This document shows positions 1 to 64,000 of a stretch of 64,000 nucleotides of DNA, piece after piece. Numbering within the stretch: position 1 is the stretch's first letter; every line of letters begins with the position of its first letter. Made by a program: the position numbers and the translations under genes. The notes beneath the pieces were generated by a model. The model did not search any database and was not told the DNA's origin. It saw only the letters and a list, made by a program, of their open reading frames with translations. Where the stretch lies: assembly GCA_016783425.1 (NCBI GenBank), contig JADHWP010000001.1, positions 7,272 through 71,271 on the forward strand, in the 5' to 3' direction. This stretch comes from Candidatus Shapirobacteria bacterium. Its GTDB lineage: Bacteria; Patescibacteriota; Microgenomatia; UBA12405; BS750m-G30.

Positions 1-66
1 TTGCTATCTCTAATTAGCGCTAAAGGCATCAAAATGTTACAAGGTAGTGGTAAGCAGTTAAAATGA
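1..66 (+). CDS. Possible 3' end of ATP synthase alpha subunit gene (partial); stop overlaps the atpG start
   Basis: Open frame from the window edge ends at TGA 64-66, overlapping ATG 63 of the gamma subunit; position is the one expected in an atpAGDC operon. Confidence 0.3.
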   Translation: MLSLISAKGIKMLQGSGKQLK

Positions 67-905
67 AAACTTCGGCTCAAGTAAGAGCGGAAATTGAGTG
101 GTTGAGGGGGTTGTCCGAACTGGTGATGGCTTATGAAGAGGTGGCGGCGGTCAGAATGAAAAAAATAAGAAATGAAGTTTTGCAAAATCGGGAGTTTACT
201 ACGGGCCTAAATCAGATTTATCAGCGGCTTAAATTTACCTATAAAAAAGAGGCGGAAAAGTATAAGCTAAAGCAAAACATAAGCAAGAACGGCAAAACCG
301 CCCGGGTTTTTCTTTCCGCTAATGCCGGTTTTTACGGCCCGATCATTCAAAAGACTTTTCAATTATTTGCCGCGGATTTAAAAAAAGAAAAATCCGACGC
401 GGTTATTGTTGGCCGGGTGGGAAGATATCTTTTTAGCCAGGCAGGGATAAAAAAAACCGAGCCTTTGTATTTTGATTTTCCGGACGGAAGCTTTGACCGC
501 CAGGGGCTTAAAGAAATCGCCGATCAGCTTTTGCCTTATGAGGCGGTCGTGGTTTATCACGGGCAGTACCAAAATATTGCCGTTCAAAATCCGCTTGCTT
601 CTTCTATTTCCGGGGATCAATTGGGGCCGGAAGCGGGGGAGCCGGCGCGCGCCTCCTGGATTTTTGAGCCTTCTTTCTCCTCCCTTCTTTCTTTTTTTGA
701 AAGCGAGATTTTTGTTTCTCTTTTTGCTCACTCAATGTACGAGTCGCATCTTTCCAAGTTTGCCTGCCGGATGATTACGCTGGACGAGGCAGCGGAAAAC
801 ATTAACAAAGGGATTGCGGTTAGTCTATTTGAAAAAGAAAGATTGAGGCACAAGCAGAGCAGCAAAAAACAGCTGGAGGCTTTAGTTAGGGTGGTTAGAA
901 ACTAA
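63..905 (+). CDS. atpG: F0F1 ATP synthase gamma subunit
   Basis: 280 aa; N-terminal and overall pattern of a gamma chain; lies immediately before the beta and epsilon subunits. Confidence 0.85.
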   Translation: MKTSAQVRAEIEWLRGLSELVMAYEEVAAVRMKKIRNEVLQNREFTTGLNQIYQRLKFTYKKEAEKYKLKQNISKNGKTARVFLSANAGFYGPIIQKTFQLFAADLKKEKSDAVIVGRVGRYLFSQAGIKKTEPLYFDFPDGSFDRQGLKEIADQLLPYEAVVVYHGQYQNIAVQNPLASSISGDQLGPEAGEPARASWIFEPSFSSLLSFFESEIFVSLFAHSMYESHLSKFACRMITLDEAAENINKGIAVSLFEKERLRHKQSSKKQLEALVRVVRN

Positions 906-2542
<1,637 letters not shown>

Positions 2543-2616
2543 CAGGCTCTTTTCACCCCCAGTCCAAAAAGTTGACAAACATTTTCGCCTGGAGTATAAA
2601 ACGTCAGTCATTTACT

Positions 2617-3933
2617 TTACCGAATCGTAACGCCGTAAAGGTTGGCGGGCAGGCTGGGGTGGAGGGAGGTAAGAATGATTAGCTTATTGCCGTCCGGAGA
2701 GGGGAAAACATACCCGTTTTCAAAAGGACCGGCAAAAACCGTTTGCTTATTGGTGGCATCGGCTTCAACTACCTTGGCTTGATTATCTTCCAGGAAAACC
2801 AGGTGATTATTGGTGCTTAGCCAATAAAGAGAGGTCTGGGTTTGAGCCAGGTACGATTCAAGCAGGTTTTCCTGGTTAGTTATTTTTTCCGGATCCAGAC
2901 CGATTTTTTCCGCTCCAATAATAAAAAAGTTTGTATCCTGCTCTAAATCGTAAACATAGATTCCACCCGACTTAATATTTCTTTCTTCAATCTCGGTAGA
3001 GCGGGCCGGAGGATGAGGCAGAAGTTTTTCCGGAAGGCTCGCTTCCCGGGAAGCCAGGTAAAAAATCTTTTTTTGATGCGGAGAAAAAGTTACCAGTTGG
3101 GCCGATTCACTGGCAATTTGGGCGAGCTCTTTGGGCAGTTTTTCCAAATCTCTTGTTAACTGCTCCTGCTTTTGAGTTTGCCATCCGCTTAAGGTAAAGG
3201 AAAGCTGCAATACTTCGTTTCTAAGTTGATCCGCGGGGGTGAGGCGGTCGGCGGGGAGGCGGTAAACTGAAGAAGGGCTTTCCAGGGGACCAAAAATAGC
3301 CAGTACTTCAGCAGAATCCGGGCTCCAAATCAAAACCGCCTTAGACCAGTCCAGAAAGCTGACCGGGGCTACCAGCTGGTGAGTGTTGCTGCGGAATAGG
3401 TTTAAGCCTCCCTGATCAATCCGGGAAACCCAGAGCCCGTTTTTTATTTCCGCCGAAGACGAAGCGACCGCGTAGGCAATTTTTGCCCCGTCCGGGGAAA
3501 GAGCGGGGTTAATCGCGCCGGTGTTAGTGAGGGTAGTTAAATCCGGAGCGGAGCGGAAAAGGTGGGCATCGGTTTGAAAAACTACCTCTTTTTTAACCAG
3601 CGCCTTTTTTTCCCAGGGCAGATACCCGTCTTTAATTAATTTTAGTTGATATTCACCCGGAGAGAGGGTGATCGTGTCGTCGGTAGCGGTTACCAGCTTA
3701 TCATCCACATAAACCAAGGCTCCTTTGGGCAAAGAAATGGCGGCGAGCAAGCCCGTGGGGAACAAGCCGCCCTTTTTAATATCCGGTCGGTAGCCCCTGA
3801 TAAACAAAGAGACTATGGTAGTTCCGGCTACCACGAAAGCGAGAACGCCAGCGGCAATCATCGCCGGCTTAAACCGCTTAACCTTTTTTCCCAACCCTCT
3901 TCTTTTTAATATCTTTTTAAGTTTTTTGATCAT
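2617..3933 (-). CDS. Membrane-anchored PEGA-domain protein with TolB-like beta-propeller region
   Basis: 438 aa; N-terminal TM helix, PEGA-like motif (GEYQLKLIKDGYLPWEK), repeated propeller-like segments. Confidence 0.55.
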   Translation of the reverse strand: MIKKLKKILKRRGLGKKVKRFKPAMIAAGVLAFVVAGTTIVSLFIRGYRPDIKKGGLFPTGLLAAISLPKGALVYVDDKLVTATDDTITLSPGEYQLKLIKDGYLPWEKKALVKKEVVFQTDAHLFRSAPDLTTLTNTGAINPALSPDGAKIAYAVASSSAEIKNGLWVSRIDQGGLNLFRSNTHQLVAPVSFLDWSKAVLIWSPDSAEVLAIFGPLESPSSVYRLPADRLTPADQLRNEVLQLSFTLSGWQTQKQEQLTRDLEKLPKELAQIASESAQLVTFSPHQKKIFYLASREASLPEKLLPHPPARSTEIEERNIKSGGIYVYDLEQDTNFFIIGAEKIGLDPEKITNQENLLESYLAQTQTSLYWLSTNNHLVFLEDNQAKVVEADATNKQTVFAGPFENGYVFPSPDGNKLIILTSLHPSLPANLYGVTIR

Positions 3934-3985
3934 TTGAAACTTGAGCTTTTATTCTACCATATTTGTTTGAGTTTAGAGTTTAGAT

Positions 3986-4030
3986 TGTCAACCTTAAAGG
4001 TTGAAGATCCAGTAACCTTTAAGGTTGACA
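3986..4030. repeat. Composite REP element: two TGTCAACCTT(T/A)AAGGTTGACA half-copies around a 10-bp insert (agatccagta)
   Basis: Same palindrome family as the copies at 14596, 15369, 19104, 35997 and 38406. Confidence 0.85.
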
Positions 4031-4121
4031 GAGCTGGCGGACTCGGGAGTAATATAATTTCTGGTATAATGATTTTAGAGGAGGAAATATCTTTATTTTA
4101 AGATAATCATAATATATCAAA

Positions 4122-5129
4122 ATGGCTTTAAGCAAGCAGTTGGCGATCGATTTAGGCACGGCCAATTCTTTAGTTTGGGAAATAGGCAAGGGTCTGATTA
4201 TTAATGAGCCGACGGTGGTGGCCGTTACTTTGGAGGAGCGAAAAGTTTTAGCAGTGGGCAGGGAGGCGAAAGAAATGCTGGGGCGGACTCCGGAATATAT
4301 TGAGGTCGCCCGGCCAATGCGGGAGGGAGTAATTGCCGATTATCAGGTAACCGAATCCATGCTGCGGTGGTTTATTCGCCAGACCGGGAGCGGTTTGCTT
4401 AATTTTTTTAAACCTGAAGTAATGGTTTGTGTGCCTACGGGGGTAACCCAGGTCGAGCAAAGAGCGGTTTTAGACGCCACTCTTAGCGCCGGGGCGCGGG
4501 TGGCCTATCTTATTGATTCTCCTTTAGCCGCGGCGATTGGGGCGGGTATTCCCATTAGTAGCGCAGTGGGAAACATGATTGTGGATATTGGCGGGGGCGC
4601 TTGTGAGGCGGCCGTAATTTCTTTAGGGGGAGTGGTCGTTCATAAAAGCGTCAGAGTAGCCGGTAATAAGCTGGATGAGGCGATTATTAATTGGCTTAAA
4701 AAAACCCACAATATGGTGGTTGGGGACCAAACGGCGGAGAAAATAAAAATTGAAATCGGGACGGCCTTGCCCAAAAGCAAAGAAAAGAAAATGAGCGTCA
4801 GGGGGCGAGATTCAGTTAGCGGACTGCCTCGGAAAATAGAGCTTACCTCCACCCAGGTTAACGAAGCGGTCAAAGAACCCCTGGAAGAGATTTTAAGCGC
4901 GGTTCGGGGAGTTTTAGAAAAGACTCCTCCGGAACTGGTAGCGGATATTGTTGACCGGGGGATTATTCTTTCCGGTGGGACGGCCTTATTAGGTAGCCTG
5001 GATAGATATCTTACAAGACAGATTGGGGTTTCTTTCCATGTAGCCCAGGATCCTTTGCTTTGCACCATTAAAGGGACCGCGGCGGCTTTAGAGAATTTAG
5101 AAGATTATAAAAGTTCTTTGAGGTTGTAG
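4122..5129 (+). CDS. mreB: Rod shape-determining protein MreB (actin-like ATPase)
   Basis: 335 aa; N-terminal DLGTANS phosphate-1 motif and MreB-wide conservation. Confidence 0.9.
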   Translation: MALSKQLAIDLGTANSLVWEIGKGLIINEPTVVAVTLEERKVLAVGREAKEMLGRTPEYIEVARPMREGVIADYQVTESMLRWFIRQTGSGLLNFFKPEVMVCVPTGVTQVEQRAVLDATLSAGARVAYLIDSPLAAAIGAGIPISSAVGNMIVDIGGGACEAAVISLGGVVVHKSVRVAGNKLDEAIINWLKKTHNMVVGDQTAEKIKIEIGTALPKSKEKKMSVRGRDSVSGLPRKIELTSTQVNEAVKEPLEEILSAVRGVLEKTPPELVADIVDRGIILSGGTALLGSLDRYLTRQIGVSFHVAQDPLLCTIKGTAAALENLEDYKSSLRL

Positions 5130-5889
5130 ATCCTATAAGGTTGAGCTTTAAATAAAGCAAATAACTAATTAACAGCTGTATGATAGTCTTATAATAGACA
5201 TTTCCTGTTATAAATTAATTTTGGGGTATTATTTGAAATTACCAGCAATATCCAGGGGAGTTAAAGAATAAATGGGAGCCGGGGAAATGAATAATTAATT
5301 GGAACGATAATATTTAAAAACGGATTTTGGTAAAACTAAATATAGAATCTTATAAAGCTGTTTACATATTTCAACCCTGGTGATGATACGCTACCCACAG
5401 TAAGTAAAATACTAGAGGATATTGCTGTTTAAATTGGCTGCTGAAAAGGAAAGATGGATACAAGTTGAATATGTACCAGAGTGGATAAAATAATAAAGTA
5501 TAATGGTTTTTTATTAAGAGACCGAGTGAAAACAACTTATAGGATTATATTAAAGAAGGTGCTTTGGGAGGAGGTTACAAAAACCTGATCTTGAAAGAGG
5601 AAGAAATCAATTTATCCTACCCTGGAAGTGGTATAAATAGCTGGAAGGAAAGGGGAAAAGCGCTGATTGTTATTCTCTGGCAGAAGATTGATTTATTTGA
5701 TAATCTCCAGGCCGTTTAGGCAGTTGAGTTTTGCTTGAGCCTAAAAGGCCCCGGAAATGCTCTATAAGGAAAAATAAGTGACAGTGGAGGCAAAAAAGTT
5801 AATGCGGAAATTTTACTGGCTGTTAATGCTTTTTAATGAATAAATAAAAGAATATTCGGTTTTTCCATCAAAAAAGCGGTAAACTAGCT

Positions 5890-6160
5890 AAAGATCTTCT
5901 TTGTTCTGGTTTGAGGTTTTATTATCGGGAATATTTTTATCAGGCCAAAGTGGCAACTGCCTGTCCAGGAGACAACGGGCTTACTGTCTCGTGGATAAAG
6001 CCCCCCCGCCGGGATATACAAATGAGTCGCCAAAAAAGGCGCGCAGAGCGAAACAGAGAACCACAGGCTTTGTCCAGGGGCGCCTATCGGGTAAAATTGA
6101 TAACTGCCTGTTTTTTTGAGTCTCCCGGAACTCATTTAACCGGGCCTTTTTCCTTAAACG
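5890..6160 (+). ncRNA. Candidate structured ncRNA (GC-rich island in an AT-rich ORF-free region) ending in an intrinsic terminator
   Basis: Local hairpins (gagaca..tgtctc; direct repeat aactgcctgt x2); terminator hairpin cccggaactcatttaaccggg followed by a T-tract at about 6124-6158; only short overlapping ORFs. Confidence 0.3.
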
Positions 6161-6597
6161 CTCCCCTTTATTTGCGATTTCATGCCGGCGTATATGAGTA
6201 TGGCGTATATGAGTATAATGTATTTCTTTTTGTAGCGCAGGTTTTTAGGTTTTAGCAATAAAAAAAATAATTTATTAACTTTATAAATTTTTTAAAATTT
6301 AAAATAATTCTTTAAGAAAATTTTGACTTTTTGGTTAATTTTTCTGTTGATATACTTTGTTGGGCTTAATAATCGTTTGTATTTTTAGTATACTCCGTAA
6401 TATCCATTGATATACTAGTTTTAATTTACTTTCACTATTACAGCACACGGTATTAAACAGTTAGATAATCTCCGAATAATAACCTGATTTCACTGATTTC
6501 AAGCCTGGCAGATAAAATTAGAAGCGTGAAAGCGTCTCGCGTTATTAATGCACAATTTTTTGGAAGAGTTTGGTGATTTAATGAGGCGGGTGAAGTT

Positions 6598-7650
6598 TTA
6601 CTTAGATTCTTGAGCCGGAAACGCTTCTTGAAGCATAGTTAAAACTAATTTTTCAGCAGTCATTGAAGAAAGAAAAGTGGGGTATCTTTCGACTTGGTGA
6701 TCATCAAGTCTTAGTGGCCCGACTACTTGCCCGCTATCTTCCCATCTAGTCGTCATTTTAGAAACATAAACGAAAGGTTCTCTGAAATTTTCCGGAAAAA
6801 GGAGGACTCCTCCTTTTCTTTTTATTTTTACCACTGAGCCAATCGCTTTTAACCAGGTGTTTTTTTCCGCATTAGTTTCGGCATTTTTGAGTATATTTCC
6901 TAGTTGAGCGGCGATTTCGGAATTTTCAATGGTATCTGCGGCCAAAAGAAGGGGAACGGCAATAAGCGCTTTTGCTTCAAGAGCTTTTTGGCCTAAAGCT
7001 GCTAATACTTGCCGATGGAATCTAACTCTTGTTTCCGCTACCTTTTTAATTTCTTCTGGAGTTAAAGCTTGAATTTCAGGCGCTACTTTTCCGGGAAGTG
7101 AAAAAAAGCCGCCCGGTAGCTTTAAGGGTCTTCGGTCTATCTCTGCCCCTTTTTTTATTTGTTTTAATATAGCCTGAAAATCATGTAGATCATCTAGTTG
7201 GTGATAAGTGGAAGCAACTAAAGATTGAGCCATTTGTAGTTCAGCCACCCTTTTTTGTTTCCCTTCGGCCATATCAGCAAGCTGTCTTTTTCTTTCTTTT
7301 TCCAGCTTTTGCTGATCTTGCTGGTCATATATTCGTTCCTGAAAGGGAAGCTTCAGTACTTCTCTTGCTCTTTTATCTGCTTCTTTGTAGTCGGGGCTGC
7401 CCATATAACAACTCTGAATGCTTCTTTCAGCTACTTCTCCTTGATCTTGAGCAAATTTTGATGCGCTCCTCCATATATGATCAACTTTTTTCTCAATATC
7501 CTTTGGATCATTACATTCGGCTATAAGAAGCCGGACAGTCTCTGCCCTTTTTCCTTCGGGGCTAGACTCCCTTGGGGCGTGCTCTTCTAAGAGATCTTCG
7601 AGAGTAAGAGTTTGTTCTACAGCTACTTCTGCTCTAACATCTTCGCTCAT
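6598..7650 (-). CDS. Hypothetical protein (350 aa), last gene of the 9687->6598 operon
   Basis: Long ORF; no recognisable motif. Confidence 0.6.
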   Translation of the reverse strand: MSEDVRAEVAVEQTLTLEDLLEEHAPRESSPEGKRAETVRLLIAECNDPKDIEKKVDHIWRSASKFAQDQGEVAERSIQSCYMGSPDYKEADKRAREVLKLPFQERIYDQQDQQKLEKERKRQLADMAEGKQKRVAELQMAQSLVASTYHQLDDLHDFQAILKQIKKGAEIDRRPLKLPGGFFSLPGKVAPEIQALTPEEIKKVAETRVRFHRQVLAALGQKALEAKALIAVPLLLAADTIENSEIAAQLGNILKNAETNAEKNTWLKAIGSVVKIKRKGGVLLFPENFREPFVYVSKMTTRWEDSGQVVGPLRLDDHQVERYPTFLSSMTAEKLVLTMLQEAFPAQESK

Positions 7651-7738
7651 TATCTTTAATCTATAGCCTTTTGGCTAAATAAACATGACAAAAATATAAC
7701 AATTTATATTTTCATAGTAAGATTTAACAAGGGTTTTG

Positions 7739-8713
7739 TCAAGACAGAACTTTTTGAATAAACCTTTCTCTAACTTCTTTGCCCCTTTCGATAATAGTTG
7801 GCATTTTTTGTTTTAGGCTGCCTATTAAGTTGCTCATTGCAAGAATTTGAAGGTGAACGGCAAGAAAAGGGTCAGTGTCATCATCAATATAGGGATTATG
7901 CCAAACAAGCGAGGGTCTGGGAAGAGATTTTCCTCGGCGGTGAAGATCCTCTCCCCATAATAATTCAGGAACTCTGCGTTTTAAATCAGCGGGCAGCAGT
8001 CTCAAAATAGCTTCGGTGGTTTGATTAGCCGCCACATCCCATTCGTCTGCTTCTCTGGTATCCGGTTTTCTTAGAAAAGCCTCAATAGGATATCCCGGGC
8101 AGTCACAGATTATAAACGGAGAAGGGCTTTGGGCCAAAGCGAGCCCTTTGTTCAGTGTTTCTTTGACTGTTATTGCCGCAGGCCGCCTTTCGGGTATAGT
8201 TAATTCACCCTTTTGGTATTTGGCTCTGATTTTTAATAGGGCGAGAACAATATCAGCCATGCTTTGCTTGGAATCTAAGCCAGCTTTTCTTAGTTCTTCC
8301 AGGTAGTAAGTAGAGCTAAGTTGAGAAAATGGGTCAAGGTCAAGAATCGGCGCGCCTGTTGCGAGCGAGAGAGCGGCGGAAATAATTGATTTTCCGGATC
8401 CACTATGGCCGGCGATAGATAAAGCTATTTTCGGCTCTTGTCCGGCTTTGGTATTTGGAATTTTCCCCGAGCGATTTAAGGCCAGATGGACGGCTAATAG
8501 GGTTGGCAAAGAAGTCGTTCTAAGGCAAAGGTCCAGCCGCTCTTTTTGATCTGGATCTAATTCGGCCTCGGGAATTCCTAATCCTTGCCGCCGCCAGTGA
8601 TCAAGAAACCTGGGGAAATAAAATTTTTGTCCGTCTAAATCATCCAGCCAGGCAACATCTGTAGTTAATTTACTTATTTCAACCGGGGGAAGGCCTGGCT
8701 CCCAATCAGTCAT
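7739..8713 (-). CDS. P-loop NTPase/kinase with HprK/P-like Walker A (GHSGSGKS)
   Basis: 324 aa; central GxSGxGKS motif without an ABC signature motif; tightly linked to the upstream gene (3-bp gap). Confidence 0.5.
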   Translation of the reverse strand: MTDWEPGLPPVEISKLTTDVAWLDDLDGQKFYFPRFLDHWRRQGLGIPEAELDPDQKERLDLCLRTTSLPTLLAVHLALNRSGKIPNTKAGQEPKIALSIAGHSGSGKSIISAALSLATGAPILDLDPFSQLSSTYYLEELRKAGLDSKQSMADIVLALLKIRAKYQKGELTIPERRPAAITVKETLNKGLALAQSPSPFIICDCPGYPIEAFLRKPDTREADEWDVAANQTTEAILRLLPADLKRRVPELLWGEDLHRRGKSLPRPSLVWHNPYIDDDTDPFLAVHLQILAMSNLIGSLKQKMPTIIERGKEVRERFIQKVLS

Positions 8714-8715
8714 GG

Positions 8716-9687
8716 TTATTTACCAACAATTTGATAACCAACTTTAGGAATGGATTTAAGCTGATAATGTTTTAGTTTGTTATTAAGGCGGCTGATCGTT
8801 TGATTAATGGCCCAATCAGAAAATTTATCGTAACCGTCTTTGCCCCATTTAAAATCCGCAACCTGTTCGCGGGTGATGGCAGGGCTGGTCAGTAAATGGC
8901 AAATAACTTCAGCCTCGGTTTTAGTTAGTTTGCAAGTACCCCCTTGTTCATTTTCTTCAAAACTCAAATCAGGGTTAATTTTAATCCTGATTACTGCGGG
9001 GAGGGGATAAAGTTGGAGATATTTGGCTAAAAGAAGGCTGATACATTCACCTTTTTTGTTAATAATCCCTAATTTATTTAAGACGGGCGGCGAGGATTGG
9101 GCCAGGATGGTTATGGTGTGATTAATAACCCTTTTAAAATCAGGGCTTGAGGCAGTTTCCTTAGGGGTTTTGGCTAATGTTTGGGGAGCAAGAGAAAGAT
9201 ATTTGATAATTCGGCCGATACCGCCCGAGTATTTATAAATTAAATCAATCTCTTTTTGTTTTAATTCCGGGCTTATTTCTCGGGCAAAAATATTAGCATC
9301 CGCCCGTTCTCTGGCCTGGAAGTAAAAAGTAGAATACAAATGGGAGGCGGCAAAAGATTTTTGGTATTCGTCCGTTTCCACCAGCCGGGGAGTATTAATA
9401 ATTAAAGCAAATTTTTGGCCTAACTTAGCTTTTTTAAAATATTCATTGGCAATGCTTAAAGCTTTTTCGTTTTTGTCAAAATCAAGGTCTAAGATATTAT
9501 ATTCAGCTAAATCCCCGTCAGCCTCATTAAGGTAATTAACTTCTTTGTTTTTTTCTAAATATTTTTTCACAAAATAGGTAATGCCCAAGCCCGGAAGGGT
9601 AACAATCAAAAAATTGGCTTTCTTTTTGATGCTCTCGTTGAGCGCCGCCGCCAGTTTTTGATAAAGCTTTTGCGAATAAAACCCCAT
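8716..9687 (-). CDS. Putative transcriptional regulator: N-terminal degenerate ATPase-like domain plus C-terminal OmpR/PhoB-type winged helix
   Basis: 323 aa; C-terminal ...ITREQVADFKWGKDGYDKFSDWAINQTISRLNNKL...GYQIVGK matches trans_reg_C; paralogous to the wHTH in the 35191-36543 protein. Confidence 0.55.
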   Translation of the reverse strand: MGFYSQKLYQKLAAALNESIKKKANFLIVTLPGLGITYFVKKYLEKNKEVNYLNEADGDLAEYNILDLDFDKNEKALSIANEYFKKAKLGQKFALIINTPRLVETDEYQKSFAASHLYSTFYFQARERADANIFAREISPELKQKEIDLIYKYSGGIGRIIKYLSLAPQTLAKTPKETASSPDFKRVINHTITILAQSSPPVLNKLGIINKKGECISLLLAKYLQLYPLPAVIRIKINPDLSFEENEQGGTCKLTKTEAEVICHLLTSPAITREQVADFKWGKDGYDKFSDWAINQTISRLNNKLKHYQLKSIPKVGYQIVGK

Positions 9688-9819
9688 AAATCAATATTAA
9701 CATAAAAATGTATTCCGAATTTTTTTAAAGCCAAATTGTTATTTTTTCGTTATCTTTTTGTCAAGTATTCAAATAAGCATTATGGGATAATTGGGCTATT
9801 AATAATTTAACTTAAAAAA

Positions 9820-11373
9820 ATGACTGAGCAAGATAAGAGAAATGATGGAGTTCAAAATCCCGGGAGAAGAGAATTTTTAGGAGGCATTGCAAGGCTGGGT
9901 TTGTCGGTTAGCGCATTATGCTTGGCGGCTAAAGGTGGAGTTGAAGTAGTGAGAGAAATAAAGGATGAATTTGGAGAAATTGACTTTGAGAGAAAATTTC
10001 CAAAAGAAAAAGAGTTGCAAGAAGCGGCTGAAGCGCTAGGTTTTGGTACTTGGTCGGTTGACTCCCCCACTCGGGATTTGCCGGTAGGCTGGCAGGAGTT
10101 AGCGGCAATGGAAGATGGAGGCTTAAAATTGCGGGAAGGAGGCTTTAGTAAGGAAAAAGAGAGGCTTATTTTGCCGCCGGCAGTTTTTGCCCGGGTTTGC
10201 GAGCAAATTGATATTCAGAATTTGGCTGTCGCTCAAGACGGAAGGGCCGTATTTATTTCCGGCCGGCCTAAAAATTTAAGAACTCCTTACCAGTTGGGAA
10301 GCTTGGCCCCTTCTTTTTTATTCGTTTTAAGCTCAAAAGGAGTAGGGTTTTTAGGCGGAGGGGTTAAGGATTTTGTTTTAACTGGTGAAACTATAGTGGT
10401 CAATATGGGGAGCGAACTGCTTAATTTACCCCAAGATGTTTTGACTACTGGCTTTTCAGATCAAGAGTGGCGCTATCAAGACATTATTCCAATTTCTTCT
10501 CTTCGAACTCATTTTGATAGAGAAAGTAGACAAGTTTGGGTAACTTTTATTGGTGAAAATAAAAGTTCAGGGACAAGGGGGCTTTATGAGGTGGTTAATG
10601 GGCATGTTTATTGCCGGGCAAGCTTTGATCCCCAAAAGGAAAAATTATTGGGCTGGGCTAGTATGCCGGCAGTAGGCTCCTCTGGCTTTTCGGCTGACTC
10701 CCGCTTAATTGTTCATGGAGTAGATCAAGAGATTAAACAAGGGGGCTTGTTTATAAGGGGAAGAGGCTCAGACTTAGTTGCGCCGATAACCGGCTTAGAA
10801 TGCCGAACCCTGTTTCCCTATGCTTATCGTCATTTGCTAACCAGGAGCGGTTCTGTTTTGGGAGATTCTACTCGGTTAGGCGACCGTTCCTGCCGAGTTT
10901 TTATTGATCGGGAGAGAGTTAGGGGGACCTCCGGGGTTTATCCAGAAGGGGTAATCGGGGGAGTGGTTTTTGTCCAAAACCCTGATTCTTTAAATTTTTT
11001 GGGTCTTGATGTTGATGGCAACCCCTGCTTTAAGGGAAAGCCTTTAGAAAAAGGAGAAGACGGCCATCTCGATCCAGATGGTTGGCAGACCGGTTTTGTG
11101 CTTTGGGCTGGCTCTGGCGCAAAACTGGAGATTCCTGAAAATATTAAAGAGGGAAAAACCGAGCCAAAGCTGGCGCTTGGTTCAAAAGAATTTCTGTTTT
11201 TAGCTTCGGAAAAAGTTTCCCCGGATTTTGCTCATGTTTGGGAGCAATGGAATGGCCAGGGAGGCTTTATTGTTTTAACTACCACAGAGTCCGGGGGAAC
11301 CCGTTTTATTAACAGGATTGACTGGGTGTCTTCCGATGGAACCTCTTTTGAAGTCAAACATTTTGGCTATTAA
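9820..11373 (+). CDS. Secreted hypothetical protein with twin-arginine (Tat) signal peptide
   Basis: 517 aa; N-terminal RREFLGGIARLGLSVSALCLAA is a Tat signal. Confidence 0.6.
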   Translation: MTEQDKRNDGVQNPGRREFLGGIARLGLSVSALCLAAKGGVEVVREIKDEFGEIDFERKFPKEKELQEAAEALGFGTWSVDSPTRDLPVGWQELAAMEDGGLKLREGGFSKEKERLILPPAVFARVCEQIDIQNLAVAQDGRAVFISGRPKNLRTPYQLGSLAPSFLFVLSSKGVGFLGGGVKDFVLTGETIVVNMGSELLNLPQDVLTTGFSDQEWRYQDIIPISSLRTHFDRESRQVWVTFIGENKSSGTRGLYEVVNGHVYCRASFDPQKEKLLGWASMPAVGSSGFSADSRLIVHGVDQEIKQGGLFIRGRGSDLVAPITGLECRTLFPYAYRHLLTRSGSVLGDSTRLGDRSCRVFIDRERVRGTSGVYPEGVIGGVVFVQNPDSLNFLGLDVDGNPCFKGKPLEKGEDGHLDPDGWQTGFVLWAGSGAKLEIPENIKEGKTEPKLALGSKEFLFLASEKVSPDFAHVWEQWNGQGGFIVLTTTESGGTRFINRIDWVSSDGTSFEVKHFGY

Positions 11374-11423
11374 AATTGCCGCTTCCTCTTTGTCTAAATT
11401 TTTTGCTATACTGAAAATAGAAT

Positions 11424-11615
11424 ATGACAGGAAATGGCCTAAAAGCAGAGGCAGAACCAGTTCAATTGCCTAGGCCTGAAATAGGGCCGGACCGGGATGT
11501 TCCTTTAACCACCGAAGTGATTATTGGGGAGTTGGTTGGCAGAATCATTCCAGAGATGAGGTTTCCCCCAGAAAAAGAAGTCGCTGTTCTTCAAATAGAT
11601 TTATTTAAAAGTTAA
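11424..11615 (+). CDS. Small hypothetical ORF (63 aa)
   Basis: ORF after the Tat-protein gene, preceded by a TGcTATACT extended -10-like motif; no homology recognisable. Confidence 0.25.
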   Translation: MTGNGLKAEAEPVQLPRPEIGPDRDVPLTTEVIIGELVGRIIPEMRFPPEKEVAVLQIDLFKS

Positions 11616-11761
11616 TTTTCGCTTTTCCCATAATTTACTGATTAAGCCACTAATTGGGCGGCGCCGATAATCTCGCTATTTTTCCTCCTTGACACACTAA
11701 CTAATATTTTGTTATTGTGATAATATCTTAAGAGGGGATTTGTTACAAAAGATATTAGTAA

Positions 11762-12031
11762 ATGGATAATCAAAGTATTCTAAACATTGGCAATAAAGAT
11801 CAAGGAGCATCAGAAACTCAAAAGATTAAATCTGGCGTTTCTTTGGGGAACATGCCCGATCTTTTAACGGTTAGGGAGGTAGCGGAACTGCTGCGCGTTT
11901 CTCCTTTAACAGTGAAGCGTTGGGGAAAAAGAGGGAAGTTGCCGGCAATCCGAATCAATGCCCGGGGCGACCGCCGGTACCGCAAAGAGCAGGTTTTATA
12001 TCTTTTGGGCATGTACCAAAAAGAGGAGTAG
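11762..12031 (+). CDS. Small HTH DNA-binding protein, excisionase/MerR-like family
   Basis: 89 aa; LLTVREVAELLRVSPLTVKRW...RGDRRYRKEQV helix-turn-helix signature. Confidence 0.65.
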   Translation: MDNQSILNIGNKDQGASETQKIKSGVSLGNMPDLLTVREVAELLRVSPLTVKRWGKRGKLPAIRINARGDRRYRKEQVLYLLGMYQKEE

Positions 12032-12040
12032 AATTAGTTA

Positions 12041-12988
12041 ATGGGCAAAATTCAGTTAATTTCCGGCAGTTCTCATCCTCAACTGGCCCGGAAAATTGCC
12101 CGCTACTTGAAAATTAGCTTAACTCCGACTCAAATTGACCACTTTGCGGACGGGGAGATTTACTTTCGGATTAAAAACAAAGTGCGGGGTGATGATATTT
12201 ATTTCATCCAAACCATGTCTTTTCCGATTAATGATCACCTAATGGAGCTTTTGATTGCCATTGACGCTTTAAAAAGGGCATCGGCGGGCCGGATCAATGT
12301 GGTTTGCCCGTATCTTTGTTATTCCCGCCAGGAGAGGAAAGACACCTCCCGGGAGCCGATTAGTTCCAAACTGGTGGCTAATCTGATTACTAAGGCGGGA
12401 GCGGATCGCCTGATTACGATTGATTTACACGCGGACGCGATTCAGGGGTTTTATGATATTCCGGTTGATCATTTTGTCGGTTACCCTAAGTTTGTGGAGT
12501 ATTTAGAAAAAAAGAAATATAAAGATTTAGTAATTGTTTCTCCGGATATTGGGGGAGTAAAGAGGGGCCGGCAAATAGCGGGTCTGCTAAAAGCGCCCTT
12601 GGTGGTAATTGATAAAAGGCGGACAGGTAAAAACCAGGCGGAGGTATTGACGATTATTGGCGAGGTTAAGGGAAAAACCGCGGTAGTGGTGGATGATATT
12701 GTGGATACCGCCGGAACGATTAATGGTGTTGCTAGAGTTTTAAAAGATCAGGGAGCCAAAGAGATAATTATTTGCGCTACCCACGCTTTGCTTTCCGGAA
12801 AAGCAGTGGAGAATTTGGAAAAGTGTCCGGCCAGCAAGATTTTATTTACCGATACTCTGCCTATTCCCAAAGAAAAAATGATCGTTAAATTTGAGATTAT
12901 TTCTTTGGCCAAGCTTTTATCCAAAGTAATTAGAAGAATTCACTATGGCCGCTCCCTGGGCGCTCTTTTCGCCTGGGAGAAAGAATAG
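12041..12988 (+). CDS. prs: Ribose-phosphate pyrophosphokinase (PRPP synthetase)
   Basis: 315 aa; Prs N-terminal domain and PRPP-binding loop (VDDIVDTAGT). Confidence 0.92.
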   Translation: MGKIQLISGSSHPQLARKIARYLKISLTPTQIDHFADGEIYFRIKNKVRGDDIYFIQTMSFPINDHLMELLIAIDALKRASAGRINVVCPYLCYSRQERKDTSREPISSKLVANLITKAGADRLITIDLHADAIQGFYDIPVDHFVGYPKFVEYLEKKKYKDLVIVSPDIGGVKRGRQIAGLLKAPLVVIDKRRTGKNQAEVLTIIGEVKGKTAVVVDDIVDTAGTINGVARVLKDQGAKEIIICATHALLSGKAVENLEKCPASKILFTDTLPIPKEKMIVKFEIISLAKLLSKVIRRIHYGRSLGALFAWEKE

Positions 12989-13007
12989 AATTACACACAA
13001 AAAAACA

Positions 13008-13040
13008 CCCCGAGGTGAGCCCTGGCTCCTCGGGGTGTGC
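13008..13040 (+). terminator. GC-rich hairpin CACCCCGAGG-loop-CCTCGGGGTG after prs (member of a 3-copy hairpin family)
   Basis: Perfect 10-bp stem; related copies at 25588 and 61813. Confidence 0.5.
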
Positions 13041-13081
13041 CTAATTAGTGATTAAGATTTGACCAGATGCTAGAATAAACC

Positions 13082-13636
13082 ATGCTAATTGTTGGTCTGG
13101 GCAATCCGGAAGATAAATACCAAAACACTCGGCACAATGCGGGAATGATGTTTATGGATTTTTTGGCAGATAAGTGGGAACTAAAATGGAAAAAGAGGAA
13201 AGACTTGCTTTGTTTTGTGGCTCAAAAAGATGGCCTGTTTTTGGCCAAACCCTTAACTTTTATGAACGAATCAGGAAAAGCAGTAGCTAAACTAGTAGAA
13301 AAGCTAAAGATTGAGTTTAAAGATTTATATCTTGCTCATGACGAGCTGGATTTAAAATTGGGAGAGTGGAAATTGACTTTTGGTAAAAGCTCCCCGCTTC
13401 ACAAGGGCGTTCTTTCGGTAGAGCAGTACTTAAAAACCAAAGAGTTCTGGCGATTAAGGATTGGGGTGGACAATCGCGATTCCCAAGGCCGCATTGAAGG
13501 CGAAAAGTATGTTTTACAAGATTTTCCTGCTTCTGAAAAAGCTATTTTACTGAAATTATTTAAAGAAATTAGCCAACCAGATTTTCCGGCTTGCCGGCTA
13601 AAAAGGCCTGAATATTTTGATAGGTGGTTTGAATAA
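13082..13636 (+). CDS. pth: Peptidyl-tRNA hydrolase
   Basis: 184 aa; LIVGLGNPEDKY...TRHNAG motif. Confidence 0.9.
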   Translation: MLIVGLGNPEDKYQNTRHNAGMMFMDFLADKWELKWKKRKDLLCFVAQKDGLFLAKPLTFMNESGKAVAKLVEKLKIEFKDLYLAHDELDLKLGEWKLTFGKSSPLHKGVLSVEQYLKTKEFWRLRIGVDNRDSQGRIEGEKYVLQDFPASEKAILLKLFKEISQPDFPACRLKRPEYFDRWFE

Positions 13637-14564
13637 TTCGCCCTACTGCCTCTTTGGAATTAAAAGCGTTATGGGGAGTGATAATCACATTCGGTTTTTC
13701 CCGAAGCAGGTGAACAGCCACTAATTCTTTTAAATCGTCATTGGAAATATAGGAGGAAAAAAGAGCTTGGGGATCATCCAGGTTTTCTTCTTCTTCTAAA
13801 ACATCCAAGCCGGCCCCGGCTAAAATTCCCTGTTCTAAAGCCCACAAGATGCTTTCCGTTTCAATCACCGGCCCTCGGGCGGTATTAATTAAAAGCGAAC
13901 CTTTTTTCATGGCTTTAATATTGCCCCGATTAATTAAATGGTGGGTGGCTTGGCAGTAAGGAACGTGAAGAGTAACAATATCGGCTTGCTCTAAACAAAC
14001 TTCTAACGGCACTCTTTTGTAGCCTAATTTTTTTTCCAGTTTTTCGTGCCCTTGGCGAGTAACCCCCAAAACTTTCATCCCAAAGGCTTTAGCGTATTTT
14101 ACGACCCACTGGCCAATAGAACCGACCCCGATTATGCCGATAGTTTTGCCGTTTAAATCAAAGCCGGTTAAGCCAGCGGGAGAAAAACCGCCTTGTTTTA
14201 CCCGGTTAGCCCCTTCTACAATCCGGCGGGATAAAGCCAGGATTAAAGCAAAAGTGTGCTCGGCCACCGTGTTTTCCCCGTAAGAAGGAACATTGCAAAC
14301 GGTAATTTTCGAACTTTTACAATATCTTAAATCAATATGATCAAAGCCGGTGGAGCGGGTGGCAATAAGTTTTAAATTAGGCAGTTTTTTAAGAATCTTT
14401 TCCGATAAGTCTGAATAGATAAAAGTGGAAATAATTTCATATTCGGCCACGGTTTTTATATCTTCCTCAACTTCAAAAGGGTAAATATCAGCTTTTAGTT
14501 TTTTGGCGTAATCAGGCAAAATCTCCTTTTCCCATTCCTTTAATTCAAAAAAACCAATTTTCAT
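13569..14564 (-). CDS. D-isomer-specific 2-hydroxyacid dehydrogenase (NAD-binding)
   Basis: 331 aa; GIIGVGSIGQ Rossmann motif and catalytic-domain layout. Confidence 0.85.
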   Translation of the reverse strand: MKIGFFELKEWEKEILPDYAKKLKADIYPFEVEEDIKTVAEYEIISTFIYSDLSEKILKKLPNLKLIATRSTGFDHIDLRYCKSSKITVCNVPSYGENTVAEHTFALILALSRRIVEGANRVKQGGFSPAGLTGFDLNGKTIGIIGVGSIGQWVVKYAKAFGMKVLGVTRQGHEKLEKKLGYKRVPLEVCLEQADIVTLHVPYCQATHHLINRGNIKAMKKGSLLINTARGPVIETESILWALEQGILAGAGLDVLEEEENLDDPQALFSSYISNDDLKELVAVHLLREKPNVIITPHNAFNSKEAVGRIIQTTYQNIQAFLAGKPENLVG

Positions 14565-14595
14565 TATGCTTTCATCATAGAGAATTTTACAAACT

Positions 14596-14616
14596 AATGC
14601 AAATTGTCAACCTTAA
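14596..14616. repeat. REP element (21-bp perfect palindrome TGTCAACCTTAAAGGTTGACA) flanking the RAYT gene; a partial copy (agtcaacct) follows
   Basis: Exact palindrome; partner copy at 15369 on the other side of the transposase gene. Confidence 0.9.
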
Positions 14617-14652
14617 AGGTTGACAAGCTAGTCAACCTCGGGAGAATGCTAA

Positions 14653-15333
14653 TTATTCCAGGGTTAAATGCTTGATTTGCTCAAGTTCTTTTTGATAATC
14701 TGCTCGGTCAAGTAAAAACTTCTTGTAGTTTTTTAGACCTTGAAAATAAGAAGTAATTGTTTTGGTTTGACAAAATTGATATTGGCTTTTTTCTTTTTCT
14801 AAATAAACAGCCAAAGAAGACCAGGGGTACGAAATTAATTGATCAAAACCTTTAACCATTGCTGCTGAATATGGATTAAGATGAATATATCGCGAAAGAT
14901 GGAGAAGCTGTTGCTCGTTTTCAACTAGCACTGATTTGAAAGTGCTTTGAAATATGGGCCCGACGCGTTCGTGTTTTTTATTAAAATATTTGGTATAGCT
15001 ATTTTGAAGTTGGCTTACAAACCAGGAAACGCCATCATCTTGAGTTTGTTTGACCAAAAGATGAAAGTGATTTGGCATTAGACAGAAGCAGACTATTCCA
15101 ATTAATGTATGATTTTTCTTGTCTAAGGATTGGAGTAGTTTGCCTCTATCCTCTTGACTTAATCGTTTTAATTTGGAGAAACTAAAAGGGAAGTTAGCGA
15201 AGCGATAATATTCCAAAAGCTTGATGAAACGCTGGTAGCCTCTTTTATCCGAGAAAATTGGCCTAAAGTCGATACCGCGATTGTAGATGTGGTAATAGTG
15301 ATCGGTTATTAAAGGGATTTTTCTTCCGGGCAT
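14653..15333 (-). mobile_element. REP-associated tyrosine transposase (RAYT; IS200/IS605-like Y1 HUH transposase)
   Basis: 226 aa; HUH motif (MPNHFHLLV) and catalytic Tyr region (SRYIHLNP); flanked on both sides by REP palindromes, the classic RAYT-REP arrangement. Confidence 0.85.
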
Positions 15334-15368
15334 TTTCTTGTTTATATTTTACCCGAGGTTGCAATAGC

Positions 15369-15389
15369 TGTCAACCTTTAAGGTTGACA
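15369..15389. repeat. REP element (TGTCAACCTTTAAGGTTGACA) flanking the RAYT gene
   Basis: Exact 21-bp palindrome. Confidence 0.9.
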
Positions 15390-15405
15390 GCGGGGCAATG
15401 GCGTG

Positions 15406-15850
15406 TCACCAACTGCCCCCGCCTCCGCCGCCAAACCCTCCGCCGGAAGAACCGCCTCCGCCGCCAAACCCCGATCCGCCCGACCAGGAAGATTTACCCG
15501 ACCATTGGTTTTGAGGGGAAGAAACCATATTAGAGGCGGCTTGGGCGGAAAAATGGTTTAAGTCGTAAGCTAATCTGCTAGTGGTGACTCCGGCAAAGAT
15601 TTTTTCGTCAGCTAAATGCTGATAGAGCTTCTTTTTAAACTCCTCCAAATGAAGATAAAAGTGATTTTTTAAATCAGAAAGGCGTATTTTTTTGATTTCT
15701 AAATAGCCCAAACGTGCTAATTCCACAATTTCCGCCACTACATCTTGAATATCCACTTTTTCGTCGATAATTGTGCCTACTTCGGCGGGAGTTAAATTAT
15801 CAATGGGGCTGTAAACCGAGGGCAGGTGCTCACGGGCAAAAAGTTAATAA
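15406..15850 (-). pseudogene. Possible C-terminal remnant of a DUF2207/YgcG-like membrane protein (Gly-rich tail); frame stays open upstream to 15850 without an ATG
   Basis: LTPAEVGTIIDEKVDIQDVVAEIVELARLGYLEI... then GGGFGGGGG tail, as seen at C-termini of DUF2207 proteins; N-terminal two-thirds missing; directly adjacent to REP/RAYT. Confidence 0.3.
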
Positions 15851-16043
15851 TTTGCTTAATTGGTCCTGGGAATTTTAACTGACTATTTTTATTCAAGCCC
15901 ACAACAATAGTTAAATCCTTGCCCCAGGAAAGGGGAATGGAGGCTGAAAAACTAGCTTCATTATCCTTAATCGGCCTTAATCGTTTTACCGCTATATGAA
16001 TAAACAACCGGAATAATACGAAATATCCCGTGCTTTTTTTCGG

Positions 16044-16072
16044 TTGACAAACAATAGACAATCTTGTATATT
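16044..16072 (+). promoter_or_regulatory. Sigma70-like promoter TTGACA-17-TATATT for the abiEi-abiEii operon (possibly a leaderless transcript)
   Basis: Consensus -35, 17-bp spacer, near-consensus -10, ending about 8 nt before ATG 16081. Confidence 0.5.
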
Positions 16073-16074
16073 TA

Positions 16075-16653
16075 TTGTTAATGAAATACCTTGAACTGCG
16101 AAAAGAGATTAGCCAAAATCTTTTTACTATTCTTGATGTTGAAAAAAAGTTTTATTCTGAGAAAAAAGATTCCTTGAGAGTCCAACTTTCTCGCTTTATT
16201 CAAAAAGGCCGGTTAATACAACTTAAGCGGGGACTTTATTGCTTTAACCCTGCCAAACTTGACGAGTTTGTTTTGGCCAACCAGCTTTACCAGCCCTCCT
16301 ATATCAGCCTGGAAACGGCCCTGAACTATTACGGGATAATTCCCGATATTTCCCAGAGACTGACCAGCGTCAGCCCGACGACTACTAAAAAAATCAGCAA
16401 TCAATTTGGGATTTTTCATTATGCCAAAATCAAATCAGTTCTTTTTTGGGGTTATACTAAAAAGAGGCTGGATGATAAAGAAAGTTTTTTTCTTATCGCT
16501 CAAAAGGAAAAATCCCTGCTTGACTTTTTTTATTTGCGGAAAATTAAAAAAGTGAAAGATTTGCGCCTGAATTTGGCGGATTTTGATTTTGATCGCTATC
16601 AGCGGTATGTTAAAAATTTTCCCGCCTGGGTTCAAGTGATTAAATTGGCATGA
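16075..16653 (+). CDS. Type IV TA system antitoxin, AbiEi family (transcriptional regulator)
   Basis: 192 aa (alternative ATG at 16081); AbiEi_4-like N-terminal wHTH; immediately precedes and overlaps an AbiEii gene. Confidence 0.7.
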   Translation: MLMKYLELRKEISQNLFTILDVEKKFYSEKKDSLRVQLSRFIQKGRLIQLKRGLYCFNPAKLDEFVLANQLYQPSYISLETALNYYGIIPDISQRLTSVSPTTTKKISNQFGIFHYAKIKSVLFWGYTKKRLDDKESFFLIAQKEKSLLDFFYLRKIKKVKDLRLNLADFDFDRYQRYVKNFPAWVQVIKLA

Positions 16654-17444
16654 ATAACCTAATAACTGATTTTGACCAGATTATTAAATTTGCCCAAGAC
16701 TATCAACTGCCCTTAAACAAAAAGCGGGCGATTTTAAGAGAGTATTTACAGGTTAAAATTTTAGACATTCTCTATCGCCAAAAAAGCTCATCCCAATTGA
16801 TTTTTGTGGGTGGCACTTGTTTGCGGTTAACCAGAAACTTAGATCGCTTCTCAGAAGATCTTGATTTTGATTTAGGTGAAATCAGCTTTAAACAGGCAGA
16901 TTATTTAATAGAACGGACTTTTGACCAGCTTAAAAAAGAAAACATTGTTCTTGATTTTTATCGCAACCAGACCAAAAAGAGAATTTATTGGGAGTTTCGT
17001 TTTAAAAATCTGCTTTTTGAATTAAAAATTGGCCGTGATCTAAGGGAAAAACTAATGATTAAGTTTGATTTTGAGAAAATTTGGCGAAAACACCAAAAAC
17101 AAACAATCTTGCTTAACCGCTATGGCTTTTTGGTGAACATAGTAACCACTCCTTTAAATCAGTTACTGGTGCAAAAATTGACGGCCTATTTAGGGCGATC
17201 CCAAACTCAACCTCGGGATATTTATGATATTGTCTGGCTCATTTCCCAAGGAGCCAAAGTTGACAAGCAGTTTGTTAAAGATAACAAACTGTCTTTGAAT
17301 TTAGTTTCCAGGGCGGTTAAAAAGTTTAACCGTGAAGAAAAAAAGCTAAAGCAATTTAAGCGCCGCCTTCAACCATTCTTGGTAAACGAAAAATACCTTG
17401 ATAAATTAAACCTCTTTCCTCAACTGCTCGAGCAGTTAGGTTAA
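16650..17444 (+). CDS. Type IV TA system toxin, AbiEii/AbiGii nucleotidyltransferase family (DUF1814)
   Basis: 264 aa; FVGGTCLRL...RFSEDLDFD nucleotidyltransferase motif. Confidence 0.75.
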   Translation: MNNLITDFDQIIKFAQDYQLPLNKKRAILREYLQVKILDILYRQKSSSQLIFVGGTCLRLTRNLDRFSEDLDFDLGEISFKQADYLIERTFDQLKKENIVLDFYRNQTKKRIYWEFRFKNLLFELKIGRDLREKLMIKFDFEKIWRKHQKQTILLNRYGFLVNIVTTPLNQLLVQKLTAYLGRSQTQPRDIYDIVWLISQGAKVDKQFVKDNKLSLNLVSRAVKKFNREEKKLKQFKRRLQPFLVNEKYLDKLNLFPQLLEQLG

Positions 17445-17604
17445 GTTTTCTTGTTTCCCAAAACGACGACCAGCAAATGCGCTGGATTTGTTGGTTTAAG
17501 TAAACTTAACGGTTGGTTTTTTGAGTTATAGGCGGCAGGTTTAGGGCCAAATTGGTACAAACACACTGTCCAGTAGTACAAAATTTTAATTGTTATTTTG
17601 CCTA

Positions 17605-17634
17605 TTGAAGTAGACTTGGGTTAATCGTTATAAT
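17605..17634 (+). promoter_or_regulatory. Promoter TTGAAG-17-TTATAAT upstream of the 17690 ORF
   Basis: Near-consensus hexamers with 17-bp spacing. Confidence 0.4.
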
Positions 17635-17689
17635 CACCCCATAAACTAACGATTACTTTTTTATTATTGAAAGGGGATGATTTAAAAAA

Positions 17690-17929
17690 ATGGAAGATCA
17701 AGGCAAAGAACCAGTTCAAGAAGTTGCTCCTCAAACTGAGCAAGAACCCAGTAGTCCTAAGATAAGCATTGATGGTTTAACTGAGGTTCCAGGAAGTCCT
17801 GAAATTAGAACAGGAAAGCTAAGGATAGAAGGACTTAAGGTTTATATAACTTTAGGCGGCAGTGTTACTGGCGATCTAGGTCAAGCTAGAAGGTTAGATA
17901 GATTAGAAAAAGGGGTAGTGGGGAGGTAG
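17690..17929 (+). CDS. Small hypothetical protein (79 aa)
   Basis: ORF with upstream promoter and a GAAAGGGG RBS-like sequence. Confidence 0.4.
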   Translation: MEDQGKEPVQEVAPQTEQEPSSPKISIDGLTEVPGSPEIRTGKLRIEGLKVYITLGGSVTGDLGQARRLDRLEKGVVGR

Positions 17930-18034
17930 TTAATGGGCTGGGAAATATCATTAGCTCCTGAAAATCCTAGCCCAGATGATTTGGCTAAACTACCGCCAAA
18001 CAAGCCTAGTATTAACTAGACTTGTTTTTTGGTG

Positions 18035-18517
18035 TTATTTTAACTCTACTTTCGCGCCGGCATCCGTAAGTTTCTTTTGCGCTTCCTGGGCGTCTTCTTT
18101 TTTAGCGTCTACTAAAACTTCAGCGGGTAGTTTTTCAGTCATGTCTTTGGCTTCCTTTAAACCTAGTTCAGGTTTAATTAGCCTTAAGGCTTTAATGACA
18201 TTTATTTTGTTTGCCCCGGCTTCAGTTAGGACGACGGTAAATTGAGTTTTTTCTTCAACCGGAGCAGCTGCATCAGCGCCATTGCCTCCGTTTGCGCTAG
18301 CAGCAGGAGCAGCGGCGATAGCTTGAACTCCAAATTTTTCTTCCAAGCCTTTGACCAGCTCGGATAGTTCTAAAACGGAAAGGCCAGCGACCTGATTCAG
18401 GATTTTGGTTAGTTTCGGATCTAAATTAACTTTAACTTTTTCTTCTTTTTTTTCTTTGCTTTTAGCTTTTAGCTTTTCTCCGCCAGCTGGCGGATTAGCT
18501 TGTTTGTCATTACTCAT
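18035..18517 (-). CDS. rplL: 50S ribosomal protein L7/L12 with N-terminal extension containing an in-frame palindromic insertion
   Basis: 160 aa; conserved [19 protein letters not shown] and C-terminal domain; N-terminal about 30 aa extra, including [10 protein letters not shown] encoded by a 23-bp segment identical to one in nrdH. Confidence 0.85.
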
Positions 18518-19038
18518 TAGTTTTCACCCCCTTTGCTTTCAGTTATTACTTTTAAGGTTAAGATAAATTTTTGCTGATGGTAATTTAAAGCGTAGGCTAA
18601 TCTAAACAGGGGATTGCTTAAGCCCCCAATAAACTGTGCCAGTAGAGTTTCTTTATTGGGCAAAGCGACTAATCTTTCCAACTCGGTTAAAGAAAGTAAT
18701 TTTCCCTGGAAAAGGCCTAGTTTAAATTCCGGTTTTTCAAACCTTTTTTTTGTTTCTGCCACTTTTTTTAAAGGGGCAATTTCGTCTTCATAGGCGACCA
18801 CCAGAGCAGTGGGGCCGGTTAGAGTTTCCGGAAGATCAATGCCTAAAGTTTTTAGGGCAAGCATAAGTAAGGTATTTTTCGCCACGAACATTAAGCCGCC
18901 TTGTTTTTTTATTTGAAAGCGAAGCTCCCGAACCTGCTCCGCAGTTAAGCCTTGGTAGTCAATTAGAGCCGCGCTTTTACCGCCTTCTATTAAGGCTTTT
19001 AAGTTTTCTACTTCGTAAATTTTGCTTTGTTTAACCAT
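18517..19038 (-). CDS. rplJ: 50S ribosomal protein L10
   Basis: Start taken at [10 protein letters not shown] (ATG at 19038); the longer table ORF runs through the REP element and is rejected. Confidence 0.85.
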
Positions 19039-19103
19039 TACTGCCAAGCTCCAAATTACAAATAACAAGTATTCCAAATCACCGCTTCTGGCGGGATCCT
19101 GCT

Positions 19104-19148
19104 TGTCAACCTTAAAGGTTGATGACCCGATAACCTTTAAGGTTGACA
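19104..19148. repeat. Composite REP element (half-copies around a 10-bp insert tgacccgata) in the rplJ leader region
   Basis: Exact reverse complement of the composite copy at 38406. Confidence 0.85.
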
Positions 19149-19152
19149 GCAC

Positions 19153-19180
19153 AAAAAAGCCTCGTTTCCGAGGCTTTTTT
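19153..19180. terminator. Bidirectional-looking hairpin aaaaaagcctcg-tttc-cgaggctttttt
   Basis: 6-bp GC-rich stem flanked by A- and T-tracts. Confidence 0.5.
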
Positions 19181-19389
19181 AACTTTAAGCTTTAAGTTTT
19201 AAGCTAATAAGGTGCCTCGGTAAGATTTTTATTCCCGACGTCACATCGGGGCCTTACGGTCTCGGGCTGTAAGTATAATATCATAGTTTACAATCTTGTC
19301 AAATAAAAAAGCGCCAGGCCTCTCTCTTTTCTTGTTTTTCCAATAGTATTTTATTGACTTTGCCTTGTTTTCCTGCTAGTTTTTAGGTA

Positions 19390-19695
19390 ATGAAAGAGAT
19401 TAAACTTTCTTTGGAAACCCAAGTTAAAGATTTAAACGAAAAACTGCGGGTTTTGATTAAACAAAGAAGCCCGGGTTATATTTTTTTAACCGGTATTTTT
19501 CACTCCCTGGGTTCGGTTTTTGGAACCGTGGTGGTTTTGGGAGCATTGGGCCTTTTGCTTTCCCGAATGCTGACAACTTTTAATTTTACTAAAGTAGCTG
19601 TGGATTGGGTGGGCCAGGTGATGGAACAATCAGTAGGAAAAGTAATGCCCGCTCAGCCCAATATTCCGGAGGTTAATTTAGATGAGCAGGAGTAA
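19390..19695 (+). CDS. Small membrane protein (101 aa)
   Basis: Central hydrophobic helix. Confidence 0.5.
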   Translation: MKEIKLSLETQVKDLNEKLRVLIKQRSPGYIFLTGIFHSLGSVFGTVVVLGALGLLLSRMLTTFNFTKVAVDWVGQVMEQSVGKVMPAQPNIPEVNLDEQE

Positions 19696-20089
19696 ATTTT
19701 CAGTTTCTCCGTATTCGAAAAGAATAGAAAAACCCTGGGGTTATGAGCTTATTTTAGCGCCAGCAAGCCTTCCCTTTACCGGGAAAATTTTGCATATTAA
19801 GCAGGGAGCGCGTTTAAGTTTGCAATATCATGAGCAAAAACAAGAAACTTTATGTCTTTTAAAAGGCAAGGCCAAGTTATATCTTGAAGATTCAAGTGGT
19901 GTTCTGCAAGAATTTTCCATGGAGCCTTTAAAAGGGTATTTGGTGGTTCCTTTTCAAAAACATCGGATGGAAGGAATTACTGATTGTGATCTTTTAGAAG
20001 CTTCAACTGCGGAAAAAGGAAATACCGTTCGGTTAGAAGATGATTATGATCGCAGTACCGAAACTGAAGAAGATCGCAAATTAAGATGA
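19682..20089 (+). CDS. Cupin-domain protein (phosphomannose isomerase-like cupin_2)
   Basis: 135 aa; WGYE...LHIKQGARLSLQYHEQK...LCLLKGKAKL cupin signature. Confidence 0.7.
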   Translation: MSRSKFSVSPYSKRIEKPWGYELILAPASLPFTGKILHIKQGARLSLQYHEQKQETLCLLKGKAKLYLEDSSGVLQEFSMEPLKGYLVVPFQKHRMEGITDCDLLEASTAEKGNTVRLEDDYDRSTETEEDRKLR

Positions 20090-20859
20090 AACCTTTAAGT
20101 GAATTGACCAGGGAGGATCTTGCACCTTTAAAATTGCTTTGTTTTGATTGTGACGGGGTAGTGGTGACTGAAGGAACCAAAATTAGCGAAAGCGAGGGGC
20201 GGTTGGTGGTGGAAACCAAAGTAATTGAAAGTCGTTTGGTGCAAAAGCTAAACCAGCTTAAAAGTAAATACTTGCTTGCTTTTTCTTCCGGTCGTAGCCT
20301 GCTTTATTTAACCCGGATGTTTGAGCCGCTTCTGTATGATAAAGTCATTTTTCAGGCCGAAAACGGCCTGTTTTTCTTAAAAGAAGGGGAGTTGGCGCAG
20401 CTGGAGAAATTAACCCTTGAACAGCTGGAACTTTTAAAAAAAATCAAACATCGGATTAGAGCGCTTGGGAAAAGTAATTCTGATATTTTAGGCTTTGAAC
20501 CCAAGCAGTTTTTAGTGACGGTTCATTGTAAAAAAGAATTGGAGATTATCCCTCAAATTGTAAAAGAAGAGGCCGGGGGCCAGGATTTGTATTGCCTTTG
20601 GAGCGGGGAGGCTTATGATATTAATTTTGCCCACCTAAATAAGGGCAGGGGATTGGAAAAACTTTGTCAAAAATTGGGAATTGGGCAAAATGAAGTAATG
20701 GCGATTGGCAATGATCCTAATGATCGGGAAATGATTGAGTGGGCGGGAATTGGAGTTACTTCTAATAAAGAAACGATGGGGGCGGCTGATTATTACACTT
20801 TAAACAAACAGGAGTTGGGGGGCGAGGAGTTGGTTGATAAACTTTTGGAGTTAATTTAA
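20086..20859 (+). CDS. HAD-superfamily phosphatase (Cof/sucrose-phosphatase-like, HAD-IIB)
   Basis: 257 aa; LLCFDCDGVVV motif I and GNDPNDREMIEWAG motif IV. Confidence 0.75.
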   Translation: MKPLSELTREDLAPLKLLCFDCDGVVVTEGTKISESEGRLVVETKVIESRLVQKLNQLKSKYLLAFSSGRSLLYLTRMFEPLLYDKVIFQAENGLFFLKEGELAQLEKLTLEQLELLKKIKHRIRALGKSNSDILGFEPKQFLVTVHCKKELEIIPQIVKEEAGGQDLYCLWSGEAYDINFAHLNKGRGLEKLCQKLGIGQNEVMAIGNDPNDREMIEWAGIGVTSNKETMGAADYYTLNKQELGGEELVDKLLELI

Positions 20860-21855
20860 AAAGCGGTTGAAAAACTCCAAATCTTTTTGAACGACTGTAT
20901 CCCAGCTTGGCTCTAAATTATGGTCAGCCTGGGGGTAGTAATAGTAAGTAACTTCTTTTTTCAGCTTATTTAATTCTTTAATTAAGTCTTCTTGCCATTC
21001 AGCCGGCACCCAGGGATCCGCTCCGCCCTGGTGGATTTGAATTGGAGCATTTATTTTCTGATAGTAATTATCAGTAGAGAAGATTTTTGGGTCATAGGTT
21101 GTTTCAAAATCATTAACCGCGCTTAAAACTTTTTGGGCTTCAGGGGTTAAGTTTTCTTGATCAATATAATCTAAAACGCACTCGGGAAAGCCAAGAGTTA
21201 CTGGCGCCCAAAGGGTAGCGGGGTAATTAAAACCACTGATTTCAAGCACCGAAAGAGCGATCTGCCCGCCGTTGCTATGCGCCCAAAGAAAAACATGATT
21301 AAGATCTGCTTGGGGAAAATTATTTAAAGAAGCAATTAAGTTTAAAACGGTGACGGGTCGCTTAAAGCGGTTGAGAAGAACATCTGTAGTTTCGCTATCT
21401 GATCCACCAAAGCCTAAAAAATCAGGAGCAAAAGTGATAAAGCCATTCTCGGCTAATACTCCTGCCGCTTTTCGGGTACCCAAACCGGTAAAATAAATCT
21501 CTTTATCCGCATAGCCTCGCAGCATAATTACCACGGGTGATTTACCCGTCTTTTTGGGTAAATTGAGCTGGCCGGTTACTTTTTGCCCATCGGAAAGGTA
21601 GGAAAAGACCCAGGAAGTGTATTTTTCTTCCTTTAAAATTTCTCTTTCCAGTTTTATTTGACTGCCCTCGTACTTTTTTTGGGAAAGAGAATCAAAGCTA
21701 TATTCGGCGTAAACCCGCTCCGGATTGAGAGTGTTTTGAGATCCAGAGAACCTTTTTACTAAAGGAGAAATAATTTTACTTTCTTTTGGGGCAAAGGCGT
21801 CCCAGGCAATTACCCCTATTCCTAAAATAAGTAAAGTTAAACCAATTTTTTTCAC
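20851..21855 (-). CDS. Alpha/beta-hydrolase (dienelactone hydrolase/esterase-like) with N-terminal signal/TM
   Basis: 334 aa; HSNGG nucleophile elbow. Confidence 0.65.
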   Translation of the reverse strand: MKKIGLTLLILGIGVIAWDAFAPKESKIISPLVKRFSGSQNTLNPERVYAEYSFDSLSQKKYEGSQIKLEREILKEEKYTSWVFSYLSDGQKVTGQLNLPKKTGKSPVVIMLRGYADKEIYFTGLGTRKAAGVLAENGFITFAPDFLGFGGSDSETTDVLLNRFKRPVTVLNLIASLNNFPQADLNHVFLWAHSNGGQIALSVLEISGFNYPATLWAPVTLGFPECVLDYIDQENLTPEAQKVLSAVNDFETTYDPKIFSTDNYYQKINAPIQIHQGGADPWVPAEWQEDLIKELNKLKKEVTYYYYPQADHNLEPSWDTVVQKDLEFFNRFLN

Positions 21856-21881
21856 CTGAACATTTTAACCGATTTTTGCAG

Positions 21882-22133
21882 TTAGCGGTAGGCTTTTTGG
21901 CGATGAATTATCTGAAGGACAGTTAGTTGTTTGAGGCTTGTTACTTCATAAATGATTCGGTAGGGCCAGGCTTTTAAAGAGCAAAGGCCTTTTAATTTGC
22001 CCCTAAGGGTTTTTCCTAAATATGGGTCTGCCTGTAAAGCTTCAAGTTTTTTGATGATCTTTTTTCTTTCTTTTAAGGATAAGCGAGAAAATTCTTTTCT
22101 TGCTTTTCGGGTAAGAGAAAGTTTCGCGCTCAC
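21882..22133 (-). CDS. RelE/ParE-family toxin
   Basis: 83 aa; C-terminal pattern of RelE/ParE; 4-bp overlap with the upstream antitoxin. Confidence 0.7.
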   Translation of the reverse strand: MSAKLSLTRKARKEFSRLSLKERKKIIKKLEALQADPYLGKTLRGKLKGLCSLKAWPYRIIYEVTSLKQLTVLQIIHRQKAYR

Positions 22134-22393
22134 AAGTATTTTTCTTTTAATTCTTGGAGAGAAACAAGCTCGCCCTTCCTGGCCTGTTTTTTAGATTCTT
22201 TAAGGCTTTCCAGAATGCCGGGGATAGAGAGCACTTCAGCAGTTTCCTGAAGAGACTCTAATTCCTCCAAGCTTATTAAAACTGCTTTGGGTTGGCCGGA
22301 AACAGTAATAATAAACCTTTTTAACTTATCAGCTGTTTGGCTAATAACCAAAGGCAGATTAGTTCTTAGATCAGAAATGGCAATGGTATTCAT
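22130..22393 (-). CDS. Phd/YefM-family antitoxin
   Basis: Start at MNTIAISDLRTNLP (ATG 22393); the table ORF N-terminal extension is rejected; an inverted repeat tgtacaatattgtgtaca lies just upstream (operator-like). Confidence 0.7.
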   Translation of the reverse strand: MNTIAISDLRTNLPLVISQTADKLKRFIITVSGQPKAVLISLEELESLQETAEVLSIPGILESLKESKKQARKGELVSLQELKEKYL

Positions 22394-22477
22394 AAGTTTC
22401 AGTGTACAATATTGTGTACACCCAGTCAAGGAGCGGTGGCGGCAAAAATAATTTGTCAATTGTGTTATAATTCCTGC

Positions 22478-22660
22478 ATGCCTAAAGGGGTAAACTTTTT
22501 TAGTGAAGTAATTGACCAGCTTAAACAAGTAACCTGGCCGGATCGGGAGACCGCCGTAATGTTAACGAGTGTGGTAATATTAGTTTCGGCCGTAGTGGCT
22601 TTGTATTTGGGAGGTTTGGATGTTTTGTTTACGCGCTTAGTGGGAATTTTAGTTAAATAG
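22478..22660 (+). CDS. secE: Preprotein translocase subunit SecE
   Basis: 60 aa from MPKGVNFF...; single C-terminal TM helix; immediately upstream of nusG. Confidence 0.75.
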   Translation: MPKGVNFFSEVIDQLKQVTWPDRETAVMLTSVVILVSAVVALYLGGLDVLFTRLVGILVK

Positions 22661-22672
22661 TTTTTTTGAAAA

Positions 22673-23296
22673 ATGGGCCAAAAAGTAACCAAAGAAGCGA
22701 AAAAAAAGAAAAAGGCGAAAAAAATCAAAAAAAGCGATTATCGCTTTCAGATTAGTGAAGCCAAACCCTCGTTTCGTTCCGCCTGGTTTGTGGTGCACAC
22801 TTATTCCGGCCATGAGCATCGGGTAGTGGAGGCTTTAAAACAGCGGGTGGGCACCATGGGCCTGGAAGATCGGGTTTTCGAGGCGGTTATTCCTTTGCAA
22901 ACCAAATACGTCATTCGCCGGGGGCAGAAAATAAAAACCAAGGAAAAAGTATTTCCGGGCTATATTTTGGTGAATCTGGTTTTAGACGACAACTCCTGGA
23001 TTGTGGTGAAAACTACGCCCGGGGTAACCGGTTTTGTGGGCAGTGGCGAAAAACCTCTTCCGATTGCCAAAAGTGAGGTGGAAAAAATCATTGCGGCGGT
23101 CGAAAAAGAAAAGCCCCAGTATAAAGCTAAATTTAGCGTGGGCGAGGCGGTAAAAGTGGTTGACGGTCCGTTTGCTGATTCTTTAGGAACGATTGATAAC
23201 ATTGATAAAAAACGAGGCAAGGTTAAGGTTTTAATTTCTATTTTTGGGAGAGAAACTCCGGTGGAATTAGATTTTCTCCAAGTTTCCAAGATATAG
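22673..23296 (+). CDS. nusG: Transcription termination/antitermination factor NusG (Lys-rich N-terminal extension)
   Basis: 207 aa; NGN domain ([15 protein letters not shown]) and KOW motif; secE-nusG-rplK-rplA synteny. Confidence 0.9.
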
Positions 23297-23448
23297 AAAA
23301 TCAAGTAAAATTACAAATAACAAATTGCAAGAAGCAAATAAATCACAATGATCAAATTTCAAAAAGGCAAAAATTTAAATCAGTTTGAAAAATTGGAAAT
23401 TGGTAATTGTTTGTTTCTTGGTGCTTGTAGTTTGGAGCTTGTTTAATA

Positions 23449-23874
23449 ATGGCTAAAAAAGTAAAAGCAATTGTTAAACTTAATCTTCCCGCGGGCGAGG
23501 CCACTCCCGGGCCGCCCGCCGGACCAATTTTGGGCCAGCACGGAGTGGCGATTATGGATTTTATTAACCAGTATAATACCGCCACCAAAGAGCAAAAGGG
23601 GAGCATTATTCCGGCCTTGCTTACCGTCTATGAGGATCGCACCTTTACTTTTGTGACTAAGCTTCCCCCGGTTTCCGCCTTAATCAAAAAGAAGCTAGGC
23701 CTGGAAAAGGGTTCGGCCGAAACTAAAAGAGAGAAAGTAGGCAGTTTAACTCAAGCTGATATTAAAGAAATTGCGAGTAAAAAAATGAAAGACCTGAATA
23801 CCAGTAATTTAGAAGTAGCAATTAAAATTATTACCGGAACTGCCAAAAGTATGGGGGTGGAGGTAGAAAGTTAA
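23449..23874 (+). CDS. rplK: 50S ribosomal protein L11
   Basis: 141 aa; PPAGPILGQHGVAIMDF signature. Confidence 0.95.
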   Translation: MAKKVKAIVKLNLPAGEATPGPPAGPILGQHGVAIMDFINQYNTATKEQKGSIIPALLTVYEDRTFTFVTKLPPVSALIKKKLGLEKGSAETKREKVGSLTQADIKEIASKKMKDLNTSNLEVAIKIITGTAKSMGVEVES

Positions 23875-23893
23875 AAGTTAAAAGTTAAAAGTT

Positions 23894-24664
23894 ATGAGTA
23901 AGAAAAAATCTGCCAAGGAAAAGGCAAAAGTAAAAGAAGAAATTAAAGGCAAAAAAACTAAAGTCGCCGGATTAAAGGGGGGCGAGCGGGTAAAAATGGT
24001 GGAGGGAGAGGGAATAAAAGTAGAAGAAAAAGAAGAGGGAAAAGAAGAAAAGGAAGGCCAGAAAAAAAGAAAAAAGAAAAGCAGGGGAAAGAAATATAAG
24101 GAGGCTCTGGCCAAGGTTGATAAAAATAAACTTTACTCTCTGAAAGAAGCAATTGCTTTGGTTAAAAAAACTTCAATTTCCAGTTTTACTGGTAATCTAG
24201 AGGGTCATTTACTGGTTGATAAAGCCGGGGAAATTGGAGAGCTGAATCTGCCCCACTTTAAAGGCAAAGAAAAAAAAGTGGCCATTGTCGATGGAAAGAC
24301 CTTGACTAAAATCAAAGAAGGGAAAATTGATTTTGAGGTGCTCCTTGCTTCTCCGACGGAAATGAAAAACTTAGTCCCTTTGGCCAAAATCCTGGGCCCG
24401 AAAGGGTTAATGCCTAATCCCAAAAACGGTACTCTAGTCAAGGATCCGGTCAAGGCCGCTAAAAATTGGGGCAAAGGGGGAATAATGTTGGCCACGGAGA
24501 AAAAAGCGCCGGTTATTCATGTAGTTTTAGGCAAAATTGATCAAAAAGACGAAGAGTTGGTGGCTAATGTAGAAGAGCTGATTAAAAGCATTGGTAAAGA
24601 AAAAATTAAAAGAATGACTTTGACTTCCACCATGGGCCCAGGGGTGAAAGTGGCTATTGGGTGA
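23894..24664 (+). CDS. rplA: 50S ribosomal protein L1 with about 70-aa Lys/Glu-rich N-terminal extension
   Basis: 256 aa; conserved LGPKGLMPNPKNGT and STMGPGV blocks. Confidence 0.9.
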   Translation: MSKKKSAKEKAKVKEEIKGKKTKVAGLKGGERVKMVEGEGIKVEEKEEGKEEKEGQKKRKKKSRGKKYKEALAKVDKNKLYSLKEAIALVKKTSISSFTGNLEGHLLVDKAGEIGELNLPHFKGKEKKVAIVDGKTLTKIKEGKIDFEVLLASPTEMKNLVPLAKILGPKGLMPNPKNGTLVKDPVKAAKNWGKGGIMLATEKKAPVIHVVLGKIDQKDEELVANVEELIKSIGKEKIKRMTLTSTMGPGVKVAIG

Positions 24665-24986
24665 TATAATAAAAATAGTGAAGAGTTCAACTAAAATTCC
24701 AGCCTTTGCTCGGGGTGTTTTTTGGTCAGCCAAGATAGAAAATCTTGATTTAAAAAAAGACGAGGTTTATATTATCAACCAAGCGCTTGCCTATGGTACT
24801 TTACCGATAATTAAATGGCTTTTTAAGGCTTATTCTGAAAGAACAATTAAAAAAGTTTTTATTAATCAACCCATTAAAGATTATACCCATCCGCGTTTTA
24901 ATTTTTTAGCAAACTACCTTTTATCTGTTAAAGATAATCTCGATCCACACGACTATGTCCGCAATTTACCTCGAAATACTAGATAA
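24657..24986 (+). CDS. Hypothetical protein, putative partner (antitoxin-like) of the downstream nucleotidyltransferase
   Basis: 109 aa; overlaps the next gene by 32 bp. Confidence 0.4.
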   Translation: MGDIIKIVKSSTKIPAFARGVFWSAKIENLDLKKDEVYIINQALAYGTLPIIKWLFKAYSERTIKKVFINQPIKDYTHPRFNFLANYLLSVKDNLDPHDYVRNLPRNTR

Positions 24987-25614
24987 GTCCAGACGGGAAG
25001 CTTTCGGAAAGTTAAAAGAATTTTCTAAGGGGTATTTGGCTGGTGGAACCGCCTTGGCTTTGCAAATTAATCACCGGCTTTCGTTTGATTTTGATCTTTT
25101 TTTCACCCATCCTTTGAGAAAATCACTAATTAGGAAGTGCCTCCAGCTTTTTGAGGAAGAATCACGAATAATTAGACAAACAGGTGACCAAATTACTATT
25201 ATTACTCCACTGGGTATTAAATTAGACTTTATTCATTATTGGCACAAGCCTATTAGGCCGTTGGTTAAAACTGGAGAGTTGCCTTTGGCCTCAATTTTGG
25301 ATATTGCAGCTGATAAGGCGGCCTGTGTTGGCCGGCGGGCAGTTTGGCGGGATTATGTTGATATTTTTTTCTTACTAAAAAAACAACTCGTTTCTTTAAA
25401 GCAACTGATTAAATTAGCTCAAGAAAAATTTGGGGGAGAGTTTAATGAGCTTCTTTTTTTGGAACAGTTAATATTTTTTAAGGATTTGCCGGTTGCTAAA
25501 ACTGAATTTCTCCAGGAAAAGTATTCTTCAATAGAAATTAAAAAGTATTTGAAAAAAGAGGTTAAGCAATATTTAAAGGAGATTAGTTTTCTCCACCCCC
25601 GAGGTGGGCCTTGA
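24955..25614 (+). CDS. AbiEii-like nucleotidyltransferase-family protein (second copy)
   Basis: 219 aa; YLAGGTALALQINHRLSFDFDLF motif. Confidence 0.6.
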   Translation: MSAIYLEILDKSRREAFGKLKEFSKGYLAGGTALALQINHRLSFDFDLFFTHPLRKSLIRKCLQLFEEESRIIRQTGDQITIITPLGIKLDFIHYWHKPIRPLVKTGELPLASILDIAADKAACVGRRAVWRDYVDIFFLLKKQLVSLKQLIKLAQEKFGGEFNELLFLEQLIFFKDLPVAKTEFLQEKYSSIEIKKYLKKEVKQYLKEISFLHPRGGP

Positions 25615-25625
25615 CTCCTGGGGGG
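25588..25625 (+). terminator. GC-rich hairpin CACCCCCCGAGG-loop-CCTGGGGGGTG overlapping the gene end
   Basis: Member of the CACCCCGAGG/CCTCGGGGTG hairpin family. Confidence 0.45.
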
Positions 25626-25641
25626 TGATATTATTTTTAAT

Positions 25642-26334
25642 ATGAACGTTAAATTTGATGGCTTTCTGGATAATTTCTTTGCCCTGGAAATTGTTCCGGG
25701 CAAAAAGATCAGAATTCCCTATTGGCGCAATAAATTTTTTAAAAATGGGAAAAGAATTCAAGGGCCTTTTGGGGGCAAAGGTACTCCGGCGCAAATAAAG
25801 AGGGCATCTATAAAAAAAGCCAGAGAGGGGAAAATAAGTCTTAATCAACTAAGCTCCGCGCAGATTCGGACTTTTATGAAACAGAAAAAGATCGGCCTGG
25901 ATTGTTCAGGCTTTACTTTTCAGGTACTTAATTTTTTAAAGCCTGGTTTTTACAAAAGGTTTAAAAAAGCCCCGGGAATTAGCCCCAATCCTATTCGCCG
26001 TTTTAATGCCAGGGCTTTAACCAGTAATCAAAATAGTCAGCCGGTTAAAAAAACTAAAAATATTAAAGTGGGCGATTTAATTCCGGTTAGTTTTTCAAAC
26101 GGCAAAATCAACCATGTTTTAGTAGTTGTTGAGGCGGGCAGCAAAGAAATAATCTACGTTCACTCATCCAGTCGTGGCAAAATCACTGGCCCGCATTTAG
26201 GCAAGATCAAGATTATTGATCCAGAGTCAGGTTTGGAAAAACAACACTGGTTGGAAAAAACCAAAAAAGACTTGAATTTGCTCGAATTTGCTTCCCGGCT
26301 GTTGATTAAAATAGGAGTAAGAAGAGTTATTTAA
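25642..26334 (+). CDS. NlpC/P60-family cysteine peptidase-like protein
   Basis: 230 aa; GLDCSGFTFQV catalytic Cys motif with a downstream His. Confidence 0.55.
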   Translation: MNVKFDGFLDNFFALEIVPGKKIRIPYWRNKFFKNGKRIQGPFGGKGTPAQIKRASIKKAREGKISLNQLSSAQIRTFMKQKKIGLDCSGFTFQVLNFLKPGFYKRFKKAPGISPNPIRRFNARALTSNQNSQPVKKTKNIKVGDLIPVSFSNGKINHVLVVVEAGSKEIIYVHSSSRGKITGPHLGKIKIIDPESGLEKQHWLEKTKKDLNLLEFASRLLIKIGVRRVI

Positions 26335-26365
26335 AACAGGCTACGCATTAGAATGGCTATTTTTT

Positions 26366-26794
26366 TCATTTTTTTAAGTAGTTTTTGAGAGAAACGACTG
26401 ACTCGTCTTTAATTTTCCCGTGACATTTGGGATTGGCCGAGATAAGCTGGCATTCAAAATTTTTTGCTAAGGCCACGTAAATAGCATCATAGGCGGTTAA
26501 GTTGTATTTTATAGCAATGGGAATGGAATATTGAACCAGAAAAAGGCTTGTGGGTACGATTTCCACTTTAGTTTGGAAAAATGTTTTTAAAGAGGCAGTA
26601 ACCTCCTTTTGACCAAAACGTTTTCCTTTAAGCAGGGCGTTGGTTAACTCGTGAATTAAGAGATCGCTGGTCTTGGCAATGATTTTATTTTGCTCAAGGT
26701 CAAAAAAGAGTTTTTCGGCCTTTTTTAAGTCAGATTCTTTTTCAGAAGCATACCACTTAACAATTACTGAAGCGTCCAGAATATAAGTTTTCAT
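26366..26794 (-). CDS. vapC: PIN-domain toxin VapC
   Basis: 142 aa; N-terminal ILDASVIVKW with conserved acidic residues. Confidence 0.75.
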   Translation of the reverse strand: MKTYILDASVIVKWYASEKESDLKKAEKLFFDLEQNKIIAKTSDLLIHELTNALLKGKRFGQKEVTASLKTFFQTKVEIVPTSLFLVQYSIPIAIKYNLTAYDAIYVALAKNFECQLISANPKCHGKIKDESVVSLKNYLKK

Positions 26795-27099
26795 CAGTGT
26801 TTTTGACGGTCTTTTACAACGAATTCGGAAAGATTAATCTGGCGGCCAATTTTTCCAATTGTTCTCATTTCTTGCCAAAGAAGCTTAATTTCTTCTTGAG
26901 TCTTAATCTTTTTAAAGGTTGTTTTTTGAGGGGGGATAAAAGGTCGTAATTCTACTTTGTCTGTTTCAGTGGGAGCAATTTCAATAATTGAGTTTGCCCC
27001 GATCCAAGCTAGAGCTTTCCTAATATTGCGAGGGATTGTCAATTGCCCTCGTTCGCGAATTTTGGCAATTTCTCTTAAATCTTCCAAGTGAGTTTTCAT
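26794..27099 (-). CDS. vapB: VapB-type antitoxin (AbrB/MazE-like DNA-binding)
   Basis: 101 aa; RGQLTIPRNIRKAL swapped-hairpin motif; stop/start overlap with vapC. Confidence 0.7.
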   Translation of the reverse strand: MKTHLEDLREIAKIRERGQLTIPRNIRKALAWIGANSIIEIAPTETDKVELRPFIPPQKTTFKKIKTQEEIKLLWQEMRTIGKIGRQINLSEFVVKDRQKH

Positions 27100-27122
27100 A
27101 TTTTAAGAATATCAGAGAATAA

Positions 27123-27147
27123 GAAAATTGTCAAGTTGAGCTTGACA
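27123..27147. promoter_or_regulatory. Palindromic operator-like site AATTGTCAAG-TTGAG-CTTGACAATT upstream of vapB
   Basis: Perfect 10-bp arms, located 24 bp upstream of the antitoxin start. Confidence 0.5.
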
Positions 27148-27229
27148 ATTAAAATTTTTATGGTAAAATGCTAACAATTGACATTTTAAGAAATCCAACT
27201 AGAAAAGTCGCGATTTTCTAAAGGAGTCC

Positions 27230-27412
27230 GCCAAAATGCGGACCGGGTCAGGCCCGTGATAGTCTGAAGCTTTTGTCGCCTCGCCCCCTGGGCGGGAAGG
27301 AGAAAGTTGCTAAGTCCCGATGCCGTGAGGATCGGGAGAAAAAGGGTGGTATCGTCTTTTTAAAAGGCCCCTTTTGATTATCAGTTTTTGGTGATCAGGA
27401 GGGGCTTTTTGT
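27230..27412 (+). ncRNA. Candidate small structured RNA ending in a hairpin plus T-tract immediately upstream of two tRNA-Arg genes
   Basis: GC-rich hairpins (gtccgc-caaaat-gcggac; tcccgat-gccgtgagg-atcggga); terminal gcccc...ggggc followed by ttttt; identity unassigned (SRP/6S-like motifs not confirmed). Confidence 0.3.
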
Positions 27413-27414
27413 TG

Positions 27415-27491
27415 GCACTCGTAGCTTAAACGGAGAGAGCATTCGCCTTCTAAGCGAAAGGTTGTGGGTTCGAGTCCCGCCGAGTGCACCA
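27415..27491 (+). tRNA. tRNA-Arg (anticodon TCT)
   Basis: Cloverleaf folds by eye; acceptor gcactcg/cgagtgc; anticodon loop cttctaa; GTTCGAGTC T-loop; CCA encoded. Confidence 0.85.
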
Positions 27492-27500
27492 AAGGGATTA

Positions 27501-27577
27501 GCGCCCGTAGCTCAACTGGATAGAGCGGCTGTCTTCGGAACAGCGGGTTGGGGGTTCAACTCCTCTCGGGCGCACCA
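27501..27577 (+). tRNA. tRNA-Arg (anticodon TCG)
   Basis: Acceptor gcgcccg/cgggcgc; anticodon stem gctgt/acagc, loop cttcgga; CCA encoded. Confidence 0.8.
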
Positions 27578-27622
27578 AATTAAAAAAGGAAATAAAATGA
27601 TAAAAAATGATGAAAGGAAAAA

Positions 27623-28777
27623 ATGAGTAACGTAGAAATTGACCAACAATCAGCGTGGTCGGAAAATTTGGGCCACCTAAATTCCGCTCTGGCTGTATTA
27701 GGGGAAATGCCGTCCGTGGAAGGAAATGAGCTTGATCGCCTTTTGGCGAAGTTCCACGAGTCAGTAAAAACAATTGCTGGCAGTGAGGTTGCTTTTGCTA
27801 AGATGTGTGCCTTGCTAAAAGAAATTAATCCTCATTTTATACTTAAAGAATTCTCGACGCTGCCCAAAGCCAATGTTTTGGCAAATGTAGTTGCCGGCAT
27901 ATACGGCCCCCTGATTCATGGTTTTTCCCAGGCGGTTATTGAAAATATCCAGATGAGCAATCTTCCTGAAGTAATTGTTGCCCCGCCGAGAGATACGATT
28001 CCCTTGGTAACGTCACTTAAAACAATGGCTGGAATTGAAGGTGTTGATTTGCAAATTATTAAACCGCCTGTTACTAGAAAAACCGCTGGTATTCCTAATA
28101 ATCAATCAAGTGGGACTGCCAAAGAAGACCCGTTATTTCGATCAATGGTCCACCAAGAATTTAAGCACCGTCTTAACGGCACTGGTTTAACAGAGATTGA
28201 GTTTGGTATTTATTCAACTACCTCATTGAAAATAGCCAGATTGCTAAAGAGCATGGGATTAAAAGAAAAATATATTGCCCTAAAATTTTATGGCCTTGGT
28301 CCGAACTTGAGCTATGTTCACGGATTACTTTCTGGCGGAAAAGAATGGGTGGCCGAAAGCGCTGAATCGCAACTCTTGGTAGATCCTGCCCAAATTGCGG
28401 GCCTGATGGTTTTGCTTGATAGTCTTGAAGAGTTTGGGATGCAAAGTGTTTACCAATCAGTTTCTAGATTATACCTTGGCGATGATGGTAAGATATTGCC
28501 TTTTGTTCAACCCGTTGATGTTGAGACTTTTGAGATTGCTCGGGCAACTAATGAAGCAATTGCCTCTACGGCTTTGTATTACGCAACTATTGGTCCGGGT
28601 TTTGCTATTCACTTACTCGAGCAAGTCCCACATCTGGTTGAGCTTGCTCATCAGGGTTATCCTTTTATCCTTCAGGCGCCGATTCCGCCAATGGACAATA
28701 AGGAACAACATTTTGCTAGCATTAGAACAGCTGGAGTTTTTTCTTATCCGGAATTAGTTTTACGAAAGGAGGCTTAG
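27623..28777 (+). CDS. Hypothetical protein (384 aa), first gene of a three-gene operon
   Basis: Long ORF; no recognisable domain. Confidence 0.6.
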   Translation: MSNVEIDQQSAWSENLGHLNSALAVLGEMPSVEGNELDRLLAKFHESVKTIAGSEVAFAKMCALLKEINPHFILKEFSTLPKANVLANVVAGIYGPLIHGFSQAVIENIQMSNLPEVIVAPPRDTIPLVTSLKTMAGIEGVDLQIIKPPVTRKTAGIPNNQSSGTAKEDPLFRSMVHQEFKHRLNGTGLTEIEFGIYSTTSLKIARLLKSMGLKEKYIALKFYGLGPNLSYVHGLLSGGKEWVAESAESQLLVDPAQIAGLMVLLDSLEEFGMQSVYQSVSRLYLGDDGKILPFVQPVDVETFEIARATNEAIASTALYYATIGPGFAIHLLEQVPHLVELAHQGYPFILQAPIPPMDNKEQHFASIRTAGVFSYPELVLRKEA

Positions 28778-28779
28778 CC

Positions 28780-29574
28780 ATGAAGCTAGAAGACATCTTT
28801 ATTCACCAAAAGCCGATTATTGGCGTGGTTAGATTATTGCCACTGGCAGGGTATAAAAGATTCCCTGGTATTGATCGCGTGGTTGAAGTGGCCTTAAAAG
28901 ACATTCAAAAACTAGAGAAGGTTGGCTTTGATGGCGCTTTAGTTGATAACCACACTCACCCTCATGTAATCAAAGCTACTGAAAAAATGAAGGATTGTTT
29001 TATTAAGGTGATGAAGTTTTTGGTGAAAGAAGTAAGAATTCCCTTGGGTGTTCAAGTGCTTTTAAATGATCCCAAAGCTTCTTTGTTGATTGCCAAAAAA
29101 AGCGGAGCGAAGTTTATCAGAACCGACTTTTTTGTAGATAAAGTTAAAACGGAGCATGGGGTTATGGAAATCAACCCTGAAAAGTTAATGAAATACAAGA
29201 AGAATATTAAAGCTGATGATATTGCTCTTTTTGCCGATGTTCAAGTTAAACACGCCACTATGCTGGAAAAAAAGAGTCTTAGGCAGTCAGTTAAAGAGGC
29301 CGTCTCTTGGGGAGCAGATGGAGTGATCGTTACTGGTTCCTGGACAGGAGTTTCACCCTCAGTTTTGAAAATAAAAAAAGTTAAAAAAGAGGCTAAAAAA
29401 ACCTCAACTCCAGTCTTGGTTGGGAGTGGTTTTAATCAAGACAACGCTCAAGAGATCCTAAAAGTAGCTGACGGGGTTCTAATGGCGAGCGCTGTCAGAA
29501 TGGGGAGTCGAATTAATTATTTTAAAGCTAAAGCGCTAATGGAAAAAGTGTTATCAATTAAAAAGGAGATATGA
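28780..29574 (+). CDS. BtpA/SgcQ-family TIM-barrel protein
   Basis: 264 aa; N-terminal PIIGVVRLLPLAGYKRFPG matches the BtpA signature. Confidence 0.65.
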   Translation: MKLEDIFIHQKPIIGVVRLLPLAGYKRFPGIDRVVEVALKDIQKLEKVGFDGALVDNHTHPHVIKATEKMKDCFIKVMKFLVKEVRIPLGVQVLLNDPKASLLIAKKSGAKFIRTDFFVDKVKTEHGVMEINPEKLMKYKKNIKADDIALFADVQVKHATMLEKKSLRQSVKEAVSWGADGVIVTGSWTGVSPSVLKIKKVKKEAKKTSTPVLVGSGFNQDNAQEILKVADGVLMASAVRMGSRINYFKAKALMEKVLSIKKEI

Positions 29575-30599
29575 AGATGACTTCAATGGACATTGAGGGA
29601 CTAAAGTTGGTTGATTTGGAAGAAGTTGCTCAAGTGGAAAGACTTAAGCAGTTTTTACAAGAACAAGGAGTTGAAAAGCCTGAATTTATGACTTCGGGGC
29701 ACATGAATTTGTCTTGGCAGGGGGAATTTCAAGGCAGAGAGGTTGTTTGTCAATTTGGTCCGAATTTATCAACCTATCAATTATCTTTAAGCGAAATAAA
29801 AAGTTACGGTTATTTTAATCCCGGAAAATATGAAAAGGCTCAATTGATCTGCCAAGCTACTTTGGAGGCTGGCATCCCTTGCCCATCAATTCTTAAAGCT
29901 GGCTATGCTGGAACTCTATCAAGATCATGGTGTATTGCTGAAAAGGCAGAAGGTGAAGATTTAGACAAGATTTGGAAACAATTGCCAAGATCAACAAAAC
30001 TATCATTGGGCCATCAAATTGGGGGAAAGATTGCCAATATTCACTCAATTAACCCAGATGTTTATGGCCAAAATCCAATATCACCACAAGCTTGGTATCG
30101 AGGTTGGTTTAAACAGGTTTTTGCTAACCTTTCGGCTCTAGGGATTTACCAGCCTCAAGAGTTGGAAAAAATTAAAGAGAGTATTGTTCCGCAATTTTTG
30201 GCTGAAAATATGCCTCCGTTTTTAACGACTATCCACGGTGATATTCTTCAGAAAAACATTTTTGTTAAAAAGGACCCGAAAGAATACAAAGTAAGCAGTA
30301 TTATTGATTGGGAAACGGCTGGCTTAGGTAATCCTTGGGCAGATGTTATCCTTGCTGCTTGGTGGATTTCTGATGAGTACGGTGGTGATAACAAGCTGTA
30401 TGAAGCTGTTATTGGTGGCTACAATGAGGTTATAAGTGGAGGGGCGCTGGCTCTTTCGCTCAATAGATCCAGGACAATGAGGCCCTATATTGATCTTTGG
30501 TGGTATTTGAATATTTTGTGGGTAAGACCATTGATGGGTGATTTTTCTCAGGTTGAGAGAAGGAGGAAAATGGTCGAAAAAGTAATGGAGGAGTTATGA
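29571..30599 (+). CDS. Aminoglycoside/choline-kinase-like phosphotransferase (APH fold)
   Basis: 342 aa; HGDILQKNIFV catalytic loop and IDWETAG motif. Confidence 0.7.
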   Translation: MKMTSMDIEGLKLVDLEEVAQVERLKQFLQEQGVEKPEFMTSGHMNLSWQGEFQGREVVCQFGPNLSTYQLSLSEIKSYGYFNPGKYEKAQLICQATLEAGIPCPSILKAGYAGTLSRSWCIAEKAEGEDLDKIWKQLPRSTKLSLGHQIGGKIANIHSINPDVYGQNPISPQAWYRGWFKQVFANLSALGIYQPQELEKIKESIVPQFLAENMPPFLTTIHGDILQKNIFVKKDPKEYKVSSIIDWETAGLGNPWADVILAAWWISDEYGGDNKLYEAVIGGYNEVISGGALALSLNRSRTMRPYIDLWWYLNILWVRPLMGDFSQVERRRKMVEKVMEEL

Positions 30600-30696
30600 T
30601 CAAGAATAGGTCAAAAAAATTACTCGATTCCAAAATCTTGAAACTAACAGGGTTTTCTTGTTAATAATTTTTGCTATACTGAAAAAAGGAGAAAAA

Positions 30697-31059
30697 ATGA
30701 ATGATTTTAAAATAGCGCCAGTAAAGCCGGCTGTTAAATATGAAGATTTTGCCAAGCTGGATATTCGGGTGGGGACGATTGAAAAAGTGGAAGATATCAA
30801 GGAGTCTGATAAGCTGGTTAGATTGACAGTAGATTTTGGGGATCATAAAAGAAAAATTTTAGTAGGAATGAAGAAGGAGCGAGCAGACCCGACTGAAGTT
30901 GAGGGCCTGCAAACTTTATTTGTGGTTAATTTAGAACCAAGAAAAATGATGGGGGAAATTTCAGAAGGAATGTTATTAGATTTGAGGTATGCGGATGGGA
31001 TGAGCCCAGTGTTAGTTATTCCCGAAAAAAAAGTGCCCAATGGCACTCGGGCGGGTTAA
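30697..31059 (+). CDS. tRNA-binding domain protein (CsaA/Myf/EMAP-like)
   Basis: Start at MNDFKI with RBS AAAGGAG; OB-fold tRNA-binding signature. Confidence 0.7.
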   Translation: MNDFKIAPVKPAVKYEDFAKLDIRVGTIEKVEDIKESDKLVRLTVDFGDHKRKILVGMKKERADPTEVEGLQTLFVVNLEPRKMMGEISEGMLLDLRYADGMSPVLVIPEKKVPNGTRAG

Positions 31060-31183
31060 AAAGTGAATACAATGAGAAAAACAAAAGGAGAGGGAGTAAC
31101 CTTCGGACGAAACTTTAGGTGTGCCCTCTCATCGTGATAAGTTATTGTAACAAATGGTGAAATATGATGTCAAGCGATAAAAA

Positions 31184-33748
31184 ATGAAGATTAAAGTTGA
31201 TCGAGAAATATTTGAAAAATGGCCTGATTTAAAAATTGGGGTAATGGTTGGTTTGGGGCTAAATAACACCGAAGCCAAACAAAAAAGTCTGGAGTTGCTG
31301 CGAGCAGAGGAAAAAAACCAGCAAAAGCTAATAAAGCTTGAAGAATTGGAGAATCAGGACTTTGTTCGAGCTTGGCGTCAGGTTTATCGTGATTTTGGCG
31401 CTTCACCGAAAAAGTATAAATCGTCAATTGAGGCTTTACTTACCAGGGTATTAACTGAAAAAGAATTACCAGATATTAATCCTTTGGTTAACTTTTATAA
31501 CTACCTTTCTTTAAAATATCATCTTCCTTTTGGAGGAGAGGATTTGGATAAAGTAAAAGGAGACGTTTCTCTTGACTTTGCCAAGGGCAGCGAGAAAGGT
31601 AAGTACATTGGTTCAGATAAAGTAGAGTCAGCCCTGCCCGGGGAAGTAATTTACCAAGATGAATTAGGTTTCATATGCCGAAGATTTAACTGGCGGGAAG
31701 CGGACCGAACCAAATTTACGCCCAAAACCAAAAACGCTATTTTAGTGGCCGAACTATTGCCTCTCGGCAAATCGGAAACACTACAAAAAGCAATTAAGGA
31801 ATTGACTGATTTAGTAGAAAAAGAATTAGGCGGAAAAGTAGCGGTGGCTGTTTTAGATAAACAAAATCCGGTTTTGGAATTTGATTTTGTTTCAGGAAGT
31901 AAATTAACAAGCGGGGACTTGGCCCTTGACAAAATGAAAAAAGTCGAGAAAAAAGAGATTATTGCTAAGTTTAAGCTGCCTACACTTATTACCCCTTTGC
32001 CTGAATGGCTGCCGGAGGAGCGGATAAAAAAGGCTCTTTATTTGGCTTGTGAGGAGCTGGGGAAAGGCTTGGTTTTAAAGGATGAAATTGAAGTTAAACA
32101 CCCGACTTTAGGGGGACACGGGGATTTTGCTTCCAATATTGCTTTGGTTTTAGCTAAAAAACTTAAAAAAAATCCAGGGGAAATAGCCAAAAATTTAGTT
32201 GAGAAAATTAAAGATCAGTCTTTAGATTGGGTTGGAAAAATTGAAACAGCCGGTCCTGGCTTTATCAATTTTTGGTTAAGCAAGGAATATTTATTTAAAC
32301 AAGCCCGGGGATTTTTGAAAGACAATTTTTTTAAAGAAAAGCTGGGGAAGGCGGAAGAGGGGAAAGTGGCAGTCATTGATTATTCCGCTCCTAATATTGC
32401 CAAATCTTTTGGGATTGGACATTTGCGTTCCACTAGCATCGGCCAAGCCATTTACAATCTTTATTCTTTTTTGGGTTGGGAAACTATTGGGGACAATCAT
32501 TTGGGAGACTGGGGAACCCAATTTGGAAAGCTTATTGTGGCGATAAAAAAATGGTGGCCAAAAGAGTTGCAGGAATTAACGGTTGAGGAGTTGGAAAAGC
32601 TATACGTTAAGTTTCACACGGAAGCTAAAAAAGACAAAAGCCTGGAAAATGAGGGTCGGGCTTGGTTTAAAAAGTTGGAGGACGGGGATCAGGAAGCAAA
32701 AGAGATTTGGCAAGTTTGTACGGACGTTTCTTTAAAAGAATTTAAGCGGATTTATGATTTATTGGGAGTAAGAATTGATTATGCTTACGGAGAGGCCTTT
32801 TATCATTTTGGCGGGTGGATGGAAAAAGTGCTGGCTGATTTAAAAAAGAGAAAGTTAGTCAAAAAAAGCCAGGGGGCGTTGGTAATTGAAATTCCGGAAA
32901 TAAAAGTGCCGGGAATGCTGGTCAAATCAGACGGAGGCACGACTTATCTTTTTCGGGATATGGCGACCATATTTTTTAGAATGGAAAAATGGAACCCGGA
33001 TTTGGTGATTTACGAAGTCGGGGCAGACCAGAAATTTCATTTTCAGCAGGTATTTGCCGCTTCTCAAAAAGCAGGATATATTGATAGCAAAAAACTAGTC
33101 CATGTTCCTCATGGGCTAATTCGCTGGAAGCATGGCAAGTTTTCCACCCGCAAAGGCGATACCATTCATTTGGAAGAAATTTTAAAAGAAGGAATTGAAA
33201 AAGCCTATCAAATAGTGGAAAAAAGCCAGACCAGCGAAGGCTTGAACAAAAGTGAAAAAATGAAAATTGCCAAGGCGGTCGGAATTGGAGGAGTGAAATT
33301 TAATGATTTAAAGCAGGAGCCGGAAAAAGACATTATTTTTGAGTGGGAAAAGATTTTAACCCTAGCAGGATATTCTGCTCCTTATCTCCAATATACCTAT
33401 GCTCGTTGTGCCTCGGTTTTAGCAAAAGCAGAGAATTTAAGTTTTGAAAAGATTTCTTTGAGTTCAGGTCTTGAGAAAGAAGAACTTTCCTTGTTGCGCA
33501 GCTTCTACCAGTTTCCAGAGGTAATTTTAATTTCTGCCAATAACTTCGCCCCTCACCTACTGGCGCAGTATTTATTTGATCTGGCGCAAAAGTTTAATCT
33601 TTTTTACCAAAAACACCGAATACTTTCAAACTCCAAACTTCAAACTTCAAACACTCAAGAATTTAGACTGTTTTTAACTAAGATTGCTGCTCAAGTTTTG
33701 AAAATGGGGTTGGAAATTTTAGGAATTGAAGTGCTGGAGAAAATGTAG
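31184..33748 (+). CDS. argS: Arginine--tRNA ligase with N-terminal B3/B4 tRNA-binding/editing-like domain fusion
   Basis: 854 aa; residues about 270-854 are ArgS (APNIAKSFGIGHLRST HIGH region, DALR C-terminus); residues about 1-260 resemble the PheT B3/B4 domain. Confidence 0.85.
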   Translation: MKIKVDREIFEKWPDLKIGVMVGLGLNNTEAKQKSLELLRAEEKNQQKLIKLEELENQDFVRAWRQVYRDFGASPKKYKSSIEALLTRVLTEKELPDINPLVNFYNYLSLKYHLPFGGEDLDKVKGDVSLDFAKGSEKGKYIGSDKVESALPGEVIYQDELGFICRRFNWREADRTKFTPKTKNAILVAELLPLGKSETLQKAIKELTDLVEKELGGKVAVAVLDKQNPVLEFDFVSGSKLTSGDLALDKMKKVEKKEIIAKFKLPTLITPLPEWLPEERIKKALYLACEELGKGLVLKDEIEVKHPTLGGHGDFASNIALVLAKKLKKNPGEIAKNLVEKIKDQSLDWVGKIETAGPGFINFWLSKEYLFKQARGFLKDNFFKEKLGKAEEGKVAVIDYSAPNIAKSFGIGHLRSTSIGQAIYNLYSFLGWETIGDNHLGDWGTQFGKLIVAIKKWWPKELQELTVEELEKLYVKFHTEAKKDKSLENEGRAWFKKLEDGDQEAKEIWQVCTDVSLKEFKRIYDLLGVRIDYAYGEAFYHFGGWMEKVLADLKKRKLVKKSQGALVIEIPEIKVPGMLVKSDGGTTYLFRDMATIFFRMEKWNPDLVIYEVGADQKFHFQQVFAASQKAGYIDSKKLVHVPHGLIRWKHGKFSTRKGDTIHLEEILKEGIEKAYQIVEKSQTSEGLNKSEKMKIAKAVGIGGVKFNDLKQEPEKDIIFEWEKILTLAGYSAPYLQYTYARCASVLAKAENLSFEKISLSSGLEKEELSLLRSFYQFPEVILISANNFAPHLLAQYLFDLAQKFNLFYQKHRILSNSKLQTSNTQEFRLFLTKIAAQVLKMGLEILGIEVLEKM

Positions 33749-33750
33749 GA

Positions 33751-35244
33751 ATGGTTGAAAAACATTACCAATTTTACTGGCGAGAACTTGAAAAAAAACA
33801 AGAAGTTTTAATTTCCTCTTTTATTCCTACTTATTTGCAGATGCAACCCTCGCTTCACCCCTTGGCTAATAATCCCCAAAAGGTGGATGGGGGAGCTTTG
33901 AGTTATGCTTTAGGCCGCCTGCCCAACTGTATTGGCCAGGTAGACAGGGTGTTGCTGGGCCAAAGTCGAGGAGATTTTGCCAAAGCGGGTTTTAAAATAA
34001 GCGAAGCCCAGGAAGCGCTAACTAAAGCTCGAAAAAGGCGCTGTTACTTTCTGCCAAACAAGGCTACTTTAGCCTGCTATATTGCTTCAGCAACGGATGT
34101 TGACGATTTGGTTAACGCTTTAATTGCCTACCTTATTGAAAAAAGAAAACAGGGGGAGCAAAAGGAGATTAGTGTTCAACTGCTGGCTGATCATGAAGTG
34201 GGATACCGCCAAATTGCCCAAAGCTGGTGGACGCAAGTAAGAAATAATTTTTTGGCGCTGGGATTGGAAGATAAGCCCCTATATTTTATTTCTTCCAATT
34301 TACACGGGCTGGTAAACATTATTGGCGGTTTTGCGCGCAGTAAGCAGGTGGAGATTTTTGACTATATTCAAAAAAGTCAACCGGAAATGTACCGGGAGTG
34401 GTTAAAAATCGAAAAAGGGGAAAATAAGTTAAGAGTTAATCATTTTCTTTATTATCTTTCCAAGTTGTATTTTGAAACCCACCCCAAAGCCTTTGCCGAA
34501 AAATTAAGGTTTGAAGAGAAAATAGGAATTAAACAGGTAAGATCGGTGGAGGGGTTGGATTGCAACGCTCAGCTCATTCCTGTTTCTTTGCTGGGAACCA
34601 CCCAATCGTTGGATCCCCACTTAAAAGTTAGTTATCCAAGCGAGCTTGCTAAAAGCGAAGCCTTAATTATTAATATTCAGTATCCGTTAGGAATGTCCGC
34701 CTACTATCTTCTTTCCGAGCTTTTGGAAAACCTAAAGCTACTCAAGGGAGTTTACATTATTGGCAAGGCGGCGATTTTAGCGGGACAAGTAGGGGATATT
34801 CAGATTCCGAGCACTGTTTTTGATAAAAATTCGCGGCAAACTTTTTTGTTTCCTAATATTTTTAACCAGAAGTTTCCCTTTGCCTCTTTTCAGGCCAGTA
34901 TCTTAAAAGAGCAAAAAGCAGTATCGGTTAAAGGGACTTTTTTGGAAAACCAAAAGCAGTTGGAAGGCTATAAAGAGGCTAATTTTAATATTGTAGAGAT
35001 GGAATCCGGGCCCTATCTTAAGGCTTTATCTGAATATCAATCTGAAGTTAATTTAGGACCGGAAGGTTATTTTCACCTGGACAATCTTCCTTTGGAATTA
35101 GGGATTATTAATTATGCCTCTGATAATCCTTTTGCCGAGGAAAGTTTAGCCAAAGGAACTTTGGGATTACGGGGGATAGAGTCTACTTACTTAGCGGGCT
35201 TGGCCGTTTTGGAGCGGATTATTCAAAAAGAAGAAATGGCTTGA
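33751..35244 (+). CDS. Hypothetical protein with C-terminal nucleoside phosphorylase (PNP_UDP_1)-like region, possibly AMP-nucleosidase-like
   Basis: 497 aa; C-terminal IVEMESGPYL and GKAAILAG segments recall the phosphorylase superfamily. Confidence 0.4.
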   Translation: MVEKHYQFYWRELEKKQEVLISSFIPTYLQMQPSLHPLANNPQKVDGGALSYALGRLPNCIGQVDRVLLGQSRGDFAKAGFKISEAQEALTKARKRRCYFLPNKATLACYIASATDVDDLVNALIAYLIEKRKQGEQKEISVQLLADHEVGYRQIAQSWWTQVRNNFLALGLEDKPLYFISSNLHGLVNIIGGFARSKQVEIFDYIQKSQPEMYREWLKIEKGENKLRVNHFLYYLSKLYFETHPKAFAEKLRFEEKIGIKQVRSVEGLDCNAQLIPVSLLGTTQSLDPHLKVSYPSELAKSEALIINIQYPLGMSAYYLLSELLENLKLLKGVYIIGKAAILAGQVGDIQIPSTVFDKNSRQTFLFPNIFNQKFPFASFQASILKEQKAVSVKGTFLENQKQLEGYKEANFNIVEMESGPYLKALSEYQSEVNLGPEGYFHLDNLPLELGIINYASDNPFAEESLAKGTLGLRGIESTYLAGLAVLERIIQKEEMA

Positions 35245-36543
35245 GCGGGCTGACTTTTTAAAGCCCAGTTTTTTGAGTATTTTGGTTGTGGTTTGGGGAT
35301 ATTGGCAAATATCTTTAAAAATTATTTTAAGATTTCTTTTTTGACCCCGATGGAGAATAAACCGATAAATTGTTTTTCCGTGCTTTTGTAAGTAGCGCTT
35401 GTGTTTTAAAAAGGTGCCGATAGAGGCCTGCTTTTCTTTCTGGTTGATCATTTTCAAGCCAATATGACCGAGGGGGTGATTATTTTTCGTAATTAGCCAG
35501 TAGGCAAAAGCCGGGTTGTAAATTAAATTATTGAGCCAGGCTTTGATTTGGTCTTTGCTTTTGGGGGTAAAGGTAAAAAGATTCTGTCTTGTTTGGGGTT
35601 TTTTAAATTCTCGTAAATGGAAACGCAAAAGTTTGGAGTCGGGAGAAAAAGGAATAAATTCCAATCCCTGATATTTTATTCGCTTGGTGTTTGGCTTGCT
35701 GATATTAAAAATAAAACCCTCTTTTTTAATTGTTTTTAAACAGGAAGAAAAGCCAAGATTGGTTAATTTTTTTCGTAATCGAGAGATATACTGGTCCAGA
35801 GCATAGTCGGAATATTCATAATTTTCGCCCCAAAGGTGGTGAGCTAGTTTTTCCCGATTGATTATTTTATCCTGATTTTTTGCAAAAATTTCCAGTCCTT
35901 TTTGTTGCTGGAGTGAAAGATGAGAGGTAACTTTTTTAAGATTAACCTCTTTTTCTTGGCCAGGGAAACTTAATTGCAAGTAGTTTTTTAATGCTCTGTC
36001 AACCTTTAAGGTTGACAGAGTGTGATTGGTTTTTTTAATAATTCCGGTTTTAAGCAGATAATCAAGTTCATTTTTTTGGTAAAAAAAAGATTGTAAGTTT
36101 TTTTGGGAGATTTGCTGCAAAATTAGCTGCTGATTTTCAGAAAGGAGGCTAAAAAACAAATTGGGCTTAGACTGGCGGCCAGGATCAGGAAGATAAATTA
36201 GCCGTTTAAGAAAATAGCTCTCTTTAAGCTGGTTATAAAGCCTTTCTTGTTTTAGATTTTGGTCGAAAACCAGAATGATTCTGGCTTGCTTAAAGTTTTT
36301 TTCAAAAGCGCGCTCCAACCTAATTAGAAGTGGCAGGGAGGCTAAATAAAAATTGGGAAAGCTGATAATGCTTAATCGAGAAAAATTAATTTTGTTTAGA
36401 CTCATTTTGCTTTCGATCGTGAACAGTTTGGCCCCGGGCCAAATTTTTCTAAGAGAGGAAATTGGAAACAAGGGAGCGGTAATTAGGGTTTGAAAATGAT
36501 ATTTGGCCAAATTAATTTTGGCCCTCCCAGCCCAGTTGTCCAT
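35191..36543 (-). CDS. Putative regulator: ATPase-like N-region, central OmpR/PhoB-type winged helix, C-terminal GNAT-like domain
   Basis: 450 aa; LEIFAKNQDKIINREKLAHHLWGENYEYSDYALDQYISRLRKKL matches trans_reg_C and is paralogous to the 8716-9687 protein; carries a REP palindrome in frame (LSTLKVD); divergent from repeat copy 1. Confidence 0.6.
   Translation of the reverse strand: MDNWAGRAKINLAKYHFQTLITAPLFPISSLRKIWPGAKLFTIESKMSLNKINFSRLSIISFPNFYLASLPLLIRLERAFEKNFKQARIILVFDQNLKQERLYNQLKESYFLKRLIYLPDPGRQSKPNLFFSLLSENQQLILQQISQKNLQSFFYQKNELDYLLKTGIIKKTNHTLSTLKVDRALKNYLQLSFPGQEKEVNLKKVTSHLSLQQQKGLEIFAKNQDKIINREKLAHHLWGENYEYSDYALDQYISRLRKKLTNLGFSSCLKTIKKEGFIFNISKPNTKRIKYQGLEFIPFSPDSKLLRFHLREFKKPQTRQNLFTFTPKSKDQIKAWLNNLIYNPAFAYWLITKNNHPLGHIGLKMINQKEKQASIGTFLKHKRYLQKHGKTIYRFILHRGQKRNLKIIFKDICQYPQTTTKILKKLGFKKSARSSHFFFLNNPLQNGQAR
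35997..36017. repeat. REP palindrome (TGTCAACCTTTAAGGTTGACA) lying in frame inside the 35191-36543 CDS
   Basis: Exact 21-bp palindrome (7 codons) identical to the intergenic copies. Confidence 0.85.
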
Positions 36544-36559
36544 AGTATTATATTATATC

Positions 36560-36628
36560 CAACTTGTCAGGATTTTGCAAGAGAGGTGTCAAGAAAAATA
36601 AGTCTCTGGACAATATACTATCAGTTAC
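36560..36628 (+). promoter_or_regulatory. Copy 1 of the shared upstream element (TGTCAGGATTTTGCAAGAGAGGTGTCAAGAAAAATAA) with putative promoter TTGCAA-17-ATAAGT
   Basis: Near-identical to copies at 38454 and 40526; 11-bp-phased TGTCAGG/TGCAAGA/TGTCAAG direct repeats. Confidence 0.6.
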
Positions 36629-38392
36629 ATGGGCAGACTGGAAAGAGGGGATTTAACACGGCCACTCCTCGTCATGATATCTGAACCTTCGTTCCATGAG
36701 GGAGAAAAAAGGCTGATTACTGGCCCTGGTGGAATGATTTTTGATATTGAAAGAACAAGGTCGGGTCTAAATGTTTTGAGTCGTCCCCAGCTTGAGGGAG
36801 CTCGTGGAGAACAGCTTTCTTATAATGAATCGAGCGAATCGTTTTCTCTTTTTTTTACTTATTCTAAACAGGGAGAGGGATACGTTCTTAATGAAGGCCA
36901 GGTGACCAACGGAGTTTTTTTCCGGGGCCAAGAACAGTCAGCGGTTATTTTTGCCGAAGTTACCCAAGGAGCTTTCGAGGAAGATGTTTCCTTGGGCGCA
37001 TTTCTCTATTTGCCTCCAAATTCAGTTCCTGATCAAGCGGTAAAAGATCTTTTTGGAGAAACAAGACTTTATGACCCGATAGAGTTAGAAGGAGTTCCTT
37101 TTAATCCCGTGGCTATCGAATTCACTGATTTAGAAGAAATATTTTCGCAGATAATTGACGAAAAATTAGTCGAAAAAATTAAGCCAATAGCCGAGCGGTT
37201 TTTAACTCAAAGAGAAGCGTTTATTGCTTCTCAAGTCAGTTTTCCTTTGGGGGTTGAAAAATTACTTACTGTTTCCGGCGGATCAGAACTTTTTGCTTCA
37301 TTTCCCGCTTTTCTTCTAACCAAGTTAGTCGAGCAGTTCAGAACAAGTGGCGCAGTACACTTATTTCAAGTCGAGAGTGTTTTAAAAACAGTTCTGGCAG
37401 GAGTAAAAGACCAAAAAGAAAAATGGGCCCTAGCCTCTTTTTTTTATAATCTATTTGGCAAAGGGCATTGTTTAGTCAGTAATTATGATCAGTATCAAGG
37501 AGGCGTTTCAGGATTGATAATAGACTTATTGGTAGAAACAGGGACACTTTCTTCTGGTGGAAGCATAGAGGCTATTTGGCGTGAGGGTTTTAGCGGAATG
37601 ACTCAAGCCGCTTTTACTTATTGGCTTGAGAGGCAATGGTTGAAAAGGGAGGAGGAGAGATTATTTACAAAGCAAGCCTTTTTTCATACTCCCCTAAGAG
37701 AGACACACGAGCCCTTGGATGGAGAATTATATGAAAGATGGCTTGATTTAGCTAATAAAGTGGGAAAAAAAGCGAGAAACAACGAAATTAATTGGCCTCA
37801 TTTTGCTAATAAACTGGCGGAACTAGCTTTGATGGGTAAATTTTATCCTGATGGAAATGTCCATTTTTTTCACTGGGGATTTGGCGTAGAAAATAAGAGA
37901 TATGCTGGTGATAGAGGGTTTTTTTCCAGAGAGATTTACCTTTTGACTAATCCTAATGGAGTGAGATTGGTTCTACCTTTGCCGCCGTCAGCCTTTTTGC
38001 CAGCTACTATTGAGATTGATTGGAGCAAAAGTGGAAAAGGGTGGTTAAATCCCGAGCTTTGTTTTTATTGCTGGGTTAAACCCGATGCGCCTTTTGATTA
38101 TAGTCAGGCTACTGCTGTTTCCTTTAATCAGTGGGTGGGGATCGGTGATTTTAAAAACTTTAGGCGGATAAGGCTCCCTTTGGGGCAAAAAAGGGGTGGC
38201 AATGTTGAAGCCTGGATCAGTCAAGGCTGGCAAATAGTTGAACAGTTTAGGGACAATGCAAGTGGCGCGATAATGTTATTGCTTCCTTTTAAAGAGAGGG
38301 AAGGCAAAGTAGCGGTTAATCAATTTTTAGATCTTACTAGTAAAAAGTATCCAGCTGAGCAATATTTTGAGGTTCCGGTAAATATTTATTAG
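36629..38392 (+). CDS. Hypothetical protein (587 aa), downstream of shared element copy 1
   Basis: Long ORF; no recognisable domain. Confidence 0.6.
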   Translation: MGRLERGDLTRPLLVMISEPSFHEGEKRLITGPGGMIFDIERTRSGLNVLSRPQLEGARGEQLSYNESSESFSLFFTYSKQGEGYVLNEGQVTNGVFFRGQEQSAVIFAEVTQGAFEEDVSLGAFLYLPPNSVPDQAVKDLFGETRLYDPIELEGVPFNPVAIEFTDLEEIFSQIIDEKLVEKIKPIAERFLTQREAFIASQVSFPLGVEKLLTVSGGSELFASFPAFLLTKLVEQFRTSGAVHLFQVESVLKTVLAGVKDQKEKWALASFFYNLFGKGHCLVSNYDQYQGGVSGLIIDLLVETGTLSSGGSIEAIWREGFSGMTQAAFTYWLERQWLKREEERLFTKQAFFHTPLRETHEPLDGELYERWLDLANKVGKKARNNEINWPHFANKLAELALMGKFYPDGNVHFFHWGFGVENKRYAGDRGFFSREIYLLTNPNGVRLVLPLPPSAFLPATIEIDWSKSGKGWLNPELCFYCWVKPDAPFDYSQATAVSFNQWVGIGDFKNFRRIRLPLGQKRGGNVEAWISQGWQIVEQFRDNASGAIMLLLPFKEREGKVAVNQFLDLTSKKYPAEQYFEVPVNIY

Positions 38393-38405
38393 TTATCTTA
38401 TTTGT

Positions 38406-38450
38406 TGTCAACCTTAAAGGTTATCGGGTCATCAACCTTTAAGGTTGACA
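38406..38450. repeat. Composite REP element (insert tatcgggtca), reverse complement of the 19104 copy
   Basis: Exact match in opposite orientation. Confidence 0.85.
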
Positions 38451-38453
38451 AGT

Positions 38454-38527
38454 ATTTGCCCTGTCAGGATTTTGCAAGAGAGGTGTCAAGAAAAATAAAA
38501 AGAGGTGGTTTACACTATAGGGCAAAT
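38454..38527 (+). promoter_or_regulatory. Copy 2 of the shared upstream element with conserved 5' UTR (AAGAGGTGGTTTACACTATA); inverted repeat ATTTGCCCT/AGGGCAAAT brackets it and overlaps the start codon
   Basis: 66 bp identical to copy 3; the IR arms could form a hairpin sequestering the ATG. Confidence 0.6.
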
Positions 38528-39458
38528 GAGGGAAATTCTTAGAAGAAAAGAATCGGGTAAAAAAGAAGTCAAATGGTCAGATGAGCTTTTGGCGGGAGCT
38601 ACAGGGATTGAGGGACAAGTGGCGGAATTAATAGCGGGAAGAGAATTAAAAAGATTTAGGTTGCCCCAAGCTTTAATCCAAGATTTTGGAGTTGCTTCCG
38701 CTTGGGCTTTAGAGGCTTTTCCTGGCTGTGAATCAGGGGTGGCTATTCATTGCTTTTGGCCTCAACTTGCTGAATTTGAAAATACGATTAGAAAAAAAGG
38801 AGGGGTTTATAGGTTGCGTCGTTTAATGCCTGAAATAATGCGAGCAAAATTATCCAAAAACCTTCGGGTTTGCAGTAGATTCGGCAGGGATCCAATAAAA
38901 TGGTCTGCTGAATTTTTAGTCGAAAATAGGGGCGCGCTTATACCCGAAATAGGAATGGAAATCAATCCTAAGGGAGAAGTGGATGAACTCTCTTTTTACC
39001 TTGATCTTGGAGAACTTGGTTTTTCTAAAAAAAATGCTTTTCCGAATCTGGTAGTTGATAAAAAAGGAAATGTGGAACTTCGCAGATGGCAGCCACGTGA
39101 TTGGCATTTTTCGGACGGCGAGTGGATTATTGAAGCTTATGATCCCCAAAACCCCAATCACACAAGCTCTTTAAAGGCAATAAAAGAAGGATTGCCAATG
39201 CTTCAATTTCTTTGGCCTTCTTTGCTGTATCCAAAATGGAAATTTGGCTGGGGTGATTTAATAATTAATGCCAATGAACCCGGTTCTTCTGATAGTTCAC
39301 CAACAGATGTGAGAATCAGCCGGTGGGCAGGAGTGGGGCAAAGCAGGCATCTTTTCGAGTTTTATACTTCTAGATCAGGGTGGAAATTAGAAAATAAGAT
39401 ATGGGATCAAAGAAGACGGTGGGGAAGAAGAATGGCCAGTGTTCATATAAATTTTTAA
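38505..39458 (+). CDS. Hypothetical protein (317 aa from GTG 38505, or 310 aa from ATG 38526)
   Basis: ORF downstream of shared element copy 2. Confidence 0.6.
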   Translation: MVYTIGQMREILRRKESGKKEVKWSDELLAGATGIEGQVAELIAGRELKRFRLPQALIQDFGVASAWALEAFPGCESGVAIHCFWPQLAEFENTIRKKGGVYRLRRLMPEIMRAKLSKNLRVCSRFGRDPIKWSAEFLVENRGALIPEIGMEINPKGEVDELSFYLDLGELGFSKKNAFPNLVVDKKGNVELRRWQPRDWHFSDGEWIIEAYDPQNPNHTSSLKAIKEGLPMLQFLWPSLLYPKWKFGWGDLIINANEPGSSDSSPTDVRISRWAGVGQSRHLFEFYTSRSGWKLENKIWDQRRRWGRRMASVHINF

Positions 39459-39644
39459 TTTGCTTTACTAGGGGGGTGGGGTGGCGAATTGTTGAAAGGG
39501 ATGGCTTCTGAAAGGCAACCCAAATAGGCTTGTTGCGTTATAATAATCTTAGGCACGGAAAATGTCATTAGCTTGTGCCTAAAAAAATAATTTCGTACCA
39601 AGCCTAATACTTCCGGGAGAGCCACAGGCTCTAGCTTGCGGAAT

Positions 39645-40079
39645 CTATTTTTGTGACTCTAAAAATTCCTCTATTTTTTGGCAGTATTTAATAATATCAC
39701 CCAATTCGTATTTAATTGCCTGGTAGACTTTTTCTCTGGCTACTGATAGATATTCATGGACTAAAATATTTCTCATTCCGGCCATTTTAGCCAGTTTTTG
39801 AGCTAGTTTTTTATCAATCACTCCTAATTTGTAAAGAATGAGGAATAATTCCTTGTTTTCTCGTTTTGGTTTTTCCATTGCTGCTTGGCTGACAATGTGT
39901 GCGGCAATGTCCAGGCAGGCCTGGATAGCGACTTGCAAACGATATTCAGCGGCATCAGCAATATCAGCGCTGGCAAGAAAACTGGCCTCATTTGTTTTTG
40001 CGGCTGTTTCCTTTAACAGCTGAAGCCGCTTCCTGATTGCCGCAAGACGATCTCTAATACGCGAATGGTCGAGCATCAA
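39645..40079 (-). CDS. HEPN-domain toxin (HepT/DUF86-like)
   Basis: 144 aa; R-x4-HEY motif (RNILVHEY); overlaps the upstream MNT gene by 26 bp. Confidence 0.75.
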   Translation of the reverse strand: MMLDHSRIRDRLAAIRKRLQLLKETAAKTNEASFLASADIADAAEYRLQVAIQACLDIAAHIVSQAAMEKPKRENKELFLILYKLGVIDKKLAQKLAKMAGMRNILVHEYLSVAREKVYQAIKYELGDIIKYCQKIEEFLESQK

Positions 40080-40506
40080 TTACTCCTTTTCTAGCTAAAT
40101 TAGCGATTTGCAACTCATATTCCTGGTAAAAGTTTTTCAGGTCAAAATAATTACGAGAGATTTTAAGCTCAAAATCAACTCTTTGGTACGACTCTTTTCC
40201 CAAAAGGAGTTTTCCCTGGCTGATAACCCGAAAAGCAAAGGGCAGTGAAACAGCGTCCAGACTTTGAGTTTCGACTTTCTTTTTAAGCAGTTTAGAGAGT
40301 TGATTGGCTAGTTTGATTTGAGCGAATAAATTTTGATCTAATTTTGATTTTTTCTTATACAGAATTGCCAAATCCAGATCAGAATTTTTTTTGGCTTTAC
40401 CAACAGCAAACGAACCGTAAAGATAAACGGCGATTATTCCCTTTTGTTTTTTAAGAAAATTCTTGATTTGGTCAATTTGCATTTTAGTTAAATTCATTTG
40501 CTTCAT
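40054..40506 (-). CDS. Minimal nucleotidyltransferase antitoxin (MntA-like)
   Basis: 150 aa; YLYGSFAVGKAKKNSDLDLAIL (GS...DxD) motif. Confidence 0.75.
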   Translation of the reverse strand: MKQMNLTKMQIDQIKNFLKKQKGIIAVYLYGSFAVGKAKKNSDLDLAILYKKKSKLDQNLFAQIKLANQLSKLLKKKVETQSLDAVSLPFAFRVISQGKLLLGKESYQRVDFELKISRNYFDLKNFYQEYELQIANLARKGVIDARPFAY

Positions 40507-40525
40507 TCTAGCATATAGTTTGTCT

Positions 40526-40598
40526 ATTTGCCCTGTCAGGATTTTGCAAGAGAGGTGTCAAGAAAAATAAAAAGAGGTGGTTTACACTATAAGATAAG
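40526..40598 (+). promoter_or_regulatory. Copy 3 of the shared upstream element plus conserved 5' UTR
   Basis: Identical to copy 2 over about 66 bp. Confidence 0.6.
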
Positions 40599-41471
40599 AT
40601 GGCTAGAATAGAAGCAGAAGGCAAAGAAGTTAGGGGTCAAATAGAAGAGCTACTTAGACAAGGGAGAGAATGGTATCCGGTTTTTGGATTGGGCGGAGAG
40701 TTAGGAGAAGCCGTGGTTTTAAGTGGCAGGGGGGACTATTCTCCAATTGATGAGCTAGAAAATGTGACGGAAACTTGTTTAAGTTATGGTCTTTGGGCTG
40801 ATCTTGAAAAGGTAATTATCGGAAAATTGCTCTGCTTGACCAGTCTTGATAATAAAGAAGTTATTCAAGAAGCATTTGAATTAACAGCCAGTCTTTTTTA
40901 TCGGGGGGCTGGTGAAGAAACAGAAGGGAAAATTGAGAAACTTATGTCTTTGAGGGTGATCCTGGAAGATCAATGTGATAAAGAAAAGGTTCTTGATTTA
41001 GCTGGTCTTTTGTCTTCTTATCTTCCCGGAAGAGGGTTTTGGGCCGAGCCCAATTTACTTCAGGCTTACATTGGAAGGAAGCCCGCCTCTATAAATGTGA
41101 AAATAAAAGATGGCAGTCCGGTTAATTTAGAGGCCAGTTTTTGGGTAAAAATGGAAAAGGAAGCGGACAAAGTAAAACCTATTTACACGCTAAGCTACCC
41201 AATTAGCCTTTTTCCTGGTCTTTACACTCCTAGCGATTCAGGAGATTTGATATTATTGGATGAAAGCTTATGCTTGCGGTCTGCAAATGACACGGAGTTG
41301 GAGTTGTTAAGGTTGGCTCGGAATACAGAAGCTAGTTGGGAAGAAAGAGAAAAGCTAGAGTATGAGTATCGACTGCCGCTTCCTCAATTAATTACCAGGG
41401 CTTCAATTGAAAAAATGTTAACAACAGGAGAACCACCTTTTGGCTTAGTGGCTGATTTAATAGACAAATGA
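40599..41471 (+). CDS. Hypothetical protein (290 aa), downstream of shared element copy 3
   Basis: ORF; no recognisable domain. Confidence 0.6.
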   Translation: MARIEAEGKEVRGQIEELLRQGREWYPVFGLGGELGEAVVLSGRGDYSPIDELENVTETCLSYGLWADLEKVIIGKLLCLTSLDNKEVIQEAFELTASLFYRGAGEETEGKIEKLMSLRVILEDQCDKEKVLDLAGLLSSYLPGRGFWAEPNLLQAYIGRKPASINVKIKDGSPVNLEASFWVKMEKEADKVKPIYTLSYPISLFPGLYTPSDSGDLILLDESLCLRSANDTELELLRLARNTEASWEEREKLEYEYRLPLPQLITRASIEKMLTTGEPPFGLVADLIDK

Positions 41472-42526
41472 GGGAAGAAAGAGAAGAAAAGCAAATAGGA
41501 GTAATTGTTCCCGAGGAGTTGCGGGAGTCTATGGCCGGGAGGATTGAAGTGAGATTGGGGGAGTTGCGAGAAAAAGACTTGATTCCTTTAGATGGACAAT
41601 TTTTGAAAGAACTATGGCAAAGAACCCTGGATAGAGCCATGTTTTTTTTGGAAGATGGTGTGAGCGAGTATTTTAATGTGTCCCGGCACCCTCACGAAGA
41701 TGGCGGCTATTTTAAAGTAGAAGAAACCGGAAAATTTCGGAAGTTTATAGAGACTGTTACAGATGAAAACGAGCCCATTCCGCCTCAAGTGAAACCATTT
41801 GTGGATGGCCGTTTTAATTTCTGGCCGAGTGGTGTGCGAATAACAGTTTTCCCAAGCCACGATTTATCCCTTGAACTTTTAAAAGGCCATTATGTTTATA
41901 TTGGCGAAATAGGAAGCAAGCCGATTGCTCAATGTAGGGGCGATTATTTCGCAAGAGAAATTGGAATTACCGGCGGAGAAGCTCCAGTTAACCCTTTTGA
42001 ATTATTGGCTATTAATGATACCTGTCCGGCAAGTTTATTGGTTGCCAGAGTGGAACAATTATCAGGCCCTACTCAGATTTATTTTCTGGTTGAAGACGAG
42101 AGAGATAATAATAAGGTGTATAAAAGGAAAGCCGGGATTTATTTTCTTGGCCCAGACGGAAATTGGCACCTATACGGTTTAGCGGCAACGGTAACTGACT
42201 ATTATCCTCCCCCGGGACGGGCAAACGCTAGAGGAGATCATGGAAATGACTATTATAATACAGCCGCAATTGTTAGCGCCCACCAAGAAAGAAGCCCGCT
42301 GAATCCACCATTAAACGAAGGAAGCCTTGCTTTTGCCCGCTTTGAACAAATTGGTGGACGAGCAGATTGCACTGTTGAGGGGGATCAATTAGTAATTAAG
42401 CAATGGGCTCCTTGGGGGGGAGGTCGTAAAGAAAAAGTAAAAATCGTTCATAGTTTGCCGCTGGTTATTAAGGCAGATGATGTATTAAAATACTTCACCG
42501 CTTTAAAGCCCATAAATAGCATTTAA
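41468..42526 (+). CDS. Hypothetical protein (352 aa), co-operonic with the previous gene (4-bp overlap)
   Basis: ORF; no recognisable domain. Confidence 0.6.
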   Translation: MREEREEKQIGVIVPEELRESMAGRIEVRLGELREKDLIPLDGQFLKELWQRTLDRAMFFLEDGVSEYFNVSRHPHEDGGYFKVEETGKFRKFIETVTDENEPIPPQVKPFVDGRFNFWPSGVRITVFPSHDLSLELLKGHYVYIGEIGSKPIAQCRGDYFAREIGITGGEAPVNPFELLAINDTCPASLLVARVEQLSGPTQIYFLVEDERDNNKVYKRKAGIYFLGPDGNWHLYGLAATVTDYYPPPGRANARGDHGNDYYNTAAIVSAHQERSPLNPPLNEGSLAFARFEQIGGRADCTVEGDQLVIKQWAPWGGGRKEKVKIVHSLPLVIKADDVLKYFTALKPINSI

Positions 42527-42769
42527 TCGTAAAACTTCTTATTTCGTATAAATTATCAAAACATCTTCGGGGTGACGGGGCTAGGAGCTTATTACATTTT
42601 GCGACGTAAAAGTGGTGATTAGACTCCAAATTTAAGTTCTTTCCTATAGATCAGTGGTTTTTTACTCCTGATTAGTTTTGATACATTTATTGGTACTTGA
42701 CAGTTTTTCGGCAATGCCTTTAACTAAGAGACTCCTAAACTGCCCGCTGGAGATAATTTCACTTAACTA

Positions 42770-44644
42770 ATGAGCAAGAAAAAAATTGATCCGACTGATT
42801 TTATTGAAATTGGCCGGCTTAACGGTGGCGGCCGCAAGCTTATCGTGGATTTGGATGAAATTGGGGAAATTATTGTTTCCAAAGGGAGCAAGGACGATGC
42901 CAATAAAATCAATACCCCCGAGGGTACTTCTTTTTCCTTGTCCGAATATTTAAAAAAAGAGTACGCTTTACACAAGGTTTTTTCAAAAGATGTAGCCGAA
43001 GCTCATCGCAAGGGAGACATTAAACTGCAAAAACTCCAGTTTATTGACCGACCCTATTGTTCCGGTCAGGGGTTGGAGTATATTAAAAAATTTGGCTTAA
43101 CTAAGTACGCTTCTTTTGCGGCGGTCAAGCCGGCCGGCCACATTGACGCTTTAATTGACCACATGATGCGCATGACCATGGCCTTAAGGGCCCATTTTGG
43201 CGGGGCGGTTGGCTGGGATGCGCTTAATATGTATATGGCCCCTTATCTTGGCGGCATGGGGGATCGGGAGATAAGACAAATTGCCCAAAGAATTATTTAC
43301 CAGTTCAACCAAACCGTTGGCCCGCACGGCGGCCAGCCGGTTTTTTCGGATATTAATCTTTATTGGGAGATTCCCGATCATTTTGCCAGGGTGCCGGCGA
43401 TTGGGCCAAGGGGGGAGTTTACCGGCCGAATGTACAAAGATTATGAAAAAGAAGCCCAGGCTTTAGTTTGGCAGCTTTTGAATATTTATAAAAGAGGAGA
43501 CGCTAAAGGCAAGCCTTTTTTCTGGCCCAAACCCAATGTTCATATCACTACCAGGTTTTGGCAAACTCCGGGACACGAGGAATTCTTAGAGCATGTTTGC
43601 GGCGTGGCCGCTAAAATGGGCAATCCCTATTTTATTTTTGACCGCGGTTCAGTGGCTAAAATTTCCGAATGCTGCCGCTTGCAGTTTGAGCTGTCGAAAG
43701 ACGATTTAAAAGAAGCCAAAGAGCCCTGGAAAATGCGCTACGCCGCTTGTCCTTATCTACCCGTAAACTTGCCCCGGGTAGCTTACGAGGCTAATCATGA
43801 TGAAAAAAAGTTTTTCCAAATTTTAGGCGCGCGCCTGGAGCTTTTGACCAAGGCTCATCTTCAAAAAAGCCGATTTTTAAAAAAGCTTTTGGAAATGGGG
43901 CCAACCGGGCCCTTGGGCATGCTGACCTTAACAAGCAACGGGGACAAAGAGCCGTATTTACGATTTGACAAAATGCCCTATATGAATGCGGTTGGCGGGC
44001 TTTCCGATGCGGTTAAGTTTCATCTTGGCAAGGCCCTGCATGAATCAGACGAGGCCTTGAAATTCGGTTTAAGAGTAACTGCTTTTATGAAGAAGAAAAC
44101 AGAAGAAGAAGGTAAAAAGGCGGGTTTAAAAATTCTTCTTGACCAGTCTCCGGCGGAATCAACCATGTATCGGTTTGCCAAAATGGATTTGGCCCAGTTT
44201 CCCAAACAAGCCAGGCAAATTGTTCATGGTGATCTTAAAAGCGGGCAAGTGTATTACACTAACTCTTCTCAAATTGATGTGGATGCATCTTTGGATGTTT
44301 TTGAACGGATTGAACTGGAGGGCCGATTTCATCCTTTAATGCAAGGCGGGGCCTTAACCCATATTTGGCTGGGCGAAAACTTGCCTTCGGCTAAATCTTT
44401 GGCCAGTTTAGTTAAAAAAGTCTTTTTTAAAACCCAGAATACTCAAGTCGCTTTTTCTCCGGAATTTACTTTGTGTTCTGATTGCGAGCAGACCAGCCGG
44501 GGCAAAAGAGAGAGTTGTCCTTTTTGCGGTAGCAAAAAAGTGGACTGGGTCACCCGGATTACCGGCTATTATACTTTTGTGAAGCAGTGGAATAAGGGTA
44601 AACTAGGGGAGTTAAAGGATCGGAAGAAAAACAGGATTAAATAA
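42770..44644 (+). CDS. nrdD: Anaerobic ribonucleoside-triphosphate reductase (class III), paralog 1, no ATP-cone
   Basis: 624 aa; active-site ISECCRL, C-terminal Zn-ribbon CSDCEQ...CPFCG and glycyl-radical motif RITGYY. Confidence 0.85.
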   Translation: MSKKKIDPTDFIEIGRLNGGGRKLIVDLDEIGEIIVSKGSKDDANKINTPEGTSFSLSEYLKKEYALHKVFSKDVAEAHRKGDIKLQKLQFIDRPYCSGQGLEYIKKFGLTKYASFAAVKPAGHIDALIDHMMRMTMALRAHFGGAVGWDALNMYMAPYLGGMGDREIRQIAQRIIYQFNQTVGPHGGQPVFSDINLYWEIPDHFARVPAIGPRGEFTGRMYKDYEKEAQALVWQLLNIYKRGDAKGKPFFWPKPNVHITTRFWQTPGHEEFLEHVCGVAAKMGNPYFIFDRGSVAKISECCRLQFELSKDDLKEAKEPWKMRYAACPYLPVNLPRVAYEANHDEKKFFQILGARLELLTKAHLQKSRFLKKLLEMGPTGPLGMLTLTSNGDKEPYLRFDKMPYMNAVGGLSDAVKFHLGKALHESDEALKFGLRVTAFMKKKTEEEGKKAGLKILLDQSPAESTMYRFAKMDLAQFPKQARQIVHGDLKSGQVYYTNSSQIDVDASLDVFERIELEGRFHPLMQGGALTHIWLGENLPSAKSLASLVKKVFFKTQNTQVAFSPEFTLCSDCEQTSRGKRESCPFCGSKKVDWVTRITGYYTFVKQWNKGKLGELKDRKKNRIK

Positions 44645-46809
44645 TGCCCAGCGAAATCAGCAAATACAATAATGGCAATGGCAATGGTAATGGCTTAACG
44701 ACCAAGCAGGCCAAATACCTAGAGGGCGCCAAAAAACATGGGGCAACGGATACAATGTTCTTTGTTTCTACTTCAGACGAGGCTTTAAAAGAGTGGGATG
44801 TAACCCAAATTGCCAAGCGCTTGATTATTGAAACGGGTATGGGAGAAAAGTTGGCAATGAGGATTGCCAAGGTGGTAGAGGAGAAGATTTTGGCGGCCAA
44901 GCTAAAACATGTTTCTACTAACCTTATTCGGGAATTAACCAATGCCGAGCTTCTTTTCCGGGGATTGGAAAAATATTATGACAAGCATGTGCGCTTAGGA
45001 GTGCCCATTTATGATGTTCACCAGATGCTCACCGAACAAAACAGAATTAATGCCAATGTGCCTCATAATACCGAAGCCACTAATTTGGCTTTAGCCCGGA
45101 ATATTAAAAAAGAGTATGCCTTGCGCCGGGTTTTTTCTAAAGACGTCGCTCAAGCTCATGCCAAGGGTGATCTTCACCTTCACGATTTGGATTTTGTGGA
45201 TCGGCCCTATTGTTGTGGGCAGTCAATTGAGTATGTAAAGAAATATGGCCTGGATATTGCCTCCAGTTTGGCGGTAGCCAAGCCAGCCAAATATGCCACT
45301 ACTTTGGTATTGCAGATAATTAAATTGGCTTCGATGCTCCAGGTTCATTTTGCGGGGGCGATTGGCTTTGATGCCGTTAATCTTTTTCTGGCTCCTTATT
45401 TAACTGGTTTTGGCAAAAAAGAATTAAAGCAATTGGCTCAAACTCTTCTTTTTGAATTTAATATGCAAAATATAGCCCGGGGCGGACAGGCGATTTTTTC
45501 GGACATTAATCTTTATTGGGAAGTGCCTGATCATTTTGCCGATACCCCGGCAATTGGGCCGGGGGGTAAATATACGGGTAAAAAATATCAGGATTATCAA
45601 AAAGAATCGCAAGAATTTGTTAAAGCCATTTTTGAGGTGTATTTAGAGGGAGACGGAGCGGGACGGCCTTTTTTCTGGCCTAAGCCTAATTTACATATCA
45701 CCGAGAAATTTTGGCAAACTCCGGGTCATCAAGGGTTTTTGCATCTGGCTTCTAAAGTAGCGGCCATTCGGGGCAATACTTATTTTGTTTTAGACCGGGG
45801 AGGCACAGCCCGAATCTCCGAATGCTGCCGACTGGCCTTTAATCTTAAAAAATCCGACCTTGAAGATGCTAAAAAGCCCTGGAAAATGCGTTACAGCGCG
45901 ATGCAGAATGTTTCTTTGAATTTGCCCCGTATGGCTTACAAAGCCAAGGGAAGGACTGATAAGTTATTTGAGGAAATTGAGCGGGGGATGGAGCTGTTGG
46001 CCAAGGCTCACCAACAAAAGAGGCGGTTTATCAAAAGACTTTTAGATATGGGCCTGCAAGGGCCCTTGGCCGCGCTGACTACCCGCCAGCTGGATGATAA
46101 TGAATCTTACTACCGCTTTGATAAGGCCAAGTTTTTAGTTGGTGTTTTTGGGGTTAACGAAACGGTTGAGTATTGCCTGGGAAAGCAGATGCACGAAAGC
46201 GATCAAGCGCTTAAACTGGGCCTAAAGATTGTTTCCCAAATGAAGAAAAAAGCGGAAATTTTAAGTAAGCGGGATAAAATGGAGTATGTTTTGGAGCAAA
46301 CTCCAGCGGAAGGGTTAACTTACCGTTTTGCTAAATTAGATAAGCGCTTTTATCCCAAAGAGGCCAAAAAAGTGATTAAGGGTAATTGGGAGGAAGATTA
46401 TATTTACTACACCAATTCCACCCAGCTTAATGTGTCCGAACCTATTGACCCTATTGAAAGAGTAACTAAAGAAGGTCTTTTTCATCCTCTAATTGACGCT
46501 GGAGCAATCAGCCATATTTGGCTCGGGGAGCAAAATCCGGATCCAAAGGCGATTGCCAGTTTTGTGAAAAAAACCTTTGATCACACCCAAAACGGCTTAA
46601 TTGCTTTTTCCCCCGAGTTTACGATTTGTGATTCTTGTATGGCAACCAGCCGGGGACTAAAAGATAACTGCCCCAAATGCGGTTCTGAAGAGGTAGACGG
46701 AGTTACTCGAGTGACTGGTTTTTATTCTCGCGTTAGCCGTTGGAATAAAGGAAAAATAGGCGAGCTAAAAGATCGGTATCGAAACGCGGGAAAGTTTCGT
46801 GATTCGTAA
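44644..46809 (+). CDS. nrdD: Anaerobic ribonucleoside-triphosphate reductase (class III), paralog 2, with N-terminal ATP-cone-like domain and NGNGNGNG repeat
   Basis: 721 aa; same motifs (ISECCRL; CDSCM...CPKCG; RVTGFY) plus an about 100-aa N-terminal ATP-cone-like region; tandem aatggc repeats at 44680-44703. Confidence 0.85.
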   Translation: MPSEISKYNNGNGNGNGLTTKQAKYLEGAKKHGATDTMFFVSTSDEALKEWDVTQIAKRLIIETGMGEKLAMRIAKVVEEKILAAKLKHVSTNLIRELTNAELLFRGLEKYYDKHVRLGVPIYDVHQMLTEQNRINANVPHNTEATNLALARNIKKEYALRRVFSKDVAQAHAKGDLHLHDLDFVDRPYCCGQSIEYVKKYGLDIASSLAVAKPAKYATTLVLQIIKLASMLQVHFAGAIGFDAVNLFLAPYLTGFGKKELKQLAQTLLFEFNMQNIARGGQAIFSDINLYWEVPDHFADTPAIGPGGKYTGKKYQDYQKESQEFVKAIFEVYLEGDGAGRPFFWPKPNLHITEKFWQTPGHQGFLHLASKVAAIRGNTYFVLDRGGTARISECCRLAFNLKKSDLEDAKKPWKMRYSAMQNVSLNLPRMAYKAKGRTDKLFEEIERGMELLAKAHQQKRRFIKRLLDMGLQGPLAALTTRQLDDNESYYRFDKAKFLVGVFGVNETVEYCLGKQMHESDQALKLGLKIVSQMKKKAEILSKRDKMEYVLEQTPAEGLTYRFAKLDKRFYPKEAKKVIKGNWEEDYIYYTNSTQLNVSEPIDPIERVTKEGLFHPLIDAGAISHIWLGEQNPDPKAIASFVKKTFDHTQNGLIAFSPEFTICDSCMATSRGLKDNCPKCGSEEVDGVTRVTGFYSRVSRWNKGKIGELKDRYRNAGKFRDS

Positions 46810-46848
46810 TTCGTTATTGGTTAATCGTAATTCGTTATTGGTTAATTG
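46803..46848 (+). repeat. Tandem direct repeat (cgtaattcgttattggttaat x2) at the 5' border of the four-helix-bundle gene
   Basis: Two exact 21-bp units; related inverted units at 47245-47300 and inside nrdG at about 48185-48215. Confidence 0.7.
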
Positions 46849-46858
46849 TGATTTATTG

Positions 46859-47236
46859 ATGAGAGACAAAATTAATAATTTTAGCGATTTAGATGCTTGG
46901 AAAATAAATCACAGGCTAGTTTTGGATGTTTACAAAACTACTAAAGATTTTCCAAAAGATGAGCGCTATGGCATTATTAATCAGTTAAGACGGGCGGCAA
47001 GTTCGATTACAGCCAATGTTGCCGAAGGTTGGGGGAGGTATCATTACGCTGATCGAATAAGGTTTTATTATAATGCTCGCGGATCTAGTTGTGAGGTTCA
47101 AAATTTCCTTGTTTTAAGTAGAGACTTGGGGTATTTAAGTTCAATAGATTATCAAAAATTGTACCTGCTGGCGACAAAAGGTCTTAAGATTATTAATGGT
47201 TTAATTCGATCTGTGGAAAAACTTAAAATTAAATAA
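46859..47236 (+). CDS. Four-helix-bundle protein (23S rRNA IVS-protein-like family)
   Basis: Start at MRDKINNF; ...RRAASSITANVAEGWGRY...ARGSSCEVQ signature of the family. Confidence 0.7.
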   Translation: MRDKINNFSDLDAWKINHRLVLDVYKTTKDFPKDERYGIINQLRRAASSITANVAEGWGRYHYADRIRFYYNARGSSCEVQNFLVLSRDLGYLSSIDYQKLYLLATKGLKIINGLIRSVEKLKIK

Positions 47237-47244
47237 ATTGCGGT

Positions 47245-47300
47245 TAATGTTTGACGAGTAGCGTTTAGCGAATAACGTTTAACGATTAGCGAATAACGGA
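47245..47300 (+). repeat. Repeat cluster (tagcgaataacg x2) at the 3' border of the four-helix-bundle gene, inverted relative to the 5' repeats
   Basis: Shares cgttattcg-type units with 46803-46848. Confidence 0.6.
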
Positions 47301-47308
47301 ATAAGAAA

Positions 47309-47596
47309 ATGACTCTAAAACTGTTTACTAAAAAAAATTGTCCCAAATGCCCTGCGGCTAAGGCGCTCATTTGCGAGCTTAAAGCTCAAAAGTTAAAACT
47401 CAATCCGCCAGCTGGCGGAGAAAAATTAAAAGTTGAAAATTACAATGTTGAAGACATTGACGGTATGGCCGAGGCCGCTTTTTATCAGGTAATGGCTACT
47501 CCTACTATTTTAATCTGTGATGATAGGGGTAAGGAGTTGAGAGGTTGGCGGGGGGAAGTTCCATCCCGGAAAGAAATTTTAGCCAAAGTCAAGTGA
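47309..47596 (+). CDS. nrdH: NrdH-like glutaredoxin (CPKC redox motif) with in-frame [10 protein letters not shown] insertion
   Basis: 95 aa; thioredoxin fold with CxxC; 23-bp insert at 47402-47424 identical to that in rplL. Confidence 0.7.
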   Translation: MTLKLFTKKNCPKCPAAKALICELKAQKLKLNPPAGGEKLKVENYNVEDIDGMAEAAFYQVMATPTILICDDRGKELRGWRGEVPSRKEILAKVK

Positions 47597-48357
47597 AAAT
47601 TGGCGGGTACCTTCCCACTTCTTTAATCGAATGGCCGGGCAAACTTTCGGCCATTATTTGGACAATAGGGTGTAATTTCCGCTGTCCTTTTTGCCATAAT
47701 AAAGACCTAGTTAAAATTTCAAAACTCAAAAACCAATTTCCAGACAAATATCAAGTTTTAAATTCCAAATTACAAGTGTTTAAACAAAAAGAGATCTTAA
47801 CAGATTTAAAAAAAAGGAAAGATTGGATTGATGGACTAGTAATTTCCGGTGGCGAGCCAACCATTCAGTCCAATTTAGTTGATTTTTGCGTCCGGGTTAA
47901 AAAAATTGGCTTAGAAATTATGCTGGAAACCAATGGCAGTCAGCCAGAGATGATCAAAAAGCTGATCAAAAATAACCTGGTTGATTTTTGGGCGATGGAT
48001 TTTAAGACAGTTTGGGAAAACTATTTTCAAGTAACTGGTTTTAAAAAAATAGCCGAGATTAAAAAGTCAATTAATTTAATTCTAGCTTTCGGTAAGCCCC
48101 TGGAATTGCGAACGACAATTGTTCCCGGGATTCATGACGAAAAAATACTGCTGGCCATGGCCAGGGAGCTAAGGGAGTCATTTAAATCACGATTAACGAA
48201 TAACGATTTGCGATTTGCGAAGCCAAAATGGAAATGGCAAAACTTCCAGCCCAAAAACACCCTTGATCCGGCCTTTGAAAAAATCAAACCGTATTCAGAA
48301 GGGCAGATAAAAAAACTAAAGAATTTAGTTTTTGATATTTTTCCTGTGGTAGAATAA
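47592..48357 (+). CDS. nrdG: Anaerobic ribonucleotide reductase activating protein (radical SAM)
   Basis: Likely GTG start at 47592 (VKIGGYLPTSLIEWPG); CNFRCPFCHN radical-SAM cluster motif. Confidence 0.8.
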
Positions 48358-48363
48358 ACTTCA

Positions 48364-49377
48364 ATGTATCAAGATCTTCATACCCACACTATTCTTTCTG
48401 ACGGCTTAACCACCTATAAGCAAACTCTGGATATTTGCGTTCAAAATAATATCTCTGTGGTTGCTTTTACGGATCATGATTTAGTCCCCGGCAAAAAAGA
48501 GCTAAAAATCCTGAATAATTTGAGAAGCCATCAGACCAAGTGGATAGCGGGGGTAGAGATGAGTACTAATATTGCCCAACATCATATAGTGGGCTTGTTT
48601 GTTGATCCTGTTAACAAAGCCCTAATTAAACAGGGGCAAACTATCATTCAGGTACGCCTGGAAAGATTGGCGAAGCTGGTTAAAAATATTCGTCAACTGG
48701 GTTTTAATTTAACAAAAAAGGAGTGTTTAAGCGAAGCAAGCGGGGAGGTAGTTCGGCGGCCTCATATAGTAGCCGCTTTGCTGAAAAAAGAAAAAAACAT
48801 TCAACTTGTCAAGCAATTAATTAAAAAGTTTAAAAAGGAAAGCGGGAAAAACGCTGTTTTAAAAGAAAAATATTTACGCATGGAGAAACAAATGAAGGCG
48901 GAAAAAGATAATCCCTATCGTCAGCCGGTTTACGCTTTGTTTTTGTCTTCCGGCGCTTTTATTAAAGGAGTTTATGTTGGAAAAAAGATGGCTTTAAATC
49001 TTGATGGTAATGTTAAGCTAATTCGTAATGCGGGCGGAGTGGCTATTTTAGCCCATTGGTCGGAGTGTAAAGATAAGCTTCCTATTGAAGCGGTAGAAAA
49101 AATGTTTAAAAAGGGTCGGATTGACGGGGCGGAAATTGTTTATGATTTTTACCGGATTGGGATGGGTGAAGAAAAAGAACTAAGAGCGGAACAAAATCAA
49201 ATTAAAAAATTAGTCAAAAAATATAATCTTTTAGCCAGTGGCGGGAGTGACGCTCACTCGGCCGAGGGTTTGGTTCGTTTTGCCAGAAACCCCTGGGCGG
49301 CAAAGCAAACAGTTGGCTTAGTTGAGAAGATGTTGATTAAAAAGAGGGGATTGTTTAGAGGTTGGTCAACCGTATAA
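48364..49377 (+). CDS. PHP-domain phosphoesterase
   Basis: 337 aa; N-terminal DLHTHTILSDG and FTDHD metal-binding motifs. Confidence 0.75.
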   Translation: MYQDLHTHTILSDGLTTYKQTLDICVQNNISVVAFTDHDLVPGKKELKILNNLRSHQTKWIAGVEMSTNIAQHHIVGLFVDPVNKALIKQGQTIIQVRLERLAKLVKNIRQLGFNLTKKECLSEASGEVVRRPHIVAALLKKEKNIQLVKQLIKKFKKESGKNAVLKEKYLRMEKQMKAEKDNPYRQPVYALFLSSGAFIKGVYVGKKMALNLDGNVKLIRNAGGVAILAHWSECKDKLPIEAVEKMFKKGRIDGAEIVYDFYRIGMGEEKELRAEQNQIKKLVKKYNLLASGGSDAHSAEGLVRFARNPWAAKQTVGLVEKMLIKKRGLFRGWSTV

Positions 49378-50030
49378 TGAGTAGTTTCTTGAGTACGGTT
49401 ACCGGAATTATTCAAAAATGGGGTCCTTGGGGTGTATTTGGGGCGGGGGTTGTTGAGCAGATAATTGTTCCTATTCCTTCCCCGATTGTACCCATGGGCG
49501 GAGGCTTTTTCCTGGTTGAAAAAAACATTGCATTAAAAAAAGCGATTGAGCAGGTGTTTTTTAAGGTTGCTTTGCCTTTTTCTTTAGGTTCCACTTTGGG
49601 TTCAAGTCTGGTTTTTTTGTTGGCCTTTTTTGGCGGCGCTTTTTTAATTAATAAATTCCAAAGGTATTTGGAATTTGACTGGAAAGATATTGAGCGGTTT
49701 AAAAAGCGGTTTTTTAAAGGCAAGGTGACGGACGAACTGCTGATTTTTGTTTTTATGGCTATTCCCATTATCCCCTCGTCTTTTATTTCCGCTGTTTGCG
49801 GCGCCATTAGAATTAAAATGAGTGATTTTTATTTTTTTACTTTTTTAGGACTTTTAACCCGGGGCCTGATTTTGGGGTTTTTTGGCTGGTGGGCGGGGGA
49901 GGCTTATTGGGAAATGGCCGAAGGCGTTAATCAAATAGAAAGCTTGGTTTTTTTATTTTTTGGATTGTTGGCATTTGCTCTTTTGGTTTGGGGATATCTA
50001 AAAAGAGATAAGTGGTTAAAAAAGTGTTAA
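49362..50030 (+). CDS. DedA/TVP38-like integral membrane protein
   Basis: 222 aa; multiple TM helices. Confidence 0.5.
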   Translation: MVNRIMSSFLSTVTGIIQKWGPWGVFGAGVVEQIIVPIPSPIVPMGGGFFLVEKNIALKKAIEQVFFKVALPFSLGSTLGSSLVFLLAFFGGAFLINKFQRYLEFDWKDIERFKKRFFKGKVTDELLIFVFMAIPIIPSSFISAVCGAIRIKMSDFYFFTFLGLLTRGLILGFFGWWAGEAYWEMAEGVNQIESLVFLFFGLLAFALLVWGYLKRDKWLKKC

Positions 50031-50039
50031 AATACACCC

Positions 50040-50213
50040 ATGGCAAAAAAAGGAAATAGATTAATTTTAGGCTTACTCTGTTCGGTTTGTAATAATTTTA
50101 ATTATATTACCGAGAGAAACAGAGTAAACACCACGGAAAAGTTGAAGATGCAAAAATACTGCAAAGCCTGCAAAAAGAAAACCGAGCATAAGGAAACAAC
50201 GAAGTTGAAATAG
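50040..50213 (+). CDS. rpmG: 50S ribosomal protein L33 (Zn-ribbon type)
   Basis: 57 aa, not in the ORF table (under 60 aa); MAKKGNRLILGLLCSVC...YCKACKKKTEH with two CxxC pairs. Confidence 0.8.
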   Translation: MAKKGNRLILGLLCSVCNNFNYITERNRVNTTEKLKMQKYCKACKKKTEHKETTKLK

Positions 50214-50221
50214 CTAAAAAG

Positions 50222-50292
50222 GGGCCCGTAGTATAGTGGCAGAATGCCGCCATGGCATGGCGGAGACGGGGGTTCAACTCCCCCCGGGTCCA
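50222..50292 (+). tRNA. tRNA-Ala (anticodon GGC); CCA not encoded
   Basis: Acceptor gggcccg/cgggtcc with G3:U70; anticodon stem ccgcc/ggcgg, loop atggcat; T-arm ggggg-ttcaact-ccccc. Confidence 0.7.
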
Positions 50293-50362
50293 CTCTTCGC
50301 TCTTAAATTTCTTGTCCCTAAATACTAGATACTATATACTAACTACTAGCTACTTAAAACCC

Positions 50363-50433
50363 AGGCCCGTAGTGAAATGGTATCATCAGGGTCTCCAAAA
50401 CCCTTGTTTCAGGTTCAAATCCTGACGGGCCTG
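50363..50433 (+). tRNA. tRNA-Trp (anticodon CCA); CCA not encoded
   Basis: Acceptor aggcccg/cgggcct; anticodon stem agggt/accct, loop ctccaaa; T-arm tcagg-ttcaaat-cctga. Confidence 0.75.
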
Positions 50434-50496
50434 CTGATATAGTTTGGTATAGTTGACAGGATAGGTTTATTAGGTTAAAATACAATCACTAAAACC

Positions 50497-50535
50497 TCCT
50501 GCAAGAGCGCAAGCTGTTTGCAGGATTTTTTTGGC
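50497..50535 (+). terminator. Intrinsic terminator after the tRNA pair (cctgcaa-gagcgcaagctgt-ttgcagg plus T-tract)
   Basis: 7-bp stem followed by attttttt. Confidence 0.6.
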
Positions 50536-50555
50536 AAACAGTGTATACTTAAAAC

Positions 50556-50816
50556 ATGAACCAAAAGCGCTGTTTCGTTCTCATTGATGGCAGTAATTTT
50601 TACTTCAAGCTTAAAGATCTAAAACTTCACAACTTGCTAAAATTTGATTTCTCCGGTTTTGCCAAAATACTGGCCGGAAAAGACAAAATAGTTAAATCTA
50701 TTTATCATATCGGCGCCGTGAGAACTGACGGCACCAAAAAAGCCAGTAAAATGCACGCCGATCAACAAAAACTATTGAGTATATTGGCTTTTCTCACCAA
50801 CCCAGCTTGGCAATGA
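50556..50816 (+). CDS. NYN-domain (PIN-like) protein, probably truncated
   Basis: 86 aa; FVLIDGSNFYF motif at the N-terminus, but far shorter than typical NYN proteins. Confidence 0.5.
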   Translation: MNQKRCFVLIDGSNFYFKLKDLKLHNLLKFDFSGFAKILAGKDKIVKSIYHIGAVRTDGTKKASKMHADQQKLLSILAFLTNPAWQ

Positions 50817-50966
50817 TTGCTAATTGTACAAAATCAAGACTTTTTAAAAAAGAGGGCCTTTTATCTTTTGTTCAAACTGATTGATATTGGTATTCAGGAG
50901 TCGCTAGGTCATTCAGGCTTTCCAAAAATGAGGTTCTAACATAGTCCACCAGGGCCTTTTTGCCCC

Positions 50967-50995
50967 TTGACAAACCCCCCTATGGGGGGTATTGT
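50967..50995 (+). promoter_or_regulatory. csoR promoter TTGACA-17-TATTGT whose spacer is filled by the palindrome ACCCCCCTATGGGGGGT (CsoR-type operator)
   Basis: GC-rich 6+3+6 palindrome at 50974-50990, exactly between the -35 and -10 hexamers. Confidence 0.6.
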
Positions 50996-51002
50996 ATAAA
51001 TT

Positions 51003-51293
51003 GTGAAGATGAGAAAGGGAGAGAAGAATAAATTAATTGCCAATCGGATGAATTATTTAACCGGGCATTTAAAGGCCAATCTTAAGATGTTGAAAGGAGG
51101 CCGTTATTGCATTGACATCATCCGCCAAAACCAGGCCGTTATTGCCGCTTTAAAGAAGGTTAATGAACTTATTTTAAAAGAGCATTTGGACACTTGTGTA
51201 ACCACAGCTATTAGGGGTAAGAGCGAAAAGGATAGGAAAAAAGTGTTGGAAGAAATAGTTTTAGTTTTTAAAGAAGGAGAAAGTGGAAAGTAG
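51003..51293 (+). CDS. csoR: CsoR/RcnR-family metal-sensing transcriptional repressor
   Basis: 96 aa; RYCIDIIRQ...ALKKV...HLDTCV with conserved Cys/His ligands. Confidence 0.8.
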   Translation: MKMRKGEKNKLIANRMNYLTGHLKANLKMLKGGRYCIDIIRQNQAVIAALKKVNELILKEHLDTCVTTAIRGKSEKDRKKVLEEIVLVFKEGESGK

Positions 51294-52467
51294 GAAAATG
51301 ACGAAAGTAAAAAAAGTAAGATATCAAGCCAAGGGAATGCGCTGCCCTTCTTGCGAGCCTTTAATGGAAGAAAAGCAACCAACTAATCTATGGCTTGTTT
51401 TGGTAATTTCCCTTTTCCTTATTGCGACTTTTATTCTGTTTAATAAAAGCGGCCTAGCCGCTTTAGTAAGCGTAAATTCTGCTTCTTCTTTGCCGGTTTT
51501 CCTTATCTTTGGGCTGCTGGCGGGGTTTTCTACTTGTGCGGCTTTGGTGGGGGGAATTGTTTTGTCGATGAGTAAAAAATGGTCTAATTCTTATCAACCC
51601 CATCTTTTTTTCTACTTAGGCCGAGTCCTTTCCTACCTTGTTTTAGGGATGGCTTTAGGAGCAATCGGAAGCATTTTTCAACTTTCAGCTCTTTTTTCTT
51701 CGCTGCTTACTTTTGCAGTAGCCTTATTAATGATTATTTTAGGATTACAGATGGTGGGAATAAAATTACCTGGTTCTTTTCAGTTAGGCTTGCCTAGGTT
51801 TTTTACCCGCTTGGTCGCCAAAAAAATTGATTCTAATAATGGCTATTTTCCTTTTTTAACCGGGGCCTTAACCTTTTTCCTTCCTTGTGGGTTCACTTTG
51901 ACCGTTCAGGCTTTAGCAATCGTTTCCAGAAATCCGATTCAGGCAGGATTAATGCTTTTAGTTTTTGCCCTGGGAACCTTGCCTTCTTTGCTTTTAATTA
52001 GCTTTTCTAGCTTAAAGTTTCTAGAAAAACCACATTTTTCTAACGTTTTTTTGAAGGTAGCCGGGGTTTTAGTTCTCTTTTTTGCTCTTTATAATACTAA
52101 TTCTCAACTTAATGCTTTGGGTTTAAGGAGCTTGAGCGATTGGGGCTCTAGACCTGTTAATGGGGCAGAAAGTGGGCTAGCTCCTATAGTTTCTGGTAAG
52201 CAAGTTTTAAAAATGGAGGCTTTTTCTTCCGGTTATCAGCCTAATTATTTTAGGGTTAAAGCTGGGGTTCCGGTTCGGTGGGAAATTACTGATCAAGGAG
52301 TAAGTGGCTGTACTAATGCGGTCATTTCCAAAGGACTTTTTTCGGGGCAAATTGATTTAGGAGGAGGCAAGGTAAGTATTAAAGAGTTTACTCCTCAAGA
52401 ACCAGGAAGTTATAAATTTAGCTGTTGGATGGGGATGGTTTCCGGAACAATTGAAGTAGAGATATGA
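51283..52467 (+). CDS. Membrane protein (DsbD/TauE-like permease core) with N-terminal CPSC motif and C-terminal cupredoxin-like domain
   Basis: 394 aa; 6-8 TM helices; C-terminal about 100 aa beta-rich with a C-x-M pattern; sits between csoR and copA. Confidence 0.5.
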
Positions 52468-54467
52468 AAAAGAAGGCGGTTTTGCGAATTTCGGGCCCGA
52501 CTTGCGCTTCTTGTGTGACTTCAATTGATCAAGGTTTGGGCAAGTTTAAAAAACGTTTTTTGATCTCTTTATTTTTAAGCTTACCCCTTTTTTATTTAGC
52601 TATGGGCCCGATGATTGGCCTTCCTGCTCTTCAAACTCCTTTAGCTATTAGCGCCTTAATTCAATTATTAACAGCCACCGCCATTATTCTGGCTAATATT
52701 CAAATCTATTCTTCTGGTTTAAAAAAGCTGGTCCAAAAAAGTCCAAACATGGATTCTTTAATAGCGATTGGCACTTTGTCCGCCTACTTTTATAGCTTAG
52801 CGATTAGCTTAAGCCTTTGGTTTGGCAATAAAGCAACTGAAGAAGCTCATTTTTATTTTGAAAGTGCCGCTTTTATCTTGGTCTTTATTTCCTTGGGCAA
52901 ATATTTGGAAGCCTTAACCAGGGGCAAAACCAGCCAGGCGGTTAAAAAATTAATTGGTTTGGCGCCTAAAACAGCCACTGTTGTTCGCGGGAAAAATGAA
53001 CTAACTGTTCTGATTGCTCAAATTAAGGTGGGGGATATTGTTTTAATCAAACCCGGAGAAAAGATTCCCGTGGATGGAATAGTGATTTCTGGTTATTCGG
53101 GAGTGGATGAGAAAGCAATTACCGGAGAAAGTATTCCGGTGGAAAAAAAAGTAGGAGATACAGTAATTGGAGCGACCATTAACCAAACAGGAACGCTAAA
53201 AGTTAGAATTACCAAAGTAGGGACAGAAACAATGCTTGCCCAGATAATTAAGGCAGTGGAGGAAGCAGTTTCCTCTAAAGCCCCGGTCCAGCTTTTGGCA
53301 GACAAGGTGGCGGCTTGTTTTGTGCCAGTAGTAATGATCATTGCTCTTTTATCAGCCGGAATTTGGTTGTTGTTAGGCCAACCCTTTACCTTTTCTTTAA
53401 CAGTTTTTCTTAGCGTTTTAATTATTGCTTGTCCTTGTGCCTTGGGTTTGGCTACTCCTACCGCCGTAATGATGGGAACAGGATTGGCTGCCCAAAGTGG
53501 AATATTGATTAAAAGCAGTAAAGCTCTGGAAATGGCTCAAAAAGTTAATTTAGTAGTTTTTGATAAAACCGGAACTTTGACCGAAGGCAAGGTTTTAGTA
53601 ACTGGAATACTGGGAAATAATAAAAACAGGGTTTTGCAACTAGCTGCTTCCTTGGAGAAAAAATCAGAACATCCTTTGGCCCAAGCGATAGTGAGTAAAG
53701 CTAAAGAGGAGAAGATAAAGCTCCTGGAAGTGAAAGCTTTTCAAGCTTTTCCGGGCAGGGGAGTGGCAGGAAAGATTGAAGGACAAAAAGTATTAGTAGG
53801 GAAGCCCAAGTGGCTAAAAAGTAAGCTTGGCAAGAGTTTGGAAAAACAAGGAAAAACAGTGGTGGTCGTCTCGGTCGGGAAAAAAGTAATCGGGGCGATT
53901 GCTCTGGCCGATACTTTGAGGCAAAACTCCAGGCAGGTAGTAACGGAGCTTAAGAAAAGAGGGAAAAAAGTGGCTTTGCTTACCGGAGATAATCGCTGGG
54001 TAGCCAGAGAAATTGGAAAACAGCTGGGAATTACCCAAATTTCTTCTGAGGTTTTGCCTCAGGAGAAATCAGCAGAAATCAAAAAATGGCAAGAAAAAGG
54101 AATGGTCGTGGCAATGGTGGGGGACGGAATTAATGATGCTCCGGCGCTAGCTCAGGCTGATTTAGGCATTGCCTTGGGCTCGGGAACGGACATTGCTTTA
54201 GAAACCGGGGAAATAGTGTTAATTAAAAATGATCTTCAAGAGGTAATCAAAGCGATTGATTTGAGCCAATACACTTTAAGGAAAATAAAACAAAACCTCT
54301 TTTGGGCTTTTCTTTACAATATCATCGGTATTCCAATTGCCGCGGGAATTTTTTATCCCTTAACCGGTTGGCTGCTTAATCCGGTTTTAGCCGCCGCGGC
54401 GATGGCCTTTTCTTCGGTCAGTGTTGTTTCTAGCTCGCTTTTAATGAGAAGGCTTAGGCTAGACTAA
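52464..54467 (+). CDS. copA: Copper-translocating P1B-type ATPase
   Basis: 667 aa; N-terminal CASC metal-binding motif, CPC membrane motif, DKTGTLT phosphorylation site, GDGINDAP. Confidence 0.9.
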
Positions 54468-54543
54468 GCCTTTAGGGCTAGCGGGTAATTAAAACTGGTG
54501 ATTGGCAAAAGACCGAAAGTTAGTTTAGAATAGATTAGGTAAA

Positions 54544-55665
54544 ATGTTTACAGCTAAAAAGCTAGTTATTTATCTTTCTCGGGACAGGCTTAAGGTGGGC
54601 TGGGTAATCTTGGGCCGAGAACCCAAGCTTGCCGGGGTAAAGGAGTATCCTTGGAAAGAGAAAAAGCTAGCCGAAGCGCTAGCAATAGTTAAAACAGATT
54701 TTAAATACGAAAAGGTTTGGGTCGTACTTTCGGATACTTTAAGCTATACTTTGAGATTTGAAGTGCCGGAAACCGAGAAAGATGTCCGGGAGTATGTGGC
54801 TGGTAAGGTGGCGGAAGGGATTCCGGAGATCTTGGAAAATGACTATTGGGATTACAAGGTTACCGAAAAAAGTAAAAAGGGCAAGAAGGTAGAAGTTTTT
54901 GCCCCTGTTAAAGATTTACTGGTGCAATTGAGTCGAGCAGCCAAAAAAGTGGGCTTGGAAGTAGAAGTAATCGAGCCCGCTTCTTTATCCGCTACTCGGC
55001 ATCAGGAGCCGATGATAGGAGTAGCCATGAAAAAAGATATTCAGGGCAAGGATGAGGAAGTCTTAAATGTTGAACCACCAAAAGTTGTGGTGGTGGAAGA
55101 AGAAGCCTGGTCAAAAGAAGAAGAAAAGGAGGAGGAGAAAAAAGAAGAAGATAGTGGGGAAGTAGTTGAAACAATACCTGTTTTTTCGGAGAGCAAAAAG
55201 AAATTGCCGGTATTTTTAATTATTTTAATTTTAACTGCCGGAACAATTGGAGTTTTTTTACTTAGTCGGGTGATAACTAAAAAACAATCTCAAATTGAGC
55301 CTGTTGCGATTCCAACTCTGGCTGAAGAACCCACTTCCACGCCAGAGCCGGAATTAAGCAGGGAGGACTTAATTATTCAAGTTCAAAATGGAACCGGCGA
55401 GCCGGGAGCGGCAGGAGAAGGACAAGATCTTTTAGAAGGCCTAGGCTACCGGGAAGTGGAAACCGGCAACGCTCCTTCTTATAGTTATAAGGAATCGGAA
55501 ATTTCTTTGAAAGAAGAAAAAGCCGCCTACTTTGATTTGCTTTTTGCGGATTTAGGCGTCGAATATTTGGTTAGTTCGGAATCTTCAGTTTTGGATGAGG
55601 ATTCGGACTATGACGCAGTTATTATTTTAGGGGAAAGGGCTGAAGAAGAGGAAGTAGCAGAGTAA
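54544..55665 (+). CDS. Membrane protein with acidic linker and C-terminal LytR_C domain
   Basis: 373 aa; TM helix at about 215-235; C-terminal IQVQNGTGEPGAAGEGQDLLEGLGY LytR_C signature. Confidence 0.6.
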   Translation: MFTAKKLVIYLSRDRLKVGWVILGREPKLAGVKEYPWKEKKLAEALAIVKTDFKYEKVWVVLSDTLSYTLRFEVPETEKDVREYVAGKVAEGIPEILENDYWDYKVTEKSKKGKKVEVFAPVKDLLVQLSRAAKKVGLEVEVIEPASLSATRHQEPMIGVAMKKDIQGKDEEVLNVEPPKVVVVEEEAWSKEEEKEEEKKEEDSGEVVETIPVFSESKKKLPVFLIILILTAGTIGVFLLSRVITKKQSQIEPVAIPTLAEEPTSTPEPELSREDLIIQVQNGTGEPGAAGEGQDLLEGLGYREVETGNAPSYSYKESEISLKEEKAAYFDLLFADLGVEYLVSSESSVLDEDSDYDAVIILGERAEEEEVAE

Positions 55666-55834
55666 AAAAGATTTGACAATTGCTCAAGCAGTGTTTTATA
55701 CTCAAGTTGTTATTGGTTTTTTAGGGAAAGTTGGAAAGATTGACTTTTTGGCAGATAACCTTTTTGGACTCCAGCAGTATTCTTTCGAAAATGACTTTTT
55801 CAAAATAAATTTATAAGAGGGGGTGAGATAATTA

Positions 55835-56245
55835 ATGGCACCAATTAAACTTTATGTAGGTAATTTACCCTGGTCGGCAACCTCGGACGATTTAGGACAG
55901 AAATTTTCTGAAGCCGGAACTGTAGTTTCCGCGCAAGTGGTTACCGATCGTTACTCTGGTCGTTCCCGCGGTTTTGCTTTTGTGGAAATGGAAACTCAAG
56001 AAATGGCGGATAAAGCGATCGAGATGTTCAATGGCAAAGACCTTGATGGCCGGGAAATTGTGGTTAACATTGCCCGACCCAGGGAAGAAGGGGCAGAAAC
56101 AGGAGGTCAAAGCATGACTCCGCCTCCCGCTGATGATCAAACGGATCAACCGGTTGTGGATGATCCAGTAGTCGCTGATCCGGTTAAGGAAGAAGTGGAA
56201 GTAGAGCTTCCTGCGGTAGAGGAAGAAGAAAAACCAGCTAAATAA
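55835..56245 (+). CDS. RRM-type RNA-binding protein with acidic C-terminal tail
   Basis: 136 aa; RNP-2 (LYVGNL) and RNP-1 (RGFAFVEM) motifs. Confidence 0.85.
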   Translation: MAPIKLYVGNLPWSATSDDLGQKFSEAGTVVSAQVVTDRYSGRSRGFAFVEMETQEMADKAIEMFNGKDLDGREIVVNIARPREEGAETGGQSMTPPPADDQTDQPVVDDPVVADPVKEEVEVELPAVEEEEKPAK

Positions 56246-56291
56246 AAAAAGTTGGAAACTAAAAATACCCCCTTTTTAGGGGGTATTTTTT

Positions 56292-56368
56292 TGGAGCCTG
56301 GAGTGGGATTCGAACCCACGACCTCGAACTTACCAAGTTCGCGCTCTTGCCGACTGAGCTATCCAGGC
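56292..56368 (-). tRNA. tRNA-Thr (anticodon GGT)
   Basis: Reverse complement folds: acceptor gcctgga/tccaggc, anticodon loop ttggtaa, GTTCGAATC T-loop, CCA encoded. Confidence 0.85.
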
Positions 56369-56395
56369 ATTGCAACGGGCAAGTTTACCAACTGA

Positions 56396-56434
56396 CCCGC
56401 CTGCCAAAGCTTGAGCTTGGCGATTGCGGGCAGG
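56396..56434. repeat. 39-bp element (internally palindromic), inverted-repeat partner of 58238-58277; 38/39 identity
   Basis: cccgcctgccaaagcttgagcttggcgattgcgggcagg versus the reverse complement at 58238-58277. Confidence 0.8.
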
Positions 56435-56488
56435 GCTACCTGGGCAAAACTTTGCTAATTTTATCACAAATTAGGGTAGAATATCTTA

Positions 56489-57199
56489 ATGTCTAAGTTT
56501 AAAGTTAGCTGTATTATTCCTGCCTATAATGAGGTTAAGAATATCAAGAGGGTTTTGGCTCTTTTGGTTAACTTTCCCTTATTAAGCGAAATTATTGTGG
56601 TTAATGATGGCTCAACCGATAAAACGGGAGAAATAGTTAAAAATAATTTTCCTCAAGTTAGGCTAATAATCTTACCTAAAAATCAAGGGAAAGCAGATGC
56701 TTTAATTGCGGGAGCCAAGGCGGCCAAACACCCAGTTTTATTTTTTTGTGACGCCGATTTAATTAATCTTAAAAAAACCCACCTAAATTCCCTAATTAAG
56801 CCGGTGCTTGGAAAAAAAGTAAAAATGATGGTCGGCGCCCAGGAGTTTATGGCTCCTAACCGATTAAGTAAAAAGTGGCGCAGTAAAAACAAAATGAATG
56901 AGTTTTTAAAAGGCTTAGGAGGAGAAAAAGTTCTTTTTAAGAAAGATTTTTTAAAAATTCCCAATATTGAGAATTCTGATTACGGGGTTGAGCACAAAAT
57001 TATCAATTATTTTCAAAAAAACAAGCTTCCTTTTGATTATTTGGTTTTAAAGGGAGTGACTCATCTTCACAAGGTTGAAAAGTGGGGGATTATGGAGGGA
57101 GCGATCAGGGATCTGAACTCTTACTTTACTTTTGCCTGCCAGTTTTTGGAGAAATTGGGAAAAAAAATTAAAAGTTTTTTTGAAAGTAGATTATCTTAA
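56489..57199 (+). CDS. Family 2 glycosyltransferase
   Basis: 236 aa; SCIIPAYNE...VVNDGSTD...DAD GT2-A fold motifs. Confidence 0.85.
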   Translation: MSKFKVSCIIPAYNEVKNIKRVLALLVNFPLLSEIIVVNDGSTDKTGEIVKNNFPQVRLIILPKNQGKADALIAGAKAAKHPVLFFCDADLINLKKTHLNSLIKPVLGKKVKMMVGAQEFMAPNRLSKKWRSKNKMNEFLKGLGGEKVLFKKDFLKIPNIENSDYGVEHKIINYFQKNKLPFDYLVLKGVTHLHKVEKWGIMEGAIRDLNSYFTFACQFLEKLGKKIKSFFESRLS

Positions 57200-57999
57200 T
57201 TTTCTTCGACCAGATATTTTTTAGCCTTTTGGTAGCTAATACGGAGATACGAAGCCAAGTTTTTCAAAAATTCAGTTTTAGCCCTTTCCCGGTAGCTGGC
57301 AGTTTTAACGGACATGGTTTTTAAAAATATTTCCCAAACTTCTTTGGCAAAAGAAGCAGCCCAGTCCGGCTCTTTTTCCATTTTAAACAAGCGGTCTTTT
57401 TTATTAAAAATAGTGGGTAATACCACGATTTTTTTATCTTTATAAGCTTCATTAAGAATAACTTCTAAACCATAATTGGTTTTTTCAATTTGGGAAATTA
57501 AAGGAAGAATATCTTTTTTTTTCAAACAGCGCTGGCCGGAAAAACGCCAGAGCAAAAAAGTAGAGCCTTTTAAATTAACCGGAATGCCAATGGTCATATC
57601 CGCCTTATTGCTGATTACCGGGTAGATTAAGGTAAAAATATGGTGGTTTTCATAATTCATTAAGTCCGCATCCAAAAAAAGCAAATAAGGATGAGAAGCT
57701 ATTTTTACTCCTTGAGTGATGGCGTAACCTTTGCCTCGGTTTTTAGGAAGATTAACAATCTTAATTTTTTCCCCAAAAGTCCTTAGTTTTTCGAGGGTTT
57801 TGTCCTGGGAGCCATCATTAACTGCAATTACCTCGGCAATGTCTGGGCTTTTTAAGCAAGTGCGAACCATCCCGGCCACAGTTCTTGCTTCGTTGTAGGC
57901 GGGGATAATACAGCTGACTTTTTTATTGCTCACAGCTTGAATTATCTTAAAAAAAGGGGCAATTGTCAAGAAAACCTTGCTTGTAATCTTACTTCTCAA
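57196..57999 (-). CDS. Family 2 glycosyltransferase
   Basis: 267 aa; SCIIPAYNE...VNDGSQD...DADL motifs; convergent with the previous GT2 gene. Confidence 0.85.
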   Translation of the reverse strand: MRSKITSKVFLTIAPFFKIIQAVSNKKVSCIIPAYNEARTVAGMVRTCLKSPDIAEVIAVNDGSQDKTLEKLRTFGEKIKIVNLPKNRGKGYAITQGVKIASHPYLLFLDADLMNYENHHIFTLIYPVISNKADMTIGIPVNLKGSTFLLWRFSGQRCLKKKDILPLISQIEKTNYGLEVILNEAYKDKKIVVLPTIFNKKDRLFKMEKEPDWAASFAKEVWEIFLKTMSVKTASYRERAKTEFLKNLASYLRISYQKAKKYLVEEN

Positions 58000-58625
58000 T
58001 TGTCATGCTAAATCTGTTTCAGCACTTTTTAGTGAGATTATTTCAAAAGTCATTCTGATCCCGACGTTACGTCGGGAGAAGAATCTAGCGAAGCCAGGTG
58101 CAACACTGTACCTGGCGAAGCGCAAACACGCTCCCCCGACTAACGTCGGGATTGCTAGATCCCTCCCTCGCCTGCTGGCGGGTCGGGATGACAACCGGGC
58201 CGTCATTCTGACAAATTAACAACCGTCATGCTGAATTCCTGCCCGCAATCGCTAAGCTCAAGCTTTGGCAGGCGGGGTATTTCAGCATCGATCCTGAAAC
58301 AAGTTCAGGATGACGCTAGGCGAGTTCAGAGCCTGCCCCGAATTCATTTCGGGGATGACACTTGGCGTGGGCAGTTCAGATGTCAAAAAAGGGTGACAAT
58401 TGAGACGTTAAGCTACAATTCTAACTGGCGGTGTGCTTTCGAAAAAATTCGAACTGATTTCGCCCAAAATTTGTAGGGCGGGCGGAATTTCCCCCAGATC
58501 CCCCTTCCGCCCGCCGCACCTGTCCGCCTCTGGCGGAGAAGCGACCCTTTCGGATTGGACGATTTCAAGTTTTTCGTTCCGCTATAAGCGGAACTCTGGG
58601 CTTCGCCCAGTTTGGCGGCAAATTC
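58000..58625. other. ORF-free, GC-rich region densely packed with short and long-range inverted repeats (candidate large structured RNA or nest of palindromic elements)
   Basis: More than 10 hairpins; contains IR partner 58238-58277. Confidence 0.4.
58238..58277. repeat. Inverted-repeat partner of 56396-56434
   Basis: Reverse complement matches 38/39. Confidence 0.8.
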
Positions 58626-58627
58626 TT

Positions 58628-59581
58628 CTATTTTTGTTCTCTTAATTTTTCGAGCGTAGCTCGAATCTCTGGCGAGACTTGTTGATTAGCCAACACTCTT
58701 TCAATAAATTTAGGAATTTTTCTTTCGTATGCGGGCGGATTTTCTTCCCCCTCGTTCATACGAATATGCAATCCTTCCATTGCGTCCTCATAATCTGTAA
58801 GTACTTGCTGAGTGATTTGACCCAACTCTTCCTCGCTATACATTTCTCGTAATGCCCCGAGAAGTTTTCCGAAGTCAGCGTTAAATTTTTCCGGTTTTTG
58901 CTCATAGCTTTGGAGTAAATGTAAAACTTTGTAGGCGAGAATGGTATCGGGTCTTGCAACATAGTAATCTTGCCCCTCAACATTTACTTTCGCAATTCTC
59001 CTCGCCCCATATGCTTCAACGGGGTCGCACATTACCTTAATTTGATTTTCTCCTTGCTTCAAAACTTTGCGCCCTTCTTCTGGAACTTCGTCAAAAGAGG
59101 GGCCACCACCACCCTTTTTTAATCTTACAGGACTGGCTTTATAGTGGTCGGTAGGCACATAATCCAAGTCGCCAATCTGGCGTGCAAAAGAAGCTAAAAT
59201 TATTCTGGCTGATTCAGGTATTTCTCTAGTACGGGCTTCGGCTAAAGCGGGAATTTGAGTCTCGTCCATTTCAGTAAATCTTTCAGCGCGAGATAAAAGC
59301 ATAGAGGCCAAAGAGCCGGAAAGATAATAATTCATTCTTGCTTCTGTTTCTATTCCTTCGGGGAGCTCCGGTAATTCAACTGTCGTCCCCTTATCATCAA
59401 TTTCTATAACTGGCTTTCTACCAGAATCTACTTGTGGCCAGCGACCAGTTAAATATTCTGCAAATTTCGTTGCCGATTCTAAAATTTCTTTTTGTTCAGG
59501 CGTGATTTCTATTTCCGGCTTCTCCACTCTGGGGGCTTCTTGTGGAGGAGTAAATTGTGGTTGTGGTTCAAAGTTTTCCAT
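58628..59581 (-). CDS. Hypothetical protein (317 aa) with atypical codon usage
   Basis: Long ORF; Pro/Glu-rich N-terminus; codon choice (CCA, AGA) differs from surrounding genes. Confidence 0.6.
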   Translation of the reverse strand: MENFEPQPQFTPPQEAPRVEKPEIEITPEQKEILESATKFAEYLTGRWPQVDSGRKPVIEIDDKGTTVELPELPEGIETEARMNYYLSGSLASMLLSRAERFTEMDETQIPALAEARTREIPESARIILASFARQIGDLDYVPTDHYKASPVRLKKGGGGPSFDEVPEEGRKVLKQGENQIKVMCDPVEAYGARRIAKVNVEGQDYYVARPDTILAYKVLHLLQSYEQKPEKFNADFGKLLGALREMYSEEELGQITQQVLTDYEDAMEGLHIRMNEGEENPPAYERKIPKFIERVLANQQVSPEIRATLEKLREQK

Positions 59582-59652
59582 ATTTTATTCTTCTATAAAA
59601 TAATCTGAATCAATTTTTTTGTTATACGACAGTTTTTTTGAATTATCTTTTT

Positions 59653-60468
59653 TCATAATGCTTTAAGTAAGCTGGTTTGATTAAGATTTTTTTGTTTCAA
59701 ATCCTTTGGTGTTCTTGACTCTCTTGGATCAAAGGAATCCAACATATTCGTTTCTTTCTTAATTCTATTTTCAGACATTTTAATGTAATCAGGGTTTATA
59801 TCAATCCCAATCCATTTTCTATTAAGAAAGTTGGCTACAACACTGGTTGTTCCGCTTCCAATAAAAGGGTCAAGCACAAGATCGTTTTTATTACTACTTG
59901 CGAGTATTATTCTTTTCATCAACGCTTCTGGTTTTTGTGTCGGGTGTTTTACTCTTTCGGGATTAGAGTAATGAACATGAGAAAATTTCCAAACATCGCC
60001 CGGATTTGCACCCCTCATGTTATTTCGTTCTCTATAGTACTTCTGTGGAATTCTTACCTCATCTAGATTGAAGGTAAAATTGTCTGATTTTGTAAAATAC
60101 AAAATATCCTCATGCCTTGGTGAGAATCCCTTTGTTCGTCCCATTCCTTGTGTATAGTGCCAAGTTATCCAACTGTTGAAATGAAAATCGAGTTTTTGGA
60201 GTATTAAAAATAGTCGGGAAATAAACCTAACTCCCATAAAAACATAGATACTGCCCGTGTCTTTCAAAATTCTTTTACTTTCTGTCAGCCAATCCAAAGT
60301 AAATTGTTCATATTCGTGCCATTGCTTCCAGTCGATATTATTTCCGTAATCTTTACCTAAATTATAGGGAGGGTCGGTGCAAATCAAATCAACGCTTCCA
60401 TCGGGAAGTTTTTTTAATTCCTCTATTGCGCTTCCTGTAATAAAATAATTGCTATTCATGTTATTCAC
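59653..60468 (-). CDS. DNA methyltransferase (N6-adenine or N4-cytosine, beta-class; DPPY motif)
   Basis: 271 aa; motif IV TDPPY precedes motif I DPFIGSGTT. Confidence 0.85.
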   Translation of the reverse strand: MNNMNSNYFITGSAIEELKKLPDGSVDLICTDPPYNLGKDYGNNIDWKQWHEYEQFTLDWLTESKRILKDTGSIYVFMGVRFISRLFLILQKLDFHFNSWITWHYTQGMGRTKGFSPRHEDILYFTKSDNFTFNLDEVRIPQKYYRERNNMRGANPGDVWKFSHVHYSNPERVKHPTQKPEALMKRIILASSNKNDLVLDPFIGSGTTSVVANFLNRKWIGIDINPDYIKMSENRIKKETNMLDSFDPRESRTPKDLKQKNLNQTSLLKAL

Positions 60469-61234
60469 TAGATTTCAACCAATTAAATTTTTCAGCAAGC
60501 TTTATCCAAGGCTTAAGCCCCTTTGATTTTATGTATTTATTATCAATCATTTTTATAAATTGCTCTACGGTTTTTCTTTCTTCATCAACATAATGAATGT
60601 CTTTAATCTGCATTTGGCCAGTGCCTAATGCCGGATTGTAATTTAAGTCCTTAGCCGAAACATATTTGATATCATAAACATGATATGCTGTTATTTGCAT
60701 AATCCCATTCGTAATCCCGTCATCGTCTATTTTCTCACTAAATACTTTATGTTTTAGCGAGAGAACTAGAAAAATATAATCTGGATCATTTAAATATTCA
60801 TTTCTTATTCTTGCGAATGAAGTAATATTTGGGCTTTTCCCAGAAGTTAAAATATCTTCAGCTGTTGCTTTCGAATCCACATTTGCAGAAACATAGTCAT
60901 CTATACCTTTTAGTTTAAATTGCAAAATCATATCAAAGGGGTCGAGCCTTTTCCCTACCTCAACATTAACTAGGCCATATTTATTTCCCACCTTATCTGA
61001 TATTTCTTCAAATTTTTCTAAAGCCCATGCTTCAACAAATGGGCCAGCAACTTTGTTTATATTCTCCAGGGGCAACCCTCGTTTAAGATTTGTTCTAATA
61101 AAAATTTTATTGTTTCCACTGTCAATTGCTTCTTTAATTATCTCTCGAATTGCACCACATGCTCCATTAGACATTTTTGGATATAATGCTGATTCTTTTG
61201 GTAGTTTGCGTCTTTTCAAAATATTGTTTTTCAT
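60461..61234 (-). CDS. Putative type II restriction endonuclease (partner of the adjacent methyltransferase)
   Basis: 257 aa; 8-bp overlap with the MTase gene; candidate PD-(D/E)xK region (DMILQFK); no other homology. Confidence 0.5.
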   Translation of the reverse strand: MKNNILKRRKLPKESALYPKMSNGACGAIREIIKEAIDSGNNKIFIRTNLKRGLPLENINKVAGPFVEAWALEKFEEISDKVGNKYGLVNVEVGKRLDPFDMILQFKLKGIDDYVSANVDSKATAEDILTSGKSPNITSFARIRNEYLNDPDYIFLVLSLKHKVFSEKIDDDGITNGIMQITAYHVYDIKYVSAKDLNYNPALGTGQMQIKDIHYVDEERKTVEQFIKMIDNKYIKSKGLKPWIKLAEKFNWLKSSE

Positions 61235-61261
61235 AATATTTATTTCATTAAATTATCTAAC

Positions 61262-61432
61262 GTAATACCTAATCCTTTAGCAACCTTCATTACTGTTTGA
61301 ATAGTGGGTTTGGTGATGACATTTGTTTCAATTTTGGTCAGCATTGTATAAAGAAGATCAGATTTTCTCGCCAATTCATCCTGCGTTAAACCGTGCTTGT
61401 TTAACCCTTCATAAATATGCTAACAAATAAAA
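61262..61432 (-). pseudogene. XRE-family HTH (controller/C-protein-like) gene lacking a canonical start; abuts tRNA-Ser
   Basis: Reverse translation gives ...LNKHGLTQDELARKSDLLYTMLTKIETNVITKPTIQTVMKVAKGLGITLDNLMK; in-frame TAG only 4 codons upstream of the first helix. Confidence 0.45.
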
Positions 61433-61460
61433 TGAAAACAGTCCAATTAAAAATTCTAAC

Positions 61461-61547
61461 TGGCGGAGGGGGTGGGATTTGAACCCACAAGAGCTTGCGC
61501 TCGCCGGTTCTCAAAACCGGTGGAATAGCCGTTATCCGACCCCTCCA
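61461..61547 (-). tRNA. tRNA-Ser (anticodon TGA) with long variable arm
   Basis: Acceptor ggagggg/cccctcc; anticodon stem ccggt/accgg, loop tttgaga; long variable arm; CCA encoded. Confidence 0.8.
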
Positions 61548-61665
61548 CTATTCAAATTCCAAATCCTAATATCTAAATTCTAGACAAATTCTAAATCCCA
61601 ATTTTTTAAACTTATTTAGAGTTTAGCATTTTTGTAAATTGAAAATTGTAAATTGTAAATTTTCT

Positions 61666-61742
61666 TTTGGTGTCTCCGAAGGGAATCGAACCCCCAGTTC
61701 TTCCTCCGCAGGGAAGTGTTTTATCCGTTAAACTACGGAGAC
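61666..61742 (-). tRNA. tRNA-Arg (anticodon GCG)
   Basis: Acceptor gtctccg/cggagac; anticodon stem cttcc/ggaag, loop ctgcgga; GGTTCGATTCC T-arm; CCA encoded. Confidence 0.8.
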
Positions 61743-61812
61743 GAGTTTAGTTAAAAGTTAAAAGTGAAAAGTTAATAGTTAAAAAATTCACTCTGGGAAT
61801 ATTTTATCATAA

Positions 61813-61847
61813 AAATACCCCCGAGGAGCCAAAGCGCACCTCGGGGG
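61813..61847. other. GC-rich hairpin ACCCCCGAGG-loop-CCTCGGGGGTG (third member of the hairpin family)
   Basis: 10-bp perfect stem, 13-nt loop. Confidence 0.45.
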
Positions 61848-61899
61848 TGTTGAGGCCGGGATTGTTATTTACCAAGACAAAAGGGTAAAATATCTTTAA

Positions 61900-62757
61900 A
61901 TGGTTTCGGTAATTATTACTGCATATCAAGAAAAAGAGACAGTAAGCAAGGCGATTGAGAGTTTTTTGCTCCAGTTAACTCATCAGGACGAACTTTTAGT
62001 GGTCGCTCCGGATAAAGATACTCTACTGGTAGCTCAAGCTGTTTCCGCTCAAGTAAAAACAATTGCCGATCAGGGGAAGGGAAAGCCAGCGGCTTTAAAT
62101 TTAGCTTTAAGCAAAGCCCAAGGGGAGCTGGTTATTTTAACTGATGGCGATGTTTGGACCCATGAAGCGAGTTTTAAAAATTTACTTCAAAAACTAAAAA
62201 ACCCCAAAACAGGCCTGGTTTCCGGCCGGCCGGTTTCTTTAAATGACCGGGGCAATATTTTTGGCTTTTGGGCTTACATTTTAACCAAAGTAGCCCATAA
62301 AATAAGACTGGACAAGGAAAACAGGGGCGAATACCTTGATGCTTCCGGCTATTTATTGGCGGCGAGAAAGCACTTACTTCCGGCGTTACCGGAAAAAGTA
62401 TTGGCCGATGATGTTTATTTTTCCCAAAAAGTATATTCTTTGGGCTACCGGATTGGCTATGCGCCTAAAGCCGAAGTTTACGTTAAGTATCCTGCTAATT
62501 TCAGAGATTGGTTGAAACAAAAAGTCAGGTCGACCGGCGGAGCCGGGGAAAAAATGGCAGAAGAAAGTCCGGTAATGCGCTCCTTTTTTAAAGAGGCAAG
62601 CGGCTTGAGGTATTTCTTGTCTTTTCCTGAAAATCCCAAGGAATGGTTTTGGCTTCTACTTCTTCTTTTGGCTCGGGTCTATGTTTGGTTACTGATTGTG
62701 GTGAAAATAAAACTTTTCAGAAAGCGCTTTTGGCCAAGAGTAGAAAGCACCAAGTAA
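61900..62757 (+). CDS. Family 2 glycosyltransferase with C-terminal TM segment
   Basis: 285 aa; VSVIITAYQE...LTDGDV GT2 motifs. Confidence 0.8.
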   Translation: MVSVIITAYQEKETVSKAIESFLLQLTHQDELLVVAPDKDTLLVAQAVSAQVKTIADQGKGKPAALNLALSKAQGELVILTDGDVWTHEASFKNLLQKLKNPKTGLVSGRPVSLNDRGNIFGFWAYILTKVAHKIRLDKENRGEYLDASGYLLAARKHLLPALPEKVLADDVYFSQKVYSLGYRIGYAPKAEVYVKYPANFRDWLKQKVRSTGGAGEKMAEESPVMRSFFKEASGLRYFLSFPENPKEWFWLLLLLLARVYVWLLIVVKIKLFRKRFWPRVESTK

Positions 62758-62764
62758 GAGACTT

Positions 62765-62839
62765 TGGAGCTGGGGGTGGGAGTTGAACCCACGACCTAAC
62801 GCTTACAAAGCGCTTGCTCTGCCACTGAGCTACCCCAGC
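62765..62839 (-). tRNA. tRNA-Thr (anticodon TGT)
   Basis: Acceptor gctgggg/ccccagc; anticodon loop tttgtaa; GGTTCAACTCC T-arm; CCA encoded. Confidence 0.8.
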
Positions 62840-62896
62840 AAAAGAGAATATTGTAGTTGATTATATCAAAAGGGGGATCTATAAAGTCTCGCTCGA

Positions 62897-63056
62897 AAGG
62901 CGCTAAGAGAGATTTTCCTCGGTAAGGAATAAGTGGGTGGACTGTTCTTTTGCCCACGGGCAAAGGAAACTTTCGTCCTCCCGATCCGAATTTCGTGGAG
63001 GAAAAACTTCTTTCTTAGTTGTTAAGCCTTTTCAAAGCGAGACATAATCATTCTAA
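62897..63056 (+). ncRNA. Candidate about 160-nt structured RNA or leader upstream of iscS, closed by a long-range helix
   Basis: 5' gtctcgctcgaaagg pairs with 3' ccttttcaaagcgagac; internal hairpins tgccc-acg-gggca and tcctcc...ggagga. Confidence 0.3.
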
Positions 63057-63096
63057 GAGGTTTAATCTAGTCTTGTCAAGTGGTAAAATGGGCTTG

Positions 63097-64000
63097 TGAC
63101 AAAAAGAAGAGTGTATTTGGATTATGCGGCGACCACTCCGGTTTATCCGGAGGTAGTTCAGGCCATGGCCCCTTATTGGAATAAAAAATTTGGCAACCCC
63201 TCTTCTGTGCATTCCTGGGGCCAGGAAGCGAGAATGGCGATTGATAAATCTAGAGCCAGGGCAGCCGAACTTTTAGGAGTTGAGCCGATGGAAATCATTT
63301 TTACCGGGACCACCACCAGCTCTACTAATTTAGCTATTCAGGGAGTGGCTAAAGTTTTAAAAAACCAGGGAAATCATTTAATTACCAGCGCTATTGAACA
63401 TCATGGAGTTTTGGACGTGGTTAGGGGTTTGGAAAAACAAGGGTTTATTAATACTATCCTGGGAGTAGATAAGTATGGGCTGGTTGACTTGAAAGCTTTG
63501 GAGAGCGCAATTACTAAAAAAACTACCCTGGCAACGATTATGTATGCCAATAATGAAGTAGGTGCGGTTCAGCCAATCAAAAAAATTGCCAGGATAATTA
63601 AAAGTAAAGAAAAAGAGCTAAAAACCAAAATTTGTTTTCATGTGGACGCGGCCACAACGGTGGGCTGGCTGGATATTAAGGTTAATCGTTTAGGGGCGGA
63701 TTTACTTACCCTTGGGAGCCATAAATTTGGGGGACCCAAAGGAGTGGGAATCTTATATCTTAAAAAAGGAACGCCCTTGGCCCCCATTTTTTTTGGCGGC
63801 CACCATGAAAAAGGAATTTGGCCAGGAACGGAAGCCACTCCGTTAATCGTGGGGATGGTTAAAGCTTTGGAAATTTCTTTAAAAAACGAAAAAAAAGTTA
63901 AGTCCCGAGTAAAATCCCTGCGGGATCGTTTAATTAAAGGAGTGTTGCAAATTCCCAATACCCAGCTTACCGGGCATCCTCAAAAAAGACTGGCGGATAT
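63097..64000 (+). CDS. iscS: Cysteine desulfurase (IscS/NifS family), 5' partial, runs off the window end
   Basis: GTG start; VYLDYAATTP...GSHKFGGPKGVGILY with PLP-lysine SHK motif; continues beyond position 64000. Confidence 0.9.

Follow-up and report, generated by a model that had tools for sequence, protein, structure and literature searches.

The locus analysed here raises the question of whether a regulator gene, the gene for a P-loop protein and the two genes flanking them form one functional unit and, if so, what this unit does. In a preliminary description of the DNA, the genes were grouped as an operon for an ATPase-type regulator, a kinase and a third hypothetical protein, lying divergent from a gene for a secreted protein. 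In the following, the window refers to the whole 64-kb stretch of DNA that was analysed.

Gene layout and conservation of the REG/P-loop pair

The five open reading frames of 323, 324, 350, 517 and 63 aa were all found in place. On the minus strand, the 323-aa regulator, here called REG (8716..9687), is followed by the ORF of the 324-aa P-loop partner (7739..8713), which starts 2 nt past the REG stop codon, and by the gene for a charged 350-aa protein without signal peptide (6598..7650). On the plus strand, the gene for a 517-aa protein with a twin-arginine-like signal (9820..11373) is divergent from REG. The 63-aa ORF (11424..11615, plus strand) has no homologs or family and lies outside the conserved module; only 2 of 8 assemblies annotate it, so that its reality as a gene is uncertain. 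The three minus-strand genes had been taken for a single operon, which was not confirmed: 2 nt separate REG from the P-loop gene, but the 350-aa gene lies behind an 88-nt gap, which contains a promoter-like site (7742-7714) and a repeat site of its own. Position 7640 is the breakpoint of four independent assemblies.

When all five proteins were scanned against Pfam, NCBIfam, PADLOC and PHROG, only weak Walker A and wHTH matches were returned, and the non-coding spacer at 5130-6597 showed no Rfam match, excess folding energy or conservation. The locus is close to an AbiE toxin-antitoxin pair and to an IS200 element.

Twenty full-length REG loci, each from a distinct GTDB genome, were compared; a P-loop family gene is located directly downstream in 19 of them, and REG directly upstream in all six loci found via divergent members of the P-loop family (E <= 4e-76). 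Gaps between both genes are mostly -4 to +2 nt among related loci, and the genes are translationally coupled. Both Shapirobacteria and Woesebacteria have kept the pair, and its neighbours are partly common (mreB, a 2-hydroxyacid dehydrogenase gene and an HTH_17 gene), and two copies are present in some genomes (L022 and L028 in QMND01, L034 and L037 in DDWP01). The P-loop family comprises ∼37 representative clusters, with REG adjoining in every case. In one genome (L027), REG is present without partner and without repeat array. The conserved synteny that the preliminary description had proposed to look for was found for the REG/P-loop pair, but not for the 350-aa and 517-aa proteins, which have no homolog at any related locus.

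The regulator and its P-loop partner

The C-terminus of REG is an OmpR/ToxR-type winged helix and, as had been described, is paralogous to the wHTH of a 450-aa protein at 35 kb (BLASTP E 3e-7), which consists of Trans_reg_C and GNAT domains. PF00486 was matched by 11 of 16 REG family members (best E 4.3e-7), and the REG of the window alone gave weak wHTH matches (ToxR and PhoB, each with E 0.0023). The recognition helix FSDWAINQTISRL is encoded at 8785-8823 (minus strand), within the winged helix.

The N-terminal domain contains a P-loop-like motif, LPGLGITYF (9571-9597, minus strand), and a conserved SGGIGR motif (9211-9228, minus strand). The earlier label of REG as an ATPase found no support, as this P-loop position has no lysine and no ATPase family was matched. 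Throughout the REG family the position reads LPGLG[IAVL][ST][YH], again free of lysine, and INTP, at the Walker B position, likewise contains no acidic residue. An AAA+/STAND ATPase was rejected for this domain, in which the Walker A lysine and the Walker B acidic residues are missing; MCM and ATPase_2 matches were isolated and confined to single members, and the N-terminal 200 residues gave no family match. A two-component response regulator was likewise rejected, with no Response_reg match in the family scans. Because hhalign found no relation between REG and the P-loop family, the REG N-terminal domain does not appear, at sequence level, to be a detectable paralog of the partner.

In the 324-aa protein the Walker A motif GHSGSGKS was confirmed at residues 102-109 (8387-8410, minus strand). 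It is accompanied by LDLDPFS with the acidic residue after strand 2 (8324-8344, minus strand) and by the Walker B-type FIICDCPG (8093-8116, minus strand). Within the family, the Walker A lysine K108 is invariant, the Walker B D/E is conserved and a D/E after strand 2 is found in 34 of 35 members; LID arginines showed no conservation in the alignment. An AF2 model was confident (pLDDT 85.8, compared to 38 for single-sequence AF2) and its order of secondary structure elements fits a kinase-type core of five strands in which an insert separates strand 2 from strand 3. By fold and by sequence, the best matches were dephospho-CoA kinase, nicotinamide riboside kinase, uridine kinase and dNMP kinases. 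Small-molecule P-loop kinases of the dephospho-CoA kinase type have an acidic residue after strand 2. A word-indexed homolog search with the protein returned self matches only. The P-loop protein represents a new family, and its fold is weakly nucleotide-kinase-like.

The protein had been called HprK/P-like, for which no signal was obtained, either by HMM or by fold. Hpr_kinase_C (PF07475) did not match the window protein and did not rank among the 25 Pfam families most often matched by 35 P-loop family members (E <= 0.1), and an HprK/P-type (PEPCK-like) P-loop fold was tested and rejected. GHSGSGKS does fit the HprK/P form GxSGxGKS, a non-diagnostic form that many P-loop proteins share. Two further assignments were discarded: a SIMIBI NTPase (MinD/ParA/FleN), of which the deviant Walker A signature lysine, KGGxxGK[ST], is missing, and the Zeta_toxin family, which was matched across the Walker A only (Pfam E 0.23), with nothing significant in PADLOC or PHROGs.

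The proposed repeat operator and cargo genes

Upstream of REG a cis element was identified that consists of the palindrome ATTATCCTATAAT and, at exactly 28 nt, 3-4 direct repeats with an 11-bp period; palindrome and array with this fixed offset are present in 23 loci, including the window. Here, the conserved palindrome ATTATCCCATAAT is located at 9779..9791 and the predicted main operator array of three repeats, TGACAAAAAGA TAACGAAAAAA TAACAATTTGG, at 9731..9763 (minus strand), with the 28 nt measured from palindrome start to array start, as in the 22 other loci. The palindrome probably holds back-to-back -10 elements: its GATAAT on the plus strand faces the 517-aa gene, and a TATAAT directed at REG sits upstream of the array. 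Measured from the predicted promoter directed away from REG, the repeats lie at about -41, -52 and -63, and the cargo-side -35 regions are weak. The 11-bp direct-repeat layout is that of SARP/PhoB operators (PMC10936776).

A probable second operator of two repeats, TGACAAAAATA TAACAATTTAT, is located at 7686..7707 (plus strand), within the 88-nt gap, in the same orientation to the 350-aa gene as the main array to the 517-aa gene. Its palindrome-like sequence has three mismatches and sits at a non-canonical offset of 31 nt instead of 28. With a weight matrix trained on other genomes only, the best three-unit match in the whole window was 9731-9763(-), and with a matrix trained on L049 and L050 only, the best two-unit match was 7686-7707(+); the scores of these sites are not above the maxima of shuffled sequence, so that significance is confined to their positions. 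These matrices were used in place of a consensus, TTGTYAT-N4-TYGTYAT, which was dropped as circular since it had been built from the window's own two sites. At one locus (L026) the element is found only before the cargo gene and no array is present upstream of the REG/P-loop pair.

The sequence of the repeats varies together with the recognition helix of REG. A GGAC core was observed in 17 of 18 loci with Lys in the helix and in none of the five with Gln (the window, L049, L050, L028 and L032), a covariation with a hypergeometric p of 1.8e-4, which is not phylogeny-corrected and probably reflects 2-3 independent events. Lys would go with GGAC and Gln with TAAC, a putative built-in specificity switch, and the covariation supports the predicted direct binding of the repeats by REG.

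The 517-aa protein (cargo 1) and the 350-aa protein (probable cargo 2) are orphans in variable "cargo" slots that face the repeats. For neither of them was a homolog found in a search of 5.8 billion proteins, and a word-indexed search with the 517-aa protein returned self matches only. Elsewhere, the same slots hold unrelated proteins, with no homology between genomes, which mostly bear a signal or an anchor. An N-terminal hydrophobic segment was present in 15 of 21 cargo proteins compared to 57 of 199 control genes (p = 1.6e-4). Most signals are of the Sec or lipoprotein type and not RR motifs. The latter occur in three cargo proteins, each from a different genome, and homology among these three was rejected (shuffle z-scores < 2).

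In the 517-aa protein the twin-arginine-like motif GRREFLG (9862-9882, plus strand), followed by a hydrophobic stretch, GIARLGLSVSALCLAA, was found as described; by motif inspection without a dedicated predictor, it matches 4 of 7 positions of the [ST]-R-R-x-F-L-K consensus (R-R-x-F-L). No TatA/TatC-like ORF was found within the window. A Tat substrate had been considered unusual for a reduced genome, which was not confirmed, as TatA/TatC have been reported in Microgenomatia (PMC9166423).

Proposed mechanism, rival explanations and known systems

What was observed in silico is the pairing of the genes, the layout of the operator and the covariation of helix and repeats; from this we infer the sign of regulation, the target of the P-loop protein and the export of the cargo. 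On balance, we consider it probable that REG activates cargo promoters and that the P-loop partner modulates REG. The locus would then represent a transcription-control module specific to Microgenomates, in which three parts are conserved, namely REG, the promoter/operator unit and the coupled P-loop NTPase. The C-terminal OmpR/PhoB-type winged helix of REG would bind head-to-tail to the 3-4 direct repeats, placed at fixed distance from the back-to-back -10 elements, and most likely activate the adjoining genome-specific cargo gene, here that of the 517-aa twin-arginine-like protein. Via the second two-repeat site, REG probably acts on the 350-aa gene as well, and it probably autoregulates. 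The P-loop protein might set the activity of REG, to which it could bind in an NTP-dependent manner or whose lysine-less N-terminal domain it could phosphorylate, in a role that could be likened to that of a sensor kinase or of FleN acting on FleQ. More tentatively, and rather doubtful in our view, the module could be an alternative 'two-component' system of Microgenomates, in which the kinase-fold P-loop protein stands in for the histidine kinase and the lysine-less P-loop-like domain for the receiver domain on an OmpR-type regulator; its output would be the switching of fast-evolving secreted or surface proteins, Tat-type included, for contact of the episymbiont with its host or environment.

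Three other explanations have to be weighed against the activator model. REG might be a repressor or autorepressor whose N-terminal domain senses the substrate or product of a merely co-transcribed small-molecule (metabolic) kinase. The best matches of the P-loop protein are indeed small-molecule kinases, with which it shares the conserved acidic residue after strand 2, and the REG-directed TATAAT lies upstream of the array, so that bound REG could block this transcript. The P-loop family, however, always sits beside REG and is not a housekeeping enzyme, no substrate-binding family could be recognised, and, judged from geometry alone, the weak cargo-side -35 regions and the proximal repeat at ∼-41 suit activation better than repression. 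We regard this explanation as unlikely. The pair could also resemble a type II toxin-antitoxin system, in which a zeta/PezT-type kinase toxin is encoded behind an antitoxin, REG, that autorepresses via the repeats, and the neighbours are irrelevant. The tight coupling with the DNA-binding gene first, the duplicate pairs in QMND01 and DDWP01, the nearby AbiE pair and IS200 element, and weak zeta-toxin/PezT matches (PDB PezT E 0.092), confined to the Walker A region, would fit. None of the zeta, PADLOC or PHROG matches is significant, however, and the pair is retained in two lineages with partly common chromosomal neighbours. Moreover, the array spacing is fixed to the promoter leading away from REG, the L026 element lies before the cargo only, and REG, at 320 aa with a large extra domain, is unlike small antitoxins, all of which makes this reading improbable.

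Least credible is the originally proposed four-gene signalling/secretion cassette of HprK/P-like kinase, regulator, third hypothetical protein and Tat substrate. In its favour, all four genes lie side by side, the gene on either flank faces a REG-type repeat site here, and RR motifs recur in cargo proteins of different genomes. Against this, the 350-aa and 517-aa proteins have no homologs, HprK/P signals are missing and cargo signals are mostly of other types; as a conserved unit the cassette is refuted because synteny is lacking. The notion of an uncharacterised signalling or secretion-linked module survives in the general sense of a regulatory module linked to secreted proteins, but the conserved unit is smaller and partly different. 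Gene regulation has, to our knowledge, hardly been characterised in CPR/Patescibacteria, as these organisms do not grow on their own. The activator model provides, from sequence alone, a lineage-specific regulator, a partner enzyme, an operator sequence and likely targets. Since variable proteins that are secreted or anchored make up these targets, the operator could act as a genomic flag for surface/host-interaction genes in these organisms.

Compared with known systems, the P-loop partner shares the GxSGxGKS-type Walker A with HprK/P, but lacks its Hpr_kinase_C HMM match. With dephospho-CoA kinase and related nucleotide/nucleoside kinases it has in common the order of P-loop, helix, strand and 'LDLD' and the helical insert between strands 2 and 3; only ∼117 residues can be aligned, the partner family carries an additional beta-hairpin/helical domain at its N-terminus and a helix of 40 residues at its C-terminus, and CoA or nucleotide-substrate motifs were not recognisable. 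In Pseudomonas, FleN, an ATPase of the MinD type, carries the deviant Walker A signature lysine that the partner lacks, and FleQ is a sigma-54 AAA+ activator, in contrast to the OmpR-type wHTH of REG. The SARP/AfsR regulators of Streptomyces resemble REG in their OmpR-type wHTH and in direct repeats 11 or 22 bp apart beside a -10 element, and also in that their activity is modulated via a nucleotide-binding module and phosphorylation (PMC10936776). SARPs combine an N-terminal wHTH with a BTA domain and, in the same protein, an active NOD ATPase, whereas in REG the wHTH is C-terminal, no BTA domain was detected and the predicted active NTPase has a gene of its own; the proximal repeat is 22 nt from the -10 element here and 8 bp in SARP. 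Like REG, the PhoB/OmpR-family activators use a Trans_reg_C winged helix as DNA-binding domain, and their Pho-box-type operators likewise consist of head-to-tail 11-bp direct repeats, with 7 conserved bases and a 4-base spacer, that abut or replace a weak -35 element. Unlike these activators, REG has no receiver domain and no histidine kinase, but a lysine-less P-loop-like N-terminal domain and a P-loop NTPase as partner.

Gene layout and conservation of the regulator/P-loop pair

All five ORFs of the preliminary description were confirmed at their coordinates: the 323-aa regulator (REG, 8716-9687, minus strand), the 324-aa P-loop protein (7739-8713, minus), the 350-aa protein (6598-7650, minus), the 517-aa protein (9820-11373, plus) and a 63-aa ORF (11424-11615, plus). 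A near-identical copy of the locus was found in eight independent assemblies. The REG and P-loop genes are spaced by 2 nt, and the 350-aa gene is preceded by an 88-nt gap containing a promoter-like site (TTGACA-17-TACTAT, 7742-7714). Therefore, the locus is better read as a coupled pair and a separate downstream unit than as the three-gene operon proposed earlier. Four independent assemblies (L003, L004, L006, L008) stop exactly at window position 7640, 10 nt inside the 350-aa gene, which suggests a strain-level branch point or the start of a variable region and is consistent with strain-level variability of the 350-aa slot.

A scan with the REG alignment, using one genome per GTDB species, yielded 20 full-length REG loci, in which genes were called with a simple ORF picker. 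The P-loop gene was located directly 3' of REG in 19 of the 20 (local hmmsearch, two family profiles), mostly with gaps of -4, -1, +1 or +2 nt, and such short gaps indicate translational coupling. The sole exception, L027, has neither a P-loop neighbor nor the operator. In the reverse test, starting from the most divergent P-loop members, a REG-family gene was directly upstream in 6/6 loci (E <= 4e-76). The pair occurs in Shapirobacteria, Woesebacteria and other Microgenomates, and its flanking genes vary between genomes; therefore, the pair and not a group of four genes is the conserved unit. Thus, synteny held for the regulator and the P-loop gene and failed for the 517-aa and 350-aa proteins, for which no homologs were found in related loci.

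Some further features of these loci were observed. Six GTDB/ENA MAG records titled 'uncultured Gammaproteobacteria bacterium' (L016, L018, L026, L027, L032, L033) hold a Microgenomates-type pair with CPR-like neighbors, and the organism names in them look like placeholders or mistakes. In L024 (6907-7963) the P-loop partner seems split into an 81-aa and a 245-aa ORF after a 319-nt gap behind REG, which may be due to a frameshift, to pseudogene formation or to misassembly. An 89-aa HTH_17/MerR/BldC-like protein (window 11762-12031, plus) has ∼75% identical copies near REG in two genomes (L014/L027, L028) and may point to ancestral synteny or be another regulator of this region. An IS200/Y1 transposase (14653-15333, minus) and an AbiEi/AbiEii toxin-antitoxin pair (16075-17444, plus) lie within a few kb of the module.

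Domain features of REG and its P-loop partner

The C-terminus of REG is an OmpR/ToxR-type winged helix (wHTH). The window protein alone gave weak matches (ToxR and PhoB, both E 0.0023), PF00486 was matched by 11 of 16 family members, and pairwise comparison with the wHTH of the 450-aa protein of the window was clear (E 3e-7), bearing out the kinship noted before. This 450-aa protein (35191-36543, minus) combines an OmpR-type wHTH (Trans_reg_C, E 3.8e-14) with a C-terminal GNAT acetyltransferase and is an unusual regulator-enzyme fusion; proteins of ∼430-460 aa with the shared wHTH were found in Woesebacteria, Blackburnbacteria and Paceibacterota (L035, L036, L038-L040). The N-terminal ∼200 residues of REG matched no family. 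At the expected Walker A place they carry LPGLG[IAVL][ST][YH], without lysine, and at the Walker B position INTP, without an acidic residue. Therefore, of the earlier designation as an ATPase-wHTH regulator only the wHTH is retained, and the N-terminal part would at most be a degenerate nucleotide-binding-like domain. At many loci, e.g., window 9694-9702 (minus), a conserved extended -10-like motif (TGTG-n-TA-nnn-T) is located 5-10 nt upstream of the REG start codon, suggesting that REG mRNAs may be leaderless or near-leaderless.

For the P-loop protein, a word-indexed search of 5.8 billion proteins returned only the protein itself, and HMMER, run exhaustively against 1.84 billion representatives, identified 37 relatives, all of 190-365 aa. 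In the family alignment the Walker A lysine K108 is invariant and G102, S109, D25 and Y137 are near-invariant. Thirty-four of the 35 members have a D/E after strand 2 (LDLDPFS in the window), and the Walker B-type motif is hhhh[DE]xPG (FIICDCPG in the window). The protein is probably catalytically competent. Database matches were to generic P-loop families and restricted to Walker A. AF2 with the family alignment resulted in a confident model (pLDDT 85.8, pTM 0.87). It opens with a β-hairpin and two helices and ends in a C-terminal helix of 40 residues; between them lies a P-loop core of five strands, with three helices inserted after strand 2 and before strand 3. Foldseek searches of the model against PDB and BFVD gave weak nucleotide-kinase matches (TM <= 0.3), so that the modeled fold looks most like small nucleotide kinases, not convincingly. 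The previously proposed HprK/P likeness was not borne out, since the HprK/P domain was not among the 25 Pfam families most often matched by the family members (E <= 0.1) and HprK/P was absent among the best Foldseek matches listed. It is concluded that the protein represents a new P-loop family in the kinase/SIMIBI division.

The putative palindrome-array operator and the genes facing it

Upstream of REG, a palindrome, ATTATC[CT]TATAAT, was found at almost every locus. Three to four direct repeats with an 11-bp period and the core GGACAAA begin exactly 28 nt from it (start to start), as in L017 (CGACAAAAAGT GGACAAAAAGT GGACAAATTAG), and palindrome plus array are present in 23 loci, including the window. 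Here, the palindrome ATTATCCCATAAT is located at 9779-9791 and the repeats TGACAAAAAGA TAACGAAAAAA TAACAATTTGG occupy 9763-9731 (minus). With a weight matrix from other genomes only, the main array was the best 3-unit match on both strands of the 64-kb window; its score of 11.5 is not above the shuffle maxima (mean 11.6), and therefore the evidence is positional, as ∼130 of 128,000 positions qualify. The array lies 2 to 52 nt from the REG start codon, depending on the locus, and the palindrome-array spacing is fixed at 28 nt. Read in the direction leading away from REG, the palindrome gives GATAAT, and the proximal repeat starts 22 nt upstream of this hexamer, beside a weak -35 region. Thus, the repeats are centered near -41, -52 and -63, from which we infer a putative class II activator geometry.

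The unit is not always placed in this way. In L026 it is inverted and lies downstream of the pair, before a 504-aa protein starting MPKGYSRREALGLG, and in L021 a 583-aa gene is inserted between unit and REG. The Shapirobacteria locus L024 has two units, the second at 3912-3972, 2 kb upstream of REG, and in the genomes QMND01 (L022 and L028) and DDWP01 (L034 and L037) the REG/P-loop pair is present twice; therefore, a multi-promoter regulon and paralogous copies are possible. In the window, the repeats TGACAAAAATA TAACAATTTAT at 7686-7707 (plus), in the spacer preceding the 350-aa gene and in cargo-type orientation, are the best 2-unit match when the matrix is trained on L049/L050 only. This second operator is rated probable only, because its distance from a palindrome-like sequence departs from the canonical spacing. 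A TAAC-type 3-unit match at 5170-5202 (plus) ranks second in the window, inside the chance range. It lies in the 1.47 kb that separate mreB from the 350-aa gene (5130-6597). This spacer contains no convincing ORF; its sequence is AT-rich and includes a GC-rich island (∼5900-6130) and an internal 27-nt imperfect direct repeat (5938-5964/6085-6111). No Rfam match, excess folding energy or similarity to related loci was found for it.

The recognition helix of REG covaries with the repeats. Of the 18 loci whose regulator has SDQAI-x-K, 17 show GGAC cores. Those with Gln at this position (n = 5; SDWAINQT in the window, L049 and L050, AIGQT in L028, AINQA in L032) face TAAC, TTAC or CAAC cores, and none has a GGAC unit (hypergeometric p = 1.8e-4, in a test that ignores phylogeny). 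Lys-to-guanine contacts are a common mode of DNA recognition. The 11-bp head-to-tail layout is typical of PhoB and SARP operators (PMC10936776). Together, covariation and layout make binding of REG to the array the best-supported step.

The array-facing genes (cargo) show no homology between genomes. Neither cargo protein of the window, the 517-aa and probably the 350-aa protein, matched a family, in line with the earlier remark on the 350-aa protein, and the search of 5.8 billion proteins returned no homolog of the former. A signal, lipoprotein or anchor-like hydrophobic segment is present at the N-terminus of 15 of 21 cargo proteins vs 57 of 199 other genes of the same loci (Fisher p = 1.6e-4). 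RR motifs occur in three (window 517-aa, L026 504-aa, L043 391-aa), and the 517-aa N-terminus, MTEQDKRNDGVQNPGRREFLGGIARLGLSVSALCLAAKG, is a reasonable fit to a predicted twin-arginine signal. No TatA/TatC candidate was found in the 64-kb window. Microgenomatia are reported to have TatA/TatC (PMC9166423), so a Tat substrate is not unusual there per se, contrary to the preliminary description.

Proposed mechanism and relation to known systems

A model is proposed for which the support is comparative and in silico. REG would very probably bind the repeat array through its wHTH. It would act on the promoters of the cargo genes (517-aa, probably also 350-aa) and on its own, with activation slightly favored over repression. 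The P-loop protein would very probably work with REG, since their synteny is reciprocal and the genes are translationally coupled. Whether it would act on REG directly, by NTP-dependent binding or phosphorylation, or be a co-regulated metabolic kinase is evenly balanced. Three rival readings, namely a toxin-antitoxin pair, a repressor accompanied by a metabolic kinase and the four-gene cassette first envisaged, were each rated less likely than this model.

In the literature, no description of the REG/P-loop pair or of its palindrome-array operator was found. In its mode of DNA binding, REG would resemble PhoB and SARP regulators. It differs from response regulators in having no receiver domain, and from SARPs by the C-terminal position of its wHTH and the lack of a detected BTA domain. 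The P-loop partner is judged to be neither HprK/P nor a MinD-type ATPase, and in the use of a separate NTPase the REG system may be analogous to FleQ-FleN.

Follow-up and report, generated by a model that had tools for sequence, protein, structure and literature searches.

Together with its flanking repeats, the 226-aa enzyme gene described here most probably forms a REPtron/TIRtron, in which a gene for a Y1 enzyme lies between 38-nt inverted repeats that have given rise to short copies elsewhere in the genome. These copies would take two forms, a perfect palindrome of 21-23 bp and a doublet of 45 bp whose hairpin has a 17-bp stem. To our knowledge, almost all characterised RAYT/REP systems come from Proteobacteria. 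The system is of a known kind (RAYT/TIRYT plus REP-like repeats) and occurs here in a lineage from which we found none described: the literature on RAYT, REP or tyrosine transposases in connection with Patescibacteria/CPR yielded no account of such a system, and three CPR taxon terms are absent from the 2018 survey (Quentin et al., PMC6006769).

The Y1 HUH enzyme

The gene occupies 14653..15333 on the minus strand of the 64,000-nt window (the whole stretch of DNA that was analysed) and was identified from its open reading frame, Pfam, NCBIfam, AF2/Foldseek and motifs. As originally predicted, the product has both an HUH motif, H89-F-H91 (in MPNHFHLL), and a predicted catalytic tyrosine, Y149 (in YIHLNP); it also contains GPIFQ (FQ) and a YPWSS tail, and it matches Pfam Y1_Tnp at 34.9 bits. 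H89, H91, Y149, N153, and P154 do not vary among 41 homologues. Searching the PDB with the single sequence found nothing relevant and a profile search was ambiguous (ISDra2 0.015 versus 4ER8 0.019), so the fold search decided. The AF2 model (pLDDT 90.9) has as its best Foldseek match in the PDB 4ER8, a complex of the E. coli TnpA-REP with a REP hairpin (E 5.9e-6, TMt 0.68), with IS608 and ISDra2 ranked behind it (E 5.6e-4 to 2e-3).

We conclude that this is no ordinary IS200 TnpA because the NCBIfam IS200 model (NF033573) gives no match, the tyrosine motif is YxxxNP and not YxxxQ, no tnpB partner adjoins the gene (the neighbours encode a 2-Hacid_dh and a Gly-rich protein), and each assembly carrying the exact protein has it at a single locus, in one genomic context throughout (10 contigs). 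The gene is probably single-copy and domesticated. The comparison of RAYT with IS200 families proposed with the original prediction thus separates the enzyme from IS200, but its sole NCBIfam match, the RAYT model REP_Tyr_transpos (NF047646), stays under the 80-bit cut-off at 52.1 bits; the relatives P0057, P0077, and P0024 score 46-54 bits with the same model.

By its motifs, which were compared with Table 1 of PMC6006769, the protein is a class-2 Y1 enzyme of TnpA-Y1 subclass 2.1 (RAYT Group 1, TIRYT). The table gives this subclass NHVH or NH[YF]H, W[EQ] or FQ, YIELNP or Y[IV]HLNP, and SS in the proximal tail. The best plasmid relative, from P. aeruginosa (28.7% identity, E 1e-14), is a textbook 2.1 member (NHVH, WE, YIELNP, YPWSS). 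The tail of our protein (residues 160-225) is helical in the model and stops short of the GNxxF-type segment of the P. aeruginosa member; Pfam Bac_DnaA_C, HTH_23, and HTH_28 give no match at E <= 0.1.

Inverted repeats and dispersed palindromes

Two 38-nt terminal inverted repeats (TIRs) bracket the gene to give a unit of ~785 bp, and their alignment scores 59 against a shuffle maximum of 22. The upstream TIR (15352..15389, minus strand; TIR alignment, promoter scan, and the layout in relatives) combines the palindrome 15369-15389 with a third half-site, TGCAACCTCGGG, across a 5-nt spacer. The downstream TIR (14605..14642, minus strand; TIR alignment, terminator call, and ssDNA fold) begins 11 nt past the stop codon and is made up of CCCGAGGTTGAC and the palindrome 14605-14625 with a spacer between them. 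Its three half-sites would allow two alternative, overlapping hairpins (-9.4 kcal/mol as ssDNA, z -3.9), and it receives a terminator-like call on the minus strand. Both flanking 21-bp perfect palindromes claimed originally are therefore present, but the left one begins at 14605 rather than at 14596. The predicted promoter of the gene (TTGACA-17-TAAAAT, 11/12) has its -35 (15374-15369) inside the upstream TIR and a -10-like hexamer, TAAAAT, at 15346..15351 on the minus strand, placed by consensus match only. As the ATG is 12 nt beyond this -10, the mRNA would be nearly leaderless. The layout of upstream TIR and promoter is kept in the relatives L012, L014, and L033.

The palindrome is dispersed beyond this locus. 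With up to two mismatches, TGTCAACCTTWAAGGTTGACA has six matches in the window, as had been claimed, versus 0.00 expected (100 shuffles), and the 8-nt half-site GTCAACCT occurs 13 times versus 0.93 expected. The six sites are the two that bracket the enzyme gene, one within a coding sequence (35997-36017), and three composite copies (3986-4030, 19104-19148, 38406-38450). The simple copies are perfect (21/21), with 10-1-10 symmetry. Other assemblies supplied a further 7.1 kb and 8.8 kb, for a total of about 80 kb, and with them one more site, an identical 45-bp doublet 3.6 kb beyond the window end; the five sites that do not flank the gene give a copy number for those 80 kb alone, and confinement of the palindrome to the enzyme locus, which would have spoken against the original prediction, was not found. 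An exact 19-mer scan of GTDB representative genomes and JGI metagenomes, neither of which includes the source genome, gave sporadic matches (L008, L020, L022), and gene-free solo copies of the module are present in L014, L008, and L022. Inside an AbiEii gene, 12 nt at 17207-17218 match the inner TIR, which is compatible with chance (~1.5 expected by our own estimate).

Copies read YTGTCAACC...GGTTGACAR, so that both ends read TTGACA outward, and a GTAG or GTGG tag is absent from both feet. The claim of a RAYT with its own REPs accordingly holds in the broad sense (the 4ER8 fold and the dispersed palindrome) but not for the canonical GTAG-REP type (subclasses 2.2/2.4/2.5). The missed RAYT cut-off, the lack of a GT[AG]G tag, which E. 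coli-type enzymes read, and an earlier report that subclass 2.1 genes have no REP-like sequences nearby (PMC6006769) count against the REPtron reading.

The composite copies are 24 bp longer than the simple form and consist of two perfectly complementary 17-nt arms, each with the core AACCTTWAAGGTT, around an 11-nt loop; three composites had been predicted correctly, but as palindromes split by a 10-bp insert, which does not describe them. The first (3986..4030, plus strand; loop GAAGATCCAGT) sits between divergent genes, upstream of mreB (4122), is 41/45 identical to the second, and folds as ssDNA at -16.8 kcal/mol (z -8.2). It keeps the inner-TIR motif CTCGGGAG in its 3' flank; TCGGG(G)AG is kept by both this copy and that of L030. 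The second (19104..19148, plus strand; loop GATGACCCGAT; -18.6 kcal/mol, z -9.3) is in the predicted 5' leader of rplJ. The third (38406..38450, minus strand; -17.6 kcal/mol, z -8.9) is 14 bp past the stop of the ORF 36629..38392, immediately adjoins a 67-nt promoter-like repeat, and is, as claimed, the exact reverse complement of the second over all 45 nt. Folding of all forms as ssDNA is strong (z -7 to -9). In about 80 kb there are thus three identical 45-mers, in both orientations, and one at 41/45; the identity of the three suggests recent copying. No presence/absence polymorphism that would speak for present mobility was seen for any copy among strain variants and samples, which counts against the REPtron reading.

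The original call for rplJ (211 aa) was over-long by 38 codons, which run through the repeat. As Pfam L10 matches it from residue 39 on, we place the real coding sequence at 18517..19038 (minus strand), starting with the ATG at 19038. With the start corrected, the doublet lies 66-110 nt upstream, in the leader as had been stated. An Rfam scan reported tRNAs only; at the repeat sites it showed neither an L10 leader nor any other family. The intragenic copy (35997..36017; 21 bp, or 23 bp with the flanking C/G) is in frame in the ORF of a 450-aa wHTH-GNAT regulator (35191..36543, minus strand), where it encodes LSTLKVD, again as predicted, in the linker ahead of the Trans_reg_C domain. It was proposed to be a seven-codon insert, and here the orthologues disagree: P0122 and P0123 (63% and 47% identity) span the site without the palindrome, one being 3 codons shorter and the other 3 codons longer, a difference of ~9 nt (about 3 codons) and not 21 nt in a linker of variable length. 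This alignment does not bear out a clean 21-bp insertion; the near-identical strains (3/3 variants) all carry the copy, and none has an empty site.

Mechanism, relatives, and alternative readings

Taking E. coli TnpA-REP and the IS608/ISDra2 TnpA enzymes as a guide, we infer by analogy a catalytic cycle that would run through ssDNA. The palindromes would extrude as hairpins, for example in the lagging-strand template, and the enzyme would recognise the hairpin and adjacent sequence, possibly the conserved CCTCGGG motif. Tyr149 would cut and become joined to the DNA as a 5'-phosphotyrosine while the HUH histidines hold the metal, and rejoining of the strands would leave the small element excised or copied to a new site. 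Binding of the enzyme at the upstream repeat, which bears the -35, could also autoregulate the gene.

Homologues are plentiful in CPR metagenomes (>7,900 matches; 456 clusters at 50% identity, E <= 1e-30), which does not bear out the suggestion that the system is a notable rarity in a reduced-genome lineage. The bracket, with covarying half-sites and conserved spacing between TIR and gene, is found at eight of the eight homologous loci examined. A wider proposal, which we put forward tentatively and consider rather doubtful, is that a large Patescibacteria-wide clade of subclass-2.1-like Y1 enzymes has long co-evolved with a cognate hairpin module. In the module, AACC..GGTT half-sites would alternate, spaced by 3 and 6 nt; it would lie 19 nt ahead of the ATG on one side of the gene and 1-11 nt beyond the stop on the other, its DNA being conserved across about 40-50% protein divergence. 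If this is true, a branch reported without REPs does mobilise REP/REPIN-like elements, intragenomic replicators persist in genomes thought to be under strong reduction, and the copies could double as mobile promoter or regulatory parts, since every copy bears outward-facing TTGACA boxes.

The conserved bracket could also be that of an autonomous insertion sequence, with the dispersed palindromes as its solo ends or MITE-like remnants. The TIRs lie close to the gene, homologues occupy at least six contexts (2-Hacid_dh, rnc/rpsP, prfA/secA, nusA/uvrC, Bro-N/TGT, MgsA), and Group 1 is the most IS-like RAYT group (Bertels 2017, PMC5581495). The variety of contexts counts against the REPtron reading, as it also fits movement of the whole element. 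We nevertheless regard an autonomous element as unlikely: there is one copy of the gene per locus and one context for the exact protein, the relatives' proteins differ by 34-50% with no near-identical copies among them, and the unit most often replicated is the 45-bp doublet, not the gene. In addition, contexts are shared in pairs (the window with L014, whose protein is 61% identical, and L012 with L033), which suggests long residence of the gene.

Less probable still is that the palindromes are host regulatory sites acting as dsDNA or RNA (an operator, a portable -35, or a terminator or RNA-stability hairpin) and that the Y1 gene is merely regulated by one of them. The operator-like symmetry with TTGACA outward at each end, the use of one copy in the 11/12 promoter match of the Y1 gene that relatives keep, the terminator-like copy after the gene, and the positions ahead of mreB and in the leader of rplJ would all suit such sites. 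As a portable promoter, however, the palindrome fails, for its TTGACA serves as a -35 for the Y1 gene alone and scans round the other copies gave no promoter match; moreover, one copy is inside a coding sequence, doublets sharing one 11-nt loop occur in both orientations, and a host regulon would not predict a bracket with covarying half-sites in all eight relatives. A secondary regulatory role is compatible with a REPtron. That the enzyme has by now lost its activity or taken on another ssDNA function, the palindromes being fossils, is very improbable: the static copies and the unknown function of subclass 2.1 (PMC6006769) would allow it, but the five residues invariant in 41 homologues, the three 45-mers with 100% identity, and the perfect simple copies point to recent copying or active maintenance.

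We know of no DNA substrate and no enzymatic evidence for the largest RAYT branch (Group 1, subclass 2.1). The locus and its relatives pair an enzyme compactly with a clearly defined hairpin (a 21-bp palindrome, a 45-bp doublet), a simple substrate for the biochemistry of that branch. On the REPtron reading, small CPR genomes tolerate a self-copying palindrome family, including one intragenic copy and one in the rplJ leader. In practice, such repeats disrupt short-read assemblies and mislead start-codon calls, as for rplJ.

Comparison with known systems

The closest counterpart is the TIRtron with its TIRYT enzyme (Di Nocera et al. 2013, PMC3733652), which equates to TnpA-Y1 subclass 2.1 (PMC6006769) and RAYT Group 1 (PMC5581495). 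Our system resembles it in the NH[YF]H, FQ, Y[IV]HLNP, and SS-tail motifs, in a protein of ~230 aa with a C-terminal tail (the subclass median is 238; PMC6006769), in partly self-complementary TIRs that bracket a gene of low copy number, and in a moderately abundant repeat family of singles and dimers. It differs in that its TIR departs from GGGGWSAS (GTTGACAG, 6/8), which the P. aeruginosa plasmid member fits (control locus L026, TIR GGGGACAG); other TIRs outside the GGGGWSAS type are unrelated to that consensus (PMC3733652). The distal HTH-like domain of the subclass (Bac_DnaA_C, HTH_23, or HTH_28) is undetected here by Pfam, and subgroup 2.1.2 is heterogeneous in its distal C-terminal domain (PMC6006769). 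REP-like sequences were not found near subclass 2.1 genes (Quentin et al. 2018, PMC6006769), whereas here they are obvious and the host belongs to the CPR/Patescibacteria.

The E. coli-type REPtron (4ER8; PMC3479197, PMC8266576, PMC3116915) provides the best structural match and shares Y-x-x-x-N-P, a single gene between inverted cognate palindromes, and dispersed singlets with inverted hairpin doublets. Our protein is only ~15% identical to E. coli TnpA-REP, is 60 aa longer, and falls under the NCBIfam equivalog cut-off, and the palindromes are perfect, with neither the bulge nor the GT[AG]G foot of E. coli-type REPs. With the IS200/IS605 TnpA enzymes (IS608, ISDra2; subclass 1.1) it has in common the HUH/Y1 fold and a presumed recognition of ssDNA hairpins. 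Those enzymes have Y-x-x-x-Q where ours has YIHLNP, their left and right ends have subterminal hairpins that differ from each other where ours are inverted repeats, and they are found at high copy as near-identical copies, often with tnpB, none of which is seen here.

In-frame intragenic REPs and self-complementary repeated TIR families have already been published (PMC3733652). The copy in the regulator gene is like these and the Rickettsia palindromic elements in being a short palindrome in frame within an intact gene; the latter are described in that paper for Rickettsia only, while the intragenic unit here is 21 bp and is identical to the copy that flanks the transposase. The doublets recall the REPIN, two inverted REPs with a short spacer that form one long hairpin and replicate as a unit (Bertels & Rainey 2011): they too are repeated hairpins with inverted arms, yet each half is here itself palindromic.

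The palindrome family in the window

A search for TGTCAACCTTWAAGGTTGACA with up to 2 mismatches gave 6 matches in the window and 0 across 100 dinucleotide-preserving shuffles, so the six copies of the original prediction stand; the 8-nt half-site GTCAACCT occurs 13 times in the window against 0.93 expected. Three copies are of the simple 21-bp form and all perfect (14605-14625, 15369-15389 and 35997-36017), the first starting at 14605 and not at 14596 as predicted. The composites (3986-4030, 19104-19148 and 38406-38450) are 45 bp long, 24 bp longer than the simple form, and are not palindromes split by a 10-bp insert, as had been proposed, but two perfectly complementary 17-nt arms separated by an 11-nt loop. 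As predicted, the 38406 copy is the exact reverse complement of the 19104 copy; the 3986 copy is 41/45 identical to the latter. Every form of the palindrome can be read as a run of alternating half-sites whose spacers measure 3 and 6 nt. Folded as ssDNA, the simple palindromes reach -12.3 and -12.8 kcal/mol and the doublets form one hairpin with a 17-bp stem (-16.8 to -18.6 kcal/mol), with z-scores of -7 to -9 for all forms.

Sequence beyond the window, taken from further assemblies of this organism, added an identical 45-mer 3.6 kb beyond the window end (contig L030, 5994-6038) and 0 palindrome copies in 7.1 kb upstream, a total of 7 sites per about 80 kb. Short-read contig ends in these assemblies coincide exactly with the doublets, as is usual for repeats in assembly graphs: contigs L028 and L029 stop at 3985, L003 and L005 begin inside the 19104 loop, and L031 stops at the copy on L030. 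The doublets thus break up CPR MAGs, and draft genomes are likely to give too low a count of them.

The Y1 gene, its terminal repeats and its class

The 14605 and 15369 copies lie one on each side of the Y1 gene (ORF 14653..15333, minus strand). Read in gene orientation, the 5' flank is palindrome-GCTAT-TGCAACCTCGGG, ending 19 nt ahead of the ATG, and the 3' flank is CCCGAGGTTGAC-TAGCT-palindrome, beginning 11 nt beyond the stop. Together they form a 38-nt terminal inverted repeat (TIR) that is larger than the palindrome alone (score 59 against a shuffle maximum of 22). This layout is common to 8/8 homologous loci examined (W, the window's own, and L012, L014, L016, L023, L024, L025 and L033), whose proteins are 50-66% identical; in most of them the inner TIR ends lie about 19 nt before the ATG and 1-11 nt past the stop. 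The half-site varies by lineage (CAACCT...AGGTTG, CCACCT...AGGTGG or AACCCC...GGGGTT), as would be expected of an enzyme and substrate that co-evolve. Gene-less copies of the module occur at L014, 7 kb from the gene, and on contigs L008 and L022. At L012 (9947-9963) and L033 (55-75), the upstream palindrome reaches into the 3' end of rnc (RNase III), the gene before it, so that the final codons and the stop of rnc come from the palindrome; the L012 reading frame ends ...LNLKG*, and in L033 the TAA is at the palindrome centre.

The 226-aa product has the motifs MPNHFHLL (HUH) and YIHLNP, the latter with the catalytic Tyr149, and matches Pfam Y1_Tnp at 34.9 bits. The original prediction of a RAYT and not an IS200 TnpA holds in that the NCBIfam search gave no IS200 match, REP_Tyr_transpos being the only match; its 52.1 bits fall under the 80-bit cut-off, and the motifs are those of subclass 2.1. 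A profile search against PDB sequences was ambiguous (ISDra2 0.015, 4ER8 0.019). The AlphaFold model is confident (pLDDT 90.9) and its best structural match is 4ER8, the E. coli REP-associated transposase (E 5.9e-6, TMt 0.68), followed by the IS608 and ISDra2 transposases, about 100-fold weaker. Diagnostic motifs define subclasses of this family (Quentin et al. 2018, PMC6006769, Table 1), and NHFH, FQ, YIHLNP, the YPWSS tail motif and the length of 226 aa fit subclass 2.1. The best relative in the plasmid collection, a P. aeruginosa "transposase" (28.7% identity), has the other motif set listed for 2.1 (NHVH, WE, YIELNP, YPWSS), and its TIRs include GGGGACAG, the published TIRYT consensus. By its motifs and best matches, the protein probably belongs to subclass 2.1.

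The best reading of the locus is a REPtron/TIRtron, in which a class-2 Y1 enzyme would have cognate hairpins at each end of its own gene, and short derivatives of these hairpins would have been copied to other sites. The identical protein is found on 10 contigs, in one context throughout, with one Y1 gene copy per locus. The window's context (2-Hacid_dh, pth, rplJL) is also that of L014 (61% identity), L012 (63%) and L033 (66%) have another in common (rnc/rpsP), and remoter relatives occupy other contexts. This pattern fits long residence with occasional relocation; movement of the whole element is also compatible, and an autonomous IS, with the scattered palindromes as its solo ends, is the foremost alternative, though an unlikely one. 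Not far from the Y1 gene and from the cluster of ribosomal protein genes (rplK, rplA, rplJ, rplL, nusG) are toxin-antitoxin-like AbiEi/AbiEii pairs, together with a PhdYeFM antitoxin (16075-17444 and beyond 25 kb, L001 1-677). The Y1 family has very many members: of 8,000 candidates examined, more than 7,900 match at E<=0.001, and in a representative library of 50%-identity clusters the number is 456 at E<=1e-30 and rises to 8,345 at E<=1e-10.

Predicted promoter and sites of the dispersed copies

The palindrome terminates in TTGACA on both strands, and the predicted promoter of the Y1 gene is TTGACA-17-TAAAAT (11/12 consensus match). At 5/7 loci, a -35 TTGACA within the upstream TIR is followed after 17 nt by a -10-like hexamer. 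The -10 ends 6-12 nt before the ATG at five loci (15334-15351 in the window), with no space for a Shine-Dalgarno sequence; these consensus matches therefore suggest a leaderless or near-leaderless transcript. Scans at the other palindrome copies found no promoter match created by them, and we therefore claim no general promoter role. That the palindromes are host regulatory sites we consider improbable.

The copy in the rplJ leader was correctly predicted. The automatic rplJ call (18517-19152, minus strand; 211 aa, GTG start) passes through the repeat and is 38 codons too long; the Pfam L10 match begins at residue 39, which puts the real start at ATG 19038, with the 19104 copy 66-110 nt upstream. 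This copy is 3' of a near-consensus promoter (19302 to 19275, 11/12) and of a bidirectional, terminator-like hairpin between the two (19150-19185, AAAAAAGCCTCG-TTTC-CGAGGCTTTTTT), which may be an attenuator; an Rfam scan of the leader did not find the L10 leader.

The 3986 copy lies before mreB in a divergent intergenic region and the 38406 copy 14 bp past a stop codon. The latter directly adjoins one copy of a 67-nt direct repeat found 5' of three successive genes (36556-36622, 38453-38519 and 40525-40591; two copies 100% identical, one 73%), which has promoter-like spacing (TTGCAA...TAAAAA), AAAGAGG as a ribosome-binding site and the GTG at which the 38505 gene starts.

The 35997 copy is, as predicted, in frame within the 450-aa regulator (ORF 35191..36543, minus strand; Trans_reg_C residues 209-279, GNAT residues 324-428), encoding LSTLKVD in a linker ahead of the winged helix. 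Two orthologs, P0122 (63% identity) and P0123 (47%), fully span the site without the palindrome; the expected 7-codon difference is not seen, their linkers, which vary in length, being 3 codons shorter and 3 longer, respectively. With the copy kept in 3/3 near-identical strain variants, a clean 21-bp insertion is therefore not demonstrated. The palindrome is thus specific to this lineage and tolerated in frame within a real gene.

The inner-TIR motif TCGGG(G)AG is kept beside the 3986 and L030 copies. Together with the three identical 45-mers in both orientations, it ties the dispersed elements to the gene ends and points to recent copying; a fossil system is very improbable. The earlier observation as a whole is real, and its interpretation, broadly right, needs to be refined.

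Elsewhere in the window, a 39-nt inverted repeat, 97% complementary (56396-56434 and 58238-58276, about 1.8 kb between), adjoins the tRNA gene at 56295-56368, nests a weaker inverted pair (56587/57797) and may bracket another mobile or invertible segment. Two tandem paralogous genes are indicated by several direct repeats that are about 72% identical and always 2153 bp apart (43328-44376 against 45481-46529).

Proposed mechanism and known systems

By analogy with E. coli TnpA-REP and IS608/ISDra2 (PMC3479197, PMC8266576), the enzyme would recognise the hairpin in ssDNA, cut via Tyr149 with the HUH metal site and carry out strand transfer. Subclass 2.1 corresponds both to Group 1 in the scheme of Bertels et al. 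2017 and to most of the TIRYTs that Di Nocera et al. 2013 described (PMC6006769, PMC5581495, PMC3733652). TIRYT genes have self-complementary, moderately repeated TIR families, as singles and dimers, and REPs within genes have been described, with in-frame Rickettsia palindromic elements cited (PMC3733652). Quentin et al. did not find REP-like sequences near subclass 2.1 genes (PMC6006769), and Bertels et al. report only a modest frequency for Group 1 flanking 16-mers, 12 per replicon (PMC5581495). Our literature search for REP/RAYT systems in Patescibacteria found no paper. The locus offers a simple candidate substrate for the largest, so far uncharacterised, RAYT branch, and shows that small genomes of CPR bacteria can carry REPIN-like replicators. 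The REPtron/TIRtron kind is already known, and the locus adds a further example, which differs from known systems in that its repeat has neither the GTAG tag nor the GGGGWSAS core, no distal HTH domain was detected in the 226-aa protein, the predicted promoter is embedded in the TIR, and the host lineage is CPR.

Follow-up and report, generated by a model that had tools for sequence, protein, structure and literature searches.

In-frame copies of a dispersed 16-bp palindrome in unrelated genes of a CPR bacterium

Two unrelated genes within a 64-kb stretch of DNA from a Candidatus Shapirobacteria genome (termed the window) carry the same 23-mer, AATCCGCCAGCTGGCGGAGAAAA, on the coding strand of both. 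One gene encodes ribosomal protein L7/L12 and the other a thioredoxin-like protein, which raises the question of how identical nucleotides came to lie in frame in both. An earlier note on this DNA had proposed a mobile mini-palindrome that is tolerated in frame, rather than convergent protein evolution.

The shared segment contains TCCGCCAGCTGGCGGA, a perfect 16-bp palindrome that as a single strand has a G+C-rich 6-bp stem and a 4-nt centre. The copy in rplL lies at 18479-18494 on the minus strand, where it reads (N)PPAGG(E), and an exact match lies at 47404-47419 on the plus strand in the thioredoxin-like gene. These are the only two exact copies in the window, and no additional copy with two or fewer mismatches was found there. 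Chance predicts 0.01 copies in the window, and none of 100 dinucleotide-preserving shuffles yielded two or more. Exact matching and shuffling thus bear out the earlier observation of an identical 23-bp segment, palindrome included, in frame in two unrelated genes. The likeness between the rplL and thioredoxin-gene segments reaches 37 nt at 89%, and both copies translate to the same 10-residue peptide.

Folding calculations predict a stable hairpin at each site. Specifically, the rplL copy has a free energy of -15.2 kcal/mol as RNA (z -3.7) and -7.8 kcal/mol as DNA, and the copy in the thioredoxin-like gene has -11.0 kcal/mol as RNA (z -3.5). Across sites the hairpin ranges from -6.5 to -7.8 kcal/mol as DNA and from -11 to -15 kcal/mol as RNA (z near -3.6), whereas orthologous sites that lack the palindrome are unstructured. 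[quoted passage not shown] Replication-strand bias was rejected as its rationale, since GC skew is uniform in the window and the two copies are oppositely oriented relative to replication.

The rplL gene (18035-18517, minus strand; PF16320 and PF00542) encodes a protein of 160 amino acids in which the insert forms residues 8-18. This is a Lys/Glu-rich N-terminal tail whose length differs among relatives and which precedes the dimerisation domain, for which the Pfam match starts at residue 36. The copy is, as had been described, within an N-terminal extension, and it lies ahead of the Pfam domains. The ATG start codon at 18517 is preceded by a Shine-Dalgarno sequence (GGGGGTG), overlaps the rplJ stop codon and is kept in the orthologue, and no alternative in-frame start was found 3′ of the insert. 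Given this conserved start and the lack of a later one, the insert is, judging by sequence, translated.

Comparison with the closest insert-free orthologue (P0047), which is ~80% identical and shares the rplJ-rplL-AbiEii synteny, reveals that the rplL segment is an insertion. The DNA alignment of the two loci (window versus L121) contains a single clean 33-nt gap, and protein alignment agrees in placing the extra segment at 18469-18501 (minus strand). The segment has the form A-AGCTAA + 16-mer + GAA + AAGCTAA; that is, it adds the palindrome together with two extra copies of a local heptamer, or 11 residues in all. The filled allele reads AAAC[AAGCTAA]-16-mer-GAA-[AAGCTAA][AAGCTAA]AAGC and the empty allele AAAC[AAACTAA]AAGC, so the boundaries of the segment are ambiguous inside the repeated heptamer. 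All five members of the 90% protein cluster that includes the window gene are 160 amino acids long, and no insert-free allele was found among them. At the same rplL site, another relative (P0049) has a different hairpin, itself decayed, with the native sequence AAGCTAAAAGC directly repeated on either side.

The second host (47309-47596, plus strand; 95 amino acids, CPKC at residues 11-14) resides in an nrdD-nrdD-PF05635-trx-nrdG cluster, with two nrdD paralogues upstream, directly between the PF05635 gene and a radical-SAM NrdG-like gene. Its earlier label, nrdH, may stand as an informal functional name, but Pfam assigns the protein to Thioredoxin_3. Orthologues are mostly 86 amino acids long and lack about nine residues between helix alpha-1 and strand beta-2. 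The ~27 extra nucleotides (nine residues, approximately NPPAGGEKL) are placed by alignment and codon view at 47402-47428 on the plus strand, with approximate junctions, as the comparison set contains no close empty allele. In an AlphaFold2 model (m184901c6816a; mean pLDDT 88.5), residues 32-40 form the only low-confidence loop, which joins helix 14-31 and strand 41-46. The model agrees with the predicted location in the loop after the CPKC helix and indicates that the insert occupies a disordered, tolerated position.

Extra residues in both proteins proved to be lineage-specific, in that the P0047 rplL gene lacks the 33 nt and most thioredoxins lack the nine residues. In the orthologues the segment is either absent or replaced by other GC-rich elements, rather than present as the same residues encoded by divergent DNA. 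For example, the same thioredoxin loop in other CPR lineages hosts a decayed CCTGCCTGCCGGCAGGCAGG (P0005, P0020) or an element of the ...CGCTCAGGACAGG... type (P0003, P0009). Because the same loops host other GC-rich elements in other CPR lineages, the accumulation of such elements inside coding sequences is a general CPR phenomenon. The suggestion that this genome accumulates palindromic elements in its genes thus needs broadening, and the 16-mer is confined neither to this genome nor to its lineage, being found across phyla. One item of support for the suggestion probably falls away: a REP copy near rplJ (19103-19149) that had been counted as intragenic lies upstream of the probable rplJ start, the Pfam L10 match begins at ~19020, and the copy is probably outside the coding sequence.

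Are the residues or the nucleotides the conserved entity? Among 105 unique CPR contexts of the 23-mer, 40 read NPPAGGE(K/N) in long open reading frames, seven read IRQLAEK, two read SASWRRK and ~12 are on the reverse strand. Forty-four of the 105 are outside long open reading frames, and such frames run through about half (~58%) of the unique contexts of CPR type. Hosts confirmed by Pfam include a second, independent L7/L12 (Staskawiczbacteria), SecF, NifU/IscU, CTP synthase (PyrG), RmlD, Pth, UvrA, PGK, topoisomerase I (TopA) and DNA polymerase I (PolA). PNPase, UvrC, LepA, GAPDH, TsaE-like and MiaA-like proteins, among others, were recognised by homology. For about 20 additional host proteins, homologues show a gap of three to six residues precisely where the element lies. 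Every coding copy examined is in frame and free of stops, so that translational bypass or frameshifting is an unnecessary proposal.

Because hundreds of exact copies occupy all three frames and intergenic DNA, convergent protein evolution is excluded as the source of the shared segment, as the earlier note had argued. A broader proposal, that NPPAGGEK is a functional peptide motif acquired by convergence or by exchange of protein modules, draws on two observations. The PPAGG frame exceeds what flank phase predicts: the codon phase of GAAAA in window genes predicts frames in the ratio 56:28:16, and the observed ratio is 82:14:4 (40:7:2). Also, the peptide lies near the N-terminus in two independent rplL genes. 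The frame bias arises in part from flank context, however, and the remainder probably reflects tolerance of the PPAGG peptide. Furthermore, the nucleotides are identical with zero synonymous variation, the host proteins are unrelated and the inserts reside in disordered loops. The IRQLAEK, SASWRRK, reverse-strand and very frequent intergenic copies effectively refute the peptide proposal, which we regard as very improbable.

What stays constant among copies is the 16-mer alone. The earlier note took the 23-mer to be the inserted unit, and its identity between the two genes is confirmed. However, the flanking AA and GAAAA are native target sequence at the PNPase site described below, and the GAA flank is largely ascertainment from the search sequence. 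Specifically, 26 unascertained copies, which is most of them, lack GAA, and the flanks of 267 exact copies vary (AA, GA, TA, TC and others).

Copies of this unit are numerous. The 19-mer consisting of the core plus GAA is present in more than 120 stretches among GTDB species representatives (one genome per species), versus an estimated ~4 expected, and the exact 23-mer has more than 120 matches in JGI metagenomes. In 1.68 Mb of fetched sequence there are 32 unascertained exact 16-mers, a density of roughly 20 per Mb, and 33 copies of the inner 14-mer, as opposed to four copies of the next commonest G+C-rich perfect 14-nt palindrome. Unascertained copies with one, two and three mismatches number 14, 16 and 24, respectively (1.4 expected for three). 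Mismatches cluster at two places, the four central nucleotides, where they are transitions, and the outermost pair. They leave the stem arms conserved, and several variants carry compensatory arm changes that keep the stem. The 16-mer is thus an insertion relative to orthologues, is present in many copies and is far commoner in its carriers than other perfect palindromes.

Among the matches listed, CPR carriers belong to the Microgenomates, Parcubacteria and Saccharibacteria. Further carriers are found in many families of Bacteroidota, including a Maribacter isolate (L051), in Cloacimonadota, among them a single-cell genome (L106), in Marinimicrobia and Lentisphaeria, and in MAGs of low GC content that carry a Gammaproteobacteria or Bdellovibrionales label. 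A few matches at high GC, in the RQLAE frame of genes such as that for GroEL, reflect ordinary coding sequence. Coincidence, or an error of assembly or sequencing, might be considered on the grounds that carriers are mostly MAGs. Against this stand the very low chance expectation in the window, the position of copies inside long contigs with frames kept, the many assemblers and projects involved, the single-cell and isolate carriers, and the fixation of the insert in all five rplL cluster members. We consider an origin by chance or error negligible in probability.

Outside CPR, the 16-mer forms the tip of hairpin repeats that are specific to lineages. A module of the ‘tgtcat’ family has the form GTCATTGC-GA-[core]-GAA-GCAATC, a spacer, and then GATTGCTTC-[other tip]-TCGCAATGAC. 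A Lentimicrobiaceae repeat of ~200 nt has, at the homologous hairpin, CTCC-[core]-GAGG in some copies and a plain CTCCCCCAAAAGGGGGAGG in others. Outer Watson-Crick stems of at least 5 bp flank 32 of 127 copies, versus ~6 when flanks are re-paired. Interpretation of the internal loop, ‘GA...GAA’, as a hammerhead or a K-turn was rejected, since core positions are unlike those of the hammerhead and the GAA flank is largely a search artefact.

Collectively, the insertion relative to orthologues, the multi-copy spread and the mixture of frames and intergenic sites support the proposal of a mobile mini-palindrome tolerated in frame. The reading towards which we lean, with modest confidence, is that the 16-mer is a dispersed, sequence-specific palindrome, selfish or neutral, whose coding copies are in-frame, loop-located survivors. 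Such an element would spread by insertion inside genomes, and between phyla over evolutionary time. Insertion may occur anywhere suitable, which the contexts suggest to be A-rich AA...GAA sites in CPR and hairpin tips elsewhere. Selection would then retain those coding copies whose added length is a multiple of three and whose position is a surface loop or a terminal tail, and Pro-Pro-Ala-Gly-Gly, the commonest reading, would serve as a flexible loop peptide.

How insertion might proceed can be judged from the junctions. In rplL the palindrome is flanked on the coding (minus) strand by a 10-nt direct repeat, with the 5′ copy AACAAGCTAA at 18495-18504 matching the 3′ copy GAAAAGCTAA at 18469-18478 at 8 of 10 positions. 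In the thioredoxin gene (plus strand) a decayed left copy, TAAAACTCAA, at 47394-47403 matches at 7 of 10 positions the right copy, GAAAAATTAA, at 47420-47429, which is also native beta-2 coding sequence (KLK). Direct repeats of 10 nt that abut the 16-mer with at least 8 of 10 matches are found in 18 contexts versus 1.3 expected. The register is exact, in that a repeat length of 9 nt gives one context and 11 nt gives none. This repeat is present in ~8-20% of contexts, hardly any of them outside CPR. It resembles a target-site duplication and suggests that a trans-acting enzyme may carry out a staggered-cut, transposition-like step. On such a scheme the 16-mer could be viewed as two 8-bp terminal inverted repeats placed back to back, the smallest conceivable MITE. 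Ends of 8 bp are shorter than usual transposase-binding sites.

A target-site duplication of this kind would add 26 nt. In contrast, the net gains are +33 nt in rplL, ~+27 nt in the thioredoxin gene and, most commonly in other hosts, +12 nt, so that one cut-and-paste rule does not fit them all. In PNPase genes the empty site reads ATT ATT AA ATAT GAAAAG and the filled site ATT ATT AA [16-mer] GAAAAG, with four native bases replaced. One host shows no length change (L197 versus L152). Another pair (L220 versus L242) differs by one A in a run beside the element, which is consequently read in different frames.

These junctions bear on a different route, in which a selfish palindrome has no dedicated enzyme and a break or stalled fork within an A-rich stretch is repaired with a short patch taken from another copy through AA/GAAAA microhomology on either side, leaving junctions that vary. 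The self-complementary core would favour template switching and escape mismatch repair, and selection would keep multiples of three. Variable gains (+12, +27 and +33) fit this route, as does the replacement of a few native bases in most cases, with +12 nt commonest and one instance of zero change. Core-adjacent flanks that are alike among CPR copies yet native at PNPase are likewise consistent with it. The same holds for the exchange of the hairpin tip alone elsewhere (in the ‘tgtcat’ family and in the Lentimicrobiaceae repeat, some copies of which have the core and others not), for the lack of a linked gene within ~4 kb of 120 copies, and for compensatory arm changes, which would match intrastrand template correction. 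However, the sharp 10-nt register is unexpected from microhomology of variable length, and patches of 16-30 nt are shorter than is usual for homologous recombination. Moreover, patch repair gives no account of the dominance of one sequence over other hairpins, nor of its identity across phyla. On balance we find this route rather unlikely.

The element also recurs at orthologous sites. The identical 23-mer is present at the same codon in four PNPase, three UvrA and three HlyD-like genes of different lineages, and third-codon-position identity in the PNPase and UvrA flanks is only 0.3-0.5, which indicates saturation. An insert-free PNPase (L255) is 0.75-0.76 identical in amino acids to each filled gene, and the filled genes are 0.68-0.78 identical among themselves, one close pair excepted. 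No decayed remnants were found at the PNPase site in 93 homologues. A protein search with the PNPase segment returned no insert-bearing homologue, but as it returned mostly fragments it says little about insert frequency. A single old neutral insertion cannot account for the recurrence in PNPase and UvrA; what is called for is either several gains at the same site or conservation of the nucleotides together with a clean loss.

Nucleotide-level conservation would be expected of a host-functional cis-element, either the site of a dimeric protein or a hairpin in mRNA or single-stranded DNA with a role in stability, pausing or replication. The precedent for a protein site is parS, a perfect 16-bp palindrome that has the same sequence across phyla, is present in up to tens of copies per genome and is tolerated in coding regions. 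Several findings agree with a host function: the element is 100% identical at orthologous PNPase and UvrA sites amid saturated flanks, exact copies outnumber each decayed class, the arms are conserved while the centre varies, the unascertained density is moderate, the same sequence is found in many phyla, and the outer stems of other phyla pair more often than chance predicts. The 16-mer differs from parS, however, in that its sequence is unrelated, it arises by insertion and it is patchy among close relatives, with rplL P0047 and PNPase L255 lacking it and none of the 93 PNPase homologues retaining a remnant. Binding sites normally arise by point mutation and not by the addition of codons to essential genes. 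In addition, the hosts are unrelated housekeeping genes with no shared theme, the window copies are oppositely oriented to replication, there is no Rfam match, and no associated protein gene lies within ~4 kb. A host function for the 16-mer thus appears improbable.

Searches for a partner or parent were carried out on several fronts. At gathering score, Rfam 15 gave no family at the element, whether in the window or at 18 loci, its hits lying elsewhere and being limited to tRNA, tmRNA and TPP. Among the genes within ~4 kb of 120 copies no protein family is over-represented, and a transposase was not seen among them; a GIY-YIG family lies near the element at three loci only. The PF05635 (Avd-like, ‘23S IVS protein’) gene, a neighbour of the thioredoxin gene both in the window and at a second locus (L123), was rejected as a partner, since this family occurs in six of 241 sources and never adjoins the element. 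No parent insertion sequence with split half-site termini enclosing a transposase was found in 1.7 Mb, and a phage origin was rejected on the basis of only three matches in IMG/VR. The half-site GGCGGA corresponds to the EciI recognition sequence; an EciI-like restriction role was rejected because GGCGGA is not avoided (59 in the window versus 25.8 expected). The motif CAGCTG is also enriched there (18 versus 8.4 expected).

Several points count against the selfish or neutral palindrome that we favour. They include the very small size of the 16-mer and of its 8-bp ends, the lack of one rule for the net gains and the scarcity of the 10-nt repeat. In addition, no transposase, parent or linked gene was found within the stretches searched, identity at PNPase and UvrA amid saturated flanks is not obtainable from a neutral selfish element inherited by descent, and exact identity across phyla is likewise adverse. 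A further possibility is that the 16-mer is acted on in trans by a system that is shared horizontally and has no earlier description. Its agent might be an insertion enzyme that requires only the two adjoining 8-bp ends and cuts with a 10-bp stagger, or else a conserved protein that binds the hairpin or the palindrome. The system would keep the sequence invariant across CPR, Bacteroidota, Cloacimonadota and other phyla and place it repeatedly at the same essential-gene sites. We put this forward tentatively, as possible rather than probable.

Literature searches by exact sequence and by keyword found no prior description of the sequence or of such a CPR element. In-frame palindromic repeats of the REP, MITE and RPE kinds are already known, and the 16-mer behaves like them yet does not qualify as a member of any. 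The nearest counterparts are the Rickettsia palindromic elements (RPEs), which are ~100-150 bp long, are confined to Rickettsia and add 30-50 residues (Ogata et al. 2000, reviewed in PMC2229807). Shared with these are the presence of palindromic repeats in frame in housekeeping genes of a small AT-rich genome, translation at tolerated surface positions, the existence of intergenic copies and the lack of a known transposase. In-frame insertion at tolerated positions, which typifies RPEs, was found in rplL, Trx, PNPase, UvrA, TopA, PolA, Pth, PGK, SecF, IscU and PyrG. In contrast to RPEs, the palindrome is only 16 bp long, adds 4-11 residues and is identical across several phyla.

REPs of the GTAG/CGTC super-families have been reported many times inside replication and repair genes (PMC3733652). 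They too are short G+C-rich hairpins that sometimes lie in open reading frames, and the 16-mer hosts include UvrA, UvrC, PolA and TopA. REPs also often form inverted pairs in larger structures, to which the two-hairpin ‘tgtcat’ modules may be compared. Their genomes carry a RAYT (Y1 HUH transposase) gene, which REPs typically flank. However, REPs are imperfect, 20-40 bp long, mostly extragenic and high in copy number, whereas the 16-mer is perfect, shorter and less dense, and about half of its CPR contexts are intragenic. No GTAG/CGTC tag adjoins the core among 267 exact copies, and no RAYT gene was seen within ~4 kb of 120 copies.

Among bacteria, MITEs (Correia/NEMIS, ERIC, RUP) measure 50-500 bp, contain internal sequence and have a fixed duplication, such as TA, as well as a parent insertion sequence that can be recognised (PMC2229807, PMC10969869). 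[quoted passage not shown] Its inverted repeats are trivially 8 + 8 bp with nothing between them, and the 10-nt direct repeat that might represent a target duplication of fixed length is present in a minority of contexts only (the 18 versus 1.3 expected), with gains that differ from 16 + 10. Lack of internal sequence, variable gains, absence of a detected parent and a size below 50-500 bp set the 16-mer apart from MITEs.

G+C-rich palindromes that invade AT-rich genomes and occupy protein genes in frame are known also as GC clusters in yeast mitochondria (PMC8811140) and as coding palindromes in Nematomorpha (PMC6649704). These are organellar, lineage-specific in sequence and longer. Within CPR, TIGR-Tas systems encode tigRNA units with two spacers and box C/D motifs, in or beside tas genes (bioRxiv 10.64898/2026.09.09.750476). 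They resemble the 16-mer as structured palindromic elements in frame in disordered loops of CPR proteins, but the latter is a bare hairpin scattered across housekeeping genes. Assignment to a TIGR-Tas stem-loop array was rejected on the basis of this different architecture.

For the annotation of CPR genomes, the 16-mer accounts for a set of puzzling ‘PPAGG’ loop insertions and for spurious small open reading frames in MAGs, and it may serve as a marker of recent insertions and of DNA exchange among co-resident phyla. Its invariance across phyla and at saturated orthologous sites is the aspect likely to surprise specialists, and poses the question of what holds 16 bases identical where neighbouring synonymous sites are saturated. 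We know of no mobile element as small as 16 bp, the sizes known to us being far larger. If the palindrome is truly mobile, the minimum known size of a mobile DNA element would fall to 16 bp. Should a trans-acting system act on it, no smaller DNA element would be known that is mobile or actively maintained, and the palindrome would be a recurrent natural source of loop insertions of 4-11 residues in core proteins. True mobility would also mean that essential genes of reduced CPR genomes, among them those for L7/L12, PNPase, UvrA, Pol I, Topo I, SecF and IscU, have been remodelled repeatedly by one DNA module.

Among loci from other genomes and metagenomes that were used for comparison, several record changes in the DNA at or beside the 16-bp palindrome. 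The L159 and L162 loci are identical to L230 through the palindrome and its 10-nt repeat, and diverge completely a few bases downstream. The palindrome in this comparison is the location of a synteny breakpoint. Three other near-identical loci (L220, L242 and L070), which encode the C-terminal region of a membrane protein, exhibit a single-A difference in the A-run directly 5′ of the palindrome. As a consequence of this one nucleotide, the palindrome is read as NPPAGGEK in one of the loci and as IRQLAEK in the others, and the downstream ends of the ORFs differ. In these loci the reading frame beside the palindrome can be seen in flux. In addition, two palindrome-derived segments occur within one protein tail or loop at L011 (approximately 4615-4684; GNPPAGGGN...HPPAGGEE) and at L203 (around the match at 936-958 on the minus strand), which suggests repeated hits or local duplication.

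The two genes that carry the palindrome in the window have neighbors of several kinds. Upstream of the Thioredoxin_3-family gene, two tandem paralogues of nrdD (anaerobic ribonucleotide reductase) span approximately 42.5-46.8 kb, the second being a 721-aa ORF at 44644-46809. Repeat comparison within the window revealed that the paralogues share approximately 72-74% DNA identity at an offset of 2153 nt, with repeat blocks at 43328-43468/45481-45621, 43660-43746/45813-45899 and 44318-44376/46471-46529. In the region 46799-47300, between nrdD and the thioredoxin gene, lies an inserted gene of family PF05635, annotated as ‘23S rRNA intervening sequence protein’, an Avd-like four-helix bundle. Heptamer-periodic sequence is present on both sides of this gene: NSLLVNRNSLLVN at the 5′ end of its ORF, and cgaataa/cgtttaa/cgattag/cgaataa heptamers downstream (approximately 47262-47298). 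At L123, a locus with an orthologous thioredoxin gene, a PF05635 gene resides on the opposite side of that gene. The rplL gene of the window is adjoined by an AbiEi-like/AbiEii (PF08843) toxin-antitoxin pair (16075-17444), and the insert-free relative (L121) likewise has an AbiEii gene at this position (2680-3453).

Repeat comparison within the window also identified a further family of palindromic repeats, (T)TGTCAACCTTAAAGGTTGACA(A), with copies at 3985-4031, 14604-14650, 15368-15401, 19103-19160, 35996-36029 and 38405-38451. Its units are frequently paired, with two per 47-55-nt module, and the repeat contains the -35-like hexamer TTGACA. The earlier note had spoken of a REP copy inside a coding sequence. 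However, the L10 Pfam match of rplJ starts near 19020, and the copy at 19103-19149 is located upstream of the probable rplJ start, so it probably belongs to the rplJ leader rather than to the coding region.

The same comparison yielded a 67-nt direct repeat, of which two copies are 100% identical with approximately 2 kb between them and a third is 73% identical (36556-36622, 38453-38519 and 40525-40591). Other G+C-rich hairpin families (CCCCGAGG...CCTCGGGG) are present at 13008-13035, 25594-25634 and 61809-61849, and a 39-nt inverted pair (97%; 56396-56434/58238-58276) encloses 1.8 kb and is adjoined by a tRNA gene. From where they lie with respect to the inspected ORFs and tRNAs, these hairpins and the inverted pair seem to be intergenic. 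The hexamer GGCGGA is in twofold excess in the window (59 copies versus 25.8 predicted by shuffles) and forms clusters with 15-18-nt spacing at 15424-15480 and 58481-58537; Gly-Gly-rich repeats or other short repeats may account for this excess.

Finally, at least five contigs of one Lentimicrobiaceae MAG (L026, L029, L045, L103 and L116) carry a conserved repeat of approximately 200 nt with several hairpins, where the 16-mer is present at some hairpin tips and absent at others. An Rfam search of L026 returned no match, and this element may represent a family of structured repeats or non-coding RNAs that has not been described before.

What the first reader, a model, noticed from the sequence alone, without database searches (positions are those of the whole stretch)
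31184..33748. Arginyl-tRNA synthetase fused to an N-terminal B3/B4 (PheT-type) tRNA-binding/editing-like domain
The 854-aa ORF has a complete ArgS body (HIGH-region APNIAKSFGIGHLRST, DALR C-terminus) preceded by about 260 aa resembling the B3/B4 domain of the PheRS beta subunit. I do not know this fusion from characterised ArgS enzymes. It could represent a trans-editing or tRNA-capture module recruited to ArgS. A free-standing CsaA-like tRNA-binding protein is encoded just upstream (30697-31059).
Basis: partly seen in the sequence, partly recalled or inferred. Interest (0 to 1): 0.6.

Follow-up and report, generated by a model that had tools for sequence, protein, structure and literature searches.

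The report
Arginyl-tRNA synthetase with built-in proofreading domain
This gene joins the enzyme that loads arginine onto its tRNA to a domain of the recently discovered CtdA family, which strips the toxic arginine look-alike canavanine off that same tRNA. That makes it a likely natural example of a proofreading arginyl-tRNA synthetase, an enzyme so far described as having no editing domain.

Summary
ORF 31184-33748 (+) encodes 854 aa: a B3/4-fold domain (aa 1-235), a disordered linker (about aa 236-267) and a complete ArgRS (Add1, catalytic and DALR domains).

The N-domain is not PheT-type. Its closest relatives by sequence (E 3e-27 and 9e-25) and by fold (TM 0.86-0.88) are the two solved CtdA canavanyl-tRNA(Arg) deacylases. 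All four mutationally validated CtdA pocket residues are present: N106, G117, C165 and E172.

The fusion is real. The identical protein occurs in four independent assemblies. 39 of the best 150 hits among 50%-identity cluster representatives share the architecture; those carrying a source name are Candidatus Shapirobacteria or Gottesmanbacteria. Close free-standing homologues lie immediately upstream of argS, once with a 4-nt overlap.

Best explanation: a bifunctional ArgRS whose tethered CtdA-type domain hydrolyses tRNA(Arg) mischarged with an arginine analogue. Activity, substrate and cis versus trans action are inferred.

The three CtdA papers call CtdA standalone, and one states that no ArgRS editing domain is described. 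I found no report of this fusion.

Verdict: new variant of a known kind. Interest 0.66.

The parts
31184..33748 (+). Whole gene: CtdA-like deacylase domain, linker and ArgRS (854 aa plus stop). Identical to NCBI MBL7078077.1, annotated only as 'arginine--tRNA ligase [Candidatus Shapirobacteria bacterium]'.
31184..31888 (+). CtdA-type B3/4-fold aminoacyl-tRNA deacylase domain (aa 1-235).
   Evidence: PDB sequence search: 9mkl_A E 3.3e-27, 9f7e_A E 8.9e-25. AF2 model pLDDT 94.4. Foldseek: 9f7e_A E 1.9e-19, TM 0.86/0.88, rmsd 2.5 A.
31499..31501 (+). Codon of N106, equivalent to S. enterica CtdA N105 (N105A is inactive).
   Evidence: Alignment (the PDB chain numbering runs +2). PMC12449066. N in all 131 CtdA-like sequences aligned.
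31532..31534 (+). Codon of G117, equivalent to CtdA G116 (G116H and G116W are inactive). PheRS has His265 at this position.
31676..31678 (+). Codon of C165, equivalent to CtdA C166, the residue that modulates specificity and activity.
   Evidence: C in 16 and T in 10 of 26 fusions.
31697..31699 (+). Codon of E172, equivalent to CtdA Q173. According to PMC12449066, Glu occupies this position in the active C. perfringens CtdA.
   Evidence: E in 10 and Q in 16 of 26 fusions.
31889..31984 (+). Flexible interdomain linker (about aa 236-267).
   Evidence: pLDDT below 50 for aa 240-263. Mean pairwise identity 19%, and length 19-36 aa, among 26 fusions. The unfused orthologue P0101 starts at the segment homologous to aa ~262-295.
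31985..32278 (+). ArgRS N-terminal Add1 domain (aa 268-365).
   Evidence: PF03485 at aa 280-364, E 4.4e-21
32345..33346 (+). ArgRS class I catalytic domain (aa 388-721). The HIGH-type motif GIGH is at aa 410-413 (32411-32422) and KFSTRKG at aa 652-658 (33137-33157).
   Evidence: PF00750 E 1.3e-85. E. coli ArgRS 4oby E 4.4e-95. Foldseek TMt 0.87-0.89.
33386..33745 (+). DALR anticodon-binding domain (aa 735-854).
   Evidence: PF05746 E 1.7e-29
30697..31059 (+). Neighbouring free-standing tRNA_bind (Trbp111/CsaA/MetRS-C-like) gene. A functional link to the fusion is possible but not shown.
   Evidence: PF01588 E 3.4e-22. A sister-lineage ArgRS, P0107, carries a tRNA_bind domain fused at its N-terminus. 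The neighbour is absent from other fusion loci L088-L090.

Best explanation
The gene encodes a bifunctional arginyl-tRNA synthetase. The C-terminal ~590 aa are an intact E. coli-type ArgRS that charges tRNA(Arg). The N-terminal 235 aa are a CtdA-type (B3/4-fold) aminoacyl-tRNA deacylase held on a disordered tether of about 30 aa. I propose that this domain hydrolyses tRNA(Arg) mischarged by the ArgRS body with an arginine analogue, canavanine being the only known CtdA substrate. That would give ArgRS post-transfer editing. It could act in cis, with the 3' end swinging from the synthetic to the editing pocket while the tRNA stays bound, or as a tethered trans-editor that captures the product on release. 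The fusion probably arose by loss of the stop codon in a ctdA-argS operon, which still exists in relatives. SHOWN: domain order; homology and fold identity with CtdA; presence of the four tested pocket residues; an intact ArgRS; recurrence of the fusion; ctdA-argS adjacency in relatives. INFERRED: deacylase activity, substrate identity, cis versus trans action, and the direction of the evolutionary events.
For: (1) Architecture.
(2) The N-domain is CtdA-type. The PDB sequence search finds only the two CtdA entries, at E 3e-27 and 9e-25. The fold search puts CtdA first with TM 0.86-0.88, and PheRS beta far behind.
(3) Pocket residues shown by mutagenesis to be required in S. enterica CtdA are N105, G116, C166 and Q173 (PMC12449066). 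They correspond to N106, G117, C165 and E172 here. The paper reports Glu at the last position in the active C. perfringens enzyme. N and G are invariant in all 131 fused and free sequences aligned.
(4) Across 26 fusions the N-domain is as conserved as a core ArgRS domain: 44.7% mean pairwise identity, against 47.6% for DALR and 32.6% for Add1. The linker is at 19% and varies in length. This is the pattern of two selected modules joined by a tether.
(5) The ArgRS body passes the TIGR00456 equivalog cut-off and aligns end to end with E. coli ArgRS.
(6) Gene linkage. The free-standing homologue P0009 overlaps the argS start by 4 nt. P0011 lies 14 nt upstream of argS. L041 is also adjacent. P0015 sits in argH-GNAT-argG-OTC-OTC-ctdA-NYN-argS.
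(7) Recurrence: 28 fused clusters among 90%-identity hits, three fusions among species-representative genomes (two Gottesmanbacteria and one unclassified Patescibacteria), and 39 of the best 150 50%-identity representatives.
(8) Published biochemistry shows that ArgRS and CtdA already cooperate. [quoted passage not shown]
Against: No activity data exist for any fused protein or for any Patescibacteria CtdA homologue. Canavanine is a legume metabolite, and no source of it in this organism's habitat is known. The habitat itself was not examined here. The fusion is not fixed. In a neighbour-joining tree (no bootstrap) fused and unfused ArgRS are interleaved. The closest ArgRS, P0101 (76.5% identical, syntenic locus), has no CtdA domain or remnant. 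12 of 39 representative fusions have lost N106/G117 or half of the domain, so the function is dispensable in some lineages. The domain is attached to Add1, which in known ArgRS-tRNA complexes binds the tRNA elbow, far from the CCA end. Cis geometry therefore depends on the flexible linker. AF2 gives no confident interdomain placement (pTM 0.72, linker pLDDT below 50). Most free-standing homologues in other phyla are not near argS: 76 of 80 genome loci.
Confidence: 0.68

Rival explanations
1. The N-domain is a non-catalytic tRNA-binding or tRNA-capture module. It would raise affinity for tRNA(Arg), as appended tRNA_bind or EMAPII-like domains do for other synthetases, without hydrolysing anything.
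For: N-terminal accretion of tRNA-handling modules occurs in this ArgRS lineage: P0107 carries tRNA_bind at the same position. About a third of representative fusions have lost pocket residues yet keep the domain, so a non-catalytic role may exist in some lineages.
Against: In this protein, and in about 27 of 39 representative fusions, the mutationally validated pocket residues are retained. N106 and G117 are invariant in 131 sequences. A mere binding role would not require them.
Confidence: 0.14
2. The domain is an active deacylase, but its substrate or role differs from canavanine editing. It might clear another mischarged arginine analogue or near-cognate amino acid, or deacylate Arg-tRNA(Arg) in a regulated way.
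For: PMC12449066 itself raises other roles for CtdA in organisms not exposed to canavanine, and shows weak Arg-tRNA(Arg) hydrolysis. One fused subclade has T165/Q172/C173 in place of C165/E172/A173. Homologues sit with arginine-biosynthesis genes and beside a Peptidase_S51 gene.
Against: The pocket quartet here matches characterised CtdA-1 enzymes. No alternative substrate is known for any family member.
Confidence: 0.15
3. The fusion is an artefact (frameshift, missed stop codon or chimeric assembly), and the organism really has two genes.
For: Relatives do have two adjacent genes.
Against: The identical ORF appears in four independent assemblies. The frame is continuous with even GC. Dozens of diverged fusions exist at 31-65% ArgRS-part identity.
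Confidence: 0.01
4. The domain is a PheRS-type B3/B4 editing domain that hydrolyses Tyr- or m-Tyr-tRNA(Phe), as the label 'PheT-type' implies.
For: The fold superfamily is shared. Pfam B3_4 matches, and there is a weak TIGR00472 pheT hit at E 8e-4.
Against: PheRS beta is a distant structural match only. Using the CtdA/PheRS correspondence published in PMC12449066, PheRS H265 is Gly here and G318 is Glu; only the shared Asn is kept. CtdA cannot replace PheRS editing in vivo.
Confidence: 0.01

Closest known systems
CtdA, canavanyl-tRNA(Arg) deacylase, clade CtdA-1 (P. canavaninivorans 9f7e; S. enterica 9mkl; PMC10018355, PMC12268091, PMC12449066)
   Same: Same fold (TM 0.86-0.88) and same length of about 230 aa. 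Same four tested pocket residues (N, G, C, Q/E). Same cognate system, tRNA(Arg)/ArgRS.
   Different: All described CtdAs are standalone single-domain proteins acting in trans. Here the domain is covalently joined to ArgRS. Identity is about 27-30% in the structural alignment. No guanidine riboswitch lies upstream, whereas CtdA genes are reported to be frequently riboswitch-controlled (PMC10018355). The host is a Patescibacteria lineage, a group named in none of the three CtdA papers.
B3/B4 editing domain of the PheRS beta subunit
   Same: Same fold superfamily (Pfam B3_4). Both are aminoacyl-tRNA hydrolytic domains that form part of a synthetase polypeptide.
   Different: Different pocket residues, different substrate (Tyr- or m-Tyr-tRNA(Phe)) and a class II heterotetramer context. 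The structural match is weak (E about 1e-7, 11-14% identity).
Canonical ArgRS (E. coli 4oby, 5yym, 5b63)
   Same: Add1, Rossmann catalytic and DALR domains. 33% identity in the Foldseek alignment, HMMER E 4e-95, TMt 0.87-0.89.
   Different: Canonical ArgRS has no appended deacylase and is described as lacking any editing domain (PMC10018355). The first His of HIGH is Gly here (GIGH), a trait shared with unfused Patescibacteria ArgRS.
N-terminally appended INS/ProXp-like editing domains of some eukaryotic ProRS, and their free-standing YbaK/ProXp homologues (from my own knowledge, not tested here)
   Same: The same evolutionary logic: one deacylase family is found free-standing, inserted or terminally fused to its cognate synthetase.
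   Different: Unrelated fold (INS/YbaK) and a class II synthetase.

Membership tests
Arginyl-tRNA synthetase (class Ia, argS) | Full-length match to the curated equivalog model above its cut-off | tested here: met
   TIGR00456: 452 bits against a cut-off of 261.65, aa 283-854
Arginyl-tRNA synthetase (class Ia, argS) | Add1 N-terminal domain, Rossmann catalytic domain and DALR anticodon-binding domain, in that order | tested here: met
   PF03485, PF00750 and PF05746. Foldseek TMt 0.87-0.89 to E. coli ArgRS.
Arginyl-tRNA synthetase (class Ia, argS) | HIGH-type and (K)MSTR/K-type signature motifs | tested here: met
   GIGH aligns with E. coli HVGH, with a conserved Lys407 upstream. FSTRKG aligns with FKTRAG. 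The variant GIGH is shared with unfused orthologues.
Arginyl-tRNA synthetase (class Ia, argS) | Arginylation of tRNA(Arg) | not testable with these tools
   Needs an enzyme assay. No second ArgRS is encoded in the 64-kb window. The rest of the genome was not available.
CtdA (canavanyl-tRNA(Arg) deacylase, CtdA-1) | B3/4 fold of about 230 aa, closest to solved CtdA structures | tested here: met
CtdA (canavanyl-tRNA(Arg) deacylase, CtdA-1) | Pocket residues N105, G116, C166 and Q173 (or Glu), S. enterica numbering | tested here: met
   N106, G117, C165 and E172, with V188 in place of I189 (PMC12449066). C166 is the residue that distinguishes CtdA-1 from CtdA-2.
CtdA (canavanyl-tRNA(Arg) deacylase, CtdA-1) | Standalone single-domain protein acting in trans | tested here: not met
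   The domain is covalently fused to ArgRS. This is the point of novelty.
CtdA (canavanyl-tRNA(Arg) deacylase, CtdA-1) | Selective hydrolysis of canavanyl-tRNA(Arg) | not testable with these tools
   Needs a deacylation assay
CtdA (canavanyl-tRNA(Arg) deacylase, CtdA-1) | Placement inside the published CtdA-1 clade by phylogeny | not tested
   My neighbour-joining tree included only partial 9mkl and 9f7e sequences as outgroup. No CtdA-2 or PheRS sequences were included.
PheRS beta B3/B4 editing domain | E. coli PheT editing-site residues R244, N254, H265, G318 and others | tested here: not met
   Using the published CtdA/PheRS correspondence and the alignment: R244 is Pro96 here, H265 is Gly117 and G318 is Glu172. 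Only N254 (Asn106) is kept.
PheRS beta B3/B4 editing domain | Embedded in a PheT polypeptide (B1, B2, B5, B6-8 domains) | tested here: not met
   No other PheT domains are present. The TIGR00472 match is only 17.7 bits against a cut-off of 402.

The most novel reading that the evidence does not exclude
ArgRS, described as a synthetase without editing, has acquired a functional post-transfer editing domain in Patescibacteria by capturing its own trans-editing factor. These lineages also preserve every stage of that process: free-standing gene, overlapping operon, fusion, tandem-duplicated domain (P0227), decayed pseudo-domain and loss. That would make them a natural time series for how synthetase editing domains are born and die. 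It would further imply that mischarging of tRNA(Arg) with arginine analogues is a general hazard well beyond legume-associated habitats.
Probability: 0.5. Interest if true: 0.8.

Novelty: new variant of a known kind. Interest (0 to 1): 0.66.

Why it matters
ArgRS is among the synthetases for which no editing activity or domain has been described. The first tRNA(Arg) editing factor, CtdA, was reported only in 2023, and as a standalone protein.

A natural CtdA-ArgRS fusion matters in four ways.
- It is independent genomic ('Rosetta stone') confirmation that this B3/4 subfamily works on the ArgRS/tRNA(Arg) system far outside the organisms studied.
- It supplies a ready-made system for asking how CtdA recognises tRNA, which PMC12449066 states is unknown, and whether tethering changes specificity or the protection of Arg-tRNA(Arg).
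- It extends the known set of synthetases that can carry an editing module.
- It raises an ecological question: which arginine analogue threatens these bacteria?

The many fused, split, duplicated and decayed versions form a compact data set on the evolution of synthetase editing domains.

Tried and rejected
- **Frameshift or assembly join near 31960:** rejected.
- **Internal translation start for a separate ArgRS:** the only Met in the linker (M250, ATG at 31934) has no Shine-Dalgarno-like sequence upstream. Not supported.
- **Guanidine or other riboswitch, or T-box, upstream:** CtdA genes are often under a guanidine riboswitch. No Rfam family reaches threshold in the window except tRNAs, and a permissive scan of 30400-31400 gave only a chance-level preQ1-II hit at E 0.9.
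- **Intergenic hairpin 31088-31131:** z = -2.8, but not conserved in the syntenic locus L088. Dropped.
- **Conserved tRNA_bind neighbour:** absent from the other fusion loci L088-L090, so it is not a general part of the system.
- **CtdA remnant upstream of the closest unfused ArgRS (L091):** none found at E < 1.
- **N-terminal 230-aa extension of P0152 and P0176 as a decayed CtdA domain:** no HMM match. It is a different, unknown module.
- **Interdomain geometry in the AF2 model:** No conclusion on cis geometry.
- **Literature:** six full-text searches and term look-ups in four papers, three of them for fusion-related terms, found no mention of a CtdA- or B3/4-ArgRS fusion. Subscription journals are not covered.
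Full report
**1. The observation**

The window has a single uninterrupted ORF at 31184..33748 (+), ATG to stop, 854 aa. Pfam places four domains in this order:
- B3_4 at aa 63-193 (E 9.3e-23)
- Arg_tRNA_synt_N at aa 280-364
- tRNA-synt_1d at aa 388-721 (E 1.3e-85)
- DALR_1 at aa 735-854

The NCBIfam argS equivalog TIGR00456 scores 452 bits, against a cut-off of 261.65, over aa 283-854. The gene just upstream (30697-31059) is a 120-aa tRNA_bind protein.

**2. The fusion is not an artefact**

GC content is even across the gene, and the junction reads through cleanly. The identical 854-aa protein is called on contigs from four independent assemblies with the same neighbours. It is also in NCBI as MBL7078077.1, annotated only as 'arginine--tRNA ligase [Candidatus Shapirobacteria bacterium]'.

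A search with the full protein found 28 further 90%-identity clusters with the same Pfam order, 688-1058 aa long. Those aligned are 40-62% identical to the query. Several are labelled Candidatus Shapirobacteria.

Among species-representative genomes, two Gottesmanbacteria and one other Patescibacteria genome encode fusions of 907-951 aa. Their ArgRS halves are only 31-33% identical to this one.

An exhaustive profile search of 1.84 billion 50%-identity representatives put 39 CtdA-like+ArgRS proteins among the best 150 hits.

**3. What the N-terminal domain is**

Searching aa 1-279 against all PDB sequences returned two significant hits (the next was E 0.03), both CtdA canavanyl-tRNA(Arg) deacylases: 9mkl_A (S. 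enterica, E 3.3e-27) and 9f7e_A (P. canavaninivorans, E 8.9e-25).

AlphaFold2 models are confident. The full-length model has pLDDT 91.9, and the N-domain alone 94.4. Foldseek ranks the CtdA structures first for the N-domain (E 2e-19, TM 0.81-0.88, rmsd 2.5-3.0 A). PheRS beta subunits trail at E about 3e-8, TMq about 0.55 and 11-14% identity. The ArgRS body superposes on E. coli ArgRS with TMt 0.87-0.89.

CtdA was discovered in 2023 as a standalone B3/4 protein that deacylates canavanyl-tRNA(Arg) (PMC10018355). Mutagenesis of the S. enterica enzyme showed that N105, G116, C166 and Q173 are needed. C166 modulates specificity, and Glu is tolerated at position 173 in the active C. perfringens enzyme (PMC12449066).

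In the HMMER alignment, where the PDB chain numbering runs +2, these residues correspond to N106, G117, C165 and E172 of the window protein. I189 corresponds to V188. C166 is also the feature that separates clade CtdA-1 from CtdA-2, so the domain is CtdA-1-like.

The PheRS editing residues are not kept. By the published correspondence, H265 aligns with G117 and G318 with E172. The label 'PheT-type' is therefore right only at superfamily level. The specific family explains why the partner is ArgRS.

**4. Anatomy and selection**

The AF2 model shows two well-folded modules joined by a segment with pLDDT below 50 (aa 240-263). The closest unfused orthologue starts at the segment homologous to aa ~262-295, so the linker is roughly aa 236-267.

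Mean pairwise identities across 26 full-length fusions:

| Region | Mean pairwise identity |
|---|---|
| CtdA-like domain | 44.7% |
| Linker (19-36 aa long) | 19.1% |
| Add1 | 32.6% |
| Catalytic domain | 57.8% |
| DALR | 47.6% |

The deacylase module is thus conserved about as well as a core ArgRS domain, while the tether evolves freely. N106 and G117 are invariant in all 26 fusions and in all 131 fused and free sequences aligned. Position 165 is C (16) or T (10), and position 172 is Q (16) or E (10).

The ArgRS half aligns end to end with E. coli ArgRS (E 4.4e-95). Its HIGH-type motif is GIGH, where E. coli has HVGH. The unfused Patescibacteria ArgRSs share this variant, so it is not a sign of decay.

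**5. Genomic context in relatives**

Close free-standing homologues (about 50% identity) tend to sit with argS:
- P0009 ends 4 nt inside the argS start codon region, an ATGA overlap.
- P0011 is 14 nt upstream of argS.
- A Peregrinibacteria homologue (L041) is adjacent to argS.
- P0015 lies in an arginine-themed row: argH-GNAT-argG-OTCase-OTCase-ctdA-NYN-argS.
- P0013 is not near argS.
- More distant homologues from many phyla are not linked to argS: 76 of 80 genome loci.

This is the classic pattern for a fusion arising by stop-codon loss in an operon. It also ties the subfamily to ArgRS independently of the published biochemistry.

**6. Evolutionary dynamics (weaker evidence)**

In neighbour-joining trees without support values, fused and unfused proteins are interleaved, both for the ArgRS half and for the CtdA half.

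The closest ArgRS to the window's is the unfused P0101: 76.5% identical, in a syntenic NusG-L11-L1...argS locus, with no CtdA remnant. The fused P0100 (65%) is the next branch out. One long-branched clade of 16 fusions is all-fused in the CtdA tree.

Among the 39 representative fusions, about 27 keep the pocket residues and 12 have lost N106/G117 or the C-terminal half of the domain. One protein, P0227, has two tandem CtdA-like domains.

So the module is gained, lost, duplicated and decayed repeatedly. In the window protein it is fully intact.

**7. Mechanism proposed**

The ArgRS body charges tRNA(Arg). When it mischarges an arginine analogue, the tethered CtdA-type domain hydrolyses the ester bond. 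Canavanine is the only known CtdA substrate, and E. coli and P. canavaninivorans ArgRS accept it.

[quoted passage not shown] Tethering would make that cooperation obligatory and could supply tRNA specificity, given that CtdA's mode of tRNA recognition is unknown.

Activity, substrate and cis versus trans action are all inferred. The attachment point is Add1, which binds the tRNA elbow in known ArgRS-tRNA complexes (my own knowledge of those structures). The linker would have to span the distance to the CCA end, and the model gives no confident interdomain geometry.

**8. Rivals**

- A non-catalytic tRNA-capture role is made less likely here by the retained pocket, but is plausible for the decayed versions.
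- A different substrate or a regulatory role cannot be excluded.
- An artefact and PheRS-type editing are effectively excluded.

**9. Novelty**

All three CtdA papers describe a standalone enzyme. None contains the words 'fusion' or 'fused'. PMC10018355 states that no editing domain in ArgRS has been described. Full-text searches that combined ArgRS, CtdA, B3 B4, editing domain, Patescibacteria and fusion terms found nothing further. The proteins are in public databases, but annotated only as arginine--tRNA ligase.

This is a new combination of two known parts, so I rate it a new variant of a known kind. It would be notable to specialists because it would be the first ArgRS with an editing module. 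Subscription literature was not searchable, so prior description cannot be fully excluded.

Noticed in passing
window 30697-31059 (+); L007 6001-8139: A free-standing tRNA_bind protein lies 124 nt upstream of the fusion. In a sister lineage the ArgRS (P0107, 67% identical in the ArgRS part) has a tRNA_bind domain fused to its N-terminus instead of CtdA. The ArgRS N-terminus seems to be a hot spot for adding tRNA-handling modules. The neighbour is not conserved at other fusion loci.
   Followed up: partly
window 27415-27491, 27501-27577 (+); 61668-61742 (-): Tandem tRNA-Arg(UCU) and tRNA-Arg(UCG) genes lie 3.6 kb upstream of the fusion on the same strand. A third, tRNA-Arg(GCG), is elsewhere in the window. 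All three encode CCA.
   Followed up: no
window 33751-35244 (+): A DUF6909 gene (497 aa, E 6e-136) starts 3 nt after the fusion's stop codon and is probably co-transcribed. Its function is unknown, and it is not found downstream of the fusion in L088-L090.
   Followed up: no
window 35191-36543 (-): A 450-aa protein combines a winged-helix Trans_reg_C domain with a C-terminal GNAT acetyltransferase. It is convergent with DUF6909 and overlaps it by 54 nt. GNAT genes also sit near free-standing ctdA-like genes in L094 and L095, and a canavanine-selective GNAT is known (PMC10416765, abstract). No link was tested.
   Followed up: no
P0227 (1124 aa): A representative protein with two tandem CtdA-like domains (aa 1-236 and 266-507) in front of ArgRS. 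Both copies keep N and G. The pocket Cys is T in one and V in the other.
   Followed up: partly
P0225, P0230, P0232, P0235, P0236, P0238, P0249, P0254, P0268, P0289, P0303, P0366: Twelve of 39 representative CtdA-ArgRS fusions have lost the essential Asn and/or Gly, or retain only the N-terminal half of the domain. They look like decayed pseudo-editing domains.
   Followed up: partly
P0003 (427 aa, 2.8-kb contig) and P0002 (486 aa): P0003 is a CtdA-like domain followed by an Amidase (PF01425, GatA-like) domain. Over the N-terminal stretch inspected, its sequence is identical to that of P0002, which continues into ArgRS. It is either a chimeric short contig or a second kind of fusion to a tRNA-dependent amidotransferase-like enzyme.
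   Followed up: no
L089 4381-5004; L090 4208-4801; L010 5433-5945; L095 4702-5193: A NYN-domain (putative RNase) gene lies directly upstream of the CtdA-ArgRS fusion in three diverged loci, and between ctdA and argS in a fourth. This is a recurrent neighbour of unknown role. None was seen next to the fusion in this window.
   Followed up: partly
L095 1-7173: A free-standing ctdA-like gene is embedded in an arginine-themed row: argininosuccinate lyase, GNAT, argininosuccinate synthase, two OTCase-like genes, ctdA, NYN, argS.
   Followed up: no
P0152 aa 1-235; P0176 aa 1-235; P0104 aa ~330-520: Three ArgRS proteins share an unannotated module of about 190 aa (no Pfam hit) at or inside the Add1 domain. 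In P0104 it coexists with the CtdA-like domain, giving 1058 aa.
   Followed up: no
window 31088-31131 (+): A GAGAGGG...CCCTCTC hairpin lies in the 124-nt spacer before the fusion gene (fold z = -2.8). It is not conserved in the syntenic locus L088 and matches no Rfam family.
   Followed up: yes
L008-L087: The CtdA-like genes most similar to this domain in species-representative genomes come largely from small-genome lineages, alongside Acidobacteriota and Clostridia. These lineages include many Patescibacteria, DPANN archaea (Micrarchaeota, Woesearchaeota, Nanoarchaeia, Nanohalarchaeota), Chlamydiae and Dependentiae. This is a wider distribution than the groups listed in PMC12449066, but the list is biased by similarity to the query.
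   Followed up: no
window about 24640-27100 and 39645-40500 (from L001 gene calls): Several toxin-antitoxin-type pairs flank the region: DUF6922/AbiEii, a PIN gene with a small partner gene, and HepT/MNT nucleotidyltransferase.
   Followed up: no
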